A stretch of DNA of 62,425 bases, filler included, from Basidioascus undulatus (lineage: Eukaryota): the NCBI GenBank assembly GCA_000826855.1. It is 6 parts of 6 records of this genome, joined end to end, with 100 filler letters (N's around TTAATTAATTAA, not from the genome) between each part and the next. Parts side by side here need not be neighbours in the genome. Positions count along the whole stretch, not along the records: positions 7,012 to 13,921 come from JTLS01001656.1; 5 more parts are not named here. The stretch is one strand, 5' to 3'. Shown here piece after piece: positions 1-62,425 of the stretch; the stretch's first letter is position 1; the number at the start of each line of letters is the position of its first letter. Position numbers and translations under genes: made by a program. The notes beneath the pieces were generated by a model that saw nothing but the letters and a program-made list of their open reading frames with translations, had not been told where the DNA came from and searched no databases.

Positions 1-2
1 CC

Positions 3-431
3 CCTCCCTTCTTCCCCTGTCCCTCATCCGGTCTTGTTCTCACCTACCCTATTGTCCTCCTTGCCTCCCTCTTCCCCCCGCCCTCCTCCGCCGGCGCCCA
101 AGTCCTCCGCATCCTCGGGCTTGACCCGCTGAACCCCCTCCCCGACGCGTGCGCGTACCTCCAGCACCCGCAGTCCCACTCTCCTCCCGGATCCGCATCC
201 CCTTCCGCATCAGACGCGGATCTCGAGCCTCTCGGCGCCCGCGTACTGCGTCTGCTAGGGCTCGACCCGTCCTGGCCTGTCGTCGCACCCGACCCGCCAT
301 CGCACGTCAATCCCTCCACACTCACCCACTCCTCCTCTCCTCCGCCTTCCTCCTCGCCCGACCCGGACCCAGCGCTCGACCTGCTCCTCCTCTGCTTCAA
401 ACGCCTAAAAACTCATGGGGTCCAATATTGA
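3..431 (+). CDS. 3' part of an unidentified Pro/Ser-rich protein (5' end outside the contig)
   Basis: Frame open from position 3 to TGA at 429-431. Contains an internal repeat, GAQVLRILGLDP (93-128) and GARVLRLLGLDP (234-269). No family recognised. Confidence 0.4.
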   Translation, partial: PPFFPCPSSGLVLTYPIVLLASLFPPPSSAGAQVLRILGLDPLNPLPDACAYLQHPQSHSPPGSASPSASDADLEPLGARVLRLLGLDPSWPVVAPDPPSHVNPSTLTHSSSPPPSSSPDPDPALDLLLLCFKRLKTHGVQY

Positions 432-1356
432 CCATCATCTCTGTCAACCCCAGCTGAAACAGAATGTGGTTGCCGGGTGTAGGGTGCATGGTCCAGGGGT
501 GCGAGTGGGTGGCAAGAGTGATGGAGATGGACCGAGGATGATGAGGAGGGATGGGCCCCTTTGGCGTGGGAAACACCAAAGGGGTTCGATAAGATGGATC
601 TTATTTCGTCGCCTGGGCACCGGACCATCTGTTCGCTTAGACTAGCGTGCAGGAGCGCTGAGAAGTGCGAGGCGAGTCGGGCGAGAGGATGGAGATGATG
701 ATAGACGAAGGACGGGCCAAACTAGCAGGACGGAAGACTCTGAAACTGATCTATAAAATTTCAAGTGCATTAGATTTCGACCTCTTGGGTAGAATCACAA
801 CAGTTCCGGAAGGAACGACAATTTCGTTTTTCAACCATTCAGTAGGGAGGTATCTAGTGGTCGGTGACGTGCCTGTTGCCTGAAGACAGAGATATTCAGA
901 CTGTACATGCATTTTATACCGTCCTGAAACACAATTCAGCTATGAAAAAAAATCTCCACTGGTTCAGTGCACAAGAGGTATTGTCCGAATGCTGCAACAG
1001 TGTTTCATGGAGACTGTCAAACTGTCGACACGACGCCAGGACTATGAGGCGCTGTGTTCGTGACTGCGACGGGCGTCACAGCCTCGCTGCTCTTGCTCTT
1101 TCACCATCACCTTTCCACTGTTAATACAGCCACACCCATCTTCTGCTTCCAAGACCAACCCTCGTCACTCGTTTTTGAACCGCTTTCGCTGTAACGCGAC
1201 ATCATTCGTCTTGATCTCACCCCAGCCTTCTTAACATTCCCTTTCGACACGTACCAACAATGAAGCTCAAGTTGTTGCGCGTGCAAGGTTGATCCCAGCC
1301 TTCCAGCTGCTGTCCTCGTGGTTGAGAAGGCAAGAAAGTACAATTGCGACAGTACG

Positions 1357-2115
1357 TCAGATTTCGAGCTGTGTCAAGCGCGACGTCAAAGTCTACGAAG
1401 CATGCGCAGAGGGGCCAATGCGCACCTTTTCTCTCATATCTCGAAAGAACGGTGGAAAGTTCGAAAGCACGCACGCGCTCCAAAAACCCCTCCGCCACGC
1501 CTCCCTCGCCCAGCACCTGTGCACGCTCAAAGTACGTCCGCACGTCGCGGAGGAGCGTCTCGCTCCCTTGGCTGTGGCTGTGGCTCTGACTCTGTGTGGA
1601 GGAAGGGGTAGACGTGGCGAGGTAGAGGGAGAGCAGGCCGGCGTAGACTTGGAGCGTCGGCGAGTCGGAGTAGGGGAGGGAGGCGAGATAGCTGCGGGTT
1701 GAGAGGTTGGGAGGAGAGAGGAGGAGAGGAAGGGCGGGGAAATTGGAAGAAGAGAAAGTGACATACAGCTCGAGTTCGTCGAGGGCTTCGCGGTATTGAT
1801 GTTGCGCGATCAGGCCGAGCACTAGTTGGCGCAGAATCGGGACGCTCTGCATTGAGTATCCTCGCATCAGAACCCAAATGCACGTGAAAAGAGAGCCGAA
1901 ACCCAGAGAAAGAAGACGTAGGCCCTCAGTATATAACCAGCTCCACCCTCATCCGCCAAAGGACCCTCCAGTCCACCTCGGGCGCGCGCGGGGGAGGTCG
2001 CGGCGGAGGAGGCTGAGGTGGAGGAGGTCGTTGAGGCGGCGAATATGCGCCTTACGGGAAGAGAAGCCCGGGAGGAGGGCGCTATGTGTGTATGTTGGGA
2101 CGTTGAGGAGGGCAT
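1357..2115 (-). pseudogene. Rrn11/TAF1A-like RNA polymerase I core-factor subunit, disrupted in its 5' part
   Basis: Spliced pieces RKAHIRRLNDLLHLSLLRRDLPRAR, PEVDWRVLWRM and SVPILRQLVLGLIAQHQYREALDELEL|YLASLPYSDSPTLQVYAGLLSLYLA resemble fungal Rrn11-like proteins (recalled motifs). The first blocks lie in different frames, and the segment expected between RAR and PEVDW is absent. Confidence 0.55.
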
Positions 2116-3554
2116 CGTGGGGGAGGGTGAATGAGCGCTTCGTCGAGAGCGTCTTTCGCCCATCCCGCTCTTCCTGCTTCCTGCCTTCCTCCTTTGACCT
2201 TTCTCTTCCTCTTCCGCCTCTCCTATTCTCTCCTTTGTCCTTGTCCTTCTTCTTTTGTGGGTACTGGAAAAGGGAAGGGGGAACTGATGAGGCATGCTGG
2301 GCTGTGGGAACGCGACTCTTTGTCCCAATGCCGACAGTCCCACTCTTCCAACTCCTCACCGTGCAGTCACGCCGCTCCGCTTTGGGGGCGTTCGTCAGAG
2401 ATGATGGGCATGGCTGCAGCGGCTTCCACAGTTGGACTATGTTGCGCTGGGGAAGTGATGGACTTGCATGGTTCCTGGATGTGTTCATAGCTTTCCACTG
2501 GCTTCCCATTAGGGCTCTCTCCCTGGTACGTCATGGCATGTTATCAAGGAGGCACTATTAGAGTCCTTCCAAACCATGCCGCGGCGCCGTCGGTTATCGG
2601 CTAGTCACAATCTATGTTGATGTTCTCGTCTAGTACGATGCCAACGACAAGGGACGCTTGCACGCAGTTTGAATAGACTGCATCATTCCCAATCTCCCGC
2701 TGCGTTCTTCATGCTGCGCTCCTCCTGCTGTCACGCCTTCCCCACCCAAGCACTCACCGTCACTGCGTCCTTCCCCGGCCTGACCGAATAAAGCGAAATG
2801 TCCCCAAAGAGGTGCCCAACTCTCCTTCGGAAACAGCTCGGCGTTCTTAGGGTTATGTGGCACGCGAAGCTAGCCGATACTTCCACTCGGCCTCGCTCAA
2901 TGGCTGTTGCATTCTGTCGGCGGGGTTGCATGGCCAAATCTCTGTCAGTCAGACACGAGAGAAAGGGAAACCACTCACGTCTTGCCGACTTCCTCGAAAA
3001 AGTCGTTGATCCTCACCCCTTTGGGACGGCAAGTAACAGTGAGGTATGGCAGCAGGCTTGGCAGGCACCGCACATCCATTTTGCTGACTGCAGGGTGCAG
3101 AAGGAGCTCCTTTCCTTCCGCCCTGTTGGCGATGGTGATCAGCCATTCGTCATCCGACGCGTCGAGGTCCTCCCTGAAGGAAGCGCTGGAAGCGCTTCCA
3201 TATAGAAGCACACAAGTCTCCCTCTCCCACACAATCGCACAGCACATAAATCATGTATTAATTTGTATCACATATACGTGTCTCTCGTACCGCAAAGAAA
3301 TACAAATACAATCAAGGCGAGCTGGTACAAGGAACGGAGCGTAACGTAACCTAGCGGAACGGAACGACGGGTGGGACGATGCAATGTTTAGTATGTGTGT
3401 TTGCGATGAAGCTAGCTAGGGGCGTGAGCGTGAGAAGCAAAAGAGCATGGGTCTTTGCTGATAAGACAGAGAGAATTGAAAAGCAAGGCAAGGCAAGGTG
3501 AACTCCGACCGGATAACCAAGATGAGAAGCGGAAGCGAAGCAAATGAGCAAGCA

Positions 3555-3580
3555 AGAACGAGAACGAGAACGAGAACGAG
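3555..3580. repeat. (AGAACG)4 microsatellite
   Basis: Directly visible tandem hexamer downstream of Med19. Confidence 0.85.
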
Positions 3581-3679
3581 AGTCCCACCCCACCCACCGA
3601 CGGCCCAGTGAAGAGGAGAAGTACGCGAGCGAGCGGACTATCCCGTCTCGCCTTCCTACTCAAAAGTCCTCCTCCTCCT

Positions 3680-3845
3680 CATCCTTCTCTACTTCCGCTC
3701 CTAACTGAGGGCTGAAGGACAACGCACTTTTCGTCTGCTCTTCCGCTCCTCCTCGTCGTCCCCGCCTATGAACACGCCAGGGTCGAACTGCGCGCGGGGT
3801 GGGCGTCCGTCAGCCCTCAGTTAGGAGCGGAAGTAGAGAAGGATG
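3680..3845. repeat. Inverted repeat with arms 3680-3720 and 3805-3845 in two Med19 introns
   Basis: CATCCTTCTCTACTTCCGCTCCTAACTGAGGGCTGA (3680-3715) is the exact reverse complement of 3810-3845. The match extends to 41 nt with one mismatch. Confidence 0.95.
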
Positions 3846-4359
3846 GGGGAGGAGGGGAGAAGAGGGTGGAGAATCGGGGCGGGGTTTGGGAGGCGGAGAG
3901 GGCGCAGAGGGGAAGGGGAAGAAGAGAAGGCGGCGCACCCCGACTATGGGACCCGGCGGCAGCGAGCCAAAGCTCTCTCTGAGCGTGGCAGGGTCGAAGG
4001 GCGCGATAGGCGGGTGCGACAGCTCAGGCGCGAAGAGGAGGTCGTTGAGGAAGGTGTCCTTTTTGATGGAGTTGCGTCCTGTCATCCCGTTCCCCGGCCC
4101 CTCATCAGGCTCAGCATCCCCCTCCCGCAGGACGAGGAGGGACCGACGCACCGGGCACGTCGCTGATAAACCCCTTGTAGCTCGTATCCATCTTGGCCCT
4201 CTTCTCCTTGGGCTTGTTTCCCCCCTCCTCGGCCGGAGCATCTGTCCCGCCTTCGGGCGGAGGAGGAAGCTTGGGTGGCTTGATGTACGGGCGGACGTAG
4301 CGGTCGTACGCGGGGAGGAGGTCGAAGCGTGCGAGGAGGTCGTGGGCGCCTGTAAGCGG
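3728..4359 (-). CDS. MED19: Mediator subunit Med19/Rox3 (no own start codon visible; 3' end uncertain)
   Basis: Exons 4359-4152, 4078-3939 and 3787-3728 give [24 protein letters not shown]...[29 protein letters not shown]...[14 protein letters not shown]...FDPGVF, matching the basidiomycete Med19 pattern. Introns are GT-AG. Confidence 0.8.
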
Positions 4360-4532
4360 CTGTGTTGGGGCGGGGGGTGCTGGTGCAGGGAGGGGGTGAG
4401 GGGGGGGGGGGAAGGGTGGGGGAGAAGGATGGGGCGAGAAGGATGGGGGAGAAGGATGGGGCGAGAGGAAGATGGAGACCGGAGAAAGAGGGACTGTGGA
4501 GATGGGAAGGGAAACAGGGATACCGCACGCAC

Positions 4533-5360
4533 ATCCAGCACCCGATCGCTGCCATCCTCGTTCCAAGCAGGGTTGAGGTGCCCCACGCGGGAGGACAAGT
4601 CCGTCCTTGAGCGGTACGCGGGCGCGGGGAGCCCCAGCGACGCGGGGTAGAGCGACACGCCGTTATCGATCGCGTCGAGCGCCTCGATAAACTCCTTGTA
4701 CACCTTGAGCCAGACCTGCTCCACGCGCGGGTCGGCGAGGTCCCACCCCAGGCGGGAGGCGATGATCTGTTGGCCGTAATGTCTGGGAGGTGTCCAAGGA
4801 TTTTAGTAGGTCGCAAGGCGAAGAGGTCGGTGGGTGGGAGAAGGAGAGACGGAGGGAGGCGGGGGAAGGGAGGGACCCACTTGTAAACCAGCCCAGCAGA
4901 CGACAGCTTGGTGTTGAAACCGTGCCCGAAGACCTCGGCAAAGCCGCGGTAGTGGTGGTCGTACCGCTTCTTGGCGTGGTCGTACACGTCGCCGACGTCG
5001 ACGACGATCGTCTGCTCGTCCAGCGTGGGGAGGTGGCGCGTGCGGACGACGGCTAAACCCCCCAAGAAGAGTGTAAGTTTGGAAAGGAGGAAGAAGGCAT
5101 TTCTGTGGGGAGGGAATGGGGACCCACGAGCGTCCTTGTACTCGGGCAGGAGGCGGAGGAGGAAGACTGCGAGGGCCTCGTCGGCGTGGAACGTGCCCGA
5201 GTGAGTGCCGATTGAGGTCTACGGCCATGATCCAACGTCAGGATCCCTTCCCACATTCTCAACCCAAACAGCGGGGAGGAGGGCAGACGACCTTAACCTG
5301 GTCGTCGTCGAGCTTCACCTTTTTCGAGGCAGGCTCAACGGCGGCGGCGGAGGCGGACAT
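4533..5360 (-). CDS. MYG1: MYG1 exonuclease family protein, N-terminal part only
   Basis: [69 protein letters not shown] and [16 protein letters not shown] are MYG1 hallmark motifs. After the donor at 4532 the sequence continues as Med19. Confidence 0.9.
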
Positions 5361-5656
5361 GGCGGTGTAGTATCGGGGAAATATAGGGGTATGCGTGGAG
5401 CGAATAGGAAGAACAAAAGCTGCTGCTGGACGTGCGAATGTGCGTAGGACGGGACGCAGCATCCAACTGTGAGAGCAAGCGAGTGGGTTTGTGGGAACTG
5501 GGCAAGGGAGTCCGCCCAATATCCTGGTCGCCGCAATGAAGTCACTTGGGCCGATAAGGGCCCTTGCTGAGTCAGCGCTTCTGACTCCTTGCCCGCTCGC
5601 ACGTTGTGTCTTCTCCCTTCGCTGCCCCTTCCTCCGCACCACTGCACAACCTCACC

Positions 5657-6911
5657 ATGGCTTCCCCCCGCACGCCCGAGACGTTTAAGCCCCTACTCAA
5701 GAAATTCGCGCTCTCCCCCTCCTCCATTACCCCCGCACAAGTGAAGCTCGCGTTCGAACACGTCGCGCGCGGCGCGGAGGGCGCGACGCCCGCGCAGGTG
5801 GGCGCGTTCCTTGCGTGTCTCCGCCTCAATGGACTGGATGACAAGGCGGAGGTCATTGCTGGTGCGGCGGCCGTGCTGCGGGAGCATGCGGTGCGGCTGC
5901 CAGAGGTCGAGGGGATGCAGGGCGTCGCGGATATCGTTGGCACGGGGGGAGATGGGCTCGACACGTTCAATGTCTCGACCAGCGCGGCGATCGTCGCTGC
6001 TGGAGCCGGGGCCATAGTGGCGAAGGTACGTTCTCCCTTCCCGAAACTAAGCAAGAGAAAGTGTCTAATGCGTCTCCCCCACAGCACGGTTCCCGCTCCT
6101 CCACCTCCGCCTCCGGGTCCGCCGACCTGCTCACCTCCCTCTCCTGCTCCCTCACGCTCCCTCCCTCGCTCATCCCCTCCATCCTGAGCTCCTCCTCCTT
6201 CGCCTTCCTCTTCGCGCCGAACTACCACCCTGCGCTGGCGCACGTCGCGCCGCTGAGGAAGGAGCTCGCGTTTCCGACGATCTTCAACGTCCTCGGCCCG
6301 CTCATCAGCCCCGCCCGGCCGGAGAACATGGTTGTGGGGGTGGCGAGGAAGGAACTCGCGCCTGTTTTCGTGGAGGCGCTGAGGATGCTCGGCGTGAAGA
6401 GGGCGCTCGTTGTGAGGGGTAGGGAGGGGATGGACGAGATTAGTCCGGAGCAGGAGACGGATGTGTGTTCCTTCCCGGCCCTTCTGTCTTCCATGCCCGC
6501 CTTCTCTCCCGTACTCACACGCCGCCCACGCAGGTCTGGGAGTTGAACAATTCCCACATAACCACCTACTCCCTCTCCCCCGCATCCTTCGGTCTTCCCC
6601 CGCACCCTCTCTCCCGCGTCAGCTCCGGCACCCCGCAACAAAACGCTACTCTCCTCCTCTCCCTCCTCTCCAACACCCCCGCAAAGCCAAAGGACCTGGC
6701 CCCCGGCGTGGACCCAGACGCAGTGCGCGACTGGGTCCTCATGAACGCGAGCGCGGTGCTCGTTGTCGCTGGGAAGGCAAAGGACTGGAAGGAGGGCGTG
6801 GAGCTGGCGAGGAGGAGTCTGGAGAGGGGCGCGGCAGGGAGGGCGCTGGAGGGGTTTAGGAAGGTGGGGGAGGAGGAGCTGAGAGGAAGGAAAGCCATGG
6901 CGAGCGAGAAG
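5657..6911 (+). CDS. TRP4: Anthranilate phosphoribosyltransferase (runs into the contig end)
   Basis: DIVGTGGDGLDTFNVST, VAK|HGSRSSTSASGSADLL, FLFAPNYHPALAHVAPLRKELAFPTIFNVLGPL and GREGMDEISP. Two GT-AG introns. Divergent from MYG1. Confidence 0.95.
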
Positions 6912-7011
6912 NNNNNNNNNNNNNNNNNNNNNNNNNNNNNNNNNNNNNNNNNNNNTTAATTAATTAANNNNNNNNNNNNNNNNNNNNNNNNNNNNNNNNN
7001 NNNNNNNNNNN
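6912..7011. other. Artificial contig linker
   Basis: N44-TTAATTAATTAA-N44, with stops in all six frames. Confidence 0.98.
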
Positions 7012-8914
7012 AAAAGCGCGCACCTCCGACGTAGAAGATAGCGACAGCGCCACCGGCAGCACCAATCATGAGGATCATCCGACGACCGAGGTTGTCGATC
7101 ATCCTGCGCATGGAGAGGGCGTCAGCCTGCAGCCGGATGAAGTTTCCCGAAGGACTCTACTCACCATCCGAGCCAAACGAAGGCCATAACAGTCTTGATG
7201 ACACCGAAAATACCAGTGGAAAGAAGTCCGACGTTGGTGCCCGTGATGCCCATGCTACGGTTGTTGAACGTCAGGTACCTATACTGTGCTCAGAACCGCC
7301 GGTATAACTTACGACTGGAAGACGCGCGGCGAGTAGTAGTTGATGGCGTTCTACGGTTGTAGAACGTAAGAGACCTGTGCTGTTCTGTGAAAATACTGAA
7401 GAGCTCACAATACCGGTGCCGTTCTGGAAGAGGAACATGGAGCCGCCGAGGAGGACACGCTTGAGAATGCGCTTGGTGCCGAACACGAGCTTGAACGGGA
7501 CCCAGAACCCAGTGCCGTGGGCCTGCTCGTGGGCGATTTGGGCGTCCTAAGAGAAAGGAACGACGATGAGCGGCGGGCCGGAATCGAGGCTAGTCGGCAG
7601 TCGCTTACGATCATCGCAATCTCCTCAATCATGTACTGGTCAGTCGGCTGGAGCTTGCGGATCCACTGTAGGTAGGGTTTCGAATTGGACTCCGCGTCAT
7701 GAGATCAGATTGAACGATGCTCGACGCACGCAAAGGTTGCTGAGAGCCTCCTCGCGGCGACCCTTGCTCAGAAGCCAACGCGGCGATTCCTTAATGTAGA
7801 AGGAGCCTCTATAGGGAAACAGCCACTCGGTCAGCATTTTATGGAACTGCTGGAGGAGAGAGTTGCTTACGCGGCAAGCATGCCTCCGGGAATGAGCTGG
7901 ACGGCTGTGAGGGGTACACGAGCGTTAGGCGCATTGTGCAAGGCGGGAGCGCAAGTCACACGCACCGAAAGGAATGAGCCACTGCCTGTGGCTGGGCTCC
8001 ATCGTGGTGTTGACGCCGTAGTTGATCCAGAACCCGACAAGACCACCGAACTGCCAGCCGAGCTCGTAGAGACCGACGAGCTGTAGGACAACAGCTGAAT
8101 TGAGCTGGGCCTGCGAAGAGTCCAAGCGTCGAAGGCGTACCTGACCACGGATCGCAGGCGGGGAAATCTCAGAAATGAGAATGGGGGTAAGGTTGGAGGC
8201 GGCGCCGATAGCAAGGCCAGCAATGACACGGCCACCCTGTGCAGTAGGCGAACGTCAGTCTTCAGCAGATCTAGTCATCAGCGACGAGCGGCACTCACGT
8301 AGATGAGACCCAGGCCACGGTCGCCGTTGGCGCCAAGCATCATGCCGGCGCCAACAGTGAAGAGCATGGAAGACGCCAAAAGACCCCACTTGCGGCCAAG
8401 CTGCTGACCGACAACGTAGCCGAGGAGAGCACCGAAGAAGCAGCCTGTGCCAACGGATCAAAACTTCCTTCGTATGCTGCCTCAGGTGAACACAAACATA
8501 CCAGCTTGATAGCAACTGACGATGTTGGCTGAAATAAGGTCGGTCTCCGATTTGGTCATGGACCCGAAGTCGAACTCCTTCTTGAAAGAGCCGAGTGCGA
8601 GAGTGCCACCGATGAAGGCCCTGTCCCGATCGAGGATGAGCGAGCCGCACGAAAGCGATTGCTTTGGGGCCACTTACGAGTCATAACCAATCATGACCGC
8701 AGCAATCGAGGCAACGCTGGCGATGAGGTCTAAAAAGCCAGGGACACAATCAACAGCTGTCCAGCCAAGTGGCACAGCAGACACTCACAAAGGCGGACGT
8801 TGTAGACACATCTCGGCGTCGGCCGGTCTTCAATCTGATACCGGGTCCTAAGTCAGCATGTTCAAACTTGATGTGAGCGTGTGCGACAGCAAGCCTCACC
8901 TTCTTCAGCGTCAT
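7012..8914 (-). CDS. qutD: Quinate permease-like MFS sugar porter, N-terminal two-thirds (runs off the contig start)
   Basis: MTLKK|IEDRPTPRCVYN, MIGYDS|AFIGGTLAL, NIVSCYQAG, SEISPPAIRG|QLVGLYELGWQFGGLVGFWINYGV, ESPRWL, FQNGTGI|NAINYYSPRVF and IDNLGRR match the QutD/Qa-Y pattern. More than 10 short GT-AG introns. Confidence 0.9.
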
Positions 8915-11457
8915 TCTGTCGCAAAGAGGAGAGGCCACGAGGTTGGAGGTTTGAGAGCAGGGGAGTCGAGTGCGAGGTTGGCGGGACTTGATGAGGGAGT
9001 GGGCGGTGAGCGAGTGCGGCGCAGATGCGAGGACGCGGAGGGCAAAGAGAGGGACGAGGAAAGAAATCGTGTTGGATGCACAAGTCTTTATACCACCTTC
9101 CGGATCATCTTGAGGCAGCTGGAGGAGTTCTCCTTTGCGGAGGTCGAGCAAAACGCCTCGTCTGGGGTAACGGCGTCTCGAGCGTTCTCGGCGTCCAGCC
9201 ACAACTGTAAGGAACAAGCTCATCGGCACGTGTTCCCCGCACTGCAGAAGGTCCCGCGCTAGTCCAGATACTTAAAAAGTCCGGGGACCCGGGGAAAAGA
9301 ACCTGGCACACAAGCTGGGGCGCCGCAGGATCATCTCTATTCCCCGCGGGGCAAGGTGGGGACTGTCAGTCCATTGTCGCCGCCGACTGGCTGCTTGTCG
9401 ATCAACAGACTGCAGACATCAACCTCCTGAAGACCAGAGCGCATGGCGGTCAGCAGTTCAGACACGGTCAGGAAATCGATATTTTGGCTGGTTCGGTTCC
9501 GCAACGTCAATGCCAAAGGTACAAGGAGCACGGGATAAAGGAGCACGGGATAAAGCTCTTCAACGCGCGGCCATCGGCCCATTGCATCGAGGGATCGGCC
9601 ATCGCATTCGAATTTCCGATGCTGTCTTATCGTCCCTGACTCTCGAAACTTTGCCAGGTTTTTCAAGAGGAAAATTTGCCCCTGAATACAAATGTGTCGA
9701 GGATATGTACCCGCTGGATAAATCCCAGAGAACACCTGGTGGATGGAGGTTCTGGTGGCCGAAGACAAGGCGACGCTCTACGAAGTCACCAGAACTGGCC
9801 TGCCAGATTGGAACTCGACCTCACTATGAAATGTGTGTTTGCAAAGAATCTATACAGCGCTAATGCAGCTCTAACAGCGATGCGAGTCTCCGCCGTAGCC
9901 TGCTCAAGAGCGAGGTTCGCGCGCGGGGGCGTGTAACACGCAAGAGTCTGGGAATATGAACAAAACAAGATGGGCAATGCCACTGCCACATCCTCCGTCG
10001 TAGCCACGGCCGCTACCACGGCTACCGCCCCCGCCGAAGGACGCTGGGGATGCGACATGTCAACGCTCTAAGGTGGATAGACAAAGACAGGCACGCTGAA
10101 CATGCCCGTCTGCTCCAGCTCAGGCCGAATTACCTGATTCTCCTCGCTTAAGGTCTTGACGAGGTTGCGCATAATCTGGAAGTTGCCGTTGGTGAAGACA
10201 GTGTACCTGGAGCAAGGTTGGGACGTGTCAGAGTCGAAGGTCCAAGAAGGCCCCGATTAACGTTGGGGGCACCTGTATGATACCATAGTGAGCGGAGCAA
10301 GTGGAGCAGGGACATACGGCAGCAATGCAGGATAAGAGAGCTCCCGCTCTTGAAGTCGCCCAGCACAGTACGTTCGCGGTCCTGCTGGAGAGCGGGACAG
10401 CCGTGCTGCCGGAGGTACTTGCAGAGGTCGTCCGCGGTACGCTCCCCCCCCCCCCGCGACCTGGGATCATCAATGGCCTCAAAACACAGAACATTACCTT
10501 CAAGAGACACCCAGGGGCAAGCAGGAGGAATAAAAAGAGGCCGACGGCCCATGGACAGTCCGCCCGTGCCGCAATGCACGCTCGACTCGAGCGAAGAAAG
10601 CGGCCTGATGTGAGGGAGTAGGCACGGAGCAAGCACAGGCTCCAAGCCGAGGGATATCTCTGCTTCTACGTTCCCTTTGGATCTGCGCTTCAAACCACTC
10701 CCAAAGTCCAACACGCGTCGTCCAGGACAAGTAGACCCGTCTTGCATCGTTGGGGACAGCCAGGTGTCGTCTGAACTCCCTCTGGCTTTAAATGAAAAGC
10801 TTGTACTAGTTATACAGTATATCCGGCTTAAATGAAAATCGCAAGGCGTCGATCTCCTCTCACTGTTACACTCACCGCAGCGCATCCCGCAAGACAGCTT
10901 GAATGCGCCCACGTTTGGAACACTCAGTTAGCTTCATCAATCATAGCACAATTGGCGGGTCCTAAAATCTCGGTGATTCACATTGCTTATGATAAAATTA
11001 CGTTGTTGCTCATTGACAGACGTTCACCATCCACCCCCCACGAGACTGTCACGATGCTGCAGTTTCACGCCCGAAGACGAAAAGTGAAGTATCGTGGGCA
11101 ACACCTCAACTTTGGGAGAGGTTTCAAAGAAATTCCGTAGAGATAGTTGTACTTCATGTGCATTTACCGAACATATAAGTCAGACTAGGACGTGGACGTG
11201 TGGGACTATCTGCGACAACGCTGGACCTGGAGATGCACATCGAGCCTATCTCTGTGTATCAAACCTCAACTATGATTCTTTCAGAAGTGGAAGTGATAAA
11301 TTTATCTGTATATATCCTGCCTCCGATGCCCAATGTACGACTCAAGCGATAATTTGCCGACAGACAAACAAGGTCGAAACCGGGAGTTGCCTGGAGCTCA
11401 ACCGCGTCGGCGCCCAAGCTCGCGACGTTCAACAACACTCATCCGCATCCTCCATTT

Positions 11458-11977
11458 ATGTCTTCCTCCACGCCCTCCGCTACGCTGAAAGCGGCCACGC
11501 CGCTCAAAACCAAGTCCGGAGCAGCAACCTCCCCAGCCTCCGCATCCCGAATGAAAACCAAACTCGACGGCGTGGGCGATATCAGCAGCCCGCACGAGCT
11601 CACCGCGTTCGTGTGTCGCCGACTCTGCAGCCCCATCACCCCATGTAGTCCAGGATTGACACTGTGCCGCGGGCCATGATCCAGGTGGAAACGCTCCTGA
11701 CCAATCTGGAAGCGCGGTTCGACGACATGTCCACGCAGGTCCTCGATCGAAGTGAGGCCTTCCTCTCCCCAGCCTACACCGCGCGCCGACGAAGCTCATC
11801 TCCCTGCCGGCAAAAGTGAACGAGATGTCCGACCGCGTCGACAACCTCGAAGCGTCCATACAGGACCTTATTTCCTCATCTGGTCCGGCGTCCGCTGGCG
11901 CATCACCAGGGCCGAAGTCGGCGTCGTTCCTGAAGGGTCTCCGGGAATCGCGGGACGGCGGGGAGGAGGCAGGATGA
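11458..11977 (+). CDS. HSBP1: Heat shock factor-binding protein 1 (HSBP1 family)
   Basis: Exons 11458-11610, 11685-11751 and 11817-11977 give ISSPHELTAFVETLLTNLEARFDDMSTQVLDRMNEMSDRVDNLEASIQDLI, the HSBP1 coiled-coil signature. Confidence 0.9.
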
Positions 11978-12878
11978 GGCGAGGCGGAGTTGTAAGAGAT
12001 GGGGAGGCATCAGAGGCCCGGTCGTACGTTTGATACCCCTTGCATTTCATTTGGATCCCGACAGGTTCTCGATGTGCACCTGGGGTGGGAAGGAAGACAT
12101 CGAGGCTGTCGCTCACCCTCATCGATCACATCTTTCTTTCGTTGTCGCTCATCCTACTTTCGTCGAGACATCACATTCGCTCGGATTGACAAGTGAGCAC
12201 ACTTACCTGCTTGTGGTTAGTGTCATCGTTCGGGAATCCCGCGGAACTGGCTGATCGCATGGCAGGCTATCGCCCTACAGTCTCGAGGAGACTGACCTCC
12301 CCCTCATGGGTGGACTCATCCCTTTGCACGCCCATTCATGCGCTTTCCTGCCCTCGATTGAACGGTCACACACCGGCACTTTTGCGGCTCTCTTCCGCTT
12401 GTCGCCTCGCACGCCCACGAGCCTGACGAAGGATCTCGGTTCCTTGGTCCTGGGGACCGCCTTCCTTTCTGCAATAGCTGGGATATAAGGGATATATATA
12501 TACCCTAGCCTGGATTCGAATCTGGTGTTGCGTGTGCAGCTTGCGACTGGCCCCTTTGTCCTCGGCTGACATATCAGGGCTCGACTGGAGGGGTTCGATC
12601 AATGGGCCTGGCCTGCCCTATCGGGAGAGACCTCATCGGGCGGTGGTACTTCACTCTACAGTCTCCCCTCGGGACGCTGCGGCCGCCGCTGCTTCCCGCA
12701 GAAAGATTCTTACTCTGTGCAAGGTGCGATCCCCGGAATGGGGTCCGGCTGACGGTTGCGCAATCCGCCTCCGCCTCCCGCGTGCCCCAGGACCAGCTTC
12801 AAGGAATATTGCGCAACAACATGCAATGCTGACCAAGACCTGGTTGTAGCTTGACGTCCTCTCAATGCGCGCAGGATT

Positions 12879-13921
12879 GACAACCTCGGTCGTCGGATGA
12901 TCCTCATGATTGGTGCTGCCGGTGGCGCTGTCGCTATCTTCTACGTCGGAGGTGCGCGCTTTTATTAATTGTCAGATTAATCACTTCTTGTATTCTTATT
13001 GCCCCTCGCCCTCCCTCCTCCCCTTCCCTGTATTGCCTCTCGCCCTCCCTCCCCCCCAGGTTACATCGCCATTGCCAACCCCCAGCCCTCTGCGGACGCG
13101 GATATTACGCCAGGCGGGATCAGCGCTATGTGTTTCTTCTACATCTGGACCGTCTTCTACGCCGCCACCTGGAATGGAACCCCCTGGGTCATCGGCGCCG
13201 AGATCTTCCCCCAGAACGTCCGCACGCTCACTCAGTGCGTCCCTCCTCTCCTACCTCGGCTTGAGCGCCATGAACACCTCCGCTGACACTCTTGATGTTC
13301 TTTTTGCCCAGAGCGCTCATGGGTGCGTTCCCCTTCCTACCTCCTACCTCCTACCTCCCACACCCCTCCTACCTCGCCCCGAACGCTCCGAACGCCCCCG
13401 CTGACCCTCCTGACGTTTGTTTACATAATCCAGCTGCCAATAACTGGTTCTGGAACTTCTTGATTGCTCGTACGTCTGAAAAGAGAGAGAGAGAGAGAGA
13501 GGGAGTGTGAAGGAGGCTAACCTCGCACCTTTCCCCGACCTCACAGGCTTCACGCCCCATGTAGATCATTTTCTGATCATCTTCTGATCATCCCATACTG
13601 ACTCTTGTGCTACTTCGCGAGATGTTCACGGATATGGGGTACGGTGTCTACATCTTCTTCGGCTGCATGATGATCATTGCGGTGGTCTTCGTGTTCTTCT
13701 TCCTCCCCGAGACCAAGGTAAGCGTGTTTCTGCGCCAGCATCCGCCTTGCAGTCACTGACCTTTGTCCACCTCTCCTTCAGGGTATCCCTATGGAGGAGA
13801 TGGACCGTCTCTTCGACGGCGGCCTGAAGCCCTGGAAGGCGCACGGCATCGTCTGGCCCGAGATCCAGCGCGAGCGTGCGGCGATGCAACACAACTTCGA
13901 TCTCGGCTCGAAGGGCGCCTC
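12879..13921 (+). CDS. qutD: Quinate permease-like MFS sugar porter, C-terminal third with no upstream exons
   Basis: DNLGRRMILMIGA...FFYIWTVFYAATWNGTPWVIGAEIFPQNVRTL...ANNWFWNFLIARFTP...YGVYIFFG...FFLPETKGIPMEEMDRLF. The first 85 nt are the exact reverse complement of 7012-7096. Confidence 0.85.
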
Positions 13922-14021
13922 NNNNNNNNNNNNNNNNNNNNNNNNNNNNNNNNNNNNNNNNNNNNTTAATTAATTAANNNNNNNNNNNNNNNNNNNNNNN
14001 NNNNNNNNNNNNNNNNNNNNN
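13922..14021. other. Artificial contig linker
   Basis: N44-TTAATTAATTAA-N44. Confidence 0.98.
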
Positions 14022-14076
14022 AAGAAACAGAAGACAAGAACGAGGGGCGGGGGGTGGGGAGGGGGGGAAGACGCAC

Positions 14077-16130
14077 CTTATTGAGGCACACGAGCACGTG
14101 GCTCATATCGAGCACGGGGTTGCCCTGCTCGTCGACCTGGTGGAAGACATAGTCCCGGAAGAGCTTGACGATGTACCGGTCGCCCGTCTCGCTCCAGCGC
14201 GGGTCGTGGTCGAACCTATCCCCCAGCCGCGCACTAATCAGTCTCCATCCCTTGCCTTCCTCCTTCCCTCCCTCGCATCGTAAAAAGATGAATTACTCAC
14301 TCCGCGCGCTCATTCACAAACCCAAACTTGCACATCAACCTGACCAAGCGCCCATTCTCGAGCTCCCTGCCCAGCTCCGCCTCCAACCGATCCGCGGAGC
14401 CCATCGCGCTGGCAAGTTCCTCCGCGGCCCTCGCGCCACCCGCGACGCGCCAGACCTCGTCGACGGACTTTGACGCGGACGGCTTGGCGAGAAGATAGAG
14501 GACGGTGTTCTTGAGGTCGGGCGAGTACTGGCGCGCGAGGTACTCGATTGCTTTGGGGAGGGTTTGCGGGGCGGCGGGGTTGTTCAGGGCGAGCGAGAGG
14601 AGGAGGGAGCCGAGGGAGAGGAGGTCGTCTTGCTGTTGAATGGGGAGCGCGAGGGTGTGAGCGACCGACGGAGAGTGCCGGGAACAAGAGGAAGGCAGGA
14701 GGGAAGGGAGAGAGGGAGGGGAGGGAAAGGCGGACCTGTTGCGCATGGACATTCGCAAAGTTATCAAAAGCAATGACGTCCATCGCCCCGCAGAGGTTGA
14801 TCCGCAGCCTATTCTTCCCCGTAACCAGCACGCGGCCGGCGTCGAGCCCGCGGACGGCCAGGCCCGCATGGTGGACGGCCTGGAGCGCGCCGGCGAGCTG
14901 GAAGACGTAGGACCAGAGGAGGCGTTCCGGGATGGGGGGCGGGCTCGGGTTCGCGGGCGTCGGTAAGTGGAGGTTTGCCAGCGGCGTGGAGAGCGGGTGG
15001 AAGGCGTATACGAGGATGAGGGCTGCGGGAAGGAGGGGTGAGGGAGTTGGGGGAGGGTGATGGGGGAGAGGGGGACGGACATGCGTCGGAGAAGGCGCGC
15101 GTCGAGAAGGCTTCGTGCAGGTGCACGATTGAGGGATGTCGGATTCGCCGCCACTTGTCGACGGCTGAGAGGGGCTCTTGGGACTGCAGGCGGAATCCTT
15201 TCCCCCGCCCCAGCAGCACGTCCATCAGCTTCCTCTCCCCTCCCCCTCTCCGCCTTCCATCAACTCACCCTCCACCCTCCGCAAGCACCACCTCCCCCCG
15301 TCTCTCTCACTCGTCGCGCGATACGCCCAACTCGGCCATCCTCCAACGCCGCGCCCAGGGCCAGACCCATCATCGAGCGGGTACAGCTCGCGATAAACGT
15401 GCACCTGCTCAGGGAGGCGCAGGCCGGGGGGTGGGCTCCGCAGCGTCGCCTCGTGCCGCTCCGTGAGCGTCTGGTGCAGCAGAGGCGGGATGAAGAAGTT
15501 TTGGAGCGTCGGCTGGGACGGGTAGGCCGACGAGTGTGGAGGCGCGGGCGGCACGTAGAGGTGGTATTGCAATGGCTGCTGGTGGAACGTTGGGGGCGGG
15601 AGGTAGTACGCGTCGTGCTGGGAGGGATCCGGCGGGTAGGCGGACGGGTCGTGCTGTTTTCCCCCTTCGCCAATCAGAAACCCCTTTTCGTCTTCTTCTG
15701 GACACGGCAATGCACCGCTCACCATGCTCATCTCCTCAAAACCCTCCACCACGCCCTCCGGCCCCACGCCAACTCCCACCCCCGCACCCGCCGCCCACCC
15801 TGCCTCCTCCTCGCCCACCCACTGGGGCTCGAGCTCCTGTTGTCCTTGTACAGCCGGACTAGCCTGCGCGCTCCTAGGTACGAACGCGGCTGCGTTGGGC
15901 GTGAGGGCGGGTGCGGGGCTGGTGGGGGTGGAGGGGACGAATGCGGGTGTGGTGGGCTTGAATGTCGGCGCCTTTGCGGTCAGGCGCGGGGAGCCCTTGG
16001 GCGTCGAGGGCGAGCTGGCGGTCGCTGCTGCGGCTGGGATCGCGGTGCGGAGGGCGGGGGTGGGCTTCGGGGAGGACTGCGCGTCGGAGGGGGCGACTAT
16101 GGGGATCGCGCGCGAGAGGGGAGGGGGCAT
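14077..16130 (-). CDS. PAN3: PAN2-PAN3 deadenylase subunit Pan3 (last exon(s) beyond the contig end)
   Basis: LQYHLY, WRRIRHPSIVHLHEAFSTRAF, LVTGKNRLRIN, ELENGRLVRLMCKFGFVNERAE|FDHDPRWSETGDRYIVKLFRDYVFHQVDEQGNPVLDMSHVLVCLNK. The start at 16130 (MPPPLSRAIPIV) is inferred. Confidence 0.95.
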
Positions 16131-16889
16131 AGCGCGGGCTGTGGGAGAGTATCCAATCATATTCCTCAGCATACTTCAGATTCTGACGCGTAAAATGAAC
16201 AGAGAACCGCGTACGTCCAGCTTGCTCCGCGCAGAAAAGGAAGGGGGAAGGAGGGGAAGGCGAGCGAGGAGGACCAGCAGTCGCTCTGCGCCGATCAAGC
16301 CGCCCTGCCCACCGCGTCAGTGGATCACGCTGAATTGTTTACTACAGGGACTGCTGCTAACACCTCAAAATATAGACACGAAAGCGGTCGTGACGCGGTT
16401 ATGGATGGAGAGGGTGAACGCGATGCCCATCGATCAACTCCACGCGCTGAGCGGGTTAGGTTCGCCGTGTCCGTGGTAAGTCGCGGAAAGTCCTGCCCAG
16501 CGGTAGTTGCACACAGGAAAGGCTCTTCATAGGTGAGGCACAGGAGAAACAGTTGGGAGAAGAATACGTGAATATGTAAAGTTTTGAAAACCATCCTCAG
16601 GGCATAGATTCGCGGGCGAGAGCAAGAGGTCGGACGAGCGTAATGGTCCTTCCAGGCTGCGACATGATTCATAGCCAGGCATGACATGGCAAGCGTTACC
16701 AGTTCCTAACCGAAAGGATCAAGATAAGACCACGACAACAAGACCATTCTGGTCAAAATCAGTCTGCACTTCAGCCGGATAACACCACCAAACCCTTCAG
16801 ACTGTACCGTGTGTCCGTAGCTTCAAATCTCATAATGCACTGCGATGACTGGTATGGGTTGAGAGCTACTTGTGGTCATCCGCTACACA

Positions 16890-18800
16890 CCTTTGAAAGA
16901 AATTTATGTCAACCAGTATGTCTGCCGGCAAATCCATGGTGGACATGTCCACATAACTGACATGTCCAGTGGGAATTGCCATGTTCACTGGCATGTCCAC
17001 TAAGCTGTCCACTGAGATATTGGCTGCCATGTCTGCTGGGAAGTCCACTGGCATGTCCATTGGCATGTCAACTGAGCTGCCCACATAGCTGTTGGCCACC
17101 ACATGTACTGACATGTCCAACTGAGATGTCATGGGCATGTCAACCTGCATGTTGTCCGGGACGTCAACTATGATGTCAACCGGGATGTTGACTGGGATGT
17201 CCACCATGAGTCGACTGGGATGTCCACCAGGATGTCCACCAGGATGTCAACTGGGATGTCAACTGGAATGTTGACTGAGGACTGGGACATCAATGGAGAA
17301 GTCCAGTGGGATGTCGACCAACATGTCCCCTGGAATATCCACTTAAATCATAGGCCATCCACTGCCACAATGGTGCAATCAAGACATGCAACCTTCATGT
17401 CAGACCACTGCACAAGGACCACAATGTCATGCTCAACCAGATCTGCAACAGAGCAGGTGTGACTGCATGGCAGAGGAGCACCAGACCATTGAATGCAGTG
17501 ACATGGACACGCTAAACGTGGTGACTGGGGTACCTTGTCCTGACCATGTTCCTGCCTGGTGACCCCAACAGTCAGCAGGTCCATGAGCCCCACATGGTAG
17601 TGAGTGCTCACCTCACCCACACCAATTTTGTCATTGCTACATGCCTCTCCAACCAGGGCTGGAACTACAATATCCCCTGGATCAGCACCTGGGTCACCCT
17701 TGTTGCATCCAGGACACACTCAACTGACAGGCAATCAGTGACCCTTGCCTTGCCCCAATGCCTGCCTGGAAACCCTCCCCTGTCATGCCAGCCTACAGCA
17801 CCAGCAAGGACACTTTTCTGTCTGGGACACTATTATTTCTGGGACAGATTTCTGTGGAGGACACTTTTCTGTCATAGGACAAAATTCTGTCTGCAACACC
17901 TTTCACCAGGATGCCTACTGGGATGTCAGCTGAGATGAATGTCCACTGAAATGTTGAGTGGGATGTTGACTGGGATATCAACTGGGATGTCCACAGTCAC
18001 TATAATGGCAGGGCCTTGCCGGCACACTAAAGACAGCTGCATACCGGTGCCAGTGTACTGTTGCTTTTGCTTACCCATGTGCAATTGGGCTCCAGTCATG
18101 CTGACATTAGCTGTTCCTTCCACAACAGTATTGCTCAAGTACATATCACCACTGGCTCAATTCCATCAAGACAGACGGCAATGTCTTGAGTGCCGTTAGA
18201 ACCAGATGCTTGCAGTTTCTGTCTGAAGTTTGCTGGTTTCGCCGTACATGCAGCAGCATCTGTGCAACTCATATGGACATGCACCGGCAGCTGCCCAGTT
18301 CATATGGATAGATGCCATAGTGGTACAGCCAATCATATTGGATGTATTGTTGTGTGCTGTAGTTCTATGGCCAATCAAAATGCACACATTTGTGCAGAAT
18401 GTAGGAGTCACAACGAGGCAAGACATGTGGGGCTGTGCATATGGATGGTTGGATGGTGGCACAGCGTACCACTCCTGAGATGGAATGACACATCCAGCTC
18501 ACCTTCCAGACAGTAGCAAGTATAGGGGCAATGAGGATTGACGGCCAGTGTGCAATATCCTGCAGGCAGGGTCAAGCACAAGTCTGAGTCCAGGCAATGG
18601 CAAACAGGGGTGATGGCAACAAGGGAAGGGGCGTTGGAGAGCATGCAGGGGAAGCCATCCAAGGGCACAATGTAAGTGGTGTAGGTCGGTGAGTTCACCA
18701 GAGATAAAGGGCGTGATTGAGAGCTGGAGGGGGAGGGCGCAGGCATGTGTGATGGAGCATGTAAGAGGGTGAGTGACAGGACAGCTGACCTTTAAGTCCA
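16890..18800. mobile_element. CpG-depleted repeat or transposon relic with degenerate 12-nt tandem arrays
   Basis: Arrays of units such as GGGATGTCAACT, GGGATGTTGACT, GGATGTCGACC and GGCATGTCCACT at about 16905-17335 and 17909-17994. GGACACTTTTCTGTC is repeated within 17808-17891. The region is visibly TG/CA-rich and CG-poor relative to flanking genes. No transposase or termini identified; boundaries are approximate. Confidence 0.5.
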
Positions 18801-20671
18801 TAGGGTACCGCCTACCCTAATCTTCTCCCTTGATTCTCCCTGCCTAACTTACCCTCCGAGCATCCATGAGCACTGCTTTCAATGCAGCCAGGTCCATTGC
18901 TCGATCCCCGTGCGCCAAGCGAGCCAGTTTCAAGCACACACAGTTTCCACTTTTCACCAACCACAGCCTGAGCGGAAACCCCCAAGAGTGAGCGTGCACA
19001 ACGACTAGTCCACTGAATTGACCACTGCTGATCACTGTTGTATTCTACAATTTTTATTGTTTTATGAAAGTCCCTCGACTCTGTCGTATGCTTCAAGCGC
19101 AGTATGTCGATCCGGGTCCTGAAAGCTTTATGTGCAAATACATATATTGAATCTCCATTTGGCTCAAAAGGGCGCGAACTCGATACCGGCCTGAAAGTGT
19201 TGCAACGTCTACGTCTACGGTCCGGAGCAAGCACAAGTTTCAGCTCTTGTGTTGACTTCTGAAGGCCTTTCGAAAAGTGTACGTACTTATTTCACACTCT
19301 AGAAAAGTACCATCAAGCGTTGTGCCGGGTCTCTGGCGCGGTCTATGCCTCGATAGCAATGTCTGTTCCCATGCTAGGCGGGACTGACCATCTTCGGCCG
19401 CAGCACTGAAAACTCGCGTGGGAGGCGAAAGGAGAATGGCATTGCCAATATCTGGTGTGGATATTTGGGTTTGGGGCGATCAAACTTCCAAGAACATGTC
19501 GAGCGCCAGCGCAATAAGACCGGCATGGAGAGAGAGAGACAAATCTTTAAGGTGTCGGTAGCTTCACATCCGAAAGGAGGACACATAACCGGGAGGCAAG
19601 ATTGCGCATGGGCCACGCACGAGAGTTTGATACGCTATTAGGCGACAGCCATCTTCAAGTAGATTGGATGAGGCAGACGAACCGCCCAGAGGAACGAGAG
19701 AAGAGGCGACGTTACAGACCAACTGAAGCCGTTCAGCCAGAGGGGAGCTGGGCTACCGTTAAGGCGATATGAAGAGAGGTGCAGTATTACACCAGCCCAA
19801 AACTTGTGGTTGCTCTGATGAGCATGAGCGAAGTGCTGATGCACAGCAAGAGAGAGAGCTCGACTGAGTTAAGTGGTTGCTGGCCCCTGTCGCTGGACAG
19901 TGAGAACACAGGATCTGCACAAGGCACCGTCCCTTACATAGAAAGTGAAAAGCATCGACAACTACCCATAGCAATGGGGTATACAAAGTTTTAGTCGAGC
20001 CGGGAATATGATCCCAAATTGCTGGCAGTGGATGCAGCATGGCGGTGAGGATCCAGGTAGGACTCGACCTCGGCACGCTGTTTGGCTCAAGAGGTATGAG
20101 CGGAGAGATTATTTAAAAAAACGCTCAAAGCCTTTAGCGCCACCCCAACAAGACAAGCAGCGCGCATCATTTGCAGTCGCTGCGGGTACCAGAGACGAGG
20201 GCGTCGATGCAGCTGCAGGCGTATCCGAGGGGCGAGGGGGAGGGTTCCACTCCTCTGAGGCCAGCATCGAAGGACTATTTCTCCTACAACACCAGTTGCG
20301 CAGCTTGCCGGTAACATCCATGGGAGCAGGAGGGGAGGGGAGGAGCTCAAGGTGACCGCGAGCTGGCAGTTTTCCGTTCGCGTCGACACCGTGACCTCCG
20401 CGAGTTTGGTCCTCACCGTGGAGTGTCTGTCGAAAACGCAAAACTTAGAGGTTCAGAAACATTGAAACACCAGTTGCGGGTCAAGAGCGAAAAAGTTGAA
20501 ATTGAGCGTACCTTCCTTTGCAACGCGACACCCGAAAGTCGAAACGCGAGGCGTTCTGACGCGTCTTCCTACTCCCCTTCGCTCTCCTCTCTCCCTGTAT
20601 CTCTCTCTCTCTCTCTTACCTCCTTTTAACCTTCCCTCGCGCTCCCTCCTCTTCTCCTCCTCCTCCTCACC

Positions 20672-20930
20672 ATGTCTCCCTTCCCCTCGCGCCCCACGCG
20701 CTCCTCCAAGCCCAAGCCCAACCCCGTGCGCACCCCGAAGCGCATCCCGAAGCGCACCGTCGACATCGGGGGGCGCGCCCTCCCCCTGACGCAGGAGATG
20801 CTCGACACGTTCTTTCGCTTCATGGGCGAACGGCATGTGGTTCATGTGCGCCGGCTTGCGGAGGAGGCGGCGCCGTGGACGATGCGTCGGTCTCGCTCTC
20901 CTGCATGGGTCTGGCGGGAGACTGAGACGT
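20672..20930 (+). CDS. N-terminus of an aGPT-Pplase1 / 5-hmdU DNA kinase helical domain (amino acid:DNA transferase-like) protein, truncated by the contig end
   Basis: LDTFFRFMGERHVVHVRRLAEEAAPWT fits the recalled family start F-x-x-x-x-ERH-x-x-x-x-RR-x-x-x-x-x-x-PWT. The downstream DPIL...FTNV.R motif is not visible. Confidence 0.55.
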
Positions 20931-21030
20931 NNNNNNNNNNNNNNNNNNNNNNNNNNNNNNNNNNNNNNNNNNNNTTAATTAATTAANNNNNNNNNNNNNN
21001 NNNNNNNNNNNNNNNNNNNNNNNNNNNNNN
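20931..21030. other. Artificial contig linker
   Basis: N44-TTAATTAATTAA-N44. Confidence 0.98.
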
Positions 21031-21064
21031 ATGCCTGAGCCAAGAGATCCGTTGTTGAAAGTTT
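21031..21064 (-). rRNA. Fragment of the 5' end of 5.8S rRNA, abutting the GT90 exon
   Basis: The minus strand reads AAACTTTCAACAACGGATCTCTTGGCTCAGGCAT, the conserved fungal 5.8S start. Confidence 0.85.
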
Positions 21065-21070
21065 TATAGG

Positions 21071-21496
21071 GGTTGTACTCGTCGACCATGACGTGGTTCG
21101 CATTCTGCGCAAACTCCCACCACTTGTCGATCCCCTCGGGCGGGGGGCGGCCGTAGCGGCGCTTGTACCTGGAAACAGTGGGCTTGTTCAGCGGATAGAG
21201 AAACCAAGACTGGAGAGGGGGGGACGGGGGAGAGAGAACACGCACTCCTTCACGAACGCCGGAAAGGTCTTTGACTGCCTCGCGACCTTTGCCTCAAAGC
21301 GCGCCTGCGCCTGGGCCATGAGCACGGGGATGGGGTGCTCAATGTCTGCATTTGAGAATGCGGAGAGGAGGGAGCCGTGAATAGGCGGGAGGAAGGAGCC
21401 GCCGAGGAAGAGGACGCGGAGGACGTGCAGGCCGAGCACGCCTGCGACGATCGCTACCATGAGTTTGACCCGCGGGGACATCGCCGGGGTCGACAT
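21071..21496 (-). CDS. Glycosyltransferase family 90 (Cap10/Cxt1-like), N-terminal part
   Basis: Type II membrane anchor followed by HPIPVLMAQAQARFEAKVARQSKTFPAFVKE|YKRRYGRPPPEGIDKWWEFA...VDEY, the typical fungal GT90 N-terminal motif. Confidence 0.85.
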
Positions 21497-22077
21497 AGCG
21501 GCGGAAGGGGGTGGTACACCGGGGTCGGTGTGGATCTGCGCAGAGGAGAATACGAGAAGAGAGCGAGAAGAGAAGGCGGTGGGTGGAAAGCAAGAGACTG
21601 CAGGCGCCAGGCGGACAGGCACACATGCGCCGAGCCCTGAACTGCCTTCGCGCGTCGAGCGCTCGCTGAGACTCGAACCTCGACGTCGCCCTTGACATCG
21701 ACCTTCGCTCGCTGCATACCCATCCTCGCATTGTTCAAAGCGGACTTGGGAATCACACATACCCCTGGCATTTGCGCTGGAAGGGATACCGTAGAAGTGG
21801 GATTCATCGGGCAGGTCGTCGTTAGGTGAGTGGCATCCTGGATCTGAGCAGGCGAGACGCGTGAGACCGGGACGAGGGAGATGGGAGATGGACGATATAT
21901 TGGACTTGGAGCAATAGGGCAGGTGGGGGACTGGTCCTATTCTGCTTTAATACGCGATGGCATGGTATATTCGGGTGAGCGGGACACTCAAAGCGACTGC
22001 CTCAAGTCCACCATCGCGCACTCACGCACACCCCTTCCCACCCCTCCAACCACTGACACCCCTCCCGCCTCCCAGTC

Positions 22078-24051
22078 ATGCCCCTCACGACGCCACAGCT
22101 CCTCCTGCGCGGGTTCCTCGTCCTCGCAGGGCTCGTTACCCTCCGCGCGCTCCTCTTCCCCTCGCGCTCCTCCTCCTCCTCCCTCTCCTCCCGCGACACC
22201 CGCATCCGGACGCACAACGTCGTCGAGCGCTTCATCGGCGCCGAGCGCCCCCTCGACGTGCAGAAGTACCCGTGGCTGCAATCCCGGGTCGGGCGCGACG
22301 CGCGCGCGGACCTCTTCGACGATGGCATCCGGGGCGGGCTCCTCGACTTCTGGCACCGCTTCCAGCGGCCGTTCATGCTCGCGCAGGACACGGCGCACAT
22401 CGACAACCAGGTCGTCCGCGGCGCGGTCGACGACCTCCTCGCCTTCAACGGATGGGTCGCCGCCGCGTGCCCGCACCTCACGCGGCCGTTCGGGCAGAAC
22501 AAGGGCAACGACGACTACTCGGACCTCGCGGACCAGGGCCACCTCTACTACGTCGCCATCATCGTCCACTCCGCGGACCACTTCATCGTCGACCAGCTTG
22601 CAGTCATCGTCCAGCTCGCGCGGCGCCTCGGCGTCCGCTCCCTCTTCGTCTCCATCCTCGACTTTGACTCGCAGGACTCCACCCCCACCCTCGCGGACCT
22701 GTGCGAGAGCGTCCTCCTCCTGCTCGGGATCCCCTTCCGCATCCGCCGCGTCCCGCCCATGACCGTCGACCCCACCGCGGGGTACTATCCGCTCGAGGAG
22801 GCGCACGCACGCAACCTCGCGCTCGAGCCCCTCCACGAGCTCTACGCAAAGCGCAGCATCAAGTTCCACCGCGTCGTCTGGCTCAAGGGCTTCACCTGCC
22901 CGAACGACGTCCTCGAGAACCTCCGCGTCAGCATCCAGAACGACGCTGCCATGGTCTGCGGCATGGACTGGGCCGAACATAACGGTTTCTTCATCTTCTC
23001 TGACCGGTGCGCGCTATCCTTCCCTTCCCCTTCTCTTCTTTTTTTCTTCCCCTTCGCCATCCTTCCAGAATTACAACTCATCCTGTTTGGGTATGACAGC
23101 TGGCGCACACGCGACATCGAAGGCGCGCTCTTCCGGCAAGCCAAGTCGAACTCCAAGTCCGATGCGGGCCCCCCTCGCGACGCGATGGGCACGAAACGGT
23201 ACGCGAAGCACCTGCCGTTCCAAGCCTTCTGCTGCGAGAGCGGCACGCACGTCGTCGACCCGGCAGCATCGTACTACCGCAACATCGCGTACCGCGCCGC
23301 GGGGAGCCCGCAGAACCTGACGCACGCGCAGGCGTCCACGCCGGAGTGGGACCCCGAGAGCGCGTGCATGGACTCGGCGCAGATGTACTTCTGCCGGGAC
23401 GTCTGGGTCGATGCCGCCTCCGAGCCCGTCAACAAGGCGAAAGCCAAGCTCGTCGCCGGTGCCGGGCAGGAGAAGCCGGCCGCGCCCGGCGTGCCCGCTG
23501 GGCATGCGATGCAGGGCGCGGGAGGGCACCGCAAGGCGCGCAGGGAGGAGGAGGTGCCGCAGCAACAGCAGCGGCGGCAGGACGATCTTGACGGTGTGGA
23601 CGGCCGGGAGAAGGCCGCGGGCGGCGGGGTGGACGAGGTGAACCGTCCGGAGCTGGCGCCCGAGGGGGAGGAGCCTCCGCCCGAACACGTCGCCACCCCC
23701 GAGGACGACTCAGCGGCTGCGGAGAACGAGGACGCGGACTCGCCGTCCACCCAGCAATGGGTGATCCCCAACTCGTCCTTCCGCCCCGCGCGGATCCTCG
23801 TCAACCCGCGCTGCGTGACCACGTACGGGGGGGTCTCGCACACGCAGCTCGCGCTTGATCTGTTCGGGCAGGGCGAGGACGTCGCGCCGAGCGAGAGCGC
23901 GGGGGGCAAGTATGTGCTGGAGAACTGGGAGGGTGCGCCGGAGAGCTATGTCTGTCAGGAGATGCGCACTACGGGGGGCAGGACCGCGCCGAAGAGCCAG
24001 AGGAGGGTCGGGTTCTCGCTCCAGGCGCAGCTGGGGATGAACTGGGGCTGA
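22078..24051 (+). CDS. Glycosyltransferase family 69 (Cap59/Cap60-like capsule-associated protein)
   Basis: N-terminal TM segment, then LFVSILDFDSQDSTPTL, ARNLALEPL, CPNDVLE, MVCGMD, PFQAFCCESG and RILVNPRCVTTY. One stop-free 93-nt intron at 23007-23099. Confidence 0.85.
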   Translation: MPLTTPQLLLRGFLVLAGLVTLRALLFPSRSSSSSLSSRDTRIRTHNVVERFIGAERPLDVQKYPWLQSRVGRDARADLFDDGIRGGLLDFWHRFQRPFMLAQDTAHIDNQVVRGAVDDLLAFNGWVAAACPHLTRPFGQNKGNDDYSDLADQGHLYYVAIIVHSADHFIVDQLAVIVQLARRLGVRSLFVSILDFDSQDSTPTLADLCESVLLLLGIPFRIRRVPPMTVDPTAGYYPLEEAHARNLALEPLHELYAKRSIKFHRVVWLKGFTCPNDVLENLRVSIQNDAAMVCGMDWAEHNGFFIFSDRCALSFPSPSLLFFFPFAILPELQLILFGYDSWRTRDIEGALFRQAKSNSKSDAGPPRDAMGTKRYAKHLPFQAFCCESGTHVVDPAASYYRNIAYRAAGSPQNLTHAQASTPEWDPESACMDSAQMYFCRDVWVDAASEPVNKAKAKLVAGAGQEKPAAPGVPAGHAMQGAGGHRKARREEEVPQQQQRRQDDLDGVDGREKAAGGGVDEVNRPELAPEGEEPPPEHVATPEDDSAAAENEDADSPSTQQWVIPNSSFRPARILVNPRCVTTYGGVSHTQLALDLFGQGEDVAPSESAGGKYVLENWEGAPESYVCQEMRTTGGRTAPKSQRRVGFSLQAQLGMNWG

Positions 24052-25872
24052 GGGCGGGGTGCGTTCTCTTGTCTTTTTCTCTCCCGAACCTCTTCACTTC
24101 CGACCTTCCCGCTAACTTGCGCGTGCCGGGAGATAGGGAGCGTTCGACCTTCGACGCTGGACTTGGTCCACCTGGACCTGGACCTTGTGACTTGGGACTT
24201 GGGACTTAGGACTTGTAGAAACATTCCGTTTGGGGCCTTTTTGGATTATTTGGTTGCATTCCTGACTCGTTTCCCCTTTCTTATCTCTCCCGCGCATTGT
24301 GTTTATTTCACTTTCATGCTCGAATCGCTCCATCGCATTGCTGGACTCCGCCTCGCTTTCGGTCTGGTGCTGTCTGTCGCGTTCTTCTTGCGTCCCGTCT
24401 AACCTCAGATTAGGGTCTCTGAAGGGCGGACGGGTGGAACGTGGGAAGGTGGACGTGGGGAAGCCCGGCGCTGAAGAGGACGGGCGGACTCAGCCTGCCT
24501 CGCGCCCCATACGACGGGTCAAGATCAGTGAAGATTGTCAAGGGTTTTTTACGCTTACGGTTGTGTTCAGACTTGGTTCAGATGCGCAAAGAGCACCGGA
24601 CGACTGCGAGGGCAACATCAGCAGTTTCAGCTTACCTTACTGGCAGTCAACGCCACTAAGAGCACTCGCTTCGGTCCGGTCAACCTGGATCCCTAATCAT
24701 TCAACCAGGAAGTGTATACACATGGTTCTAAGGCATTACACCTCAACAACTTCGCGGGGTCACTCACCACGGCTGGCCTGCTGATCTCACCTGAGCAACG
24801 ATTGGAGCAGACGCTGAAAGTCAGCCACCGCGCCAGCAACATCGCATCGCATTTGGTTACATCGAGTGCACGTCCATAACAAACCCAAATGTGCACAAAC
24901 CCAAAATTTGAGAATTCCCTGGTAAGCAGGTAGCATATGATTTGGCAGGATCGAACGGACTAGTGCAGGCAGCGTGAGAAGCGTGAGGAGACTCAGCGCG
25001 ACCTGCATTTATTTCAACAGCGACCCAGGTGCCCGAGGGAACATCTTCCACGGCGAGCTCGTTGGTTAAAACGGTTGAAACTGCATCTGATGAGCAATCC
25101 ATTCTCTTCTAGCCTTGCCAGGGTGCTCAGCACCATGGGGCCGCAGGTGTGCCTGCCCCCAGTGTGCCTGCTGAGACCGCCATCGCAACATTATCGCCCC
25201 CCGAGAGCCGTACACTCCTATGAACTCGTTTTTCGTGTGATTATCTGAAGGGTTGGGACATGGTCTTTTTGCGTTTTTGGACATTTCTTATCAATTTTTC
25301 CAATGTACTGAGGGTGAAAGCCTGCAGAGTATCACCAATGCACAGCGGGTTGCGGCACATAGAGGGTTAGCTCTGCTGTTCGGTAGACTGATGAGACAGG
25401 AGCGGCGTGAGGAAACATACAGCAGGTTAACTGCACAACGAGCTTTGATGCAGAATTTGGCTTTATTCCGCATCATTTTGTCCGGCCCAAACGTCTGCGT
25501 CCCAACCGGCTCAAAGGCTGTGAGCAACTGAGCTCTTTCAGCTTGAGCCGACCCTTGCCACCTTTGGACTATAGATGTCTTTGGGAATACTTAGGGGTGT
25601 CGAGCAACGTCCGCTCGTGGGGGTCGTCTGAAGGCGGCCTTCGTTTGAGGGCAGAGCTGCTGAGTTGACTCGAGCCGCTGCACTTTGTGCATGTCCACTA
25701 GGTGCAGTCAATGCCGATCAAGTTGAAAGGGTATGAATAGAGAGGCATCTTCGACTTGACACCCATACTTACTCCAGGTCAACGGCAGTTGTAACTCCAC
25801 AGCAATTTGAAATCTAGGTGCCTCTTTGGCGTCGACATCAATTATTTAATTAAGCAGGGAATTCCATTGATA

Positions 25873-25944
25873 TCCTCCTTAGCTCAGTGGTAGAGCGCGT
25901 CACTAGTAATGACGAGGTCAGTCGTTCAAGTCGGCTAGGAGGAA
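25873..25944 (+). tRNA. tRNA-Thr(AGT)
   Basis: Acceptor TCCTCCT/AGGAGGA, D arm GCTC-AGTGGTA-GAGC, anticodon arm CGTCA-CTAGTAA-TGACG, T arm AGTCG-TTCAAGT-CGGCT. AT-rich upstream sequence and a T-run downstream. Confidence 0.93.
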
Positions 25945-26559
25945 CATGTTTTTGCTACATCCCGTTTTTGACCTGAGGCGGACTGACACCGCTATAATTG
26001 ATTTTTTTTATTTTCACGTGCTGTTCAGCATACGTTTCGAAGACCTCAAGCCCGCGCGCCGGTGCAGTGTTCGACAACCCTTAGACGCCGCACGACTTCG
26101 TCTTCCTGCGCTCACGTCGGGCATACGCCAATAGAGGGGCAGCGTGGATCTATCACAACAGTATATGTGAAAAATCGTGATCGATAGCCCTGACAATATA
26201 CAAAGGACTAGGGCGAGGACTAGGGGAAGAGCAAGCACTGCAAAGACCGAGCTACGAGAAACTGTGCTGATCAGCAGCTCGCTCGACGGCCTGCCCAAGC
26301 GGCTCCTTCTTGCCGTCATAGTTCAGCTCTAAAGGAGAGGCTGAAGCCGGAGCATTTCCTGTCCTGGAGCTCTTGCGACTCAAGTCGTAAGCCTCGACAT
26401 CCCGCCGGGCTCGTTGGGATCGCTGGACGGTCCACGTCCCTCTCTTGGGCTGATGCAGTAGGCGGAGCGCGCCCGCAGACCTGCTCGTATCTCTGAAGCC
26501 GGTGAGTATGGCCTTGTGTCAGCTCCCAGAACATCAAGCATCAAAAGCGGACATGCGCA

Positions 26560-27510
26560 CAGCGAAGAGGAACGGCAGGGGTGTACATACAAACGCCAGT
26601 GCCCAGACGATCGCAAGGCTTTTCTGTTCCCAAGCTTCGCGAACATCTTGGTGAAGGGAAAGGGAAGTTTCAGAACATGGAGGGCATGAGAATATTAGAT
26701 CTGACTCACGTGTGAACAAGGGAAAGGCTGCTCCGAAGAGACTGCGAAGCGTCGTGTTTGCGGCAATGGCAGAAGCGCCGTAGAGGCCGTAAGCGTCGAT
26801 GAGGTATGTGAAGACGCCCATGAAGATTACAATCTGTTTGTAGAATGGATGCTAAAACCTGTAAAGCACCATGGTTTGAACACCCGGAACTTGCCAGGCC
26901 AGCTGATGAAACGCAGTACATGTCAGTCTTTCGTTCGGACAAAATGCGGGACAAGCGAGACGAACCTCCGAAAAGTGCGGTGAAAAAGATGAGCACAAAC
27001 CATGAAAGCGAATACAAACAGGCTGGAACATGTAAGGATAAGCGTCTTGGCAATGTGCTGTTCTAGATCCAAAGCTCTTTCCGTACCCAAAAGGAGCGGG
27101 GAGTCCTCCAACCATAGCGAAACCCAGCCGAGCCTCGGGCGGGGCATGCCAGTAGTAGCGCTTCGAGATCACAGCGGCAATGACGAAGCCGAACATCATC
27201 CCAACGCCTTTGCAGGGTAGGTAACGCCAATGAGCGCCCTTTATAGTAAGCCGAAAGAACGTTGCAAGCAGCTCACCCATTCCGAGGAAAGCCAGGCCTC
27301 CAGGTCCCGGCTTCCAGCCACGGCCTGTCTGGGAAATGATAGTGAAGCTAGAGAAGCACATATAGAGCTACCCTGGAAGCGTCCCGTCAGTGAGGTCTCA
27401 TACCCAGAAGTAAAAGCTTTTCCGGCTCACATACGCAATAGCGGTATACACACAGCAGCTCAGTGCCAAGAATGCGGAAGGGCCGACCGAGCGAAGTGGC
27501 TAAGAAACCG
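26560..27510 (-). pseudogene. Degraded DHA1-family MFS drug:H+ antiporter (3' half)
   Basis: LGRPFRILGTE, RGWKPGPGGLAFLGM|GVG, PPEARL, YLIDAYGLYGASAIAANTTLRSLFGAAFPLFT and PLPFLF motifs. Frameshift near 26615 between MFAKLGN and AIVWALAFVCTPLPFLF. Apparent internal deletions. Confidence 0.75.
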
Positions 27511-27933
27511 GTAGCGTTTGTGGGATTCTTGAGATCATGCTCGCTCCCTTATCGCATAAGACAACGTTGATAATATATCAAATCATACATGTCAACGACC
27601 CGCTCTTCTAGATCGTAAGGTACAGGCCGTGAGGTAGCTATGTAGTTCGAGAGTTCATGAAGGGGCTAGAGCTAGAGTTGGGAGGGTTGTGAAACTCACT
27701 TCAAACCAGGCCGGTGCCGGTAAGCAGACAGATAGTGGAGCATTGTGTATTGAAAAGTTGACTAAATCACCCTGTTTTCTCAGTCCTTTTCTTTGTTACC
27801 CGAACTCAGGGAGCCTGAGGAAAAGGTAGCAAGGTGCTAGCACAACACTGAGGCAGACGACAAGCTGCATGCCGATGTGCAGGTGTACCATAGTATTCCG
27901 TAGCAATTTGGAGCATCCATCATCAGGGGGGGG

Positions 27934-28033
27934 NNNNNNNNNNNNNNNNNNNNNNNNNNNNNNNNNNNNNNNNNNNNTTAATTAATTAANNNNNNNNNNN
28001 NNNNNNNNNNNNNNNNNNNNNNNNNNNNNNNNN
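27934..28033. other. Artificial contig linker
   Basis: N44-TTAATTAATTAA-N44. Confidence 0.98.
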
Positions 28034-30101
28034 GGCCAACAGCGCCCGAGGACGACGAAGCGCTGTTCAGCGACATCATGCGCGAGCAGATGCCCAAGGG
28101 TCCACGGCTTACGCGTGACCCGGGCCTCACAGTCCGCCACCTGATGAAGTTCTTCGATGCCTCCCTCTGGCGCGGCTTCGATGACGGTCCTCAGGTGCGT
28201 TTGTCTCTTGCGCTCTACTCCCCCTCTCTCTTTCTTTCCGCTTTCTTCGGTAGTCATACTCAAACATCTGTGTCTCATTCGCAGTCATTCTACACCGTCA
28301 ACCGCGCTCTCTTCCTTCGTCTCGCCCAAGAAGAAGCGACCGCTGCGCCGTACTCGCCCGACGAGCCGCACCTCTCGCCTCCGCCGTTCTACCCCTCGTT
28401 CGGCGGGCCGTCGGACATGTACGACGACAATGGCGTCCGCGCGTTCTACAATACTTGGCTGGGTTTCGCGAGCAGGAAGAGCTTCGCGTGGAGGGACCAG
28501 TGGGACTTGCGCGAGGCACCGGATCGGAGGATCAGGAGGTGAGCGCGCATTTGAGGGAAGGACAGGAGGAAGCGTCAGTGAAAGGACAATGGATGCTGAG
28601 CAGCTGGTGTGGGTGTTGTGCAGGGCGATGGATGGTGAGAACCGTGCAGCGCGTGGAGACGCACGCCGGGAATACAATGAAACAGTTCGCGTGCGTACTC
28701 CTTTCTCTCTTTCCTTGTCCGCTCTCCATCCTGGCACGTCTGACTACTACTCTGACTACTGCTCAACAGTCGCTGGCCGCCTTCCTTCGCAAGCGCGACC
28801 CTCGATACAAGATCTTCCTCGCCTCCTCTTCCAACTCGTCCAGCTCGTCCTCCGCCGCCGCACAAGCTGCCCGCCGCGCCGCCGCCGCGCAGCGCCATCA
28901 GGAGCGCGAGGCGCGCGCGAAGGCATTTAAGGCGCAGGCGTGGCAGCAGGTGCACCAGCCTTTCTACTCTGACGAAGAGGAGGACGAAGAGGAGAGCGGG
29001 GAGGATGAGGGAAGAGAGGAGGGGGAGGTGGGAGAGGAGGACGGGGAGGAGGAGGAGTACGATGGGTTCTTCTGTGTGGCTTGCGGGAAGAGGTTTGGGA
29101 ACGCTGGGGCGTGGGAGAACCATGAGCGGAGTAGGAAGCATATTCGGGCTGTCGAGAAGTACGTTTTCCATCCTTACTTTTCTCTCTCCCTTCTCCCGCA
29201 TAACCCTTAGCTGATTATATGTCTTGCGCACCACAGGCTCCGCAGAGAGATGCTCGCGGAAGCGGACGAGCTCGACTTATCCTCCGACGACTTCGCGCCC
29301 GAGCTACCCCCTACCGACCCTTCGCCCCTCACGTCCGTTCTCGAGAATCTCGACCTTTCCGTCACCGAGAAGCAGGCGCAGGAGGAGGAGCCCAAGGACT
29401 TCTTCGCCGCGCCGCCACCTCCCTCTGCCTCGGTCGCGGGCGAGTTCGACCCGCCGTCGCGTAAGGGAGTGAAGAAGGCCAAGGGCCGGCGCGCTTGGGG
29501 GAGCGGGGTGGCCACGCCAGCGGCTGTGGAGGAAGCGGAGGAGGATATTGTAGAGACGCAGCCGCGGGTGGGGAAGAAGGGGAAGAAGAAGAAGAAGACG
29601 CGCCAGGAGGAGGACGCCGCGGCTCCTGCTCCTTCTCCTACGCCTACTTTTTCCGCACCCGCACCTGCACCCGAGTCCGCACCCGACCTCGACACCGACG
29701 CCCCCTCCTCCTCCCGCCCTTCCTCTCCCACCGCTACCCCCGCACCCGCACAACCCGAACTCTCCAAACGCGACAAGCGCCGCGCGCGCGAAGCAGCGAA
29801 GAAAGCCGCTCAGGCGAACGTCTTCGCCGCTCCGAGCGCACAGGTCCGTTGTTCCTTTCTTCTCCATTCCCATTCGTCGTTGTCCCGTTCTCACGTTCTG
29901 ACGGTGTGAAAACAGAACTGTAACGTCTGCGGCGTAGACTTCTCTTCTCGCACGAAGCTCTTTGCGCATGTGAGGGAGACGGGGCACGCACTGGCTGTGC
30001 CGCTCGAAGAGGCGGGAGGGAAGGCGAAGACTGCGAGTGCGGAGTGGGAGGAGGAGGATGGGAGGGGCAGGAGGAAGGGCAAGAAGGGGAAGCGACGGTA
30101 G
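28034..30101 (+). CDS. JJJ1: Jjj1/DNAJC21 J-protein with C2H2 zinc fingers (J domain upstream of the contig start)
   Basis: FYNTWLGFASRKSFAWRDQWDLREAPDRRIRRAMDGEN...REYNETVRSLAAFLRKRDPRY. Zinc fingers CVACGKRF...ENHERSRKH and CNVCGVDFSSRTKLFAHVRETGHA. Stop at 30099-30101. Confidence 0.92.
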
Positions 30102-33100
30102 TTAGAGAGTTTGGGACTGGGGGATGCGGGGCACGATAGATGTCGCGTCACCTGCTGCTTTAGATCATGTATACCCGTGTGAGCTGATGGAAGTGAGGCA
30201 GGCAGACTTGTCCTGGATAAGATGGCAACAAGCACGAGCGAAGCGATGCGGCGCGAGCTATTGCTGTCTTCTGAGTGGGCCCGTCCACACTGCAGGACGG
30301 CTCAGCGACTAGACCCTTTCTCTTTGGGATGCACTAGAGCTCGTAGTCCAGCAAAGCATGTGAAAATGTCCGCACTGAGCAGTGCAATCGCTGCATCTTC
30401 AACGGCTTCGGTTCAGTCTTTGCCGGCTTACCTACGCACCATCTTCCTCAGCCTTTCACACCTCCTCCCAGGTTATTGCCAACGTTCGTACGTCCCGGTA
30501 GCCCAACCTACTCGTGGACTTGTTTGCCTTCCTCTTTCACCGCCCATGGCGCTTTTGTGCTTAGTAACGAGTTCTTGCTTACCTATCATACGTCTGACTG
30601 CGTGCCCCTCGACCTCACGGTGTCGCTCGCGCAGGAGGTCGTACCTCACTGCACTGCCGCAGAGATGGAACGTCCAGAGCTGTTTGGACGTCAGGTCGGT
30701 ATACAATGGCGCTTTTGTGCTTATTCTCCAGTTCACGCACTTTGCTCGGGTGCCTCGAAGCTTGGTGCCACCTGCCCCTGCCCTTCGTGGAGTCGCTCGG
30801 GACCTCGCACGAGGTATCCAAGTGCGGGGGTAATTCTCCTCCTTCCAACAGACCACATAAAATACAGCCCTCAACCGCATCTGTGCATCCCCGGGATATC
30901 TTCCACTCTCCTAGCACTCCTGGCCAGGCGCCACTTCCCGCACTTCCTACGTTTCCAGCTATTCCCATACATTCGCTTGTACGCCCTTCCCCTCATCAGC
31001 TCTGAGAACCACAAGCACTTGCTAACAAGAGCACCATCTTACCACCCCACAGAAGCAAATCCACCATGTCCGGCAATCCGCAATACACGCCTCCCCTCTC
31101 GCCCTTCGGTCTTGGCCGACCCTCCTCGAGCGGCGGTGGGGCGCACGGAAGCTCCACGGGCTGGGGAAACATTGCTGGTTCTTTCTTCGGCGGAGGGAGT
31201 GGGCGCCTCAGGGTCGACGAGCAAGAGCTTGGAGTGGGCTGGGCCGCTTGGGCGGGGCTGTGACTTAGTCAACGGGTGTTTGGAGGCGGCTGGGCCGCGG
31301 CGGTGATTTCGGGTTCGGGGTTTCAAAAGGGAGGTGCGCAGGTTTACACTCGGCTGGACCGGCTTGTGGTGTCAGAACATGCACGAACAGTGCCTGCTCC
31401 CCTTGCTCGGCGAGCAATCTTGAGTGACCAAGGGCACCCGCAGCGCCCACACTGACAATGGGTTAGAAATATGAAAAAAATAAGTAATGCAGTCTTGAAG
31501 AGGTGTGGAATCGCCGCCAATGAAAGGGACGCGCAGAAAACCTCTGCCGGGGCCCAAGGGCCGGCGCAAGAAGTCGCCAGCGTCCTGCAGCGACAATCCT
31601 GAATGTTCCGTACGATTGGCTGGCTGAAAACACTGATCCGAAAGCTCGTTACCCACCCACTGAACAATACTGAGAATCATTGACTCCGTCCGCATAGGGG
31701 GCATAGCTTCACTTTCACTGGATTTCAACCCATGGACCTCTCCATTACCGCAACAGCTAACTCCACGTTGCCTCAAGAAGGTCCTGTGGTAACCAGTGTG
31801 ATCCTTCTCCATAGAAACCGGGTCTTCGACGTGCCACATTGACGCAAAGGGGCTGTGCCTCTTGGCTGCAAGTGTTTGCATCTTCAAGTGAACAACACTA
31901 TTCCTCTTTGGGTGAAAACAGTTGCAGACCATTTACACATAACAAGTCTTCTGAAAAGTGAAGCATTACGGCGGCGTCGACCTTTGAATATTGGAGTAGC
32001 AGGACACGCTGCAGCAGCCAGCCGCAATCCAAGCCGACTGCTTCGCAGTCTTCTGTGTCCTCATCCCAACTTTCCGACAGCTTCTCGAAGGCCATGACGA
32101 AGTAATTCAGTGTGGGTATTGGGGGGAATAATCCAATACATGGAAAATGTCGGTGCACTACGCCCTTCACTGCCTTCACTGGCAGGCTTCGCAGCTTCAG
32201 AGGCGCGCTAAACATGTCCAGACTGATGCTGCAGAGACTCTCTTTCAAGCCTCTCACATTCTCTCAACTGAAAGTGTGAACGCAAATCCCAAATGGTCTG
32301 CCGAGCTGACTCACGGCAACGCCAGGCTACATACCTCTTCCATCAATGACCATCGACGTTGAAGGACGCAGTTCGCAGAAAATGTAGCATGCACGCAGTG
32401 GGGCGGTCAGTCAAGCTCGCCGTACGAAAATCAATGCTACGCATGATGTACATTGGGACTGGGGCAGGAAACAAGGTCTTCCTCTCTGACTTTCTGTCCT
32501 TGGCGAGATCCGCGCCCAGGCATGCCGACGCACTCTTCGACGACGTCTGCGCTCGGAGACGCGGCGATAGTTGAGCGACTCAACAAAACGCCGAAGCAGA
32601 CCACTTTAGTTTCAGGCTGCCTATGAAAAAAAAAGTATGGATGGTGTTGAGTCCTCCGCAGCACAGCAGGACGACATCTGACAAGCGGTGTCTGGTGGTG
32701 ACCGTCTCGCAGTCGCTTCGCGACAGGGATTCTTGCAGTTTCTGACCAGGCAAGACTCAAGGAGGCTGTCTATACAGCCATCCAAGCAAAAATTATGCTA
32801 GCCGGTGGTGCACCACGGCTGACGCGTAGTATTGTTTTGCACAATGCCTCCGTCGTCGTCGGCAACCAAGGAACGGACTGAGGCATAAGAGCAGACCAGC
32901 AAGCCTTGCGAGCAGCTGCAGGCTAGCTTAGAGGTGTGGAGTTCATTTCAGCAACATTTCCAGTCCAGCGCCTCGGAAGCTGGTTTCGTAGTAATCCTTG
33001 TCGGAGGGAAGCCAAGGTTGGGGACACCTTGGGAACGCGCCCCGCGAACTTCAAGCTGGAGCTCCTTGGAGCTCCAGTTGGCTCCAGCCCTTACTCTCCC

Positions 33101-34936
33101 GGCGTCGGCAAAACGGCAGCGACGTCGTCGTCGACTTCGTGACGTGAAACGGGCGGGAGTGGCGGAGATGCTTTCTTCTTGAGTCGCCTTCATGAAAAAG
33201 AAGGAGGTGTTGAAATTGTTGTGTGAAAGCATTGCAAAAATCCATAGCACCCCTGCGTAAGCTCCGAACGCGCTGCCCGCCCCCCCCAAAAAAAAAGATG
33301 GGTCTCTTCAGAAACACGTTGCAGGTACGCGGCAGGTGCGACAGACGCTATCGCGCAGACTTCTGGCATTAGAAAAAAGTTCGAGCCGGCCAGCGAGGAT
33401 AGCGTGTGTGGCTGGCGCAAGGCCCAAGCTTCAGGGACGTCGCACCCTTGAGATGAAACTCGCTCGCTCGGTCCCAGCGAAGGCTTCAAGGGAGGAAGAA
33501 AAAATGCGCAGGATGGTGGGTAGGTACGCACCAAGTACGTACGCACCGCGCGGCAGTGCTGTTCCCGCATGAGAGGGCGTGAAACAACTGTGGCGAAGGC
33601 GGTGGCTGAAGGTGAGACATGCTGCTGCAGGCATCCTGGCGCATCGGCATCGCGGTTGACGTTTTGGACGCGATGGAAGACGTAGAGCCGGGGCGCGGGG
33701 AGGACGTGGGCGTCGACCAAATTTCGACTCCCCCCGCCGCGCCGTGGACTCCGTGGCCCTTGGCGTTTGCCCTTCCTCCGCACCGCTGTCCGTGCGGACG
33801 GCCGGCTGACCCCTTCCCTTTCGCTTCCTGACCCGCAACGAGCTGCGGACACTCGACACACGCAGGCAGGTAAGGTACTACGGTATTCAGGACACGCACC
33901 CTGTTCAAAAGGCTGACAAAAAGAAAAAAGAAAAGCGCAGGCAAGCACCCCGGTTCGAGCGAGCGGGATTCGACTCAAGAGAGACTCGGCGTTGCACGAG
34001 CGCGCAGTTGCCGGTTACCCCCCCTCCCCTGGCACTCCTTTCGCCTTCCCCTCCCCCCTCACTCAGCACCCAGCTGCTGCGCCCTCCTTTACGGCCTTGC
34101 CTTGCCCGCCAGCGCTGTGGTCTCCTTTCTACCGTCGTTCCTACCCTCCTCCTCACACTCTACATTATTCGGCACCGTATCACACACCGCAACTTCGACC
34201 TTCGACCTTGGACCTCGACTCGTCCTCTCTTTGTCGTCCTTCTACCAAGCATAACTTAACTCCCACCTCGCGTCCTACTTTATTGTCCGACCTCGTAAGT
34301 CCTGCGCTCTCCATCATATAGATCGGGGGGCGCACCACGCAGTGGTCCTCGAGTCGTCGAGCACTCCTTTTCCCTGATGGAACCGCTCGCGGCCTCCGTT
34401 GAATCCGGGCGGCCGTTCCTGAATGATGACTTTCTCATGCTCGCCACGCAGGATCTCTGCCTTCCCTCCCTCGCTCCTTTACCATCCCGCTGCACCCCAC
34501 AGCCTGTCCAACTTTATTCCTCTAGCACGTACGCCCTTTCAGCTGGCTGGACAGCACGGTACACTTACCCGGCCCGCTCCGCAGCTGGACTTCCTTCCTC
34601 CTTCGCTCTCGCCACTGCTCGCTTCATACGCAGACGTCCAGCTGGGCTACCGTCTGATATATTTCGTGTGAGTGTCCTTGTTTTGCATACGGCGCTCGGC
34701 AATTGTGGAATGCCCAAGAGCGATGGAACGCGGGTGTCAAGCGGGGCTACCGCACCGTCGTGCCGGCCCGTCGAGCAGTACGCGGCGTGTTTGTTAACCC
34801 GCAACTCTCCCGTGTAGATTCTCCACACACAACCGTCCAACCGTCCACGCCCCGTCAGCAGCAACCAGCGCGCCAGGAGCTCAACTCACCCCAATCCATC
34901 TTGCCCTCCCATCGCCCCCCTCTCTCCTCCCCTCCC

Positions 34937-35036
34937 NNNNNNNNNNNNNNNNNNNNNNNNNNNNNNNNNNNNNNNNNNNNTTAATTAATTAANNNNNNNN
35001 NNNNNNNNNNNNNNNNNNNNNNNNNNNNNNNNNNNN
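34937..35036. other. Artificial contig linker
   Basis: N44-TTAATTAATTAA-N44. Confidence 0.98.
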
Positions 35037-35211
35037 GCAGGAGATGGAAGGGATCGTGCGAGAGTTTATCGGGGAGGTGCTAGAGGTCAGGGGAGGGAAG
35101 GGGAAAGATGTTTTTGAGGAGGTGCTTGAGGAGGGAGGGGAGAGGGGATGGTTGAGGGGGATGGTTGGCGTAGATTTCTGCAACGTCGATGCTGCTCTTC
35201 CGTTTAGATGA
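35037..35211 (+). CDS. 3' end of an unidentified gene
   Basis: Open frame EMEGIVREFIGEVLEVRGG...WLRGMVGVDFCNVDAALPFR* with the G-rich codon use seen at other gene 3' ends here. Family not recognised. Confidence 0.4.
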
Positions 35212-36333
35212 CGGGCACTGTCTGTGCTTCGGGTGCGGTTTGTCAAGTGTGTTTGACTGACGCTTGTATCTATGCATATATCCAAGAGCGGCGTACTATC
35301 TGACAAGCACCAGCAGTCGTTTGCGCTACCATGCGCTACCACGCCAGGCCCAAGCCCCAATGGGGTCTGGCTCACACTGGCTGAAGAGTCGGAGGTGCTT
35401 CACGGTTTTATCTAAGAGTGTTCAATCGCTCTCTTGCTCTTCCTCAATTTGCTCCTTCCTATCCCTCTTCACCGGGGGCTCCCTCAGAATTTGGCGCTTC
35501 ACAGCGTCCTCTCTGCACGTGCAGCGACGCGGATAGAGCGACAACCTTGGAGGACCTTCGTTCTTTCGACCAAGACCTTCTTCAACTAGAATGAGCTCAA
35601 ACACACAACCACGACCCCTGTTTCCGGCAGTGCTGTCCTCCAAAGCGGTGGCGGTCGAAGGTGAGCGCTTTCTCCCCGCCAGGTGCTGCTTCCGCTCACG
35701 TCCCCCTCTCAGCCACCTCCGCCCCGTCCCCCAGCCCCGAGTCGTTCCTCGGCAAGCGGCCGACGCCTGAAGAGTGTGTGCTCTTTCGTATAATATTAAT
35801 GTTCTCCCGATGACCGGGGCTGACTTAGAGGCTAGAATCCCGATCCATGTCTGCGCATACGACTGTGCGCCCGTCTCTTGTGGTCGTCCTCTGCGAGAAA
35901 TAGCTGACATTGCCTTGGGGAATATCAGCGTGCTACCGGCTTTATCCGTCGCACGAGAAACTCATGATCCACCGGAAGCGCGACCATAATACTGAGGATG
36001 AGGGGTCCATTATCAGCTGGTGAACGAAGGGGAAGGTCTACACCTGATCATGACTGCCAGTACGTCGCGTTCGCTTTCTTAGTTGCTGAGGGTGCATTGA
36101 CATCGTGGACTTTGCAGGAAGCTATACCTATATCAGAGACCTCGGCGCGGTCAATGCCGCGCCCTTTAGCAGACTTTATACGCCCCGCGCCGGCATGGCG
36201 GACGTTGCGGGGCGCCGGTAAGAAGGTCGGGGGAGAAGAGAAGATGGGAGGAAAGGGCATGCGTGCTTGTAGGCTCTCCGCGCATGTACATTCACATCAA
36301 GCCGCAGACGCAGACGGGATGCATTCGCTCATC

Positions 36334-36806
36334 TCATTGTTCAATACATGATCCCGCATCATTGAAGTACAGAAAACATAGCGCATTCGAGCTCGGTCGA
36401 TCAGATTCCAACAGGGTGTAGTCATCAAATTGGCCTGGATGCCATCTTTGCTGAGCGGAGGTGCGAAACGCCCATCAGCTCGCTCGCCCCTCCCGAGAAG
36501 GCGTGAAAGCGGGACGCACCTTCATCTCCTGGCTCTTGCGCGTGCTCGGGCGGAAGCTCCGCATGCCGCCCGTGCGCATGGCGCGAACGGCGTGGAAGGC
36601 GATGAAGGACCCGATGCCCATGAGGCCGAGCATGGCGGTGATCGCCTGTCAGGTGAGATGAGGCGTTAGTCTTGTTCGTGTGGGGTGGTGTGAGAGTGGG
36701 GAGAGCGCACCTTGGGGCTCGTACGGTACCCGTAGATGACGTGCAGGGCGCGGTTGTTGCACCAGAGAGACAGGTTCTCGCGAAAGGGCTCGATGGTGTG
36801 CGGCAT
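36334..36806 (-). CDS. Small (about 112 aa) single-pass membrane protein of unknown function
   Basis: Exons 36806-36711, 36645-36520 and 36450-36334, joined by phase-0 GT-AG introns with branch-like motifs. Product MPHTIEPFRENLSLW...AITAMLGLMGIGSFIAFHAV... Confidence 0.6.
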
Positions 36807-38161
36807 CGTGAGAGTGCTTGCGGTGGTGGCATGTGTAATCTGTGGCTGGTGGTTGGTTCGGTGGGTGGAAGATGGGAGGTGGGGTGCAGCGAGCGCCCGC
36901 ACTTTTTATGTTCTTTGTGGCTACCCCGGTCCGGAGACCACCCGGGGGGTAGATTCCATGAAATCACACATACACCTGTGCATGAACGCCATGAAGCAAG
37001 GGTTGTGGACGCTGCGCGAAACAGCTGCAGGAGCGAGTAGGAAGCCGGAAGAATTTGCCCGCAGAACCAATGGGAAGCCCCGAAAGGGCAATCCGTGGGG
37101 CTTCAAGGGGCTTCATGTTGTTTCTTTACTTCGTTGTTTGGTACAATGTTGTGGTGTAAAAGCTTGGCAAAGAAGCGGAAGAGCACTCACGCGGACGCAG
37201 CAGAGCGTTGTCGGTTCTGGAATGAGGAACGGCACAGTGAACCGGTTCTCGATATCCTTGTGAGGTCGACTACTGGGGAACCAGACTACGTACAAGCATT
37301 ATACTCCAAGAATAGTCATTAGTCTACTCAAATTCCAAAGCAGCAGGGGTCAGTCACGGTGCAAGATTCATCGTCGCAGTGCTACAGCAGAGCCTGAAAT
37401 CACCGTGGAACATCGCCCCACCGTTCGCCCTTGCAGTAATGTGCTGGTTATGTTTGATTAGATTATCCCAAGGAACCCTTCGAAATGAAGAGGCTGCAGT
37501 CATCTTCTGCTAGCATAACCGATAATAAGGACGAGGAGACTCGTCCGCAGAGCGTTCTTAAAAGCAAGTGCTTTGCCTTTAAGAATCGACTTGGCTTCTA
37601 AAGCACTTCAGGATAACTATGATATTGTGTTCCTATATCTGAGCTTCACGCAGCTTAATCCCCGGTCACCCTCTTGCATGAAGATGTTGATACGCCCACC
37701 TGCGGGCTACACATAAAGTGTTGTCTCTTACGTCACCCCACGGGAGCGGCCCGAAAGCATCTGAAGAGTTTCATGAGAGTTTTTCTCAGGCAATCATCGG
37801 AACAAGCTACGTTTCCTAAGCACCGCCGTGTCGGGCGGCGTTGTCAGCCCGCGAACGAGGGAATGCGCACAAGTGACCGAGAGGCTCATGATTTAATTAC
37901 TGTCAAGTATTTATATCTAGCTTTGTAAACTCAAACACACTTCTCTCATTAACCCCAGGCAGTGAGGCTTAATCATGGCCAGCAACATGCGACCCGAAAC
38001 ACGTCGGCGTCGCATCGATAGCCCGCGGTAGGTCGATAGTTGTCTTTACAGCCTGATATGTTATCATGTCTGTTTTGTAGAAAAAATACTGAGCATGCTC
38101 TGGTCAACCAAAGCGGAGAGAAGGGTAAACATCCCATCAGAGTGCAAAAAGCAAAAGCAAA

Positions 38162-38234
38162 TGACCACTGCAGGGCTCGATCCTGCGACATTTTGCGTGT
38201 TAAGCAAACACTCTGCCAACTGAGTTAAGCGGCC
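38162..38234 (-). tRNA. tRNA-Val(AAC)
   Basis: GGCCGCTTAACTCAGTTGGCAGAGTGTTTGCTTAACACGCAAAATGTCGCAGGATCGAGCCCTGCAGTGGTCA folds into a full cloverleaf with anticodon arm TTTGC-TTAACAC-GCAAA. T-runs follow. Confidence 0.92.
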
Positions 38235-39135
38235 GTTGTAACACAATGCTCAAGCTAAATATACAATGTGATTCAGTAGTGGCTGGCAAATGGGGAGCCC
38301 GACAGCTGCCTAAACGTTGTCTGTGCAAGTGACAGGCTCTATGCAGCGGAGAACTTGGCAGAGTGGTTACACATTCTGAACACGATGCTCCTTCCAGGGT
38401 TATCACTCTTTCATGTTCTGTGATGGTGAAGAAAGTCTTGGAAGCTGCTGGCCGCTGCAGCACACTGTGCGTCTTCCTTCCGATGCTCAACTTGCATACT
38501 GTCATGTTGGCACCGCTGATCAAACCTAGAATATAATAAATGTTTGGTTTCCAGCAGTCGTAGCAATCAACACATTGTGTCCAGCACTGGCGGTCGATCG
38601 TCGAGAACAAGGGACAACGACAGAAACAAAAAATGGCTGCCGGGTTCTGCCTCATGATGGAGGCCCACCTTCTCTCGCTCCTCCAACCAACTCCAACTTG
38701 ATCTCTGACCTCAGCGCTTGAAGCTCTCATTCGGCCTCCTCTGAATTCATAGCTCATACTAGACATTTCGCTAGACGCGCTCAACCACGTAAAAACATCC
38801 GCAATCATCGCTAGGAGCGGTGACGCTCGCGTGCAGCGATGCACTGCGTCCGCTCCGCCCTTCGGCGCTCGACGGTGACGGGGGGATTGAGGCCAGGGTG
38901 GGCTGGAGAGGGAAGGGGGGCGCTGCATTCAATGCTTAGGAGGAGTTACACTTCTGTGAGTTTCAGTGCGCATAATCTGCGTGCCCGGGGTTTGGCTATG
39001 TGAGGTGCTGCGTACGAACGAGTCGGGCTCGAGGGCACGCGAGCGCAATCCTCCGGAGCGATCTGCCCGAGTATCGGCGGATATTTGCACTCAACATCAC
39101 TCATGGGTTTGGACACGCACTGATCTTTGGAGTCG

Positions 39136-41611
39136 ATGCTGCAGTCACTATCCAAGTCGCCCTTATCGTCTCCACAACTGCTCCGCTCGTCCAGACCGAT
39201 TTCACTGCCGCCTAAACCCTTCCGTGCGGCTCGCCAATCGCACACCCACGCCTCCCACCCATCACCATCACATTCTTCCCGGACCCCGTACTACCTTCTA
39301 CTTCTCATACCCAGCGGTCTCTGGCTCCTCCACACCCCGACTGCTCCCCCATCTCAACCCGTCTTCTCCCATCCCGCCCTCATCCCTTGCCGCCCTCAAC
39401 CGGTCGTCTCGGCGTCTTCCCCTCTCGAAAACTCCCGCTCTCTCTTCCGCCGCTTCATCCTCGAACCGCTCTTCATCCTCCGCCGCTCCCTATGGCTCGC
39501 GATCCTGTTCGCGCCAGTGATCCTCGGCGTGCCGATGCTGTGGCTCGGCAAGAAGGGCCCTCGGATATGGTATCGACTGTTAACGGCGCAGATGGCGAGG
39601 GCAGGGCCGACTTTCATCAAAGTACGTAAATAACTCCAACATCCTATGTGGACTCTGAAGCTGACGTGCTCTCCAGCTTGGCCAATGGGCTGCGTCTCGC
39701 ACCGACTTGTTTCCGCCCGAGCTCTGCCACACTCTCGGCAAGCTGCACTCCTCCGCGCGCCCTCACCACCTCGCGCATACGCGCCGCGTCCTCACGCGCA
39801 CGTACGACGGCGCCGACAACCTCGACGACATCTTCGAGGCCTTCGACCCGCAGCCGATCGGCTGCGGCGCGATCGCGCAGGTCTATCGCGGCACGCTGAA
39901 GGAGGACGTCGTCCCGAGCGAGTGGGGCACGCCGAAGAAGCGCTCGCGCGAGGGCGTCGTCGGCGAGATCGTCACGGGCGTTTTGGAAGAGGAAGGCGAC
40001 CGGTGGGAAGGCGACCCTCCGAGTCGGGAGGTCGCGGTCAAGGTTCTGCATCGTGAGCATCATACGGCATTTCATACTGCTGGGTTAGAGTCAAGCTCAC
40101 CGAAGTTCGCAGCGCACGTCGCCGAGTTGATCGAGCGCGACCTCAAGATCCTCCACCTCGGCGCGACGCTCATCACGCTCATCCCCGGCATGCAGTGGCT
40201 GTCATTGCCAGAGGAGGTCGAGGTCTTCGGCGACTTCATGCGCTCCCAGCTCGACCTCCGCAACGAGGCGCGCAACCTCCGCCGCTTCGAGGACAACTTC
40301 CGCGAGCGACGTGGCGCGGTGAGCTTCCCGCGCCCTGTCGAGGGCCTGTGCGGCCGCGAGGTCCTCGTCGAGGAGTTCGAGGACGCTCTACCGCTAAAGG
40401 CGTTCTTGCGCATGGGCGGCGGCGGGTTCGAGGAGCGGATAGCGGGGCTTGGGCTGGACGCGTTCCTGGTAAGCCGGGTGGGTCTTCTGAGGGCGAGCGA
40501 CTGTTGACCTCCTTTTCTTTCCTCAGAACATGCTGCTCATCGACAACTTTGCGCACGCCGACTTGCACCCAGGTGCGCTCCCTTCTCCTTTCTCGTGCGA
40601 CTTCCTTCCCTTACCTCGGAGCTTGTTGCAGGCAACATCTACATCAAATTCTACAAGCCCTCTTCCTCCGACCTCTTCAAAAACATCCTCTCCTCCCTCT
40701 TCAACCGCCCCCGCTCCCAAACCGACCTGGCGATGTCCGACTCGTCCGAAGCGATCATCAAGCGCCTGCTGCCGCTGGTGCGCACGCACTCGCGCGAAGA
40801 GTGGCTCGCGGCGCTGCGCCTGCTCGACGAGCAGGGCTACCAGCCCGAGCTCATCCTCATCGACACCGGGCTCGTCACGGAGCTCGACGAGGTCAACCGC
40901 CGCAACTTCCTCGAGCTCTTTCAGGCCGTCGCCGAGTTCGACGGCTACCGCGCGGGGAAGCTCATGGTAGAGCGCTGCCGCACGCCCGAGCTCGCCGTCG
41001 ACCCCGAGACGTTTGCGCTCAAGATGCAGCATCTCGTCCTCGGCGTCAAGAGCAAGACGTTCACGCTGGCCAAGATCAAGATCTCCGACATACTGTCGCA
41101 GGTCCTCAGCGCCGTTCGCGAGCACCATGTCAAGATGGAGGGGGACTTTGTGTATGCTGCGGTATTGCTTGTCTTCTAAAGTCCGAAGAGCTCACCAATT
41201 TCTGGAATCGTAGCAACACTGTCATCTCGATCCTGCTCCTCGAGGGCATCGGCCGCCAGCTTGATCCCCAGCTCGACCTCTTCAAAGCCGCGCTTCCGAT
41301 CCTGCGTCAGCTCGGCAAACAGATGGGCACGCGGGAGTCCATCAGCCAAGTCCCTCGTGGCGACCTCGGTGCTATGCTGAAGGTGCGCCGTCCAATTCCT
41401 TGCCTGGCCGACAGAGGCTTTCCTGACGCTTTCGTTTCGCCCGCGCGAAGATCTGGGTTTATTTGGAGGCTCGTTCTTTGGCTTCCTCGGTGCTCGACAC
41501 GGACAACTTGATCAAATACGACTGGTGTGTGACCACTTTGTGTCTAAGTAACTTGAACGCACAGTTGGCTGATCTCTTCGGTGTTTGCTCAGGCTGTCGC
41601 CGAACGTCTGA
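39136..41611 (+). CDS. ABC1/UbiB atypical kinase, ADCK2/Cqd1 (YPL109C)-like
   Basis: AGPTFIK|LGQWAASRTDLFP, PIGCGAIAQVYRG, VAVKVLH, QLDLRNEARNL, MLLIDNFAHADLHPG|NI, IDTGLV and EGIGRQLDPQLDLF. Basic, Ser-rich presequence-like N-terminus. Confidence 0.93.
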
Positions 41612-42206
41612 CGAGACTTCCGAGGGACTTGACGAGATTCTTTACGACATTATAATTTTCATGTTTCGTTTGTACGATAGAGTTTGTTGTCAGGGAGACG
41701 GTTTGACTCGTTGGGATCATTGAAGGGCACCGAAGAGCGCTCAGCTGTCGGCATCCGGGAACCTTTGCGCAGCCGCCTGCAGGAAGTCGCTTCGCCCGGT
41801 CAAGCGTACGCTCGTAATCGGGACAATAAGGTATGCGCAAGTTAGTATCGACGCCGATTTGGTCGATCGCGGTGCCACCGAACCCAACCGATCCCGAGTG
41901 ACAGAGAGAGATGGGCGAGTTTGGGCGAGTTCAAATTTTCAGCCTCGCAACGCGGGGCCATCAGGCAGCGGCTACCCTGGCAGGCACCATTTGTCGCAAG
42001 GTTAAGCGGTCAAGACCCACTGAGCTGAACCGAGTCAGAACAGAGAGCACAATGAAAAATTGACAGGCGTCCCGAGAAATGCAGGCTGACTCAAAATAAT
42101 CACGTCAACTAGGACCGTCCTCACGCACACCTTCCCGAGGTCTCAATCTTGACTCGCTATCCATTGCGTCCATCGCATCCAAGTTGCTGCTCGCTGTAAG
42201 GAAGCC

Positions 42207-44433
42207 ATGTCGAGCAGTGCAGCGGGACCGTCCGAGCATACTGCGCTTCTCGATAGGAGGGATAGCGAGCAGCAGCGGCTGGATGCGAACGCGAAGCCGA
42301 CACCGACTCCGTTACCTTGGGCACAGCTGGGGACCGTCCTCGTCTTGAGAGTATCGGAACCCATCGCCTTTACGTCCATATTTCCGTTTGTCAACCGAGT
42401 GAGTTCGCAAAGAATATCTTGATCGACGCATTGCTCCTGACGCCCGGCGGGGCAACGCGAACAGATGATCGAGGATTTGCATGTTACGGACGACCCTGCT
42501 AGTGTGGGTCTCGTCCAAATACCTCCAGCTGAGGTCAACTCACAAGCGCTGTTCCACAGGTCGGATACTACTCTGGAATCCTGGAATCCCTCTTCGCCGT
42601 CGCCCAATTCCTGACCGGTCCGTCTGCATCCGAATCTTGCCAGCTTCTGACCTTTGGCTACTTCGACAGTATTCCATTGGGGCTCGCTCAGTGACCGAAT
42701 CGGGCGTCGCCCGGTCATTCTGCTCGGATTCACGGGGGTGGGCGTGTCTGTCTTGCTGTTCGGGCTTTCTCAAGCGTTCTGGTGGGCGTGCGCAGCGAGG
42801 ATTCTCGCAGGCGCTTTGAACGGAAAGTAAGCGCCTCCTTGTGTTGCCCTACTTGTGGAGGAAGTTGCATGCTGACGGGTCGCTCTCAGTGCGCCTGTTG
42901 TACGGAGCATGATCGGCGAGATGACCGATTCGACTAATTCTGCTCGCGCCTTCTCGTTCTTTCCCCTCTCCTGGGTCGTGGGAAGCATCATCGGGTACGC
43001 ACGACTGTCTCACAACCATCCCGAGTGTCCTATCTAACACAGCATGAGAAGTCCCCTTCTCGGCGGCTTTTTGAGTCGTCCCGCAGAGCGGTACCCATCC
43101 CTGTTCGGGTCCATCGCCCTCTTCAAGGACTTTCCATATCTCCTCCCATGCGCGGTGGCGTCAGCGTTTACATTCACCAGCGTCGGTGTGGGGTACTTCT
43201 ACCTCAAAGAAGTGCGTTCGACGTGCACACCCTGGCCGCAAAGTGCTGACGCGGGCGGTCGTGCGCAGACGCTCAACAAGAAGCGGCCGGAGGACATCAT
43301 CGTCAGCTCTTCCCAGCCATTGGACGTCAAGCCCGCGGCGGTCTCGTCCGCTGATTCAATCTCATCTGCCTCGTCTGCAAGGCTCTCTGCATCCGACGAG
43401 CCGCGTTCCTCGACGATGCTCCACGGCCCGCAGCCCCTGGGCATCTTGCTCCGGTCGAAGCCTCTTGTGGCTGTCCTCACCTCTTACTTCCTCGCTACGA
43501 CAGTCTGGATTGCCTTGTAAGCCATGACTTTTTTTCTTACATTCATTCCCTGACTCTGTTGTGCAGCGACGTGGTTCTATCCCTATTCGCATACACACCC
43601 GTCAAGCGCGGTGGACTCTCGTTTTCCGTATGCTCAATCTGAACCCATCTCGATGGCACCTGGGTTGAACTGTGAGTATTGGCGGTTATAGGAACGTTCG
43701 ATCGGGATCGCCCTCGCTACAGCGGCTTGCTTCCGGATTGCGCTGCAGCTTCTTCTCTTCCCCCCGATTCAGAGGCGGTTTGGTACTTTGGCGATCTATC
43801 AGAAAGCCCTCCTTCTTTGGTGTGAGTGTTTCGCTTCTATGTTTAACGTCACGCGTGTTTCTAATGCTGAACAACGTGGGGCTCTGCCGTTGACTGCTGA
43901 GCAGTCCCGGTCATCGCCGCCTTCCCCGTGCTCTCCCTTATCGCGCAGCATGGCTATGATGTCGAGACCGAAACGTACAGCCCTGGGTCACTGGCTATCC
44001 TCTGGGCAGCATTGAGCTTGATGCTCATCATCAAGTGCTGCATTGTACGTTTCCTTCAGGCTTTCACTGACGGCAGCAGTCCTGCTCATTGCACCCTCCC
44101 TGTCCCGCACTCAGGGACTCATCTTCGTCTGCAACATGATCCTCGTCAATGCCGCAGCACCTTCGCGCTCTTCGCTCGGGCGTGTGAACGGGTTAGCTGG
44201 GATGGTCGCAGCGGCATCGCACGCTGTGGCCCCGACAATGGCTACAACCCTCTTCGCCCTCAGCAAAAACCGCGGGCTGCTAAACGGACAGTTGGTACGT
44301 TCCGCTCCCTGCTTAAAATCATGATGTGTATGACAGCACTGAAACGGAAATGGGAAATCGGCAGATCTGGGTCGTTTGGGCATTCCTCGCGTTCTGCACT
44401 GTTCTGGTCAATAGACGGCTCAAAGGACTTTAG
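42207..44433 (+). CDS. MFS transporter (YCR023C / zinc-induced facilitator-like)
   Basis: [67 protein letters not shown] and FPYLLPC. Many GT-AG introns. Confidence 0.9.
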
Positions 44434-45151
44434 ATGGAGCTCGCATTTGATACCTATAGATCTTTTCACCTTATAGTGCTCCAATACACGAGCGTTATAA
44501 TGTCTGTCTGGCGCACGGCAGCCTCACAAAAACGCGGGTGCTGCCGTGGTTGTTTCAGCAAACACTCGCACTCGGCGAGATAAACAGCTGTTCAGACATG
44601 GAACACAGCGTCGACCCGTTGTTCAGACGCAAAGCTGGTGCAAATTGTGGTGCACAGCAACGTGCGCAGCAACGGGCCATGTCTTGCCAGGGCCGATCCC
44701 AACCGGCACTGCTCCGCTGTCCCTTATATCAACATTCAGCTTCGACGGACCGCTGGCTTTCAATCATACTAAACTAATTGAATCAGACTTGCTTGTGTCA
44801 ATGGGCAAGACTTGCCAGCGATCTGCGGGGGGTGTTACAGGATTCGGATAACCCACAACCGCCCGCGAACCGCACGCAAACCACCCATAGTTTTAAGCTC
44901 TTGTTCATGTTTATGGTGCACACAGTTTATAAAGACACCGCCAGCAATCGGTTTGAAAAGTGACGTTCAGATCATGAGCAGTCAAATGAGCAAAGCGGCC
45001 ACTCACTGATCTGAGCTGTCGCAAATTGGGGACGACGCCTGGACAAACAATATGTATACTGAGCATGTTTCCTGAAGACTGAGTACTCGGACATGACCTT
45101 TTCATTGATTAGTTTTTTGTGGTTGAAGTTTAATTTGATTAACATTGTCAA

Positions 45152-45223
45152 GGGCATATGGTGTAGTGCTTAGCATCTATCTTCGCTTGGAGGAGGTCTC
45201 CGGTTCAATTCCGGATATGTCCA
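45152..45223 (+). pseudogene. tRNA-Ala(CGC)-like gene with a disrupted anticodon arm
   Basis: Acceptor stem GGGCATA/TATGTCC with G3:U70 and discriminator A. Perfect T arm TCCGG-TTCAATT-CCGGA. The D loop lacks GG, the anticodon stem (CTATC/GGAGG) is mismatched, and position 37 is a pyrimidine. Confidence 0.7.
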
Positions 45224-45759
45224 TGTCTTCTTGGATTTCTGCATTTTGGCTTCCACCGGTCATTGGGGATGATCCCACAATCGCCGCTCCTCTCCCGAAT
45301 GCGAACTGTACGCTGGCGCAGGCCGCCGTGGCCCGGCTGTGGGACGTCTGAGTGCGTTTCTGAGCGGTGCAGCTGTATACAACGAGAAGTAAGCCGAGCC
45401 GATGAGAGGTTGAAATACGGATATCTCAAGAACTAACACGACCCGACTGACTACAGGCTTGTGTGAATGAGCGACACGAGCATGGCAACGTGTCGTCGGC
45501 TGCGTGCACTTTCACCACCGTCGCTGGCTACCCAGAAGCAAAGGTAGTCATGGTGGCATTCAGGAAAATTGTTTATAGCTTTATTCTGGATTCATGTTAG
45601 ACGACGAGCCGATAAAGGGCCCAGTCTCACAGATGCACTCTTTGGCAATTCAGACAGACCCCCCTGGCCGGCGCGTCCCCCCGCCAGCACGCAACACGCG
45701 TTCTCGCTTGCCCATCGCCCACCCATTCCCATCTGCATCTCCCATATTCCCTCTCAATC

Positions 45760-46935
45760 ATGTCGTTCAATTCGGACTCTCTCTTTCTTATCAGGCAGCT
45801 GTTCTACCAAGGCACGCTCCCGTCTCGCAGAGTCCATCTGGATAGCGCGCTGAACGGCCTGTCCTTCTCGCACAGGCTCCTTCCAAGCAGCGATCAACGA
45901 GACCTCGCCTCTCCCGAGCTCGCTCTCCAACCTGGAAGACCGGCTGAAGCACGTCTACTCTCTCCGCTCGCATCTCGCTCTCGGCCTTCCCGCGCCGGCG
46001 CCCCCGTCTGAGCCGCTGGACAACTACCCAGAGCTGCGCGCCGCCCAGGCCTTCGCGGCTTACCGCGCCGGCGAGGACAAGGAGGGCGCAGTGGAATCGC
46101 TTCGGGACATAGTACTCGAGATCGAGGGAGACGAGGATGTGGCGAGGGTTGCGGGCATCGTGAAGACGTTGGCGGCGGGCGTGTTCTGGCAGGAAGGCGA
46201 GACGGAGGAGGCCCTGAGCACCCTGGGCGCTGGGACTGGCGTGCGGGATCTTGAATGGTGAGTGGTCATACAGCCTTGTTACGCATTGTACCCATCAAGC
46301 TGAACCCGTCACTGTAATTCCAGCGTCGCCCTCCTCATGCAGATCTACCTCTCGCTCTCGCGGACCGACCTTGCCCGGGCCGAGTACCAGCGCGCCAAGT
46401 TCTGGGCTGAGGACGCGCCCCTCCTGCAGATCACCGAGGGCTGGCTCGGGCTCGCTACGGGTGGCGAGGGCTACCAGCAGGCGTACTACGTCTTCGACGA
46501 GATTGCGAGCTTGCCGAGCGCCAACAACGCGACGACGCTGGTCAGCAAGGCGGTTGCGCACGCTACGCAGGGGCACTGGGACGAGGCCGAGGCGGACTTG
46601 AATGAGGCGTTGGTGATTGTGCGTGTCGGCAACATTGTTTCCGGACCGGATAGAGGAAGCTGACGTCTGTTATTGTGATGCCGGCAGGATTCGAACAACG
46701 CGAATGCGCTCGCTAACAGCATCGCAGTCGCGACCCACGCCGGAAAGTCGGCAGACGCATTCGTCTCGTACGTTGACCGTATCTTAACGATACTACTCGG
46801 TCTAAGCTAATCCTCATATCCATACGCAGTCGACTGGAAGCCGTTGCACCCGAACACCCGCTGCTCGTCGACCTTAAGGCGAAGTCTGACGCCTTTGACG
46901 CTGCAGCAGCCAAGTTCGCCGTCGCTTCTGCATGA
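45760..46935 (+). CDS. SEC28: Coatomer epsilon subunit
   Basis: DSLFLIRQLFYQG, EEALSTL, DLEC|VALLMQIYLSLSRTDLA, WAEDAPLLQITEGW, YQQAYYVFDE and HPLLVDLKAKSDAFD. The first intron (45812-45875) is GC-AG. Confidence 0.93.
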
Positions 46936-47127
46936 TGTCGCTTCTGTTTATGGATCGTTTTCGGCGTGCTTGTTGCTCAGCAGCGAATGTGCGCGCTTGG
47001 CAATCATTGGATCCGACACGCCAGCTGCTCAGAAGTGGTACATGATGACAGAAAGGCGTATACATGATAGCAAGAAACGAAGTGAAGTCTCCAAGAAGGT
47101 AGCCGGAAGGTAGGTCTGCCAAACATC

Positions 47128-50100
47128 TCAAAGTCCCATCGCATCCTCCCTCTGCTGTTCCACCCAATCTTCCAAGCCGCCAGCGAGTTTCCCAACGCCC
47201 TGATCGCAAAAAGGATGATTCAGTTGAGATTGGGAGCAAGTGAATGAGCAACAACCAAGACGAGCGACTTACCTTCCATTCATGCTTGGCGACACTGCCC
47301 AATTCACCTGACTCCCACGCAGTGCTCATCAGGCTCGGCTCCCAGGCGTGCCAGCTGACGTCCCGAACCACGGCGCGGCTCCGTCCGGTTCCGCGAGGGA
47401 GCGCGACGGGGTCGGGCGCAGATGGGTCATGAGGCGTGCGCACGGCACCAGGCCCAGCTGGCGGAGCGAGGGGCAGCGTAGTTGAGCGATCGATCGTCTG
47501 CACCACTCGGCCGTCCAGAGACCAGATCTGATTTGGTGCGATCATCAGCGTCAGGTCTGGGAGAGGAGAAACGCGAAGGGATGGACATGAATGTTGCCGT
47601 CTGACGAGCCCGAGTAGATGTACCGCTGGCCGGTCGTCGCGGCAGGCGAGAAGTGGCAGCGAATGAGCGTGTGCATGACTGCGTGCCCGCGGTAGGTCAT
47701 CACGCTGCAGTCGTTCGGCTGCACGCAAAATTTCGTCGTTAGCTGTGAGCAGCAGTTAGCTTCGATAGACGACGATACGCACGTGCGAGTCGTATTTCGG
47801 CTTCGGATAGAAACCCCGCCTGATGCACCCGCCCAGCCGTCAGCGACCCCCGGCTCGACCGATTTGCAGCAAGCGAGCTCGCCTATAGTCATAGCCCCTG
47901 ATAGAGTAGAAGTGCGGCGGATCGATCTGAGACGAGTCGTCGAAATCTTCGATTGACACGAGGCGGCGGATGTCCCAAAGCCTCAGTGCTTGGTCCTTGC
48001 CGTTGGATATGGCGTAGCGGCCGTCACCCTTGGGGCTGACGAACGTGATGCCTGTTGCTCATGGGATATCAGTACAAGGTTATCATGGTGGAGCAGCATC
48101 GTTGAACAGACCTTCAGTATGTCCGACAAGCACGCCGCTCGTCTTGCCGCCAGCCAGCGAACGGCGATCCCTGAAAATAATAATGAAAGCATCAGTACAT
48201 TACAACGCTTGCCTCTAAAATAATCGACGTCGAGAGAACGGGGAAACTTACCAGACCTTCAGCACGCGATCATCGGATCCCGAGATGAGGACGTTGCCAG
48301 ATCCCGTGTCAGCGAAGCACACGGCGTTGACGTCCCCGCGGTGACCTTGCAGATCGAGTGTGCGCTGTCGTGCTTCGATGTCGTACACTGCGGAGTAATA
48401 ATGGGTTTAGCGATCATCGGAAAAAATATCAAACAATGGACTGACCGTAGATCTCACCATCCTGCGCACCGGCAACGATCTCTTTGCCATCGGACGAGAA
48501 ACGCACAGACCAGATCTGGTAGCAAAGCGGAATGAGCAATGCTGTGCGTGTCTCGTAACGTTGAACTTACTCCCGAACCATATCCGGGGTCGTATCCTTC
48601 GTGGCCGCTGAAATGCAATGGGTATTGCTGTTCGCTTTCGCCCTCGCGGGTGCTAACGAGGTGCACGGTCGGCGTCTAGAAGCACGACATTAACAACGGT
48701 GGTCAGGGCGTCGGCGCCAAGACGTACAATCGAAGAATAGATCATCCAGTTGTTGTCGTCGGATCTGGCCGAGGAAGATGAGCAGGCACCCTCTTCGGTG
48801 GTAGACGAGTAAACTTTTACGTACAGATCGCTGTCTGTGATGGTCCAAGCTCCCTCGATGCCATTGATGGTCTTGACGTGCTTCAGGCTCGTCTCCTGCC
48901 AGCGGGGATTCATTTCAGTCACTGCGAAAGCGGTAAGCGGCCAGGACACTGACATGATCGATGCCATCATACTCGTCCAGACCTCCGTAGAACAACCGGC
49001 GACGACGGCGGGTGGGAGTCGGCTTGAGGGTGCGTTGCAGAGGCGCCGTGGTGTCGTAAATCTGCGGGCGAGACGTCAGCCGGAACGGCGAAATAAGACC
49101 AAGTGTGACGCACGTTGATAGTGAAGTCGCGACAGCAGGTGTAGAAGAAAGAGCTGTCTGTGTTCAACAAAAATCAAATATGAGCGGTGTAACAGCGAAC
49201 AGAGCGAGAGCGAAATGTAGCCATACCTTCACTGTATTGTCCAGCGTACACAGGCGACGAGTAGCGCGCTACGACCGCGCCGGTCGAGTTCGGAATGGTC
49301 ATCTGAAGACAGCTGTTAGGATCGCTCCTGATGAACTGATAGACAACATGCGCACCCTTCCGATAGTCTGCCTGTGGAAAGGGCCGATCTGGTCCGACCG
49401 ATCGAGAACCATAGAAGTGAAGTTGCGCTTGCGCAGCGTCCTGTCGGGCTGCACGAAGTAACCACTGTGAGCTGCTCTCTCGCCCTGCACTGTAATGGGC
49501 CCTTGATACGCACCCTTCCAAACGCGCCGGAGTTCAATAGCTCGACACCCGCGGCCTGAGGCTCCTTGTGCGACGGAAACCACGTCGGCTGCTGCTGCCG
49601 CCGCGATCCATAGCCCCAACGGTAGTCGTCGTCGTCGTCTTCCTCGGCCTCCTCCTCCTGCTCTTCTTCTTCGGCGCGCTGTGTTGATAGACCGCCCCGG
49701 CTTCCGAGAATGCGGGAGAGCAGAAGACGTTCGAGGAGACTGAGTGTCGTGGTGCTGCCCGAATTGGAGCCGGCGCTACCGCCCGCGCCGTCAAGCGCAG
49801 CGGAGCCGTCGAAGACCTCTGCAAGCGTTCGAGATATCCAGTTAGTGCCCGAAGGTAAAGACAGGCAATACCGAACGAAGCTGGTGATAAGTGTTGCTAA
49901 AGACGCATAATCGAAGTGCAGATCGACAGTGTGAGATTGGCAAGATGTGCAGCCTCCTTATCAGGAAGACTAGACAAACGAGATCGCCCATTCGTAGCTT
50001 GCGCAAGGACCAACGCCCGCCATCAGGATACAAGAGGAGCACTCGGACTCACCCTGGATCAAGGACTCCGCCTCATCCCTCTCCTGTGCCCATTCGGCCT

Positions 50101-50215
50101 CACGCTCAAGCGCCTCCAGCTCGTCCTCCGTGACCCGGATGACGGTCTCGTCCTCGCCATCCGACGCATCCTCAAACTCGTCCGTCGAGGGATCATAGAG
50201 CTCGTCATCGGCCAT
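47128..50215 (-). CDS. DCAF11: WD40 protein DCAF11/WDR23 (LEC14B-like)
   Basis: VYAGQYS, WTITDSDL, IWSVRFSSDGKEIVAG, GHRGDVNAVCFAD, LKVWDRRSL, GHTEGITFVSPKGDGRYAISNGKDQALRLWDIR and NDCSVMTYRGHAVMHTLIRCHFSPAATTGQRYIYSGSSDG. Confidence 0.93.
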
Positions 50216-51752
50216 TCTGCTTGTATCGATTGAAATATAGGCGGTTATGTGGCAAGAGTGGTAGAGAGTTGTCGATGAGAGTGCTGACGGCGGTCGCCTC
50301 GGAAGGTGCGGCGATCGGCTCACGGCTCGCGTCCGGGTGTGGAGGCCTATTGCGTCAACCAACAGCGTCAACCGAGAGCCTCAACCGAGCCGCCTGCCCG
50401 CTCAACTGCAGCCTGCTGGTTGTTTTCAACATATGTGTGTACCATTACAATATCGAGGAATGGGTGCCATAAAGTGTGTATCATGGATATTTATACTTGA
50501 GCGACTATCCTGCCAAGTTTGTGGACTGCACGACGGTTCGGAGTGCAGTCCTTCATTCTCAGGAAGATCGCCAACTAACGAGCTTCCTGACTATGCACGG
50601 AAACTAGGGTACTTCTAATATGTTACTGCTCGGGTTCTGATTATCAGTAGCAATACACAGGCGAAGGCGCTTCCGATGAAGGAACCAAGAGGACGTCGAC
50701 GAGTGCACGACTGCGTGTTGTCGCACAACCCTGGCCTGTCGGGTAACTGAAGATAATGTGTTATACAACCAATCATTATGTCAGCCACCAAATGGGTATG
50801 CTGCGAGTGTTGCCTCTCAGGCTCCGTCCCAAAGCTGCGCATTCAGCAAGAAAAAGGGGCAGCTGCTGAAATCCAGGCTGCAGCGCAATGAGGCCACTTT
50901 TGGTGGCGGCCAAGAAAAGGCCATGTGATTTATTCGCATGAATAATGGATGTTTATGGCCATGAGACTCGAAATCTGCTGTACAGTCGCCAATGCCTTGA
51001 GCGGTAAAGGACTCACGACCCGGCTGTAGTCGGCACATCATTGCACCACCTCGTCCTCGGGACCATCGATGATATTCATTCCTATTATGTCTTTTCAGAA
51101 GGCTTTAGTACCAACTTTTGGCTTTCGGATATGTACGTCCCTGAGTCCCAACGTTTCTTCCTAGACGCTCACCGCCGTCCAAACACCCTAGTAACGGCTG
51201 TTTCTGAACCCGTTGCCGTGGCGGAGAAATGGACCGGATAAGTGCTGCTTCGTGAGAGCCGCATCATGCTTTGATGGACCGGTTGGCCTCGCTGTACAAG
51301 AGCAGCGCTGTCCAGCTAAGAAACATCTCGCTGAGCACACACAGCGGATGCGGGAGCTTTCCGGGAGCTTTCCTAGGCCCATCCCAGCCGGACTTGGTGG
51401 TTAGCAGCTGCAAGAATTTGAGTACCTTCTGCTCGCTTCTGGCCAGCTGGCTGCGTCGGTCTGCCAACGGAGGGCCATAAGGCTGCATCGACCGCTGGCA
51501 CTACTTCTCTTTCCCATCAACACTCACACTCGTTCAGGACCGCTCATGCTCGCTTTTTATATCCTCGCCCCTCCCCTCCCCTCCTCCTCCCGACCCTCCC
51601 TCCTTCCTCTCCTCTCTGGGAACACAGAGCCTGTCTAGGTACTCTTCGTTCTCCCTGAAGCGACCTACCTTCTCTCCCGCACCGTCTTCCCTCTGCTCGA
51701 AGGAGCAAGTCAGTACACTCCCAATGAATCTAAGATGCCAAAGCAGGCGTTG

Positions 51753-53578
51753 ATGTGCTCAAGTGGTCGCCGTCAAGATTCCCCCTCATCGCCGCCGCTC
51801 TCCTCCTGGCGTCCACGGCGCAGGCGCAGCTTCTCGGCTGTGCCGTTAACGGGTGCACCAACACCGCCCAGTACTGTGCTCAGACCAGTCTCACTGCCAC
51901 CTCGTGTAAAAACCAGGCGAACTCGGCGAAGTCAAACCCCCCGCAGCGGTGCTGAGCGGCCTCGGTCTTGTCAACCGGTCATCTTGTCTGTCTGGTGCGT
52001 ATTTCCGACTTCGGTTGCGGCGTTGGAGAGCTCTTGGTAATTGATCTCCCATTTCCCGTTCCTTTCGTCTCCGTGCAGACTACACTGTCGTCGCCGGGCT
52101 GCTCACGGGCACCCTCTACAATGTCCGCTTCGTCTGCACGGCTTTCTCCAAAGCCGGTTGTACGTCTACCAACCAGGTCTGCCAGAGGGATACATCCCTT
52201 ACCAGCTTGGGCCTGGTTGGCACGTCTTGCGCGACGAAGGCATCAAATAGGCAGGTGTCCGTGATTGCCGAGGTGGTAAACGCCGGGGCGGGATGTGCTT
52301 CTGGTGGGTACAGGCGATGTTTCTCAGTCAACTCGTTGCAACTCGCACTGACTACGGTTCGTCCACCAACAGGCATTGCCAGCCCGCTTACTCGGGTTTG
52401 CGTTGCCAATCTTGTCAACGTCGGTGGTGGAAAGTGTCTGACGAACGATGTGCGTAGTCTACTCTCGATGGCCCGTCTAAAGCTAACGTTGAGCATCCGG
52501 CAGCAATGCACTTCGTCCACCTGTTCCCTAGTATGTGTGCAAGCGAGCGTCAACACCCTTGTCGCCAGCGCCGACGTCTGCCTCTCAGGTACGCCACAAA
52601 CACTCATGTTACCGAACTTCGCTAACTGATGACTGATGATCAATCTTCAGGCGCTCTGATTGCCGGCTCCGACAACCTGTGCGCAGCTAGCGGGACGGGG
52701 TTCCTGCCGGACTGCTGCGGTGCGTCACAGAATTTGCCCACCTTTTTTTGATAGCAGAAGACCTGATAGATCTTTCTTTCCAGGGCTGCTCCCTCGGTAA
52801 CTGCGTAGGGTCGAACGCCGCGACGAACCAGGTCGGGACGTGCGGGTCCTACAACGCCCTCACAGAGTTCTACTGCGCTGCGCCGACTTTACATGCCACA
52901 GCAACGATATACCTTACGTCGCCACGAACACCTGCCCGTCAGGCCGCACGTACTGTGCCTTCACGATCGTTGCCTCCTCGCTGGCACGCTTTGCCCCACC
53001 GGTGGGAGTGTCGTTCGGCGAGGCCTCCGTCTGTCTCAGGAGGCTTTCCGCGTGGGACCTCCCACTTGTAGGCCAATGCGTCGCTCTTTCTTCAACCCAA
53101 CTCTGGCTGACCTCCGTCATCTCTCAGGCCCTGGTAGTCTTCAGTCGTGCCCCGTCCCGGGCGGCGGCTGGGAGTGCGTTGCTTCGCAGGTACGTAGACA
53201 GTGCAATCTTCGCAGTAAAAGCCCCTCACTAACAAATGCATTCCGTGTAACAGGACGACCTCCATTCCTGCGGCGGATGCTGGTCGTTTGGCGCTCAAGA
53301 CTGCACGAGTACGTCGACATCGCTTCACCGTAGTCTCGCGTTTTCTGACCGTAGCGCCCCGCATCGTAGCCTTTCCCAATGCCAAGTGGAACGGTGTCGC
53401 CTGCAACTCCGCAAGTGCGAAGTCTTCAACTGCGAGCCGGGGTACAAGGTGTCTTTCGAACGGCATGTCGTGCGAATGGGGCGGACTCCCTTCCCGCAAG
53501 CGCAAGCGCTCGACGTCGCGCATCATGCGCAACGTCGTCGAGGCGAACACCAGCAACCTGCGACGCAAGACGCTCTAG
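51753..53578 (+). pseudogene. Secreted Cys-rich PriA/CPL1-like protein with multiple frameshifts
   Basis: Signal-like PLIAAALLLASTAQAQ and C-terminal CPVPGGGWECVASQ|DDLHSCGGC...DCT...VAC...CEVFNCEPGY pattern. Frame breaks at about 51755, 51940, 52878, 53411 and 53455. Confidence 0.75.
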
Positions 53579-54411
53579 GTCGTTGATCTTGGACCTTGGT
53601 TACACTTGCTTGACCTCTCGCATGTCCGCAATTGTATTTGAGTTATATTATCTATTGGTCCGTTCGATTCGTGAGATTAGTGGGACTGTAGCGCATGACA
53701 AGAAGCGCGCTACAATCGAAATGAAGCATGGAAGCGACCGCAGAGGGAACGCGACGAGGCGGACCTGCGGCCGGGCGAGAGGAGTGGAACAGATTATGCT
53801 CGACCTTGACTTTGACCAGTACTCCGAGACTTCTGGAAGACGAACTGGGTCCTGGTATGATCAGGAGAGCACCCATGCTGAGAGGATGCTTTGCGCAGGC
53901 GATCCGAATACAACAGCAAAACGCGGTGGCTGTGACCAATGTTGTCGGCCAACACCTGTCGCAGTGTTATGTTTCCTGTCGCACCAAGCGGCACCCTCGA
54001 AAGGCTGTATCGAGGGCATCGAGGGGGGACGACGCTGGAGCGATCTGCGGGCATTTTCCGCTTCCTTGATGTTCGAAGCCAACCGTGTCCCGCCGCGTAT
54101 CGAAACTGCCCCACCCTCGCCCCCCCACCGTCCAGCCCCACCTTCTGCGTATCCTTCATGCGAAAGGGCGCAGGTGAGTGCAGTATCGAACGATTGGGCG
54201 GTCCTGATGGACGACTGTACTCCGACGTGTGGACGGACGGCAAAGATGGCGATCGAATGATGAGCAGTGACTCGGAGCGGATGAGCCACGGAGTACATCA
54301 GTGAGCATGCAAAGACGATAGCTCTCGATAGCGGTATTCTGTAGGGGGACGGCGGCATTCCTGGTTTAACATTCAGATTTAGGCTCCATCTCTGCTTCGT
54401 TTCCCCTCTTT

Positions 54412-54866
54412 TTATGCACCGCGCTGCTGTTCCAACTTCTTCACGATGAACAGAGACGTGTCCCTGCAACGAGATCCCACTGGTGAAATTACGCTTCACC
54501 TTTAATATCCAGGTCGTACTCACAAGAACCGGTCCACGCAGTTCACCAAGCAAGACTCCTCGCTACGGGAGAAGCGCCCGCCAATCGAGCCGGTGACACA
54601 CCTGTCGCACGGGGGAAAGTTGAAGAACAGCATCTCCAGATAGAGGTAAAAATGCATACTTGTCCCAGCACATCTCAGTGAAGGTGTGCGTGGAAGTCTG
54701 GAGGCGGGCCTTGGCCTGCTCCTGCTCGAGGAAGGTCGCGAGCTCCCGCTGTGGAGATCGGAGGGGCTGGTTCAGCTCAAGCATCGCCGCTGCGTAGAAA
54801 ACCGTGCCGGACCTGAGACGCGTCATCGAGGTCGCTTGGCCGAATCTGTACGTTGGAGGCCGACAT
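54412..54866 (-). CDS. TIM8: Small TIM chaperone Tim8
   Basis: LDDASQ|RELATFLEQEQAKARLQTSTHTFTEMCWDK|CVTGSIGGRFSRSEESCLVNCVDRFL|DTSLFIVKKL, with twin CX3C motifs. Confidence 0.95.
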
Positions 54867-56304
54867 GGTGTAATGATTGTGAGTGTAGTGGTGCTCGGGA
54901 GAAGACGCCAGGGGAGTGCCGAAATGCGAGCAGTCGAAGAACCCTAACTTCCGCAACTCACGTGCCCGGCATTTTGTCCTCTTCGTCTAATAACTATGTC
55001 CCTTTCGATGCCGAAAGCATGGCACTGAATTCTCACCGGTCACAAGTCCTCCTTAAGACAATAAAAGAATGAAAGTCAGACAACGAAGCTGCTGCCTCTG
55101 TCCCTTTGCATTTTGGTCTCCTCCAGGTAACCCTTTGTAAAGCGCTTTGTCGAAGAGAATCTCCCTTGCGTCCCTTGCTTGATGCAGAAGATGTGTTTAG
55201 AATTGGAACAGAAATTTATCAACATGATAACCATGTCACAGATATCGTTTATATCGTGAAAGGCCGGCCGATGCTGTCCAGAGCCAATTGACCGGGCAGC
55301 TGCAGAACCGCCTCCCGGATCAGGATGTAGAAATCCTCATCGCCAACAGCGATGGATGCGATTGCACCCCCAAGACATAAGTTTAAGTTCAACTTATTCT
55401 TTTTTCACAGTCATCGAAGTTCTGCACCCCCCCAACGTCGGGGACAAAGCAGGTTGCGCTGGTCACCCTCCTCGCTACGCATCCAGCGGCCTGCAGAATG
55501 GCCATACCAGTGAAACGGCACGCTCTTTGCCGGGTGATGATGATCGCGCCCGAAAATCTCCAAACACATTTTTGAGCCACTTGCTGGAATACCGTTGGCC
55601 ATTGAGGCGATATACAGGATCGAACATGCCGACCTCATAGCTCCGGCAGCAAGCAACTTATCCTGTATCGAAGGCCCTAGAGACCATGGGCCTGATGGCG
55701 TTTCTTTGTTGAGAAGAATTTCATTAATTACAGCTCACCTTCATGGTCCTTTTCGCGAAAGAGTGCAGTTGCCTTTCACGACTTGCCAGAACATGACAGC
55801 CAGCCTGGCGCCAGCCGACTCGGAAAGGGGGTGCTCATCCGGCAGACGCCGATGGAATAGACTACTGGACTGGTGGCCAGTAGTATGGATAAATAATATT
55901 CACTGTAAATCAATGCCGTCTATAGGCTTACGTAGTGCAGAACGTGTAGCCATGACTATCGCGACGGGCTCACTAAAAGGAGGTTCAACACTCTCTCTGG
56001 CTTTGCTGGGGTCCATGAGCAGCACGCATACCGGTATTCTTTCTCACGACTACCGTTTACGCCGATATCAACTTTAATATCCACAATTTCTTCGTCGGCA
56101 GCGTGCGATGTGGAAGTCTAGAGCGTCACGGCTGCCCGTAAGGCTTGGAGATGATGAAATGACGACATGGATAGACCGCCTGATCGCCGTGCGACCCTCA
56201 ACAAGAACGACTCGCCCACCTTGCACTTTTCTCTCCTTAAGCTACCATCTAACGACTAAACCAGAACTACGCACCTCAAAAACCCCACCGAATAATACCT
56301 CAAC

Positions 56305-57288
56305 ATGCCTGTAAGTCGCTGGAGCTCGTGGATGCGCTGCGCGCTGCAGGCTGAGAAGGTGTGGGTGGTACACAGAACCCGTTCACCGAGCACGGCCTCC
56401 TGCGCGACCCGTCGACCTTCGACGACCCTTCGTTCGCGCCGAGTAAATTTCCTGCATTCTACCCCTTAGAGGTCTTGACTCACCATGGCCGGTGCTTGTT
56501 AGCTCCTCCCACCGACACTCCCAGTCCTGCCGCGAAGGCTGCCGAGCGGGCCGGTCTGCTCCGTGACGAGGGCGAGAGCCAGACGGGTGATTTCAAAGAG
56601 ACCATGAAGGACGTTTTTGATGTGCGTGTCCCTTTCGATATTCGGGGAAGGCATTCACGCCGCGCATCCATGTCGAGCAGAAGGCCATGTATCCCCACGG
56701 CCCGACTGCGCCCAGCGGGGAGACCTTGGCGGGCCACAACGTTCCCACTCATGGCGACTCTAATGTTGCGAGTTCACATAGGCTTTATTCTCGCGTGTGG
56801 CTGTTTCTTAAGACTTTTATCTATCAGATCTACCCTAAGGCCGACCACGACGCCGACAAGCACTACGACCCTTCAAAGGGTCGCCCCTTCCACCAGGGCG
56901 TGAAAGCTGGCCCAGGCTCCGTATGTCCCATTATGTGCTAAGTAGCGGGCAGTATCTGAGTGTGAACCTTCAACAGGGTACTATGGGCGAGTACTCCATG
57001 TTCGGGCAAGCCTCGGCCGCAGCCGGGAAAGCCAAGGATAAGCTCTTCAGCTCGCGCGACGTCGAGAACATGGAGGCGTCACGCTCCGCCGACACGAAGG
57101 TCGGCCCCGACGAGGCGTCGCATCTCGCATACGACGAGCCCCGCGAGGCCGGTCGCGAGGGTGATCCAGCCCTTCGCTCTTCCAACACGGACGCCGAGCG
57201 CGCCAACGAGTCGCTCGACACCAGCCTGGACGAGATCACCAAGGCTGACCTGGGATATGACGAGCCGCGGGAGCCTACGCGCGAGTAG
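56305..57288 (+). CDS. Hydrophilic protein of unknown function (6 exons)
   Basis: A 6-nt first coding exon (ATGCCT) followed by five GT-AG introns that keep frame. The product is D/E/G/P/A-rich with repeated L(A/G)YDEPRE. Confidence 0.7.
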
Positions 57289-58363
57289 CGGAGGGGGGAC
57301 GGGAGATGACCGGAAGGAAGAAGGGCTTGTTGTTCTTGCTGTATTCTGCATCCGACTGAAACGATCACGACTTCTTCACTTTGCGTGCAGTTCGGTCTGT
57401 GTAAGAGCTTCGTACTACCACAGCATTCACTTTCGAGCATTCGCCCAATGGCGGTCCATTTGTTCCCCGGTCCTACGCCGTCCGCGCCGCCTCGCATGCG
57501 ACCCATCGCACCGCCTTTCCCCACTTAGCTCTGAAGTGTAGACGACTATCCAGCCTCCAAACTAGCGCTTGTAAACTTGTATGTGCTACCTACCTCCGGG
57601 GGCGTTTCATGGGCACAGAGTATTTTCATGTTTGAAGCAGCTGTGTTCTGTGTCCTTCAATTTGCTGGACTGTTTGAAGCGGAGACACTGCACCTTCAGC
57701 ATGGTTTCTGTGGAGAGCATTGGTTTCACCCTCGGAATTTTTGAATCATGGACACAGCTCTAAGGGGCAATGTCCGTCCTCAACGTCCGCACGCAGACTC
57801 GGAGAGCCAGACAACCGCTGCAAGATCCACTTCATTCAGGCCCGCTTTAACGTGCTTTAGTATCACAGCGCCAACACGATCTGTGTTTTTCCAAGAATAT
57901 GCATTACACGTCTTTTTCCAATACCACCAAGTGCTTTCTATTTCTGGCTCTATCAAGCAAGAGGCTGTCAGCGGACGGGATCCGCGATGGGGCTATGCAG
58001 CAGCGCCGAACGCCTGGCACCTAGCGTCGCGGAATGCCCGGCATGAGCGGCAGGAGCGCCCTTATCTCTCGTTCACCAGCCCCCTCCTCTGTTTGGTACC
58101 GTGACATGGCCGCGACCCCGTCCACAACGCGGCCGTGCTGCAAATGCAGATGTCCACGCTCGTGCTGGCGGCAGGCTGGTCTGTCCTTCTCCTGGTCTGA
58201 GCCGCAAGGAGCTGTTGATTCAGCGCCCTCTTCAGTGCCTCACTTACTCTCCCAATTTTCTCTTGAGACAACTCCTCCTTTCCTCCTTTCTTTGTTCTCG
58301 TACCCCATCACACCTCTTTCGATCGAACTCTCTGTCGGCCAAGCAGCGTCGTCGTCGTCCACC

Positions 58364-60710
58364 ATGCCCGCCGCCCCTCTCACCGCTGCCATCTGGCTTG
58401 CCCTTCTCCTCTCCGTCGCCAGCGCCGTGCCCACACCTTCGCGTCGCCCCACCTCCATTCCCAATCCCGTCGCCCACCTCTTCCGGAGACAGGACGGCAG
58501 CCCAGAACCCGGCAGCGCAGCATGGCGGGCGACCTTCCCGACAGCAGGCCAGATTCCTACTGAGTGAGTCGCGAGCGTGGGCGCGGGGGAGGAGGTGACA
58601 ATTACTGAGGGGCAGGGGAATGCAGGGTGCCGGATGCATGGACGAGGAAGTACGAGGAGGTGAAGGCACAGGGGTTGATTCCGGATTTGCCAGTGGTGCG
58701 TGCCTGACGGTCGTTTTACTGAAGGCAGTGTGCGCCGCTCATTCAACATGCATTGCAGGCTACGCTGGATGCAGGGGGTTTCCCTCGGTAAGTGAACTCT
58801 GAAACAGCGGGCATTGAAATTGGCGGAAGCGTCTTACCTTCGTTCGCAGGTATCCCAACGATGCAGTGACTGGGCGAGCGCCAGCTACCTGCAGTCATAC
58901 GCACACTGGGGTAAGTCGAGGCTGTACATCCAGAGTCCTGTGCTGCGCTGACAGAGTGCTTCAGTGCTCTGATGAGGACGACCTGGAGGAAGCGCCGGAG
59001 GGTATCTACGCGCTGGCATTTGACGATGTACGTCCAGCTCCATTTCACGCAGGCATCGGCGTCCTTGTCACTGACTCTGCGTGTTTCTCCTTGGTCAGGG
59101 ACCGTGAGCTTGCAGTTTTCTAAATCTTCCCACAAAGGGGTAACCAAACCATTCTGGTGGTTTCAGAACACCTGCGTCGGTAGAGTTGTACGACTTCCTG
59201 GAGCGAAACGACCTGGCCGCAACGCACTTCATGGCGAGTTCTTCCCTTAATCTTCTTGGACGCTTTCGACTGACTGGCAAAGACTCTCCAGATCGGATCA
59301 AACAGTGCGTGCTGTTCGGACAGCTCCTTCCAGTGAGCTCTAGATACTCACACCAGGGCTTTCGCCAGTCGTCAACAACATCGACGTCTTCAACCAGGCT
59401 TTCACGCAGGTTTCAGGGGAGATCGCAGTACACACGTACGCACCGTCCAGACCCCTCTCTTATGCCGTGCAGAGCACTCAAAATCTTGCCTCCCAGGTGG
59501 TCACACCGCTTCGGCATCACCTGTGAGCTTCATTTCTCCCTCTGCTCGCTACGCTGCTTGACCTTGCATGCTGAACTGCGGGTGGGTTGACAGTAACTGA
59601 TGAGCAGCTCGTTGCCGAGATCGGTAAGTCTGCTCACTTCCTGAGCGAAAGGGGTGACAGTCGTCTGATAGAGACCAACGCACAGGCTGGTGCATGCAAG
59701 CCATCTCAGACCTCACTGGCGGTCGCGTGCCGTCCCTGATTCGGCCAGTGCGTTGCCGTCCACTCTCTCTACACTCTTTACATTCCTCAAATTTTTATTG
59801 AGGATGTATTTCGATCAGCCCTACGGCGACGCGGACGCCCGCACCAAAGCAATTATGAAGCACGTCTTTGGCCTGCGTGTCGTCTTCTGGGTCCGCTTCC
59901 CTTCCCTCTCCCTCCTATTCCCACCCCCTACCTGCCATTTATCATCCCAAACCTCCAACAGAATACCGACTCCTTCGACTGGTGCCTCACTGGCACAGCC
60001 GGTACGTCTCCCCTTCTCCCCCCTTTTACACCAGCGCCCAACTCCCGAAACTGACGACGATCCCGCTCTGGAAGGCTCGAGCGGCACCGCCTGCTCCGGC
60101 ACAGTCGCGACCGAGGCGGACGTCGCTGCCCGATTGAACGGGTTCGTGGAGCAGCCCAAGAACCCGGGACTCATGGTGCTGCAACACGAGGTGTTTGTAA
60201 GGGGGTTGAGGGTGTTTATGGAGGAGTACCCGTGCGTCTCGCTCCATTTCCGTCGGCCAACCCACCAAATGCTGACATTCAGCCTTTTCCGCTCGTTCTG
60301 GCGCTTGTCCAAAGGAAGATGGCTCAGCACGGGTGGACGTTCAACGCCATTGCGGAGGGGTGCGGATTGGCACCGTACCAGAAGTGCGTTTCTTCTTCTC
60401 TATTTCATGTCATCTTCGAAGTCTGGTTTAACTCACCTTGTCTCCCCGGCGCCGCAGCTCCGACGGGAACGACGACGACGTGACGCCCATGGACATCCTC
60501 GGTGAGGCCACCGGCAGCCTGAGTAGCCGCATCACGTCTACGACCTCCTCCCCAGCATCGACAACCGTCTCCTCAGCGCCTGCCTCGTCTACTTCACCCG
60601 TCCCTGGCGGGGCTGCTGCGGCAGGAGGGGACGGCAACGGGGCGATTGCCAGTTCTGTTTCTCTCCGCCTTTCGCTCGTTGCCATCTTTGTCGCTCTCGC
60701 CCTCCTCTGA
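58364..60710 (+). CDS. Carbohydrate esterase family 4 (chitin deacetylase-like), secreted and probably GPI-anchored
   Basis: Signal peptide; CE4 motifs LAFDD|GP, VHT|WSH, RP|PYG, DSFDW and LQHE; Ser/Thr-rich stalk and hydrophobic C-terminus. About 16 introns, including a GC-AG intron starting at 59234. Confidence 0.92.
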
Positions 60711-61751
60711 TCTCGGACAATTGCTTGCCTCACTCTCGCAATTTCTTTCCTACAGGACAGTCTTTTCTTGCTCCCTTCACCAGTGCCAAGCGCACACGGA
60801 CATTGCGCGCCCTCGTTCCGGTTCTGCATCGTTGCTGTAATCATACCACACCCCATCCAGGCTTCAGCCCTTGCCGCATGATTTCCCCATTGTGACGGAC
60901 GATTTCTTGGCTGTAATTGCTACTGGTAGTTAGTCGCTGACTTGCAGGATATCTATGATCACTTGATGTTCAATAACTCGAGAGATACTGCAGACGTCTG
61001 AGAAAGACCCCGTGGCCTGCCCGCAAGCTCACTCTCATTGTAAAGTTACGGGGGTTAGAACCGACGCTGTCGGTGTGATGGCAAGATCGATCAGTGATTC
61101 GAGATGTGCTCTAGTTATCGTGGATATGCGGGCGTTGCCGAGCGGCGTGCGACCGACGTACGTACAGGCTCACCTGCGACCCCGAAGCGCCAGCGGGCAA
61201 TTGAGGCGGTCAACGAGCAGGTCATGCCCCCTGATTGGAGGACAGCAGACCATGGCGATGTTTGAAGAACACGACAGCGGGTGGGTTCGTGCGCGTGAGA
61301 TGCGGCTCCCCGTCGACATCCGACGAAGAGCGTGTGCGGAAGTGGCGAAGCAGCGCCATCGATTCGTCAACTAATGAGTGATAGGGAGTTGGCGAGCGGC
61401 GTGAGTAGGGACCGCACGCTGCGCAGAACAGGAGCCCTGCGGAGCGGCTAATGAAGAATAGAGAAGCGAGGCGCTTGATCCGAATCGGGGCGACGTGCGG
61501 AAGTGAAGATGTGTGAACTTCGAATGATCGACCGTTCCGCCGTGCGACCAACCACATCGTCGAGCGAGCGACTTCCGATCGAGTCCCCCCGCATTCGAAA
61601 AGGCAAAGAAAAAAAGGGGAAGTAAAGCACTTTCTTCAAAGTTCCTCTCCACTCCACCCACCACGCGTCCAGCATCTTCGTATCGCTACAATCCCCGTCC
61701 CCCTCAACACCCTCTCACCAACCCCCACACTGCGCCGACGGGTCGAGACGT

Positions 61752-62374
61752 TTAGTGCGCTGTGCAATGTGCGGGAAGGTAAGCCTGCGTTTTGGGAAAG
61801 AGAAGAGGGGGAGGGGGGGGGAGACGTACCCTCGGGAGTCTGTGCATAGGCGGGGAGAGGGCAGGGAAGGGAGGTGAGGGAAATCAGTAATGGGGGATAA
61901 AGGTTGGGAGAGAGAGGTGGGGGAGGGGGAAAAAGGAAGGAGAGAGAGGGAGGGACCTTGGCGATGTAGTCGATGGCTGAGGGAGGAGGGAGTGTCAGCA
62001 AGGTTGAGCAAGGAGGGAAACATGGGGTTTAGCTTCGGCAGGAAAAGCAGTGCCCGTTGTGCGTCCTGAGAGCGGAGGGGGTTTCGAAAGGGTCCGCACG
62101 CTCGTTCCACCCAGCTCGCGCCCGAGAAGACACCCTCGCCTCGGTATTCCTCGCCCCGAGCAGCTCGCCCTGATTCAACGGTCACATAGTAGGGCACTCC
62201 ACTCACCCTGACCAACGGTGGTGATCGCATCCGCCTCGGCATCCGGGATCTCACTGTCGCGGGGGGGGAGCAGCCAGTTAGCAAGCGCCGAATAGCGCCT
62301 CCGGCTGAGGGAGACTGAGAGTGGCAGGAGGTCGGGACGCACATGGCGAACTCCTCCTCGATGGCCATGACGAC
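61752..62374 (-). CDS. ACP1: Mitochondrial acyl carrier protein, C-terminal exons (5' part beyond the window)
   Basis: VVMAIEEEFAI|EIPDAEADAITTVGQ|AIDYIAK|TPE|AH*. Confidence 0.93.
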
Positions 62375-62425
62375 CTGGACCCACTGACGCGCCTCTTCGA
62401 CTGCGAGGGGCGAAGATATTGGATA

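What the first reader, a model, noticed from the sequence alone, without database searches (positions are those of the whole stretch)
7255..7408. Sister introns I: two consecutive 58-nt introns of the quinate permease are homologous
Seen: introns 7255-7312 and 7351-7408 are both exactly 58 nt and match at 40/58 positions without gaps (hand count), including 16/17 at the acceptor end. The 38-nt exon between them (NAINYYSPRVFQS) is normal conserved protein and does not resemble the neighbouring exon, so this is not an exon-plus-intron tandem duplication. Known: introner-like elements spread between genes, and intron transposition or reverse splicing is a proposed but rarely documented gain route. 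Inference: an intron was copied precisely to a nearby site in the same gene, or neighbouring introns undergo conversion. This is the best candidate here for an undescribed process.
Basis: partly seen in the sequence, partly recalled or inferred. Interest (0 to 1): 0.72.

Follow-up and report, generated by a model that had tools for sequence, protein, structure and literature searches.

The report
Neighbouring introns copied within one gene
Two neighbouring introns of a fungal sugar-transporter gene are diverged copies of each other, and a second such pair lies in the same gene family nearby; this is a rare but already described way for a gene to gain an intron.

Summary
Introns 7408-7351 (A) and 7312-7255 (B), minus strand, are both 58 nt and match at 40/58 without gaps, 16/17 at the acceptor end. 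Both are real. Removing them gives a protein colinear with full-length quinate-permease-like homologues, and contigs of run X3 skip exactly both. With splice signals masked, 29 of 44 positions match (P about 1e-8). The pair scores 20, against 6.6 +/- 1.5 (max 13) for 169 other intron pairs. Similarity stops at the intron borders, and the flanking exons are not duplicated.

I found a second, unrelated sister pair, 13235-13311 and 13323-13433, around an 11-nt micro-exon in a 3' copy of the same gene. No other copies occur in the window. Of about 90 metagenomic homologues, none has introns on both sides of the 38-nt exon. One shares position A and none shares B.

Best reading: intron-precise copying to a nearby site, probably A to B. 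The route is inferred, with reverse splicing favoured. The kind is known: the 'same gene duplications' of fungal introns (PMC3609843). It is a new member of a known kind, not an undescribed process.

The parts
7351..7408 (-). Intron A (11th intron of the permease gene), 58 nt, GTGAGC...CTTAC...CCGTAG, phase 0 between Ile299 and Asn300. Probable parent copy.
   Evidence: Its removal restores colinearity with P0011/P0022. An X3 contig skips 7351-7408 exactly (joint 7350->7409, 'skips 58, CT..AC'). The same position holds an intron in metagenomic homologue L072.
7313..7350 (-). Exon 12, 38 nt, encoding NAINYYSPRVFQ(S). It lies between the sister introns.
   Evidence: Colinear with homologues without an insertion. 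Not similar to exon 11 or exon 13. Present in the 71-nt spliced X3 contig.
7255..7312 (-). Intron B (12th intron), 58 nt, GTAAGT...CTGAC...CCGTAG, phase 2 in the Ser312 codon. Probable daughter copy.
   Evidence: 40/58 identical to A. X3 contigs join 7254 to 7313 (table 8 and loose end). This exact position was found in 0 of 90 homologues.
7012..8914 (-). 5' 372 codons of a quinate-permease-like MFS sugar transporter gene. It has 13 introns of 57-65 nt and is cut at the scaffold end, 7012.
   Evidence: Gene model. The spliced protein is 61% identical to P0011 (225/368) and 60% to P0022 (205/342). Exon 5 hits Pfam Sugar_tr PF00083.
13235..13311 (+). Intron C, 77 nt, phase 2. First member of a second sister pair.
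   Evidence: the repeat finder family D9. Masked local score of 30 against D. Gene model colinear with P0011.
13312..13322 (+). 11-nt micro-exon between introns C and D.
   Evidence: It is needed for the colinear reading VRTLTQ-ALM-AANNWFWNF against P0011.
13323..13433 (+). Intron D, 111 nt, phase 1. Homologous to C, with an extra CCTAC-rich stretch near its 5' end.
   Evidence: 60 nt at 75% identity to C.
12852..13921 (+). 3' part of a permease gene copy (from the end of intron 13 onward), running off the scaffold end.
   Evidence: 123 nt (12842-12963) are 91.9% identical, inverted, to 7134-7012; a 113-nt core (12852-12963 against 7124-7012) is 94.7%. The spliced translation is 50% identical to the C-terminal half of P0011.

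Best explanation
A and B are paralogous spliceosomal introns. One of them was copied, exactly from GT to AG, into a site 38 nt away in the same gene, and both copies were kept. The parent is most likely A, whose position is shared with a distant homologue. The same kind of event happened independently in the 3' part of this gene family (C/D, 11 nt apart) with an unrelated parent sequence.

The mechanism I commit to is inferred, not shown. An excised intron reverse-spliced into a nearby position of a transcript of the same gene. The product was reverse-transcribed and returned to the gene by short-tract recombination. This is 'intron transposition within the same transcript'. The copies then diverged to 69% (A/B) and 75% (C/D). 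The near-identical 3' end of A/B may reflect constraint or later short conversion.

Shown: homology, intron-precise borders, both introns spliced, no exon duplication, and a second pair. Inferred: the direction A to B, the RNA route and the timing. My confidence that this is a local intron-precise copy is about 0.85. My confidence that the route was RNA-mediated is about 0.45. The figure given is for the whole statement.
For: - Homology: 40/58 ungapped; 29/44 with signals masked, P 1.2e-8; masked local score 20 against 6.64 +/- 1.50, max 13, for 169 other pairs; 0 of 5000 shuffles reached it.
- Intron-precise borders: flanking 12-mers match at 2/12 and 4/12 for A/B, and 2/12 and 1/12 for C/D. 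Exon 12 and the micro-exon are not like their neighbouring exons.
- The protein is colinear with homologues across both pairs, so no exon sequence was added.
- Both introns are removed exactly in X3 contigs, in both sequence variants.
- The two highest-scoring of 171 intron pairs are both adjacent pairs, 2 of 17 adjacent (P about 0.009). A/B and C/D are unrelated to each other (scores 6-9), so these are two events and not one mobile family.
- No further copy occurs in 62 kb.
- Length and folding energy are ordinary: z 0.42, -0.32, 1.14, -1.10.
- No direct repeat occurs at the borders (read).
- Direction: L072 shares positions near 20, 37-40, 126, 234 and exactly 299 (A) with this gene, but lacks B, C and D. 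B's exact position occurs in 0 of 90 homologues. C and D occur in 0 of 33 loci and in 0 of 3 informative fragments.
- A second variant in the same runs carries both introns. At the 10 sites where the two variants of A differ, B agrees with one or the other at 8 or 9 (hand comparison), as expected if B is an outgroup copy.
Against: - Identity is only 69%, so the event is old and mechanistic traces may be lost.
- No genome-wide search was possible, so a dispersed family is excluded only for 62 kb.
- All homologues found are distant (67% identity or less), so B could be older than it looks.
- L003 and L088 have an intron 1 nt from B and L058 has one 2 nt from B. That could mean an old intron that slid.
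- The cDNA route should tend to delete the parent. Keeping A requires a recombination end within 38 nt, and keeping C requires one within 11 nt. That is awkward.
- Neither insertion site resembles a proto-splice site (read).
- Identity is mosaic, 18/20 at the 3' end against 22/38 elsewhere, which one duplication date does not explain.
Confidence: 0.5

Rival explanations
1. DNA-level local copy. A break in the exon was repaired by copying nearby sequence (templated insertion, or slippage), and selection kept only an insertion that happened to be spliced out exactly.
For: - The daughter lies very close to the parent (38 and 11 nt), as templated repair would give.
- This route avoids the problem of keeping the parent intron.
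- Short-tract exchange does occur at this locus: a 111-nt stretch (7243-7353) shows no difference between two variants that differ at 6 of 42 and 5 of 52 nt in the flanking exons.
Against: - The borders of similarity coincide with GT and AG in both pairs. A DNA process has no reason to respect those borders.
- There is no microhomology or direct repeat between the flanks of source and target (read).
- Two independent exact events would be needed.
Confidence: 0.2
2. A and B are two members of a dispersed introner-like family that landed next to each other.
For: Introner-like elements exist in fungi and decay into ordinary-looking introns (PMC3609843). Only 62 kb of a genome of about 35 Mb could be searched.
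Against: - No third copy was found by blastn-short, nhmmer (best other E 0.73) or the 17-mer with up to 3 mismatches.
- The window self-comparison shows only A/B and C/D as intron similarities.
- Length is ordinary and there is no stable fold.
- A/B and C/D are unrelated, so two families would each have had to land twice side by side.
Confidence: 0.08
3. Two unrelated old introns were made alike by gene conversion between neighbours.
For: Identity is mosaic, 18/20 at the 3' end. There is evidence of short identical tracts between variants at this locus.
Against: - Conversion needs prior homology.
- The 5' core is also significantly similar (18/32, P 1.8e-4).
- The other 15 adjacent pairs are no more alike than the 154 non-adjacent pairs (Mann-Whitney p 0.94).
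Confidence: 0.07
4. Chance, or shared splicing constraints.
For: All introns of the gene share donor, branch and acceptor motifs and a narrow length range. CTGACG also recurs in introns 5 and 13.
Against: With signals masked the match is still 29/44 (P 1.2e-8). It lies about 9 sd above 169 control pairs. The second variant has 4 changes in A's last 17 nt, so that stretch is not strongly constrained.
Confidence: 0.02
5. Tandem duplication of an exon-plus-intron segment (96-nt period).
For: The start-to-start spacing is 96 nt, a multiple of 3.
Against: The protein is colinear with homologues without an insertion. Exon 12 is unlike the adjacent exons: 164 to 1706 of 2000 shuffles score as well.
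Confidence: 0.02

Closest known systems
Same-gene duplicated introns (SGD) of fungi, the subtype without exon duplication (Collemare, van der Burgt & de Wit 2013, PMC3609843; section 4 and abstract read)
   Same: Similar introns confined to one gene. Length and folding energy are like those of ordinary introns. The flanking exons are not duplicated. The authors ascribe such cases to intron transposition within the same transcript.
   Different: - The published set was 'near-identical' by BlastN. These pairs are older (69% and 75% identity).
- Here the copies are immediate neighbours, separated by only 38 and 11 nt.
- There are two independent pairs in one gene family.
- Confinement to one gene could be tested only in 62 kb.
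Intron transposition by reverse splicing (review by Yenerall & Zhou 2012, PMC3443670; passages read)
   Same: The copied unit is exactly an intron, already carrying donor, branch and acceptor. It was inserted at a position without an intron in relatives.
   Different: No RNA intermediate is shown. The parent was retained 11-38 nt away, which the cDNA recombination step does not readily predict. The review lists only 14 unambiguous events (Mycosphaerella, Oikopleura) and no in vivo demonstration.
Introner-like elements of Dothideomycetes (PMC3609843)
   Same: Introns that multiply and then decay into ordinary introns.
   Different: ILEs occur in hundreds of copies in unrelated genes, are about twice as long as regular introns and have stable predicted folds. 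Here there are two copies each, of ordinary length, with fold z-scores between -1.1 and +1.1.
Intron gain by tandem genomic duplication of an AGGT-containing exon segment (PMC3443670)
   Same: A local duplication produces a new intron without changing the protein.
   Different: In that model the new intron is made of exon sequence. Here the new intron is a copy of an intron, and no exon sequence is repeated.
Duplicated intron in the Drosophila Xdh gene (Tarrio, Rodriguez-Trelles & Ayala 1998, 'New Drosophila introns originate by duplication'). Recalled; only the title phrase was seen, as one occurrence in PMC1626080.
   Same: As I recall it, a new intron derived from a pre-existing intron of the same gene.
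   Different: An animal gene. The details were not checked here.

Membership tests
U2-type GT-AG spliceosomal intron | GT...AG borders, a branch motif, and exact removal from the transcript | tested here: met
   GTGAGC/GTAAGT donors, CTTAC/CTGAC branch motifs and TAG acceptors. X3 contigs join 7350 to 7409 and 7254 to 7313, with zero depth inside both introns. The spliced protein is colinear with homologues.
Same-gene duplicated introns (SGD), non-segmental subtype | Sequence-similar introns within the same gene | tested here: met
   A/B 40/58 and C/D 60 nt at 75%, both far above 169 control pairs. They are more diverged than the published 'near-identical' set, whose BlastN threshold I did not see.
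Same-gene duplicated introns (SGD), non-segmental subtype | No similar introns in unrelated genes | tested here: inconclusive
   None in the 62-kb window. The whole genome is not held.
Same-gene duplicated introns (SGD), non-segmental subtype | Exon sequences on each side not duplicated | tested here: met
   Flank matches of 2/12, 4/12, 2/12 and 1/12. Exon 12 and the micro-exon are not similar to their neighbours. There is no insertion relative to homologues.
Same-gene duplicated introns (SGD), non-segmental subtype | Length and folding energy like non-duplicated introns | tested here: met
   A and B are 58 nt, against 57-65 nt for the gene's 13 introns. Fold z-scores are 0.42, -0.32, 1.14 and -1.10.
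Introner-like elements (ILE) | High copy number in unrelated genes | tested here: inconclusive
   No further copy in the window. The genome is not available.
Introner-like elements (ILE) | Longer than regular introns, with a stable predicted secondary structure | tested here: not met
   A and B are of typical length. No intron of either pair folds better than its shuffles: 125, 62, 183 and 27 of 200 shuffles fold at least as well.
Transposon-type introners | Target-site duplication and/or terminal inverted repeats | tested here: not met
   The exon bases beside each border differ from the intron's terminal bases, so no direct repeat is possible (read). No inverted repeat within or around A/B was found among the three reported for the gene.
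Segmental (exon plus intron) tandem duplication | Repeated exon sequence beside the repeated intron | tested here: not met
Intron transposition by reverse splicing | Copy is exactly one intron, inserted at a site that is intron-free in relatives | tested here: met
   Borders are exact. B's exact position occurs in 0 of 90 homologues. C and D occur in 0 of 33 loci and 0 of 3 fragments. These relatives are distant (67% identity or less).
Intron transposition by reverse splicing | RNA intermediate, reverse transcription and recombination | not testable with these tools
   No trace is expected in the sequence.

The most novel reading that the evidence does not exclude
This lineage has a strictly local intron-copying process. 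The daughter lands 11-38 nt from a parent that is kept, and this happened at least twice in one transporter gene. The process creates micro-exons and contributes to the gene's unusual intron load (at least 13 introns in 372 codons, against 0-5 inferred in about 90 homologues). It may be reverse splicing into the nascent transcript of the same gene, or an unknown DNA-level route. Either way it would be distinct from dispersed introner spread.
Probability: 0.25. Interest if true: 0.65.

Novelty: new member of a known kind. Interest (0 to 1): 0.45.

Why it matters
How new spliceosomal introns arise is still unsettled. A 2012 review counted only 14 unambiguous intron-transposition events and no in vivo demonstration (PMC3443670).

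This locus gives two independent, intron-precise, same-gene copies whose parents are retained at 38 and 11 nt. That geometry constrains the models. It is hard to reconcile with long cDNA conversion tracts, and it is incompatible with exon-derived tandem duplication.

The genome also holds a second, diverged variant of the gene carrying both introns. A full-genome and sister-species comparison could therefore date the events and test whether local copying is general in this fungus.

Tried and rejected
- Whole genome: none is held, so the all-against-all intron test could not be run.
- Sequencing runs: no RNA holder was listed. The three runs found are the probable source sample or samples and give no independent strain or sister species.
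- Laying contigs at 80% likeness on 7200-7460 showed no extra pieces on the introns beyond the two variants.
- Protein searches with exon 11 ('longer') and with the read-through ORF 7274-7546 ('near') found nothing, so no close relative was obtained for the A/B region.
- My first splice-path script and open-frame intron scan were useless in this GC-rich sequence.
- A stricter window-wide intron scan recovered only 7 of the 19 known introns and was dropped. The ORF list was not used. I therefore give no count of introns or adjacent pairs for the other genes of the window.
- The regex for continuity in the C/D region flagged all 33 loci as interrupted because it was too strict. I read the printed translations instead.
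- A 13-nt exact match to B at 11424-11436 is not in an intron context and is within chance.
- Other nearby direct repeats (30546/30706 and 36671/36789) are not intron pairs.
- Rfam gave no hit in any of the four introns.
- Pfam gave no hit for exons 11 and 13 alone.

Full report
**Setting.** The window is not one stretch. It is six pieces joined by N44-TTAATTAATTAA-N44 linkers. The finding lies in the piece 7012-13921. On the minus strand a gene starts at ATG 8914 and runs off the piece at 7012. I placed 13 introns by hand, at 8899-8835, 8788-8730, 8677-8621, 8501-8445, 8298-8237, 8140-8081, 7965-7905, 7870-7809, 7729-7666, 7608-7547, 7408-7351 (A), 7312-7255 (B) and 7164-7104. The spliced 372-residue product aligns colinearly with two longer proteins found by a whole-library search with exon 5: P0011 (546 aa, 225/368 identical, 2 gap positions) and P0022 (205/342). 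Exon 5 alone passes the Pfam cut-off for Sugar_tr, PF00083.

**Observation.** A and B are each 58 nt. They align without gaps at 40 of 58 positions and at 16 of the last 17.

**Both are genuine introns.**
- There is no gap in the alignment to P0011 or P0022 at ...QNGTGI|NAINYYSPRVFQS|MGITG....
- In run X3, a 71-nt contig holds 12 nt of exon 13, all 38 nt of exon 12 and 21 nt of exon 11, with 7255-7312 and 7351-7408 missing.
- Two 190-nt X3 contigs join 7254 to 7313.
- X3 depth inside both introns is 0.
- The tool labels X3 'DNA?' as a guess. Its contigs behave like transcripts. It comes from the same sample as DNA run X2.

**More than chance.**
- Among the 78 pairs of the gene's 13 introns, A/B matches 31 of the last 40 nt. 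The other 77 pairs give a mean of 13.0, sd 3.15, max 22.
- With donor, branch and acceptor masked, 29 of 44 positions match where 0.249 is expected (P 1.2e-8).
- The 5' core (18/32; controls 8.07 +/- 2.58, max 15) and the 3' core (15/17; controls 5.14 +/- 1.98, max 10) are each significant alone.
- In local alignment with the first 6 and last 3 nt removed, A/B scores 20. The 169 control pairs give 6.64 +/- 1.50, max 13. None of 5000 shuffles reached 20.

**Borders.** The similarity ends at the splice sites. The 12 exon bases beside the donors match at 2/12, and those beside the acceptors at 4/12. Exon 12 is no more like exon 11 or exon 13 than shuffled sequence. Reading, the last exon base and the last intron base differ at both introns, and so do the first intron base and the first downstream exon base. 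There is therefore no target-site-like direct repeat and no ambiguity in the borders. Because the protein is colinear with homologues, a 96-nt exon-plus-intron tandem duplication is excluded.

**A second pair.**
- A window-wide search for short-range direct repeats and a self-comparison gave only one other intron-like similarity: 13245-13304 against 13363-13422, 60 nt at 75%.
- It lies on the plus strand, in a 3' part of a permease gene copy (12852-13921).
- That copy's first 123 nt (12842-12963) are 91.9% identical, inverted, to 7134-7012 (a 113-nt core is 94.7%).
- I modelled six introns there. The spliced translation is colinear with the C-terminal half of P0011 (85/170 identical).
- The similar sequences are introns C (13235-13311, 77 nt) and D (13323-13433, 111 nt). 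They flank an 11-nt micro-exon that is needed to read VRTLTQ-ALM-AANNWFWNF.
- C/D scores 30 with signals masked, and none of 5000 shuffles reached that. The exon flanks match at 2/12 and 1/12.
- A/B and C/D are unrelated to each other (scores 6-9).
- Of 171 pairs among the 19 introns, the two best are both adjacent pairs, 2 of 17 adjacent (P about 0.009).
- The other 15 adjacent pairs are no more alike than the 154 non-adjacent pairs (Mann-Whitney p 0.94).

**Dispersed copies.**
- In the window there is no third copy. This was tested by blastn-short, by nhmmer with an A/B profile (best other hit E 0.73), and by the terminal 17-mer with up to 3 mismatches (2 matches, both the introns themselves).
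- A 13-nt exact match at 11424 is not in an intron.
- The whole genome is not held. This test therefore covers only 62 kb of a genome whose contigs total about 35 Mb.

- By flanking translation, 91 are family members. L022 and L074 were false positives of my regex, and L089 is cut short downstream. Some loci are near-duplicates of each other.
- 65 read straight through from ...QNGxGI to ...TGxFG.
- 14 have an intron just upstream of the motif. Only L072 has one exactly at position A. Eleven have one 4-5 nt further upstream, within the Gly codon.
- 11 have an intron shortly downstream, at several positions. L003 and L088 have one 1 nt from B, and L058 has one 2 nt from B. None has one at B's exact position.
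- None of the 90 complete loci has introns on both sides.
- All are distant: 67% identity or less, with 0-5 introns inferred by an approximate HSP-chain method.
- L072 shares intron positions with this gene near residues 20, 37-40, 126 and 234 and exactly at 299 (A). It reads through B, C and D.
- In the C/D region, 33 loci reached the NWxWNF motif. My automatic flag was too strict, so I read the printed translations. None has an intron at C or D. The nearest is L068, 4 nt from D.
- Three protein fragments at 62-68% identity (P0052-P0054) also read through both positions.

A therefore looks like an older position. B, C and D look lineage-specific, with the caveat that no close relative was available.

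**A second variant in the same runs.**
- In DNA runs X1 and X2 the stretch is covered by two sets of contigs at about equal depth (17-20 each in X1, 47-50 each in X2).
- The second variant differs from the window at 6 sites in 7201-7242 (exon 13) and 5 sites in 7409-7460 (exon 11).
- Within intron A it differs at 10 listed sites and has about 10 inserted letters.
- A single 111-nt contig without differences spans 7243-7353, covering all of intron B and exon 12. Its depth is 0.6-0.8 of the sum of the two variants, so one or two collapsed differences cannot be excluded.
- Both variants appear spliced at both introns in X3.
- I compared by hand at the 10 sites where the two versions of A differ. 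B has the window's base at 5 (7354, 7365, 7366, 7380, 7400) and the other variant's base at 3 (7361, 7397, 7403). It has neither at 7394, and 7388 is ambiguous.
- B thus behaves as an outgroup to both versions of A. The copy predates their split, and A's acceptor-proximal 17 nt were then probably identical to B's.
- Four changes have since accumulated in those 17 nt of A, so that stretch is not strongly constrained.
- I cannot tell whether the second variant is an allele, a homeologue or a paralogue.

**Mechanism.** The data call for a process that inserts exactly one intron's worth of sequence a few dozen bases from its source, twice, from two different sources.
- Exon-derived tandem duplication and segmental duplication are excluded.
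- A transposon-like introner is not supported: there is no terminal repeat, no target duplication and no stable fold (z-scores 0.42, -0.32, 1.14, -1.10), and length is ordinary.
- Conversion alone cannot create homology. It may explain the mosaic identity (18/20 at the 3' end against 22/38 elsewhere).
- The route that is intron-precise by nature is reverse splicing of an excised intron into a transcript of the same gene, followed by reverse transcription and recombination. I favour it at about 0.45.
- Its weak point is that the parent was kept only 38 and 11 nt away. That requires very short recombination tracts, or insertion into a still-unspliced transcript.
- A DNA-level templated copy filtered by selection is the main rival, at about 0.2.

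**Known kinds.**
- Collemare et al. 2013 (PMC3609843; abstract and section 4 read) classified multi-copy fungal introns into ILEs, low-copy introns and 'same gene duplications' (SGD).
- SGDs comprised 82 introns in 11 of 24 species, with length and folding energy like ordinary introns.
- Half of the SGDs have duplicated exon flanks. [quoted passage not shown]
- The pairs here fit that second half on every feature I could test.
- Yenerall & Zhou 2012 (PMC3443670; passages read) describe reverse splicing into 'its own mRNA'. They list 14 unambiguous transposition events and no in vivo proof.
- Croll & McDonald 2012 (PMC3514964; passages read) found no such similarity in Fusarium or Cryptococcus. 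They note that no general model explains adjacent gains.
- This scan has already reported the same kind of pair in another fungus's DUR3 gene (finding e1-7585159; not tested here).

**Verdict.** The interpretation as a local intron copy is supported. The claim of an undescribed process is not. This is a new member of a known, rare kind, with moderate interest because of the unusual geometry and the recurrence in one gene.

Noticed in passing
window 6912-7011, 13922-14021, 20931-21030, 27934-28033, 34937-35036: The window is six separate pieces (five of about 6.9 kb and one of 27.4 kb) joined by N44-TTAATTAATTAA-N44 linkers. Neighbouring pieces need not be adjacent in the genome.
   Followed up: partly
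window 7012-7134 and 12842-12963: An inverted partial duplicate covers the last 31 nt of intron 13 plus exon 14 of the permease gene: 91.9% identical over 123 nt, with a 113-nt core at 94.7% and a 3-nt indel. One copy sits exactly at the scaffold end, which suggests that the assembly broke at a repeated 3' gene part.
   Followed up: partly
window 7243-7353: A 111-nt tract (intron B plus exon 12) shows no difference between two variants of the gene that differ at about 10-14% in the flanking exons and more in intron A. This points to a short conversion tract or a very recent common origin. The contig's depth is intermediate, so 1-2 hidden differences are possible.
   Followed up: partly
window 13547-13560: A further micro-exon of 14 nt lies between introns 13470-13546 and 13561-13621. 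The latter has an unusual GTAGAT donor. These two introns are not similar to each other (score 5; model).
   Followed up: partly
loci L003, L005, L007, L010, L013, L026, L055, L058, L072, L082 and others: Across about 90 homologues, the 60 nt around the NAINYYSP motif carry introns at roughly ten different positions. This looks like a hot spot of intron gain or sliding in this transporter family.
   Followed up: partly
window 16900-18010: A long array of diverged repeats with a 12-nt period (units such as TGGGATGTCCAC), probably coding.
   Followed up: no
window 30546-30574 and 30706-30734: A 29-nt direct repeat at 86% identity, 160 nt apart (ATGGCGCTTTTGTGCTTA...). It is not an intron pair and is unexplained.
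   Followed up: partly
window 3671-3855 and 39930-39965: Palindromic self-matches (187 nt at 67% and 36 nt at 83%) appeared in the window self-comparison.
   Followed up: no
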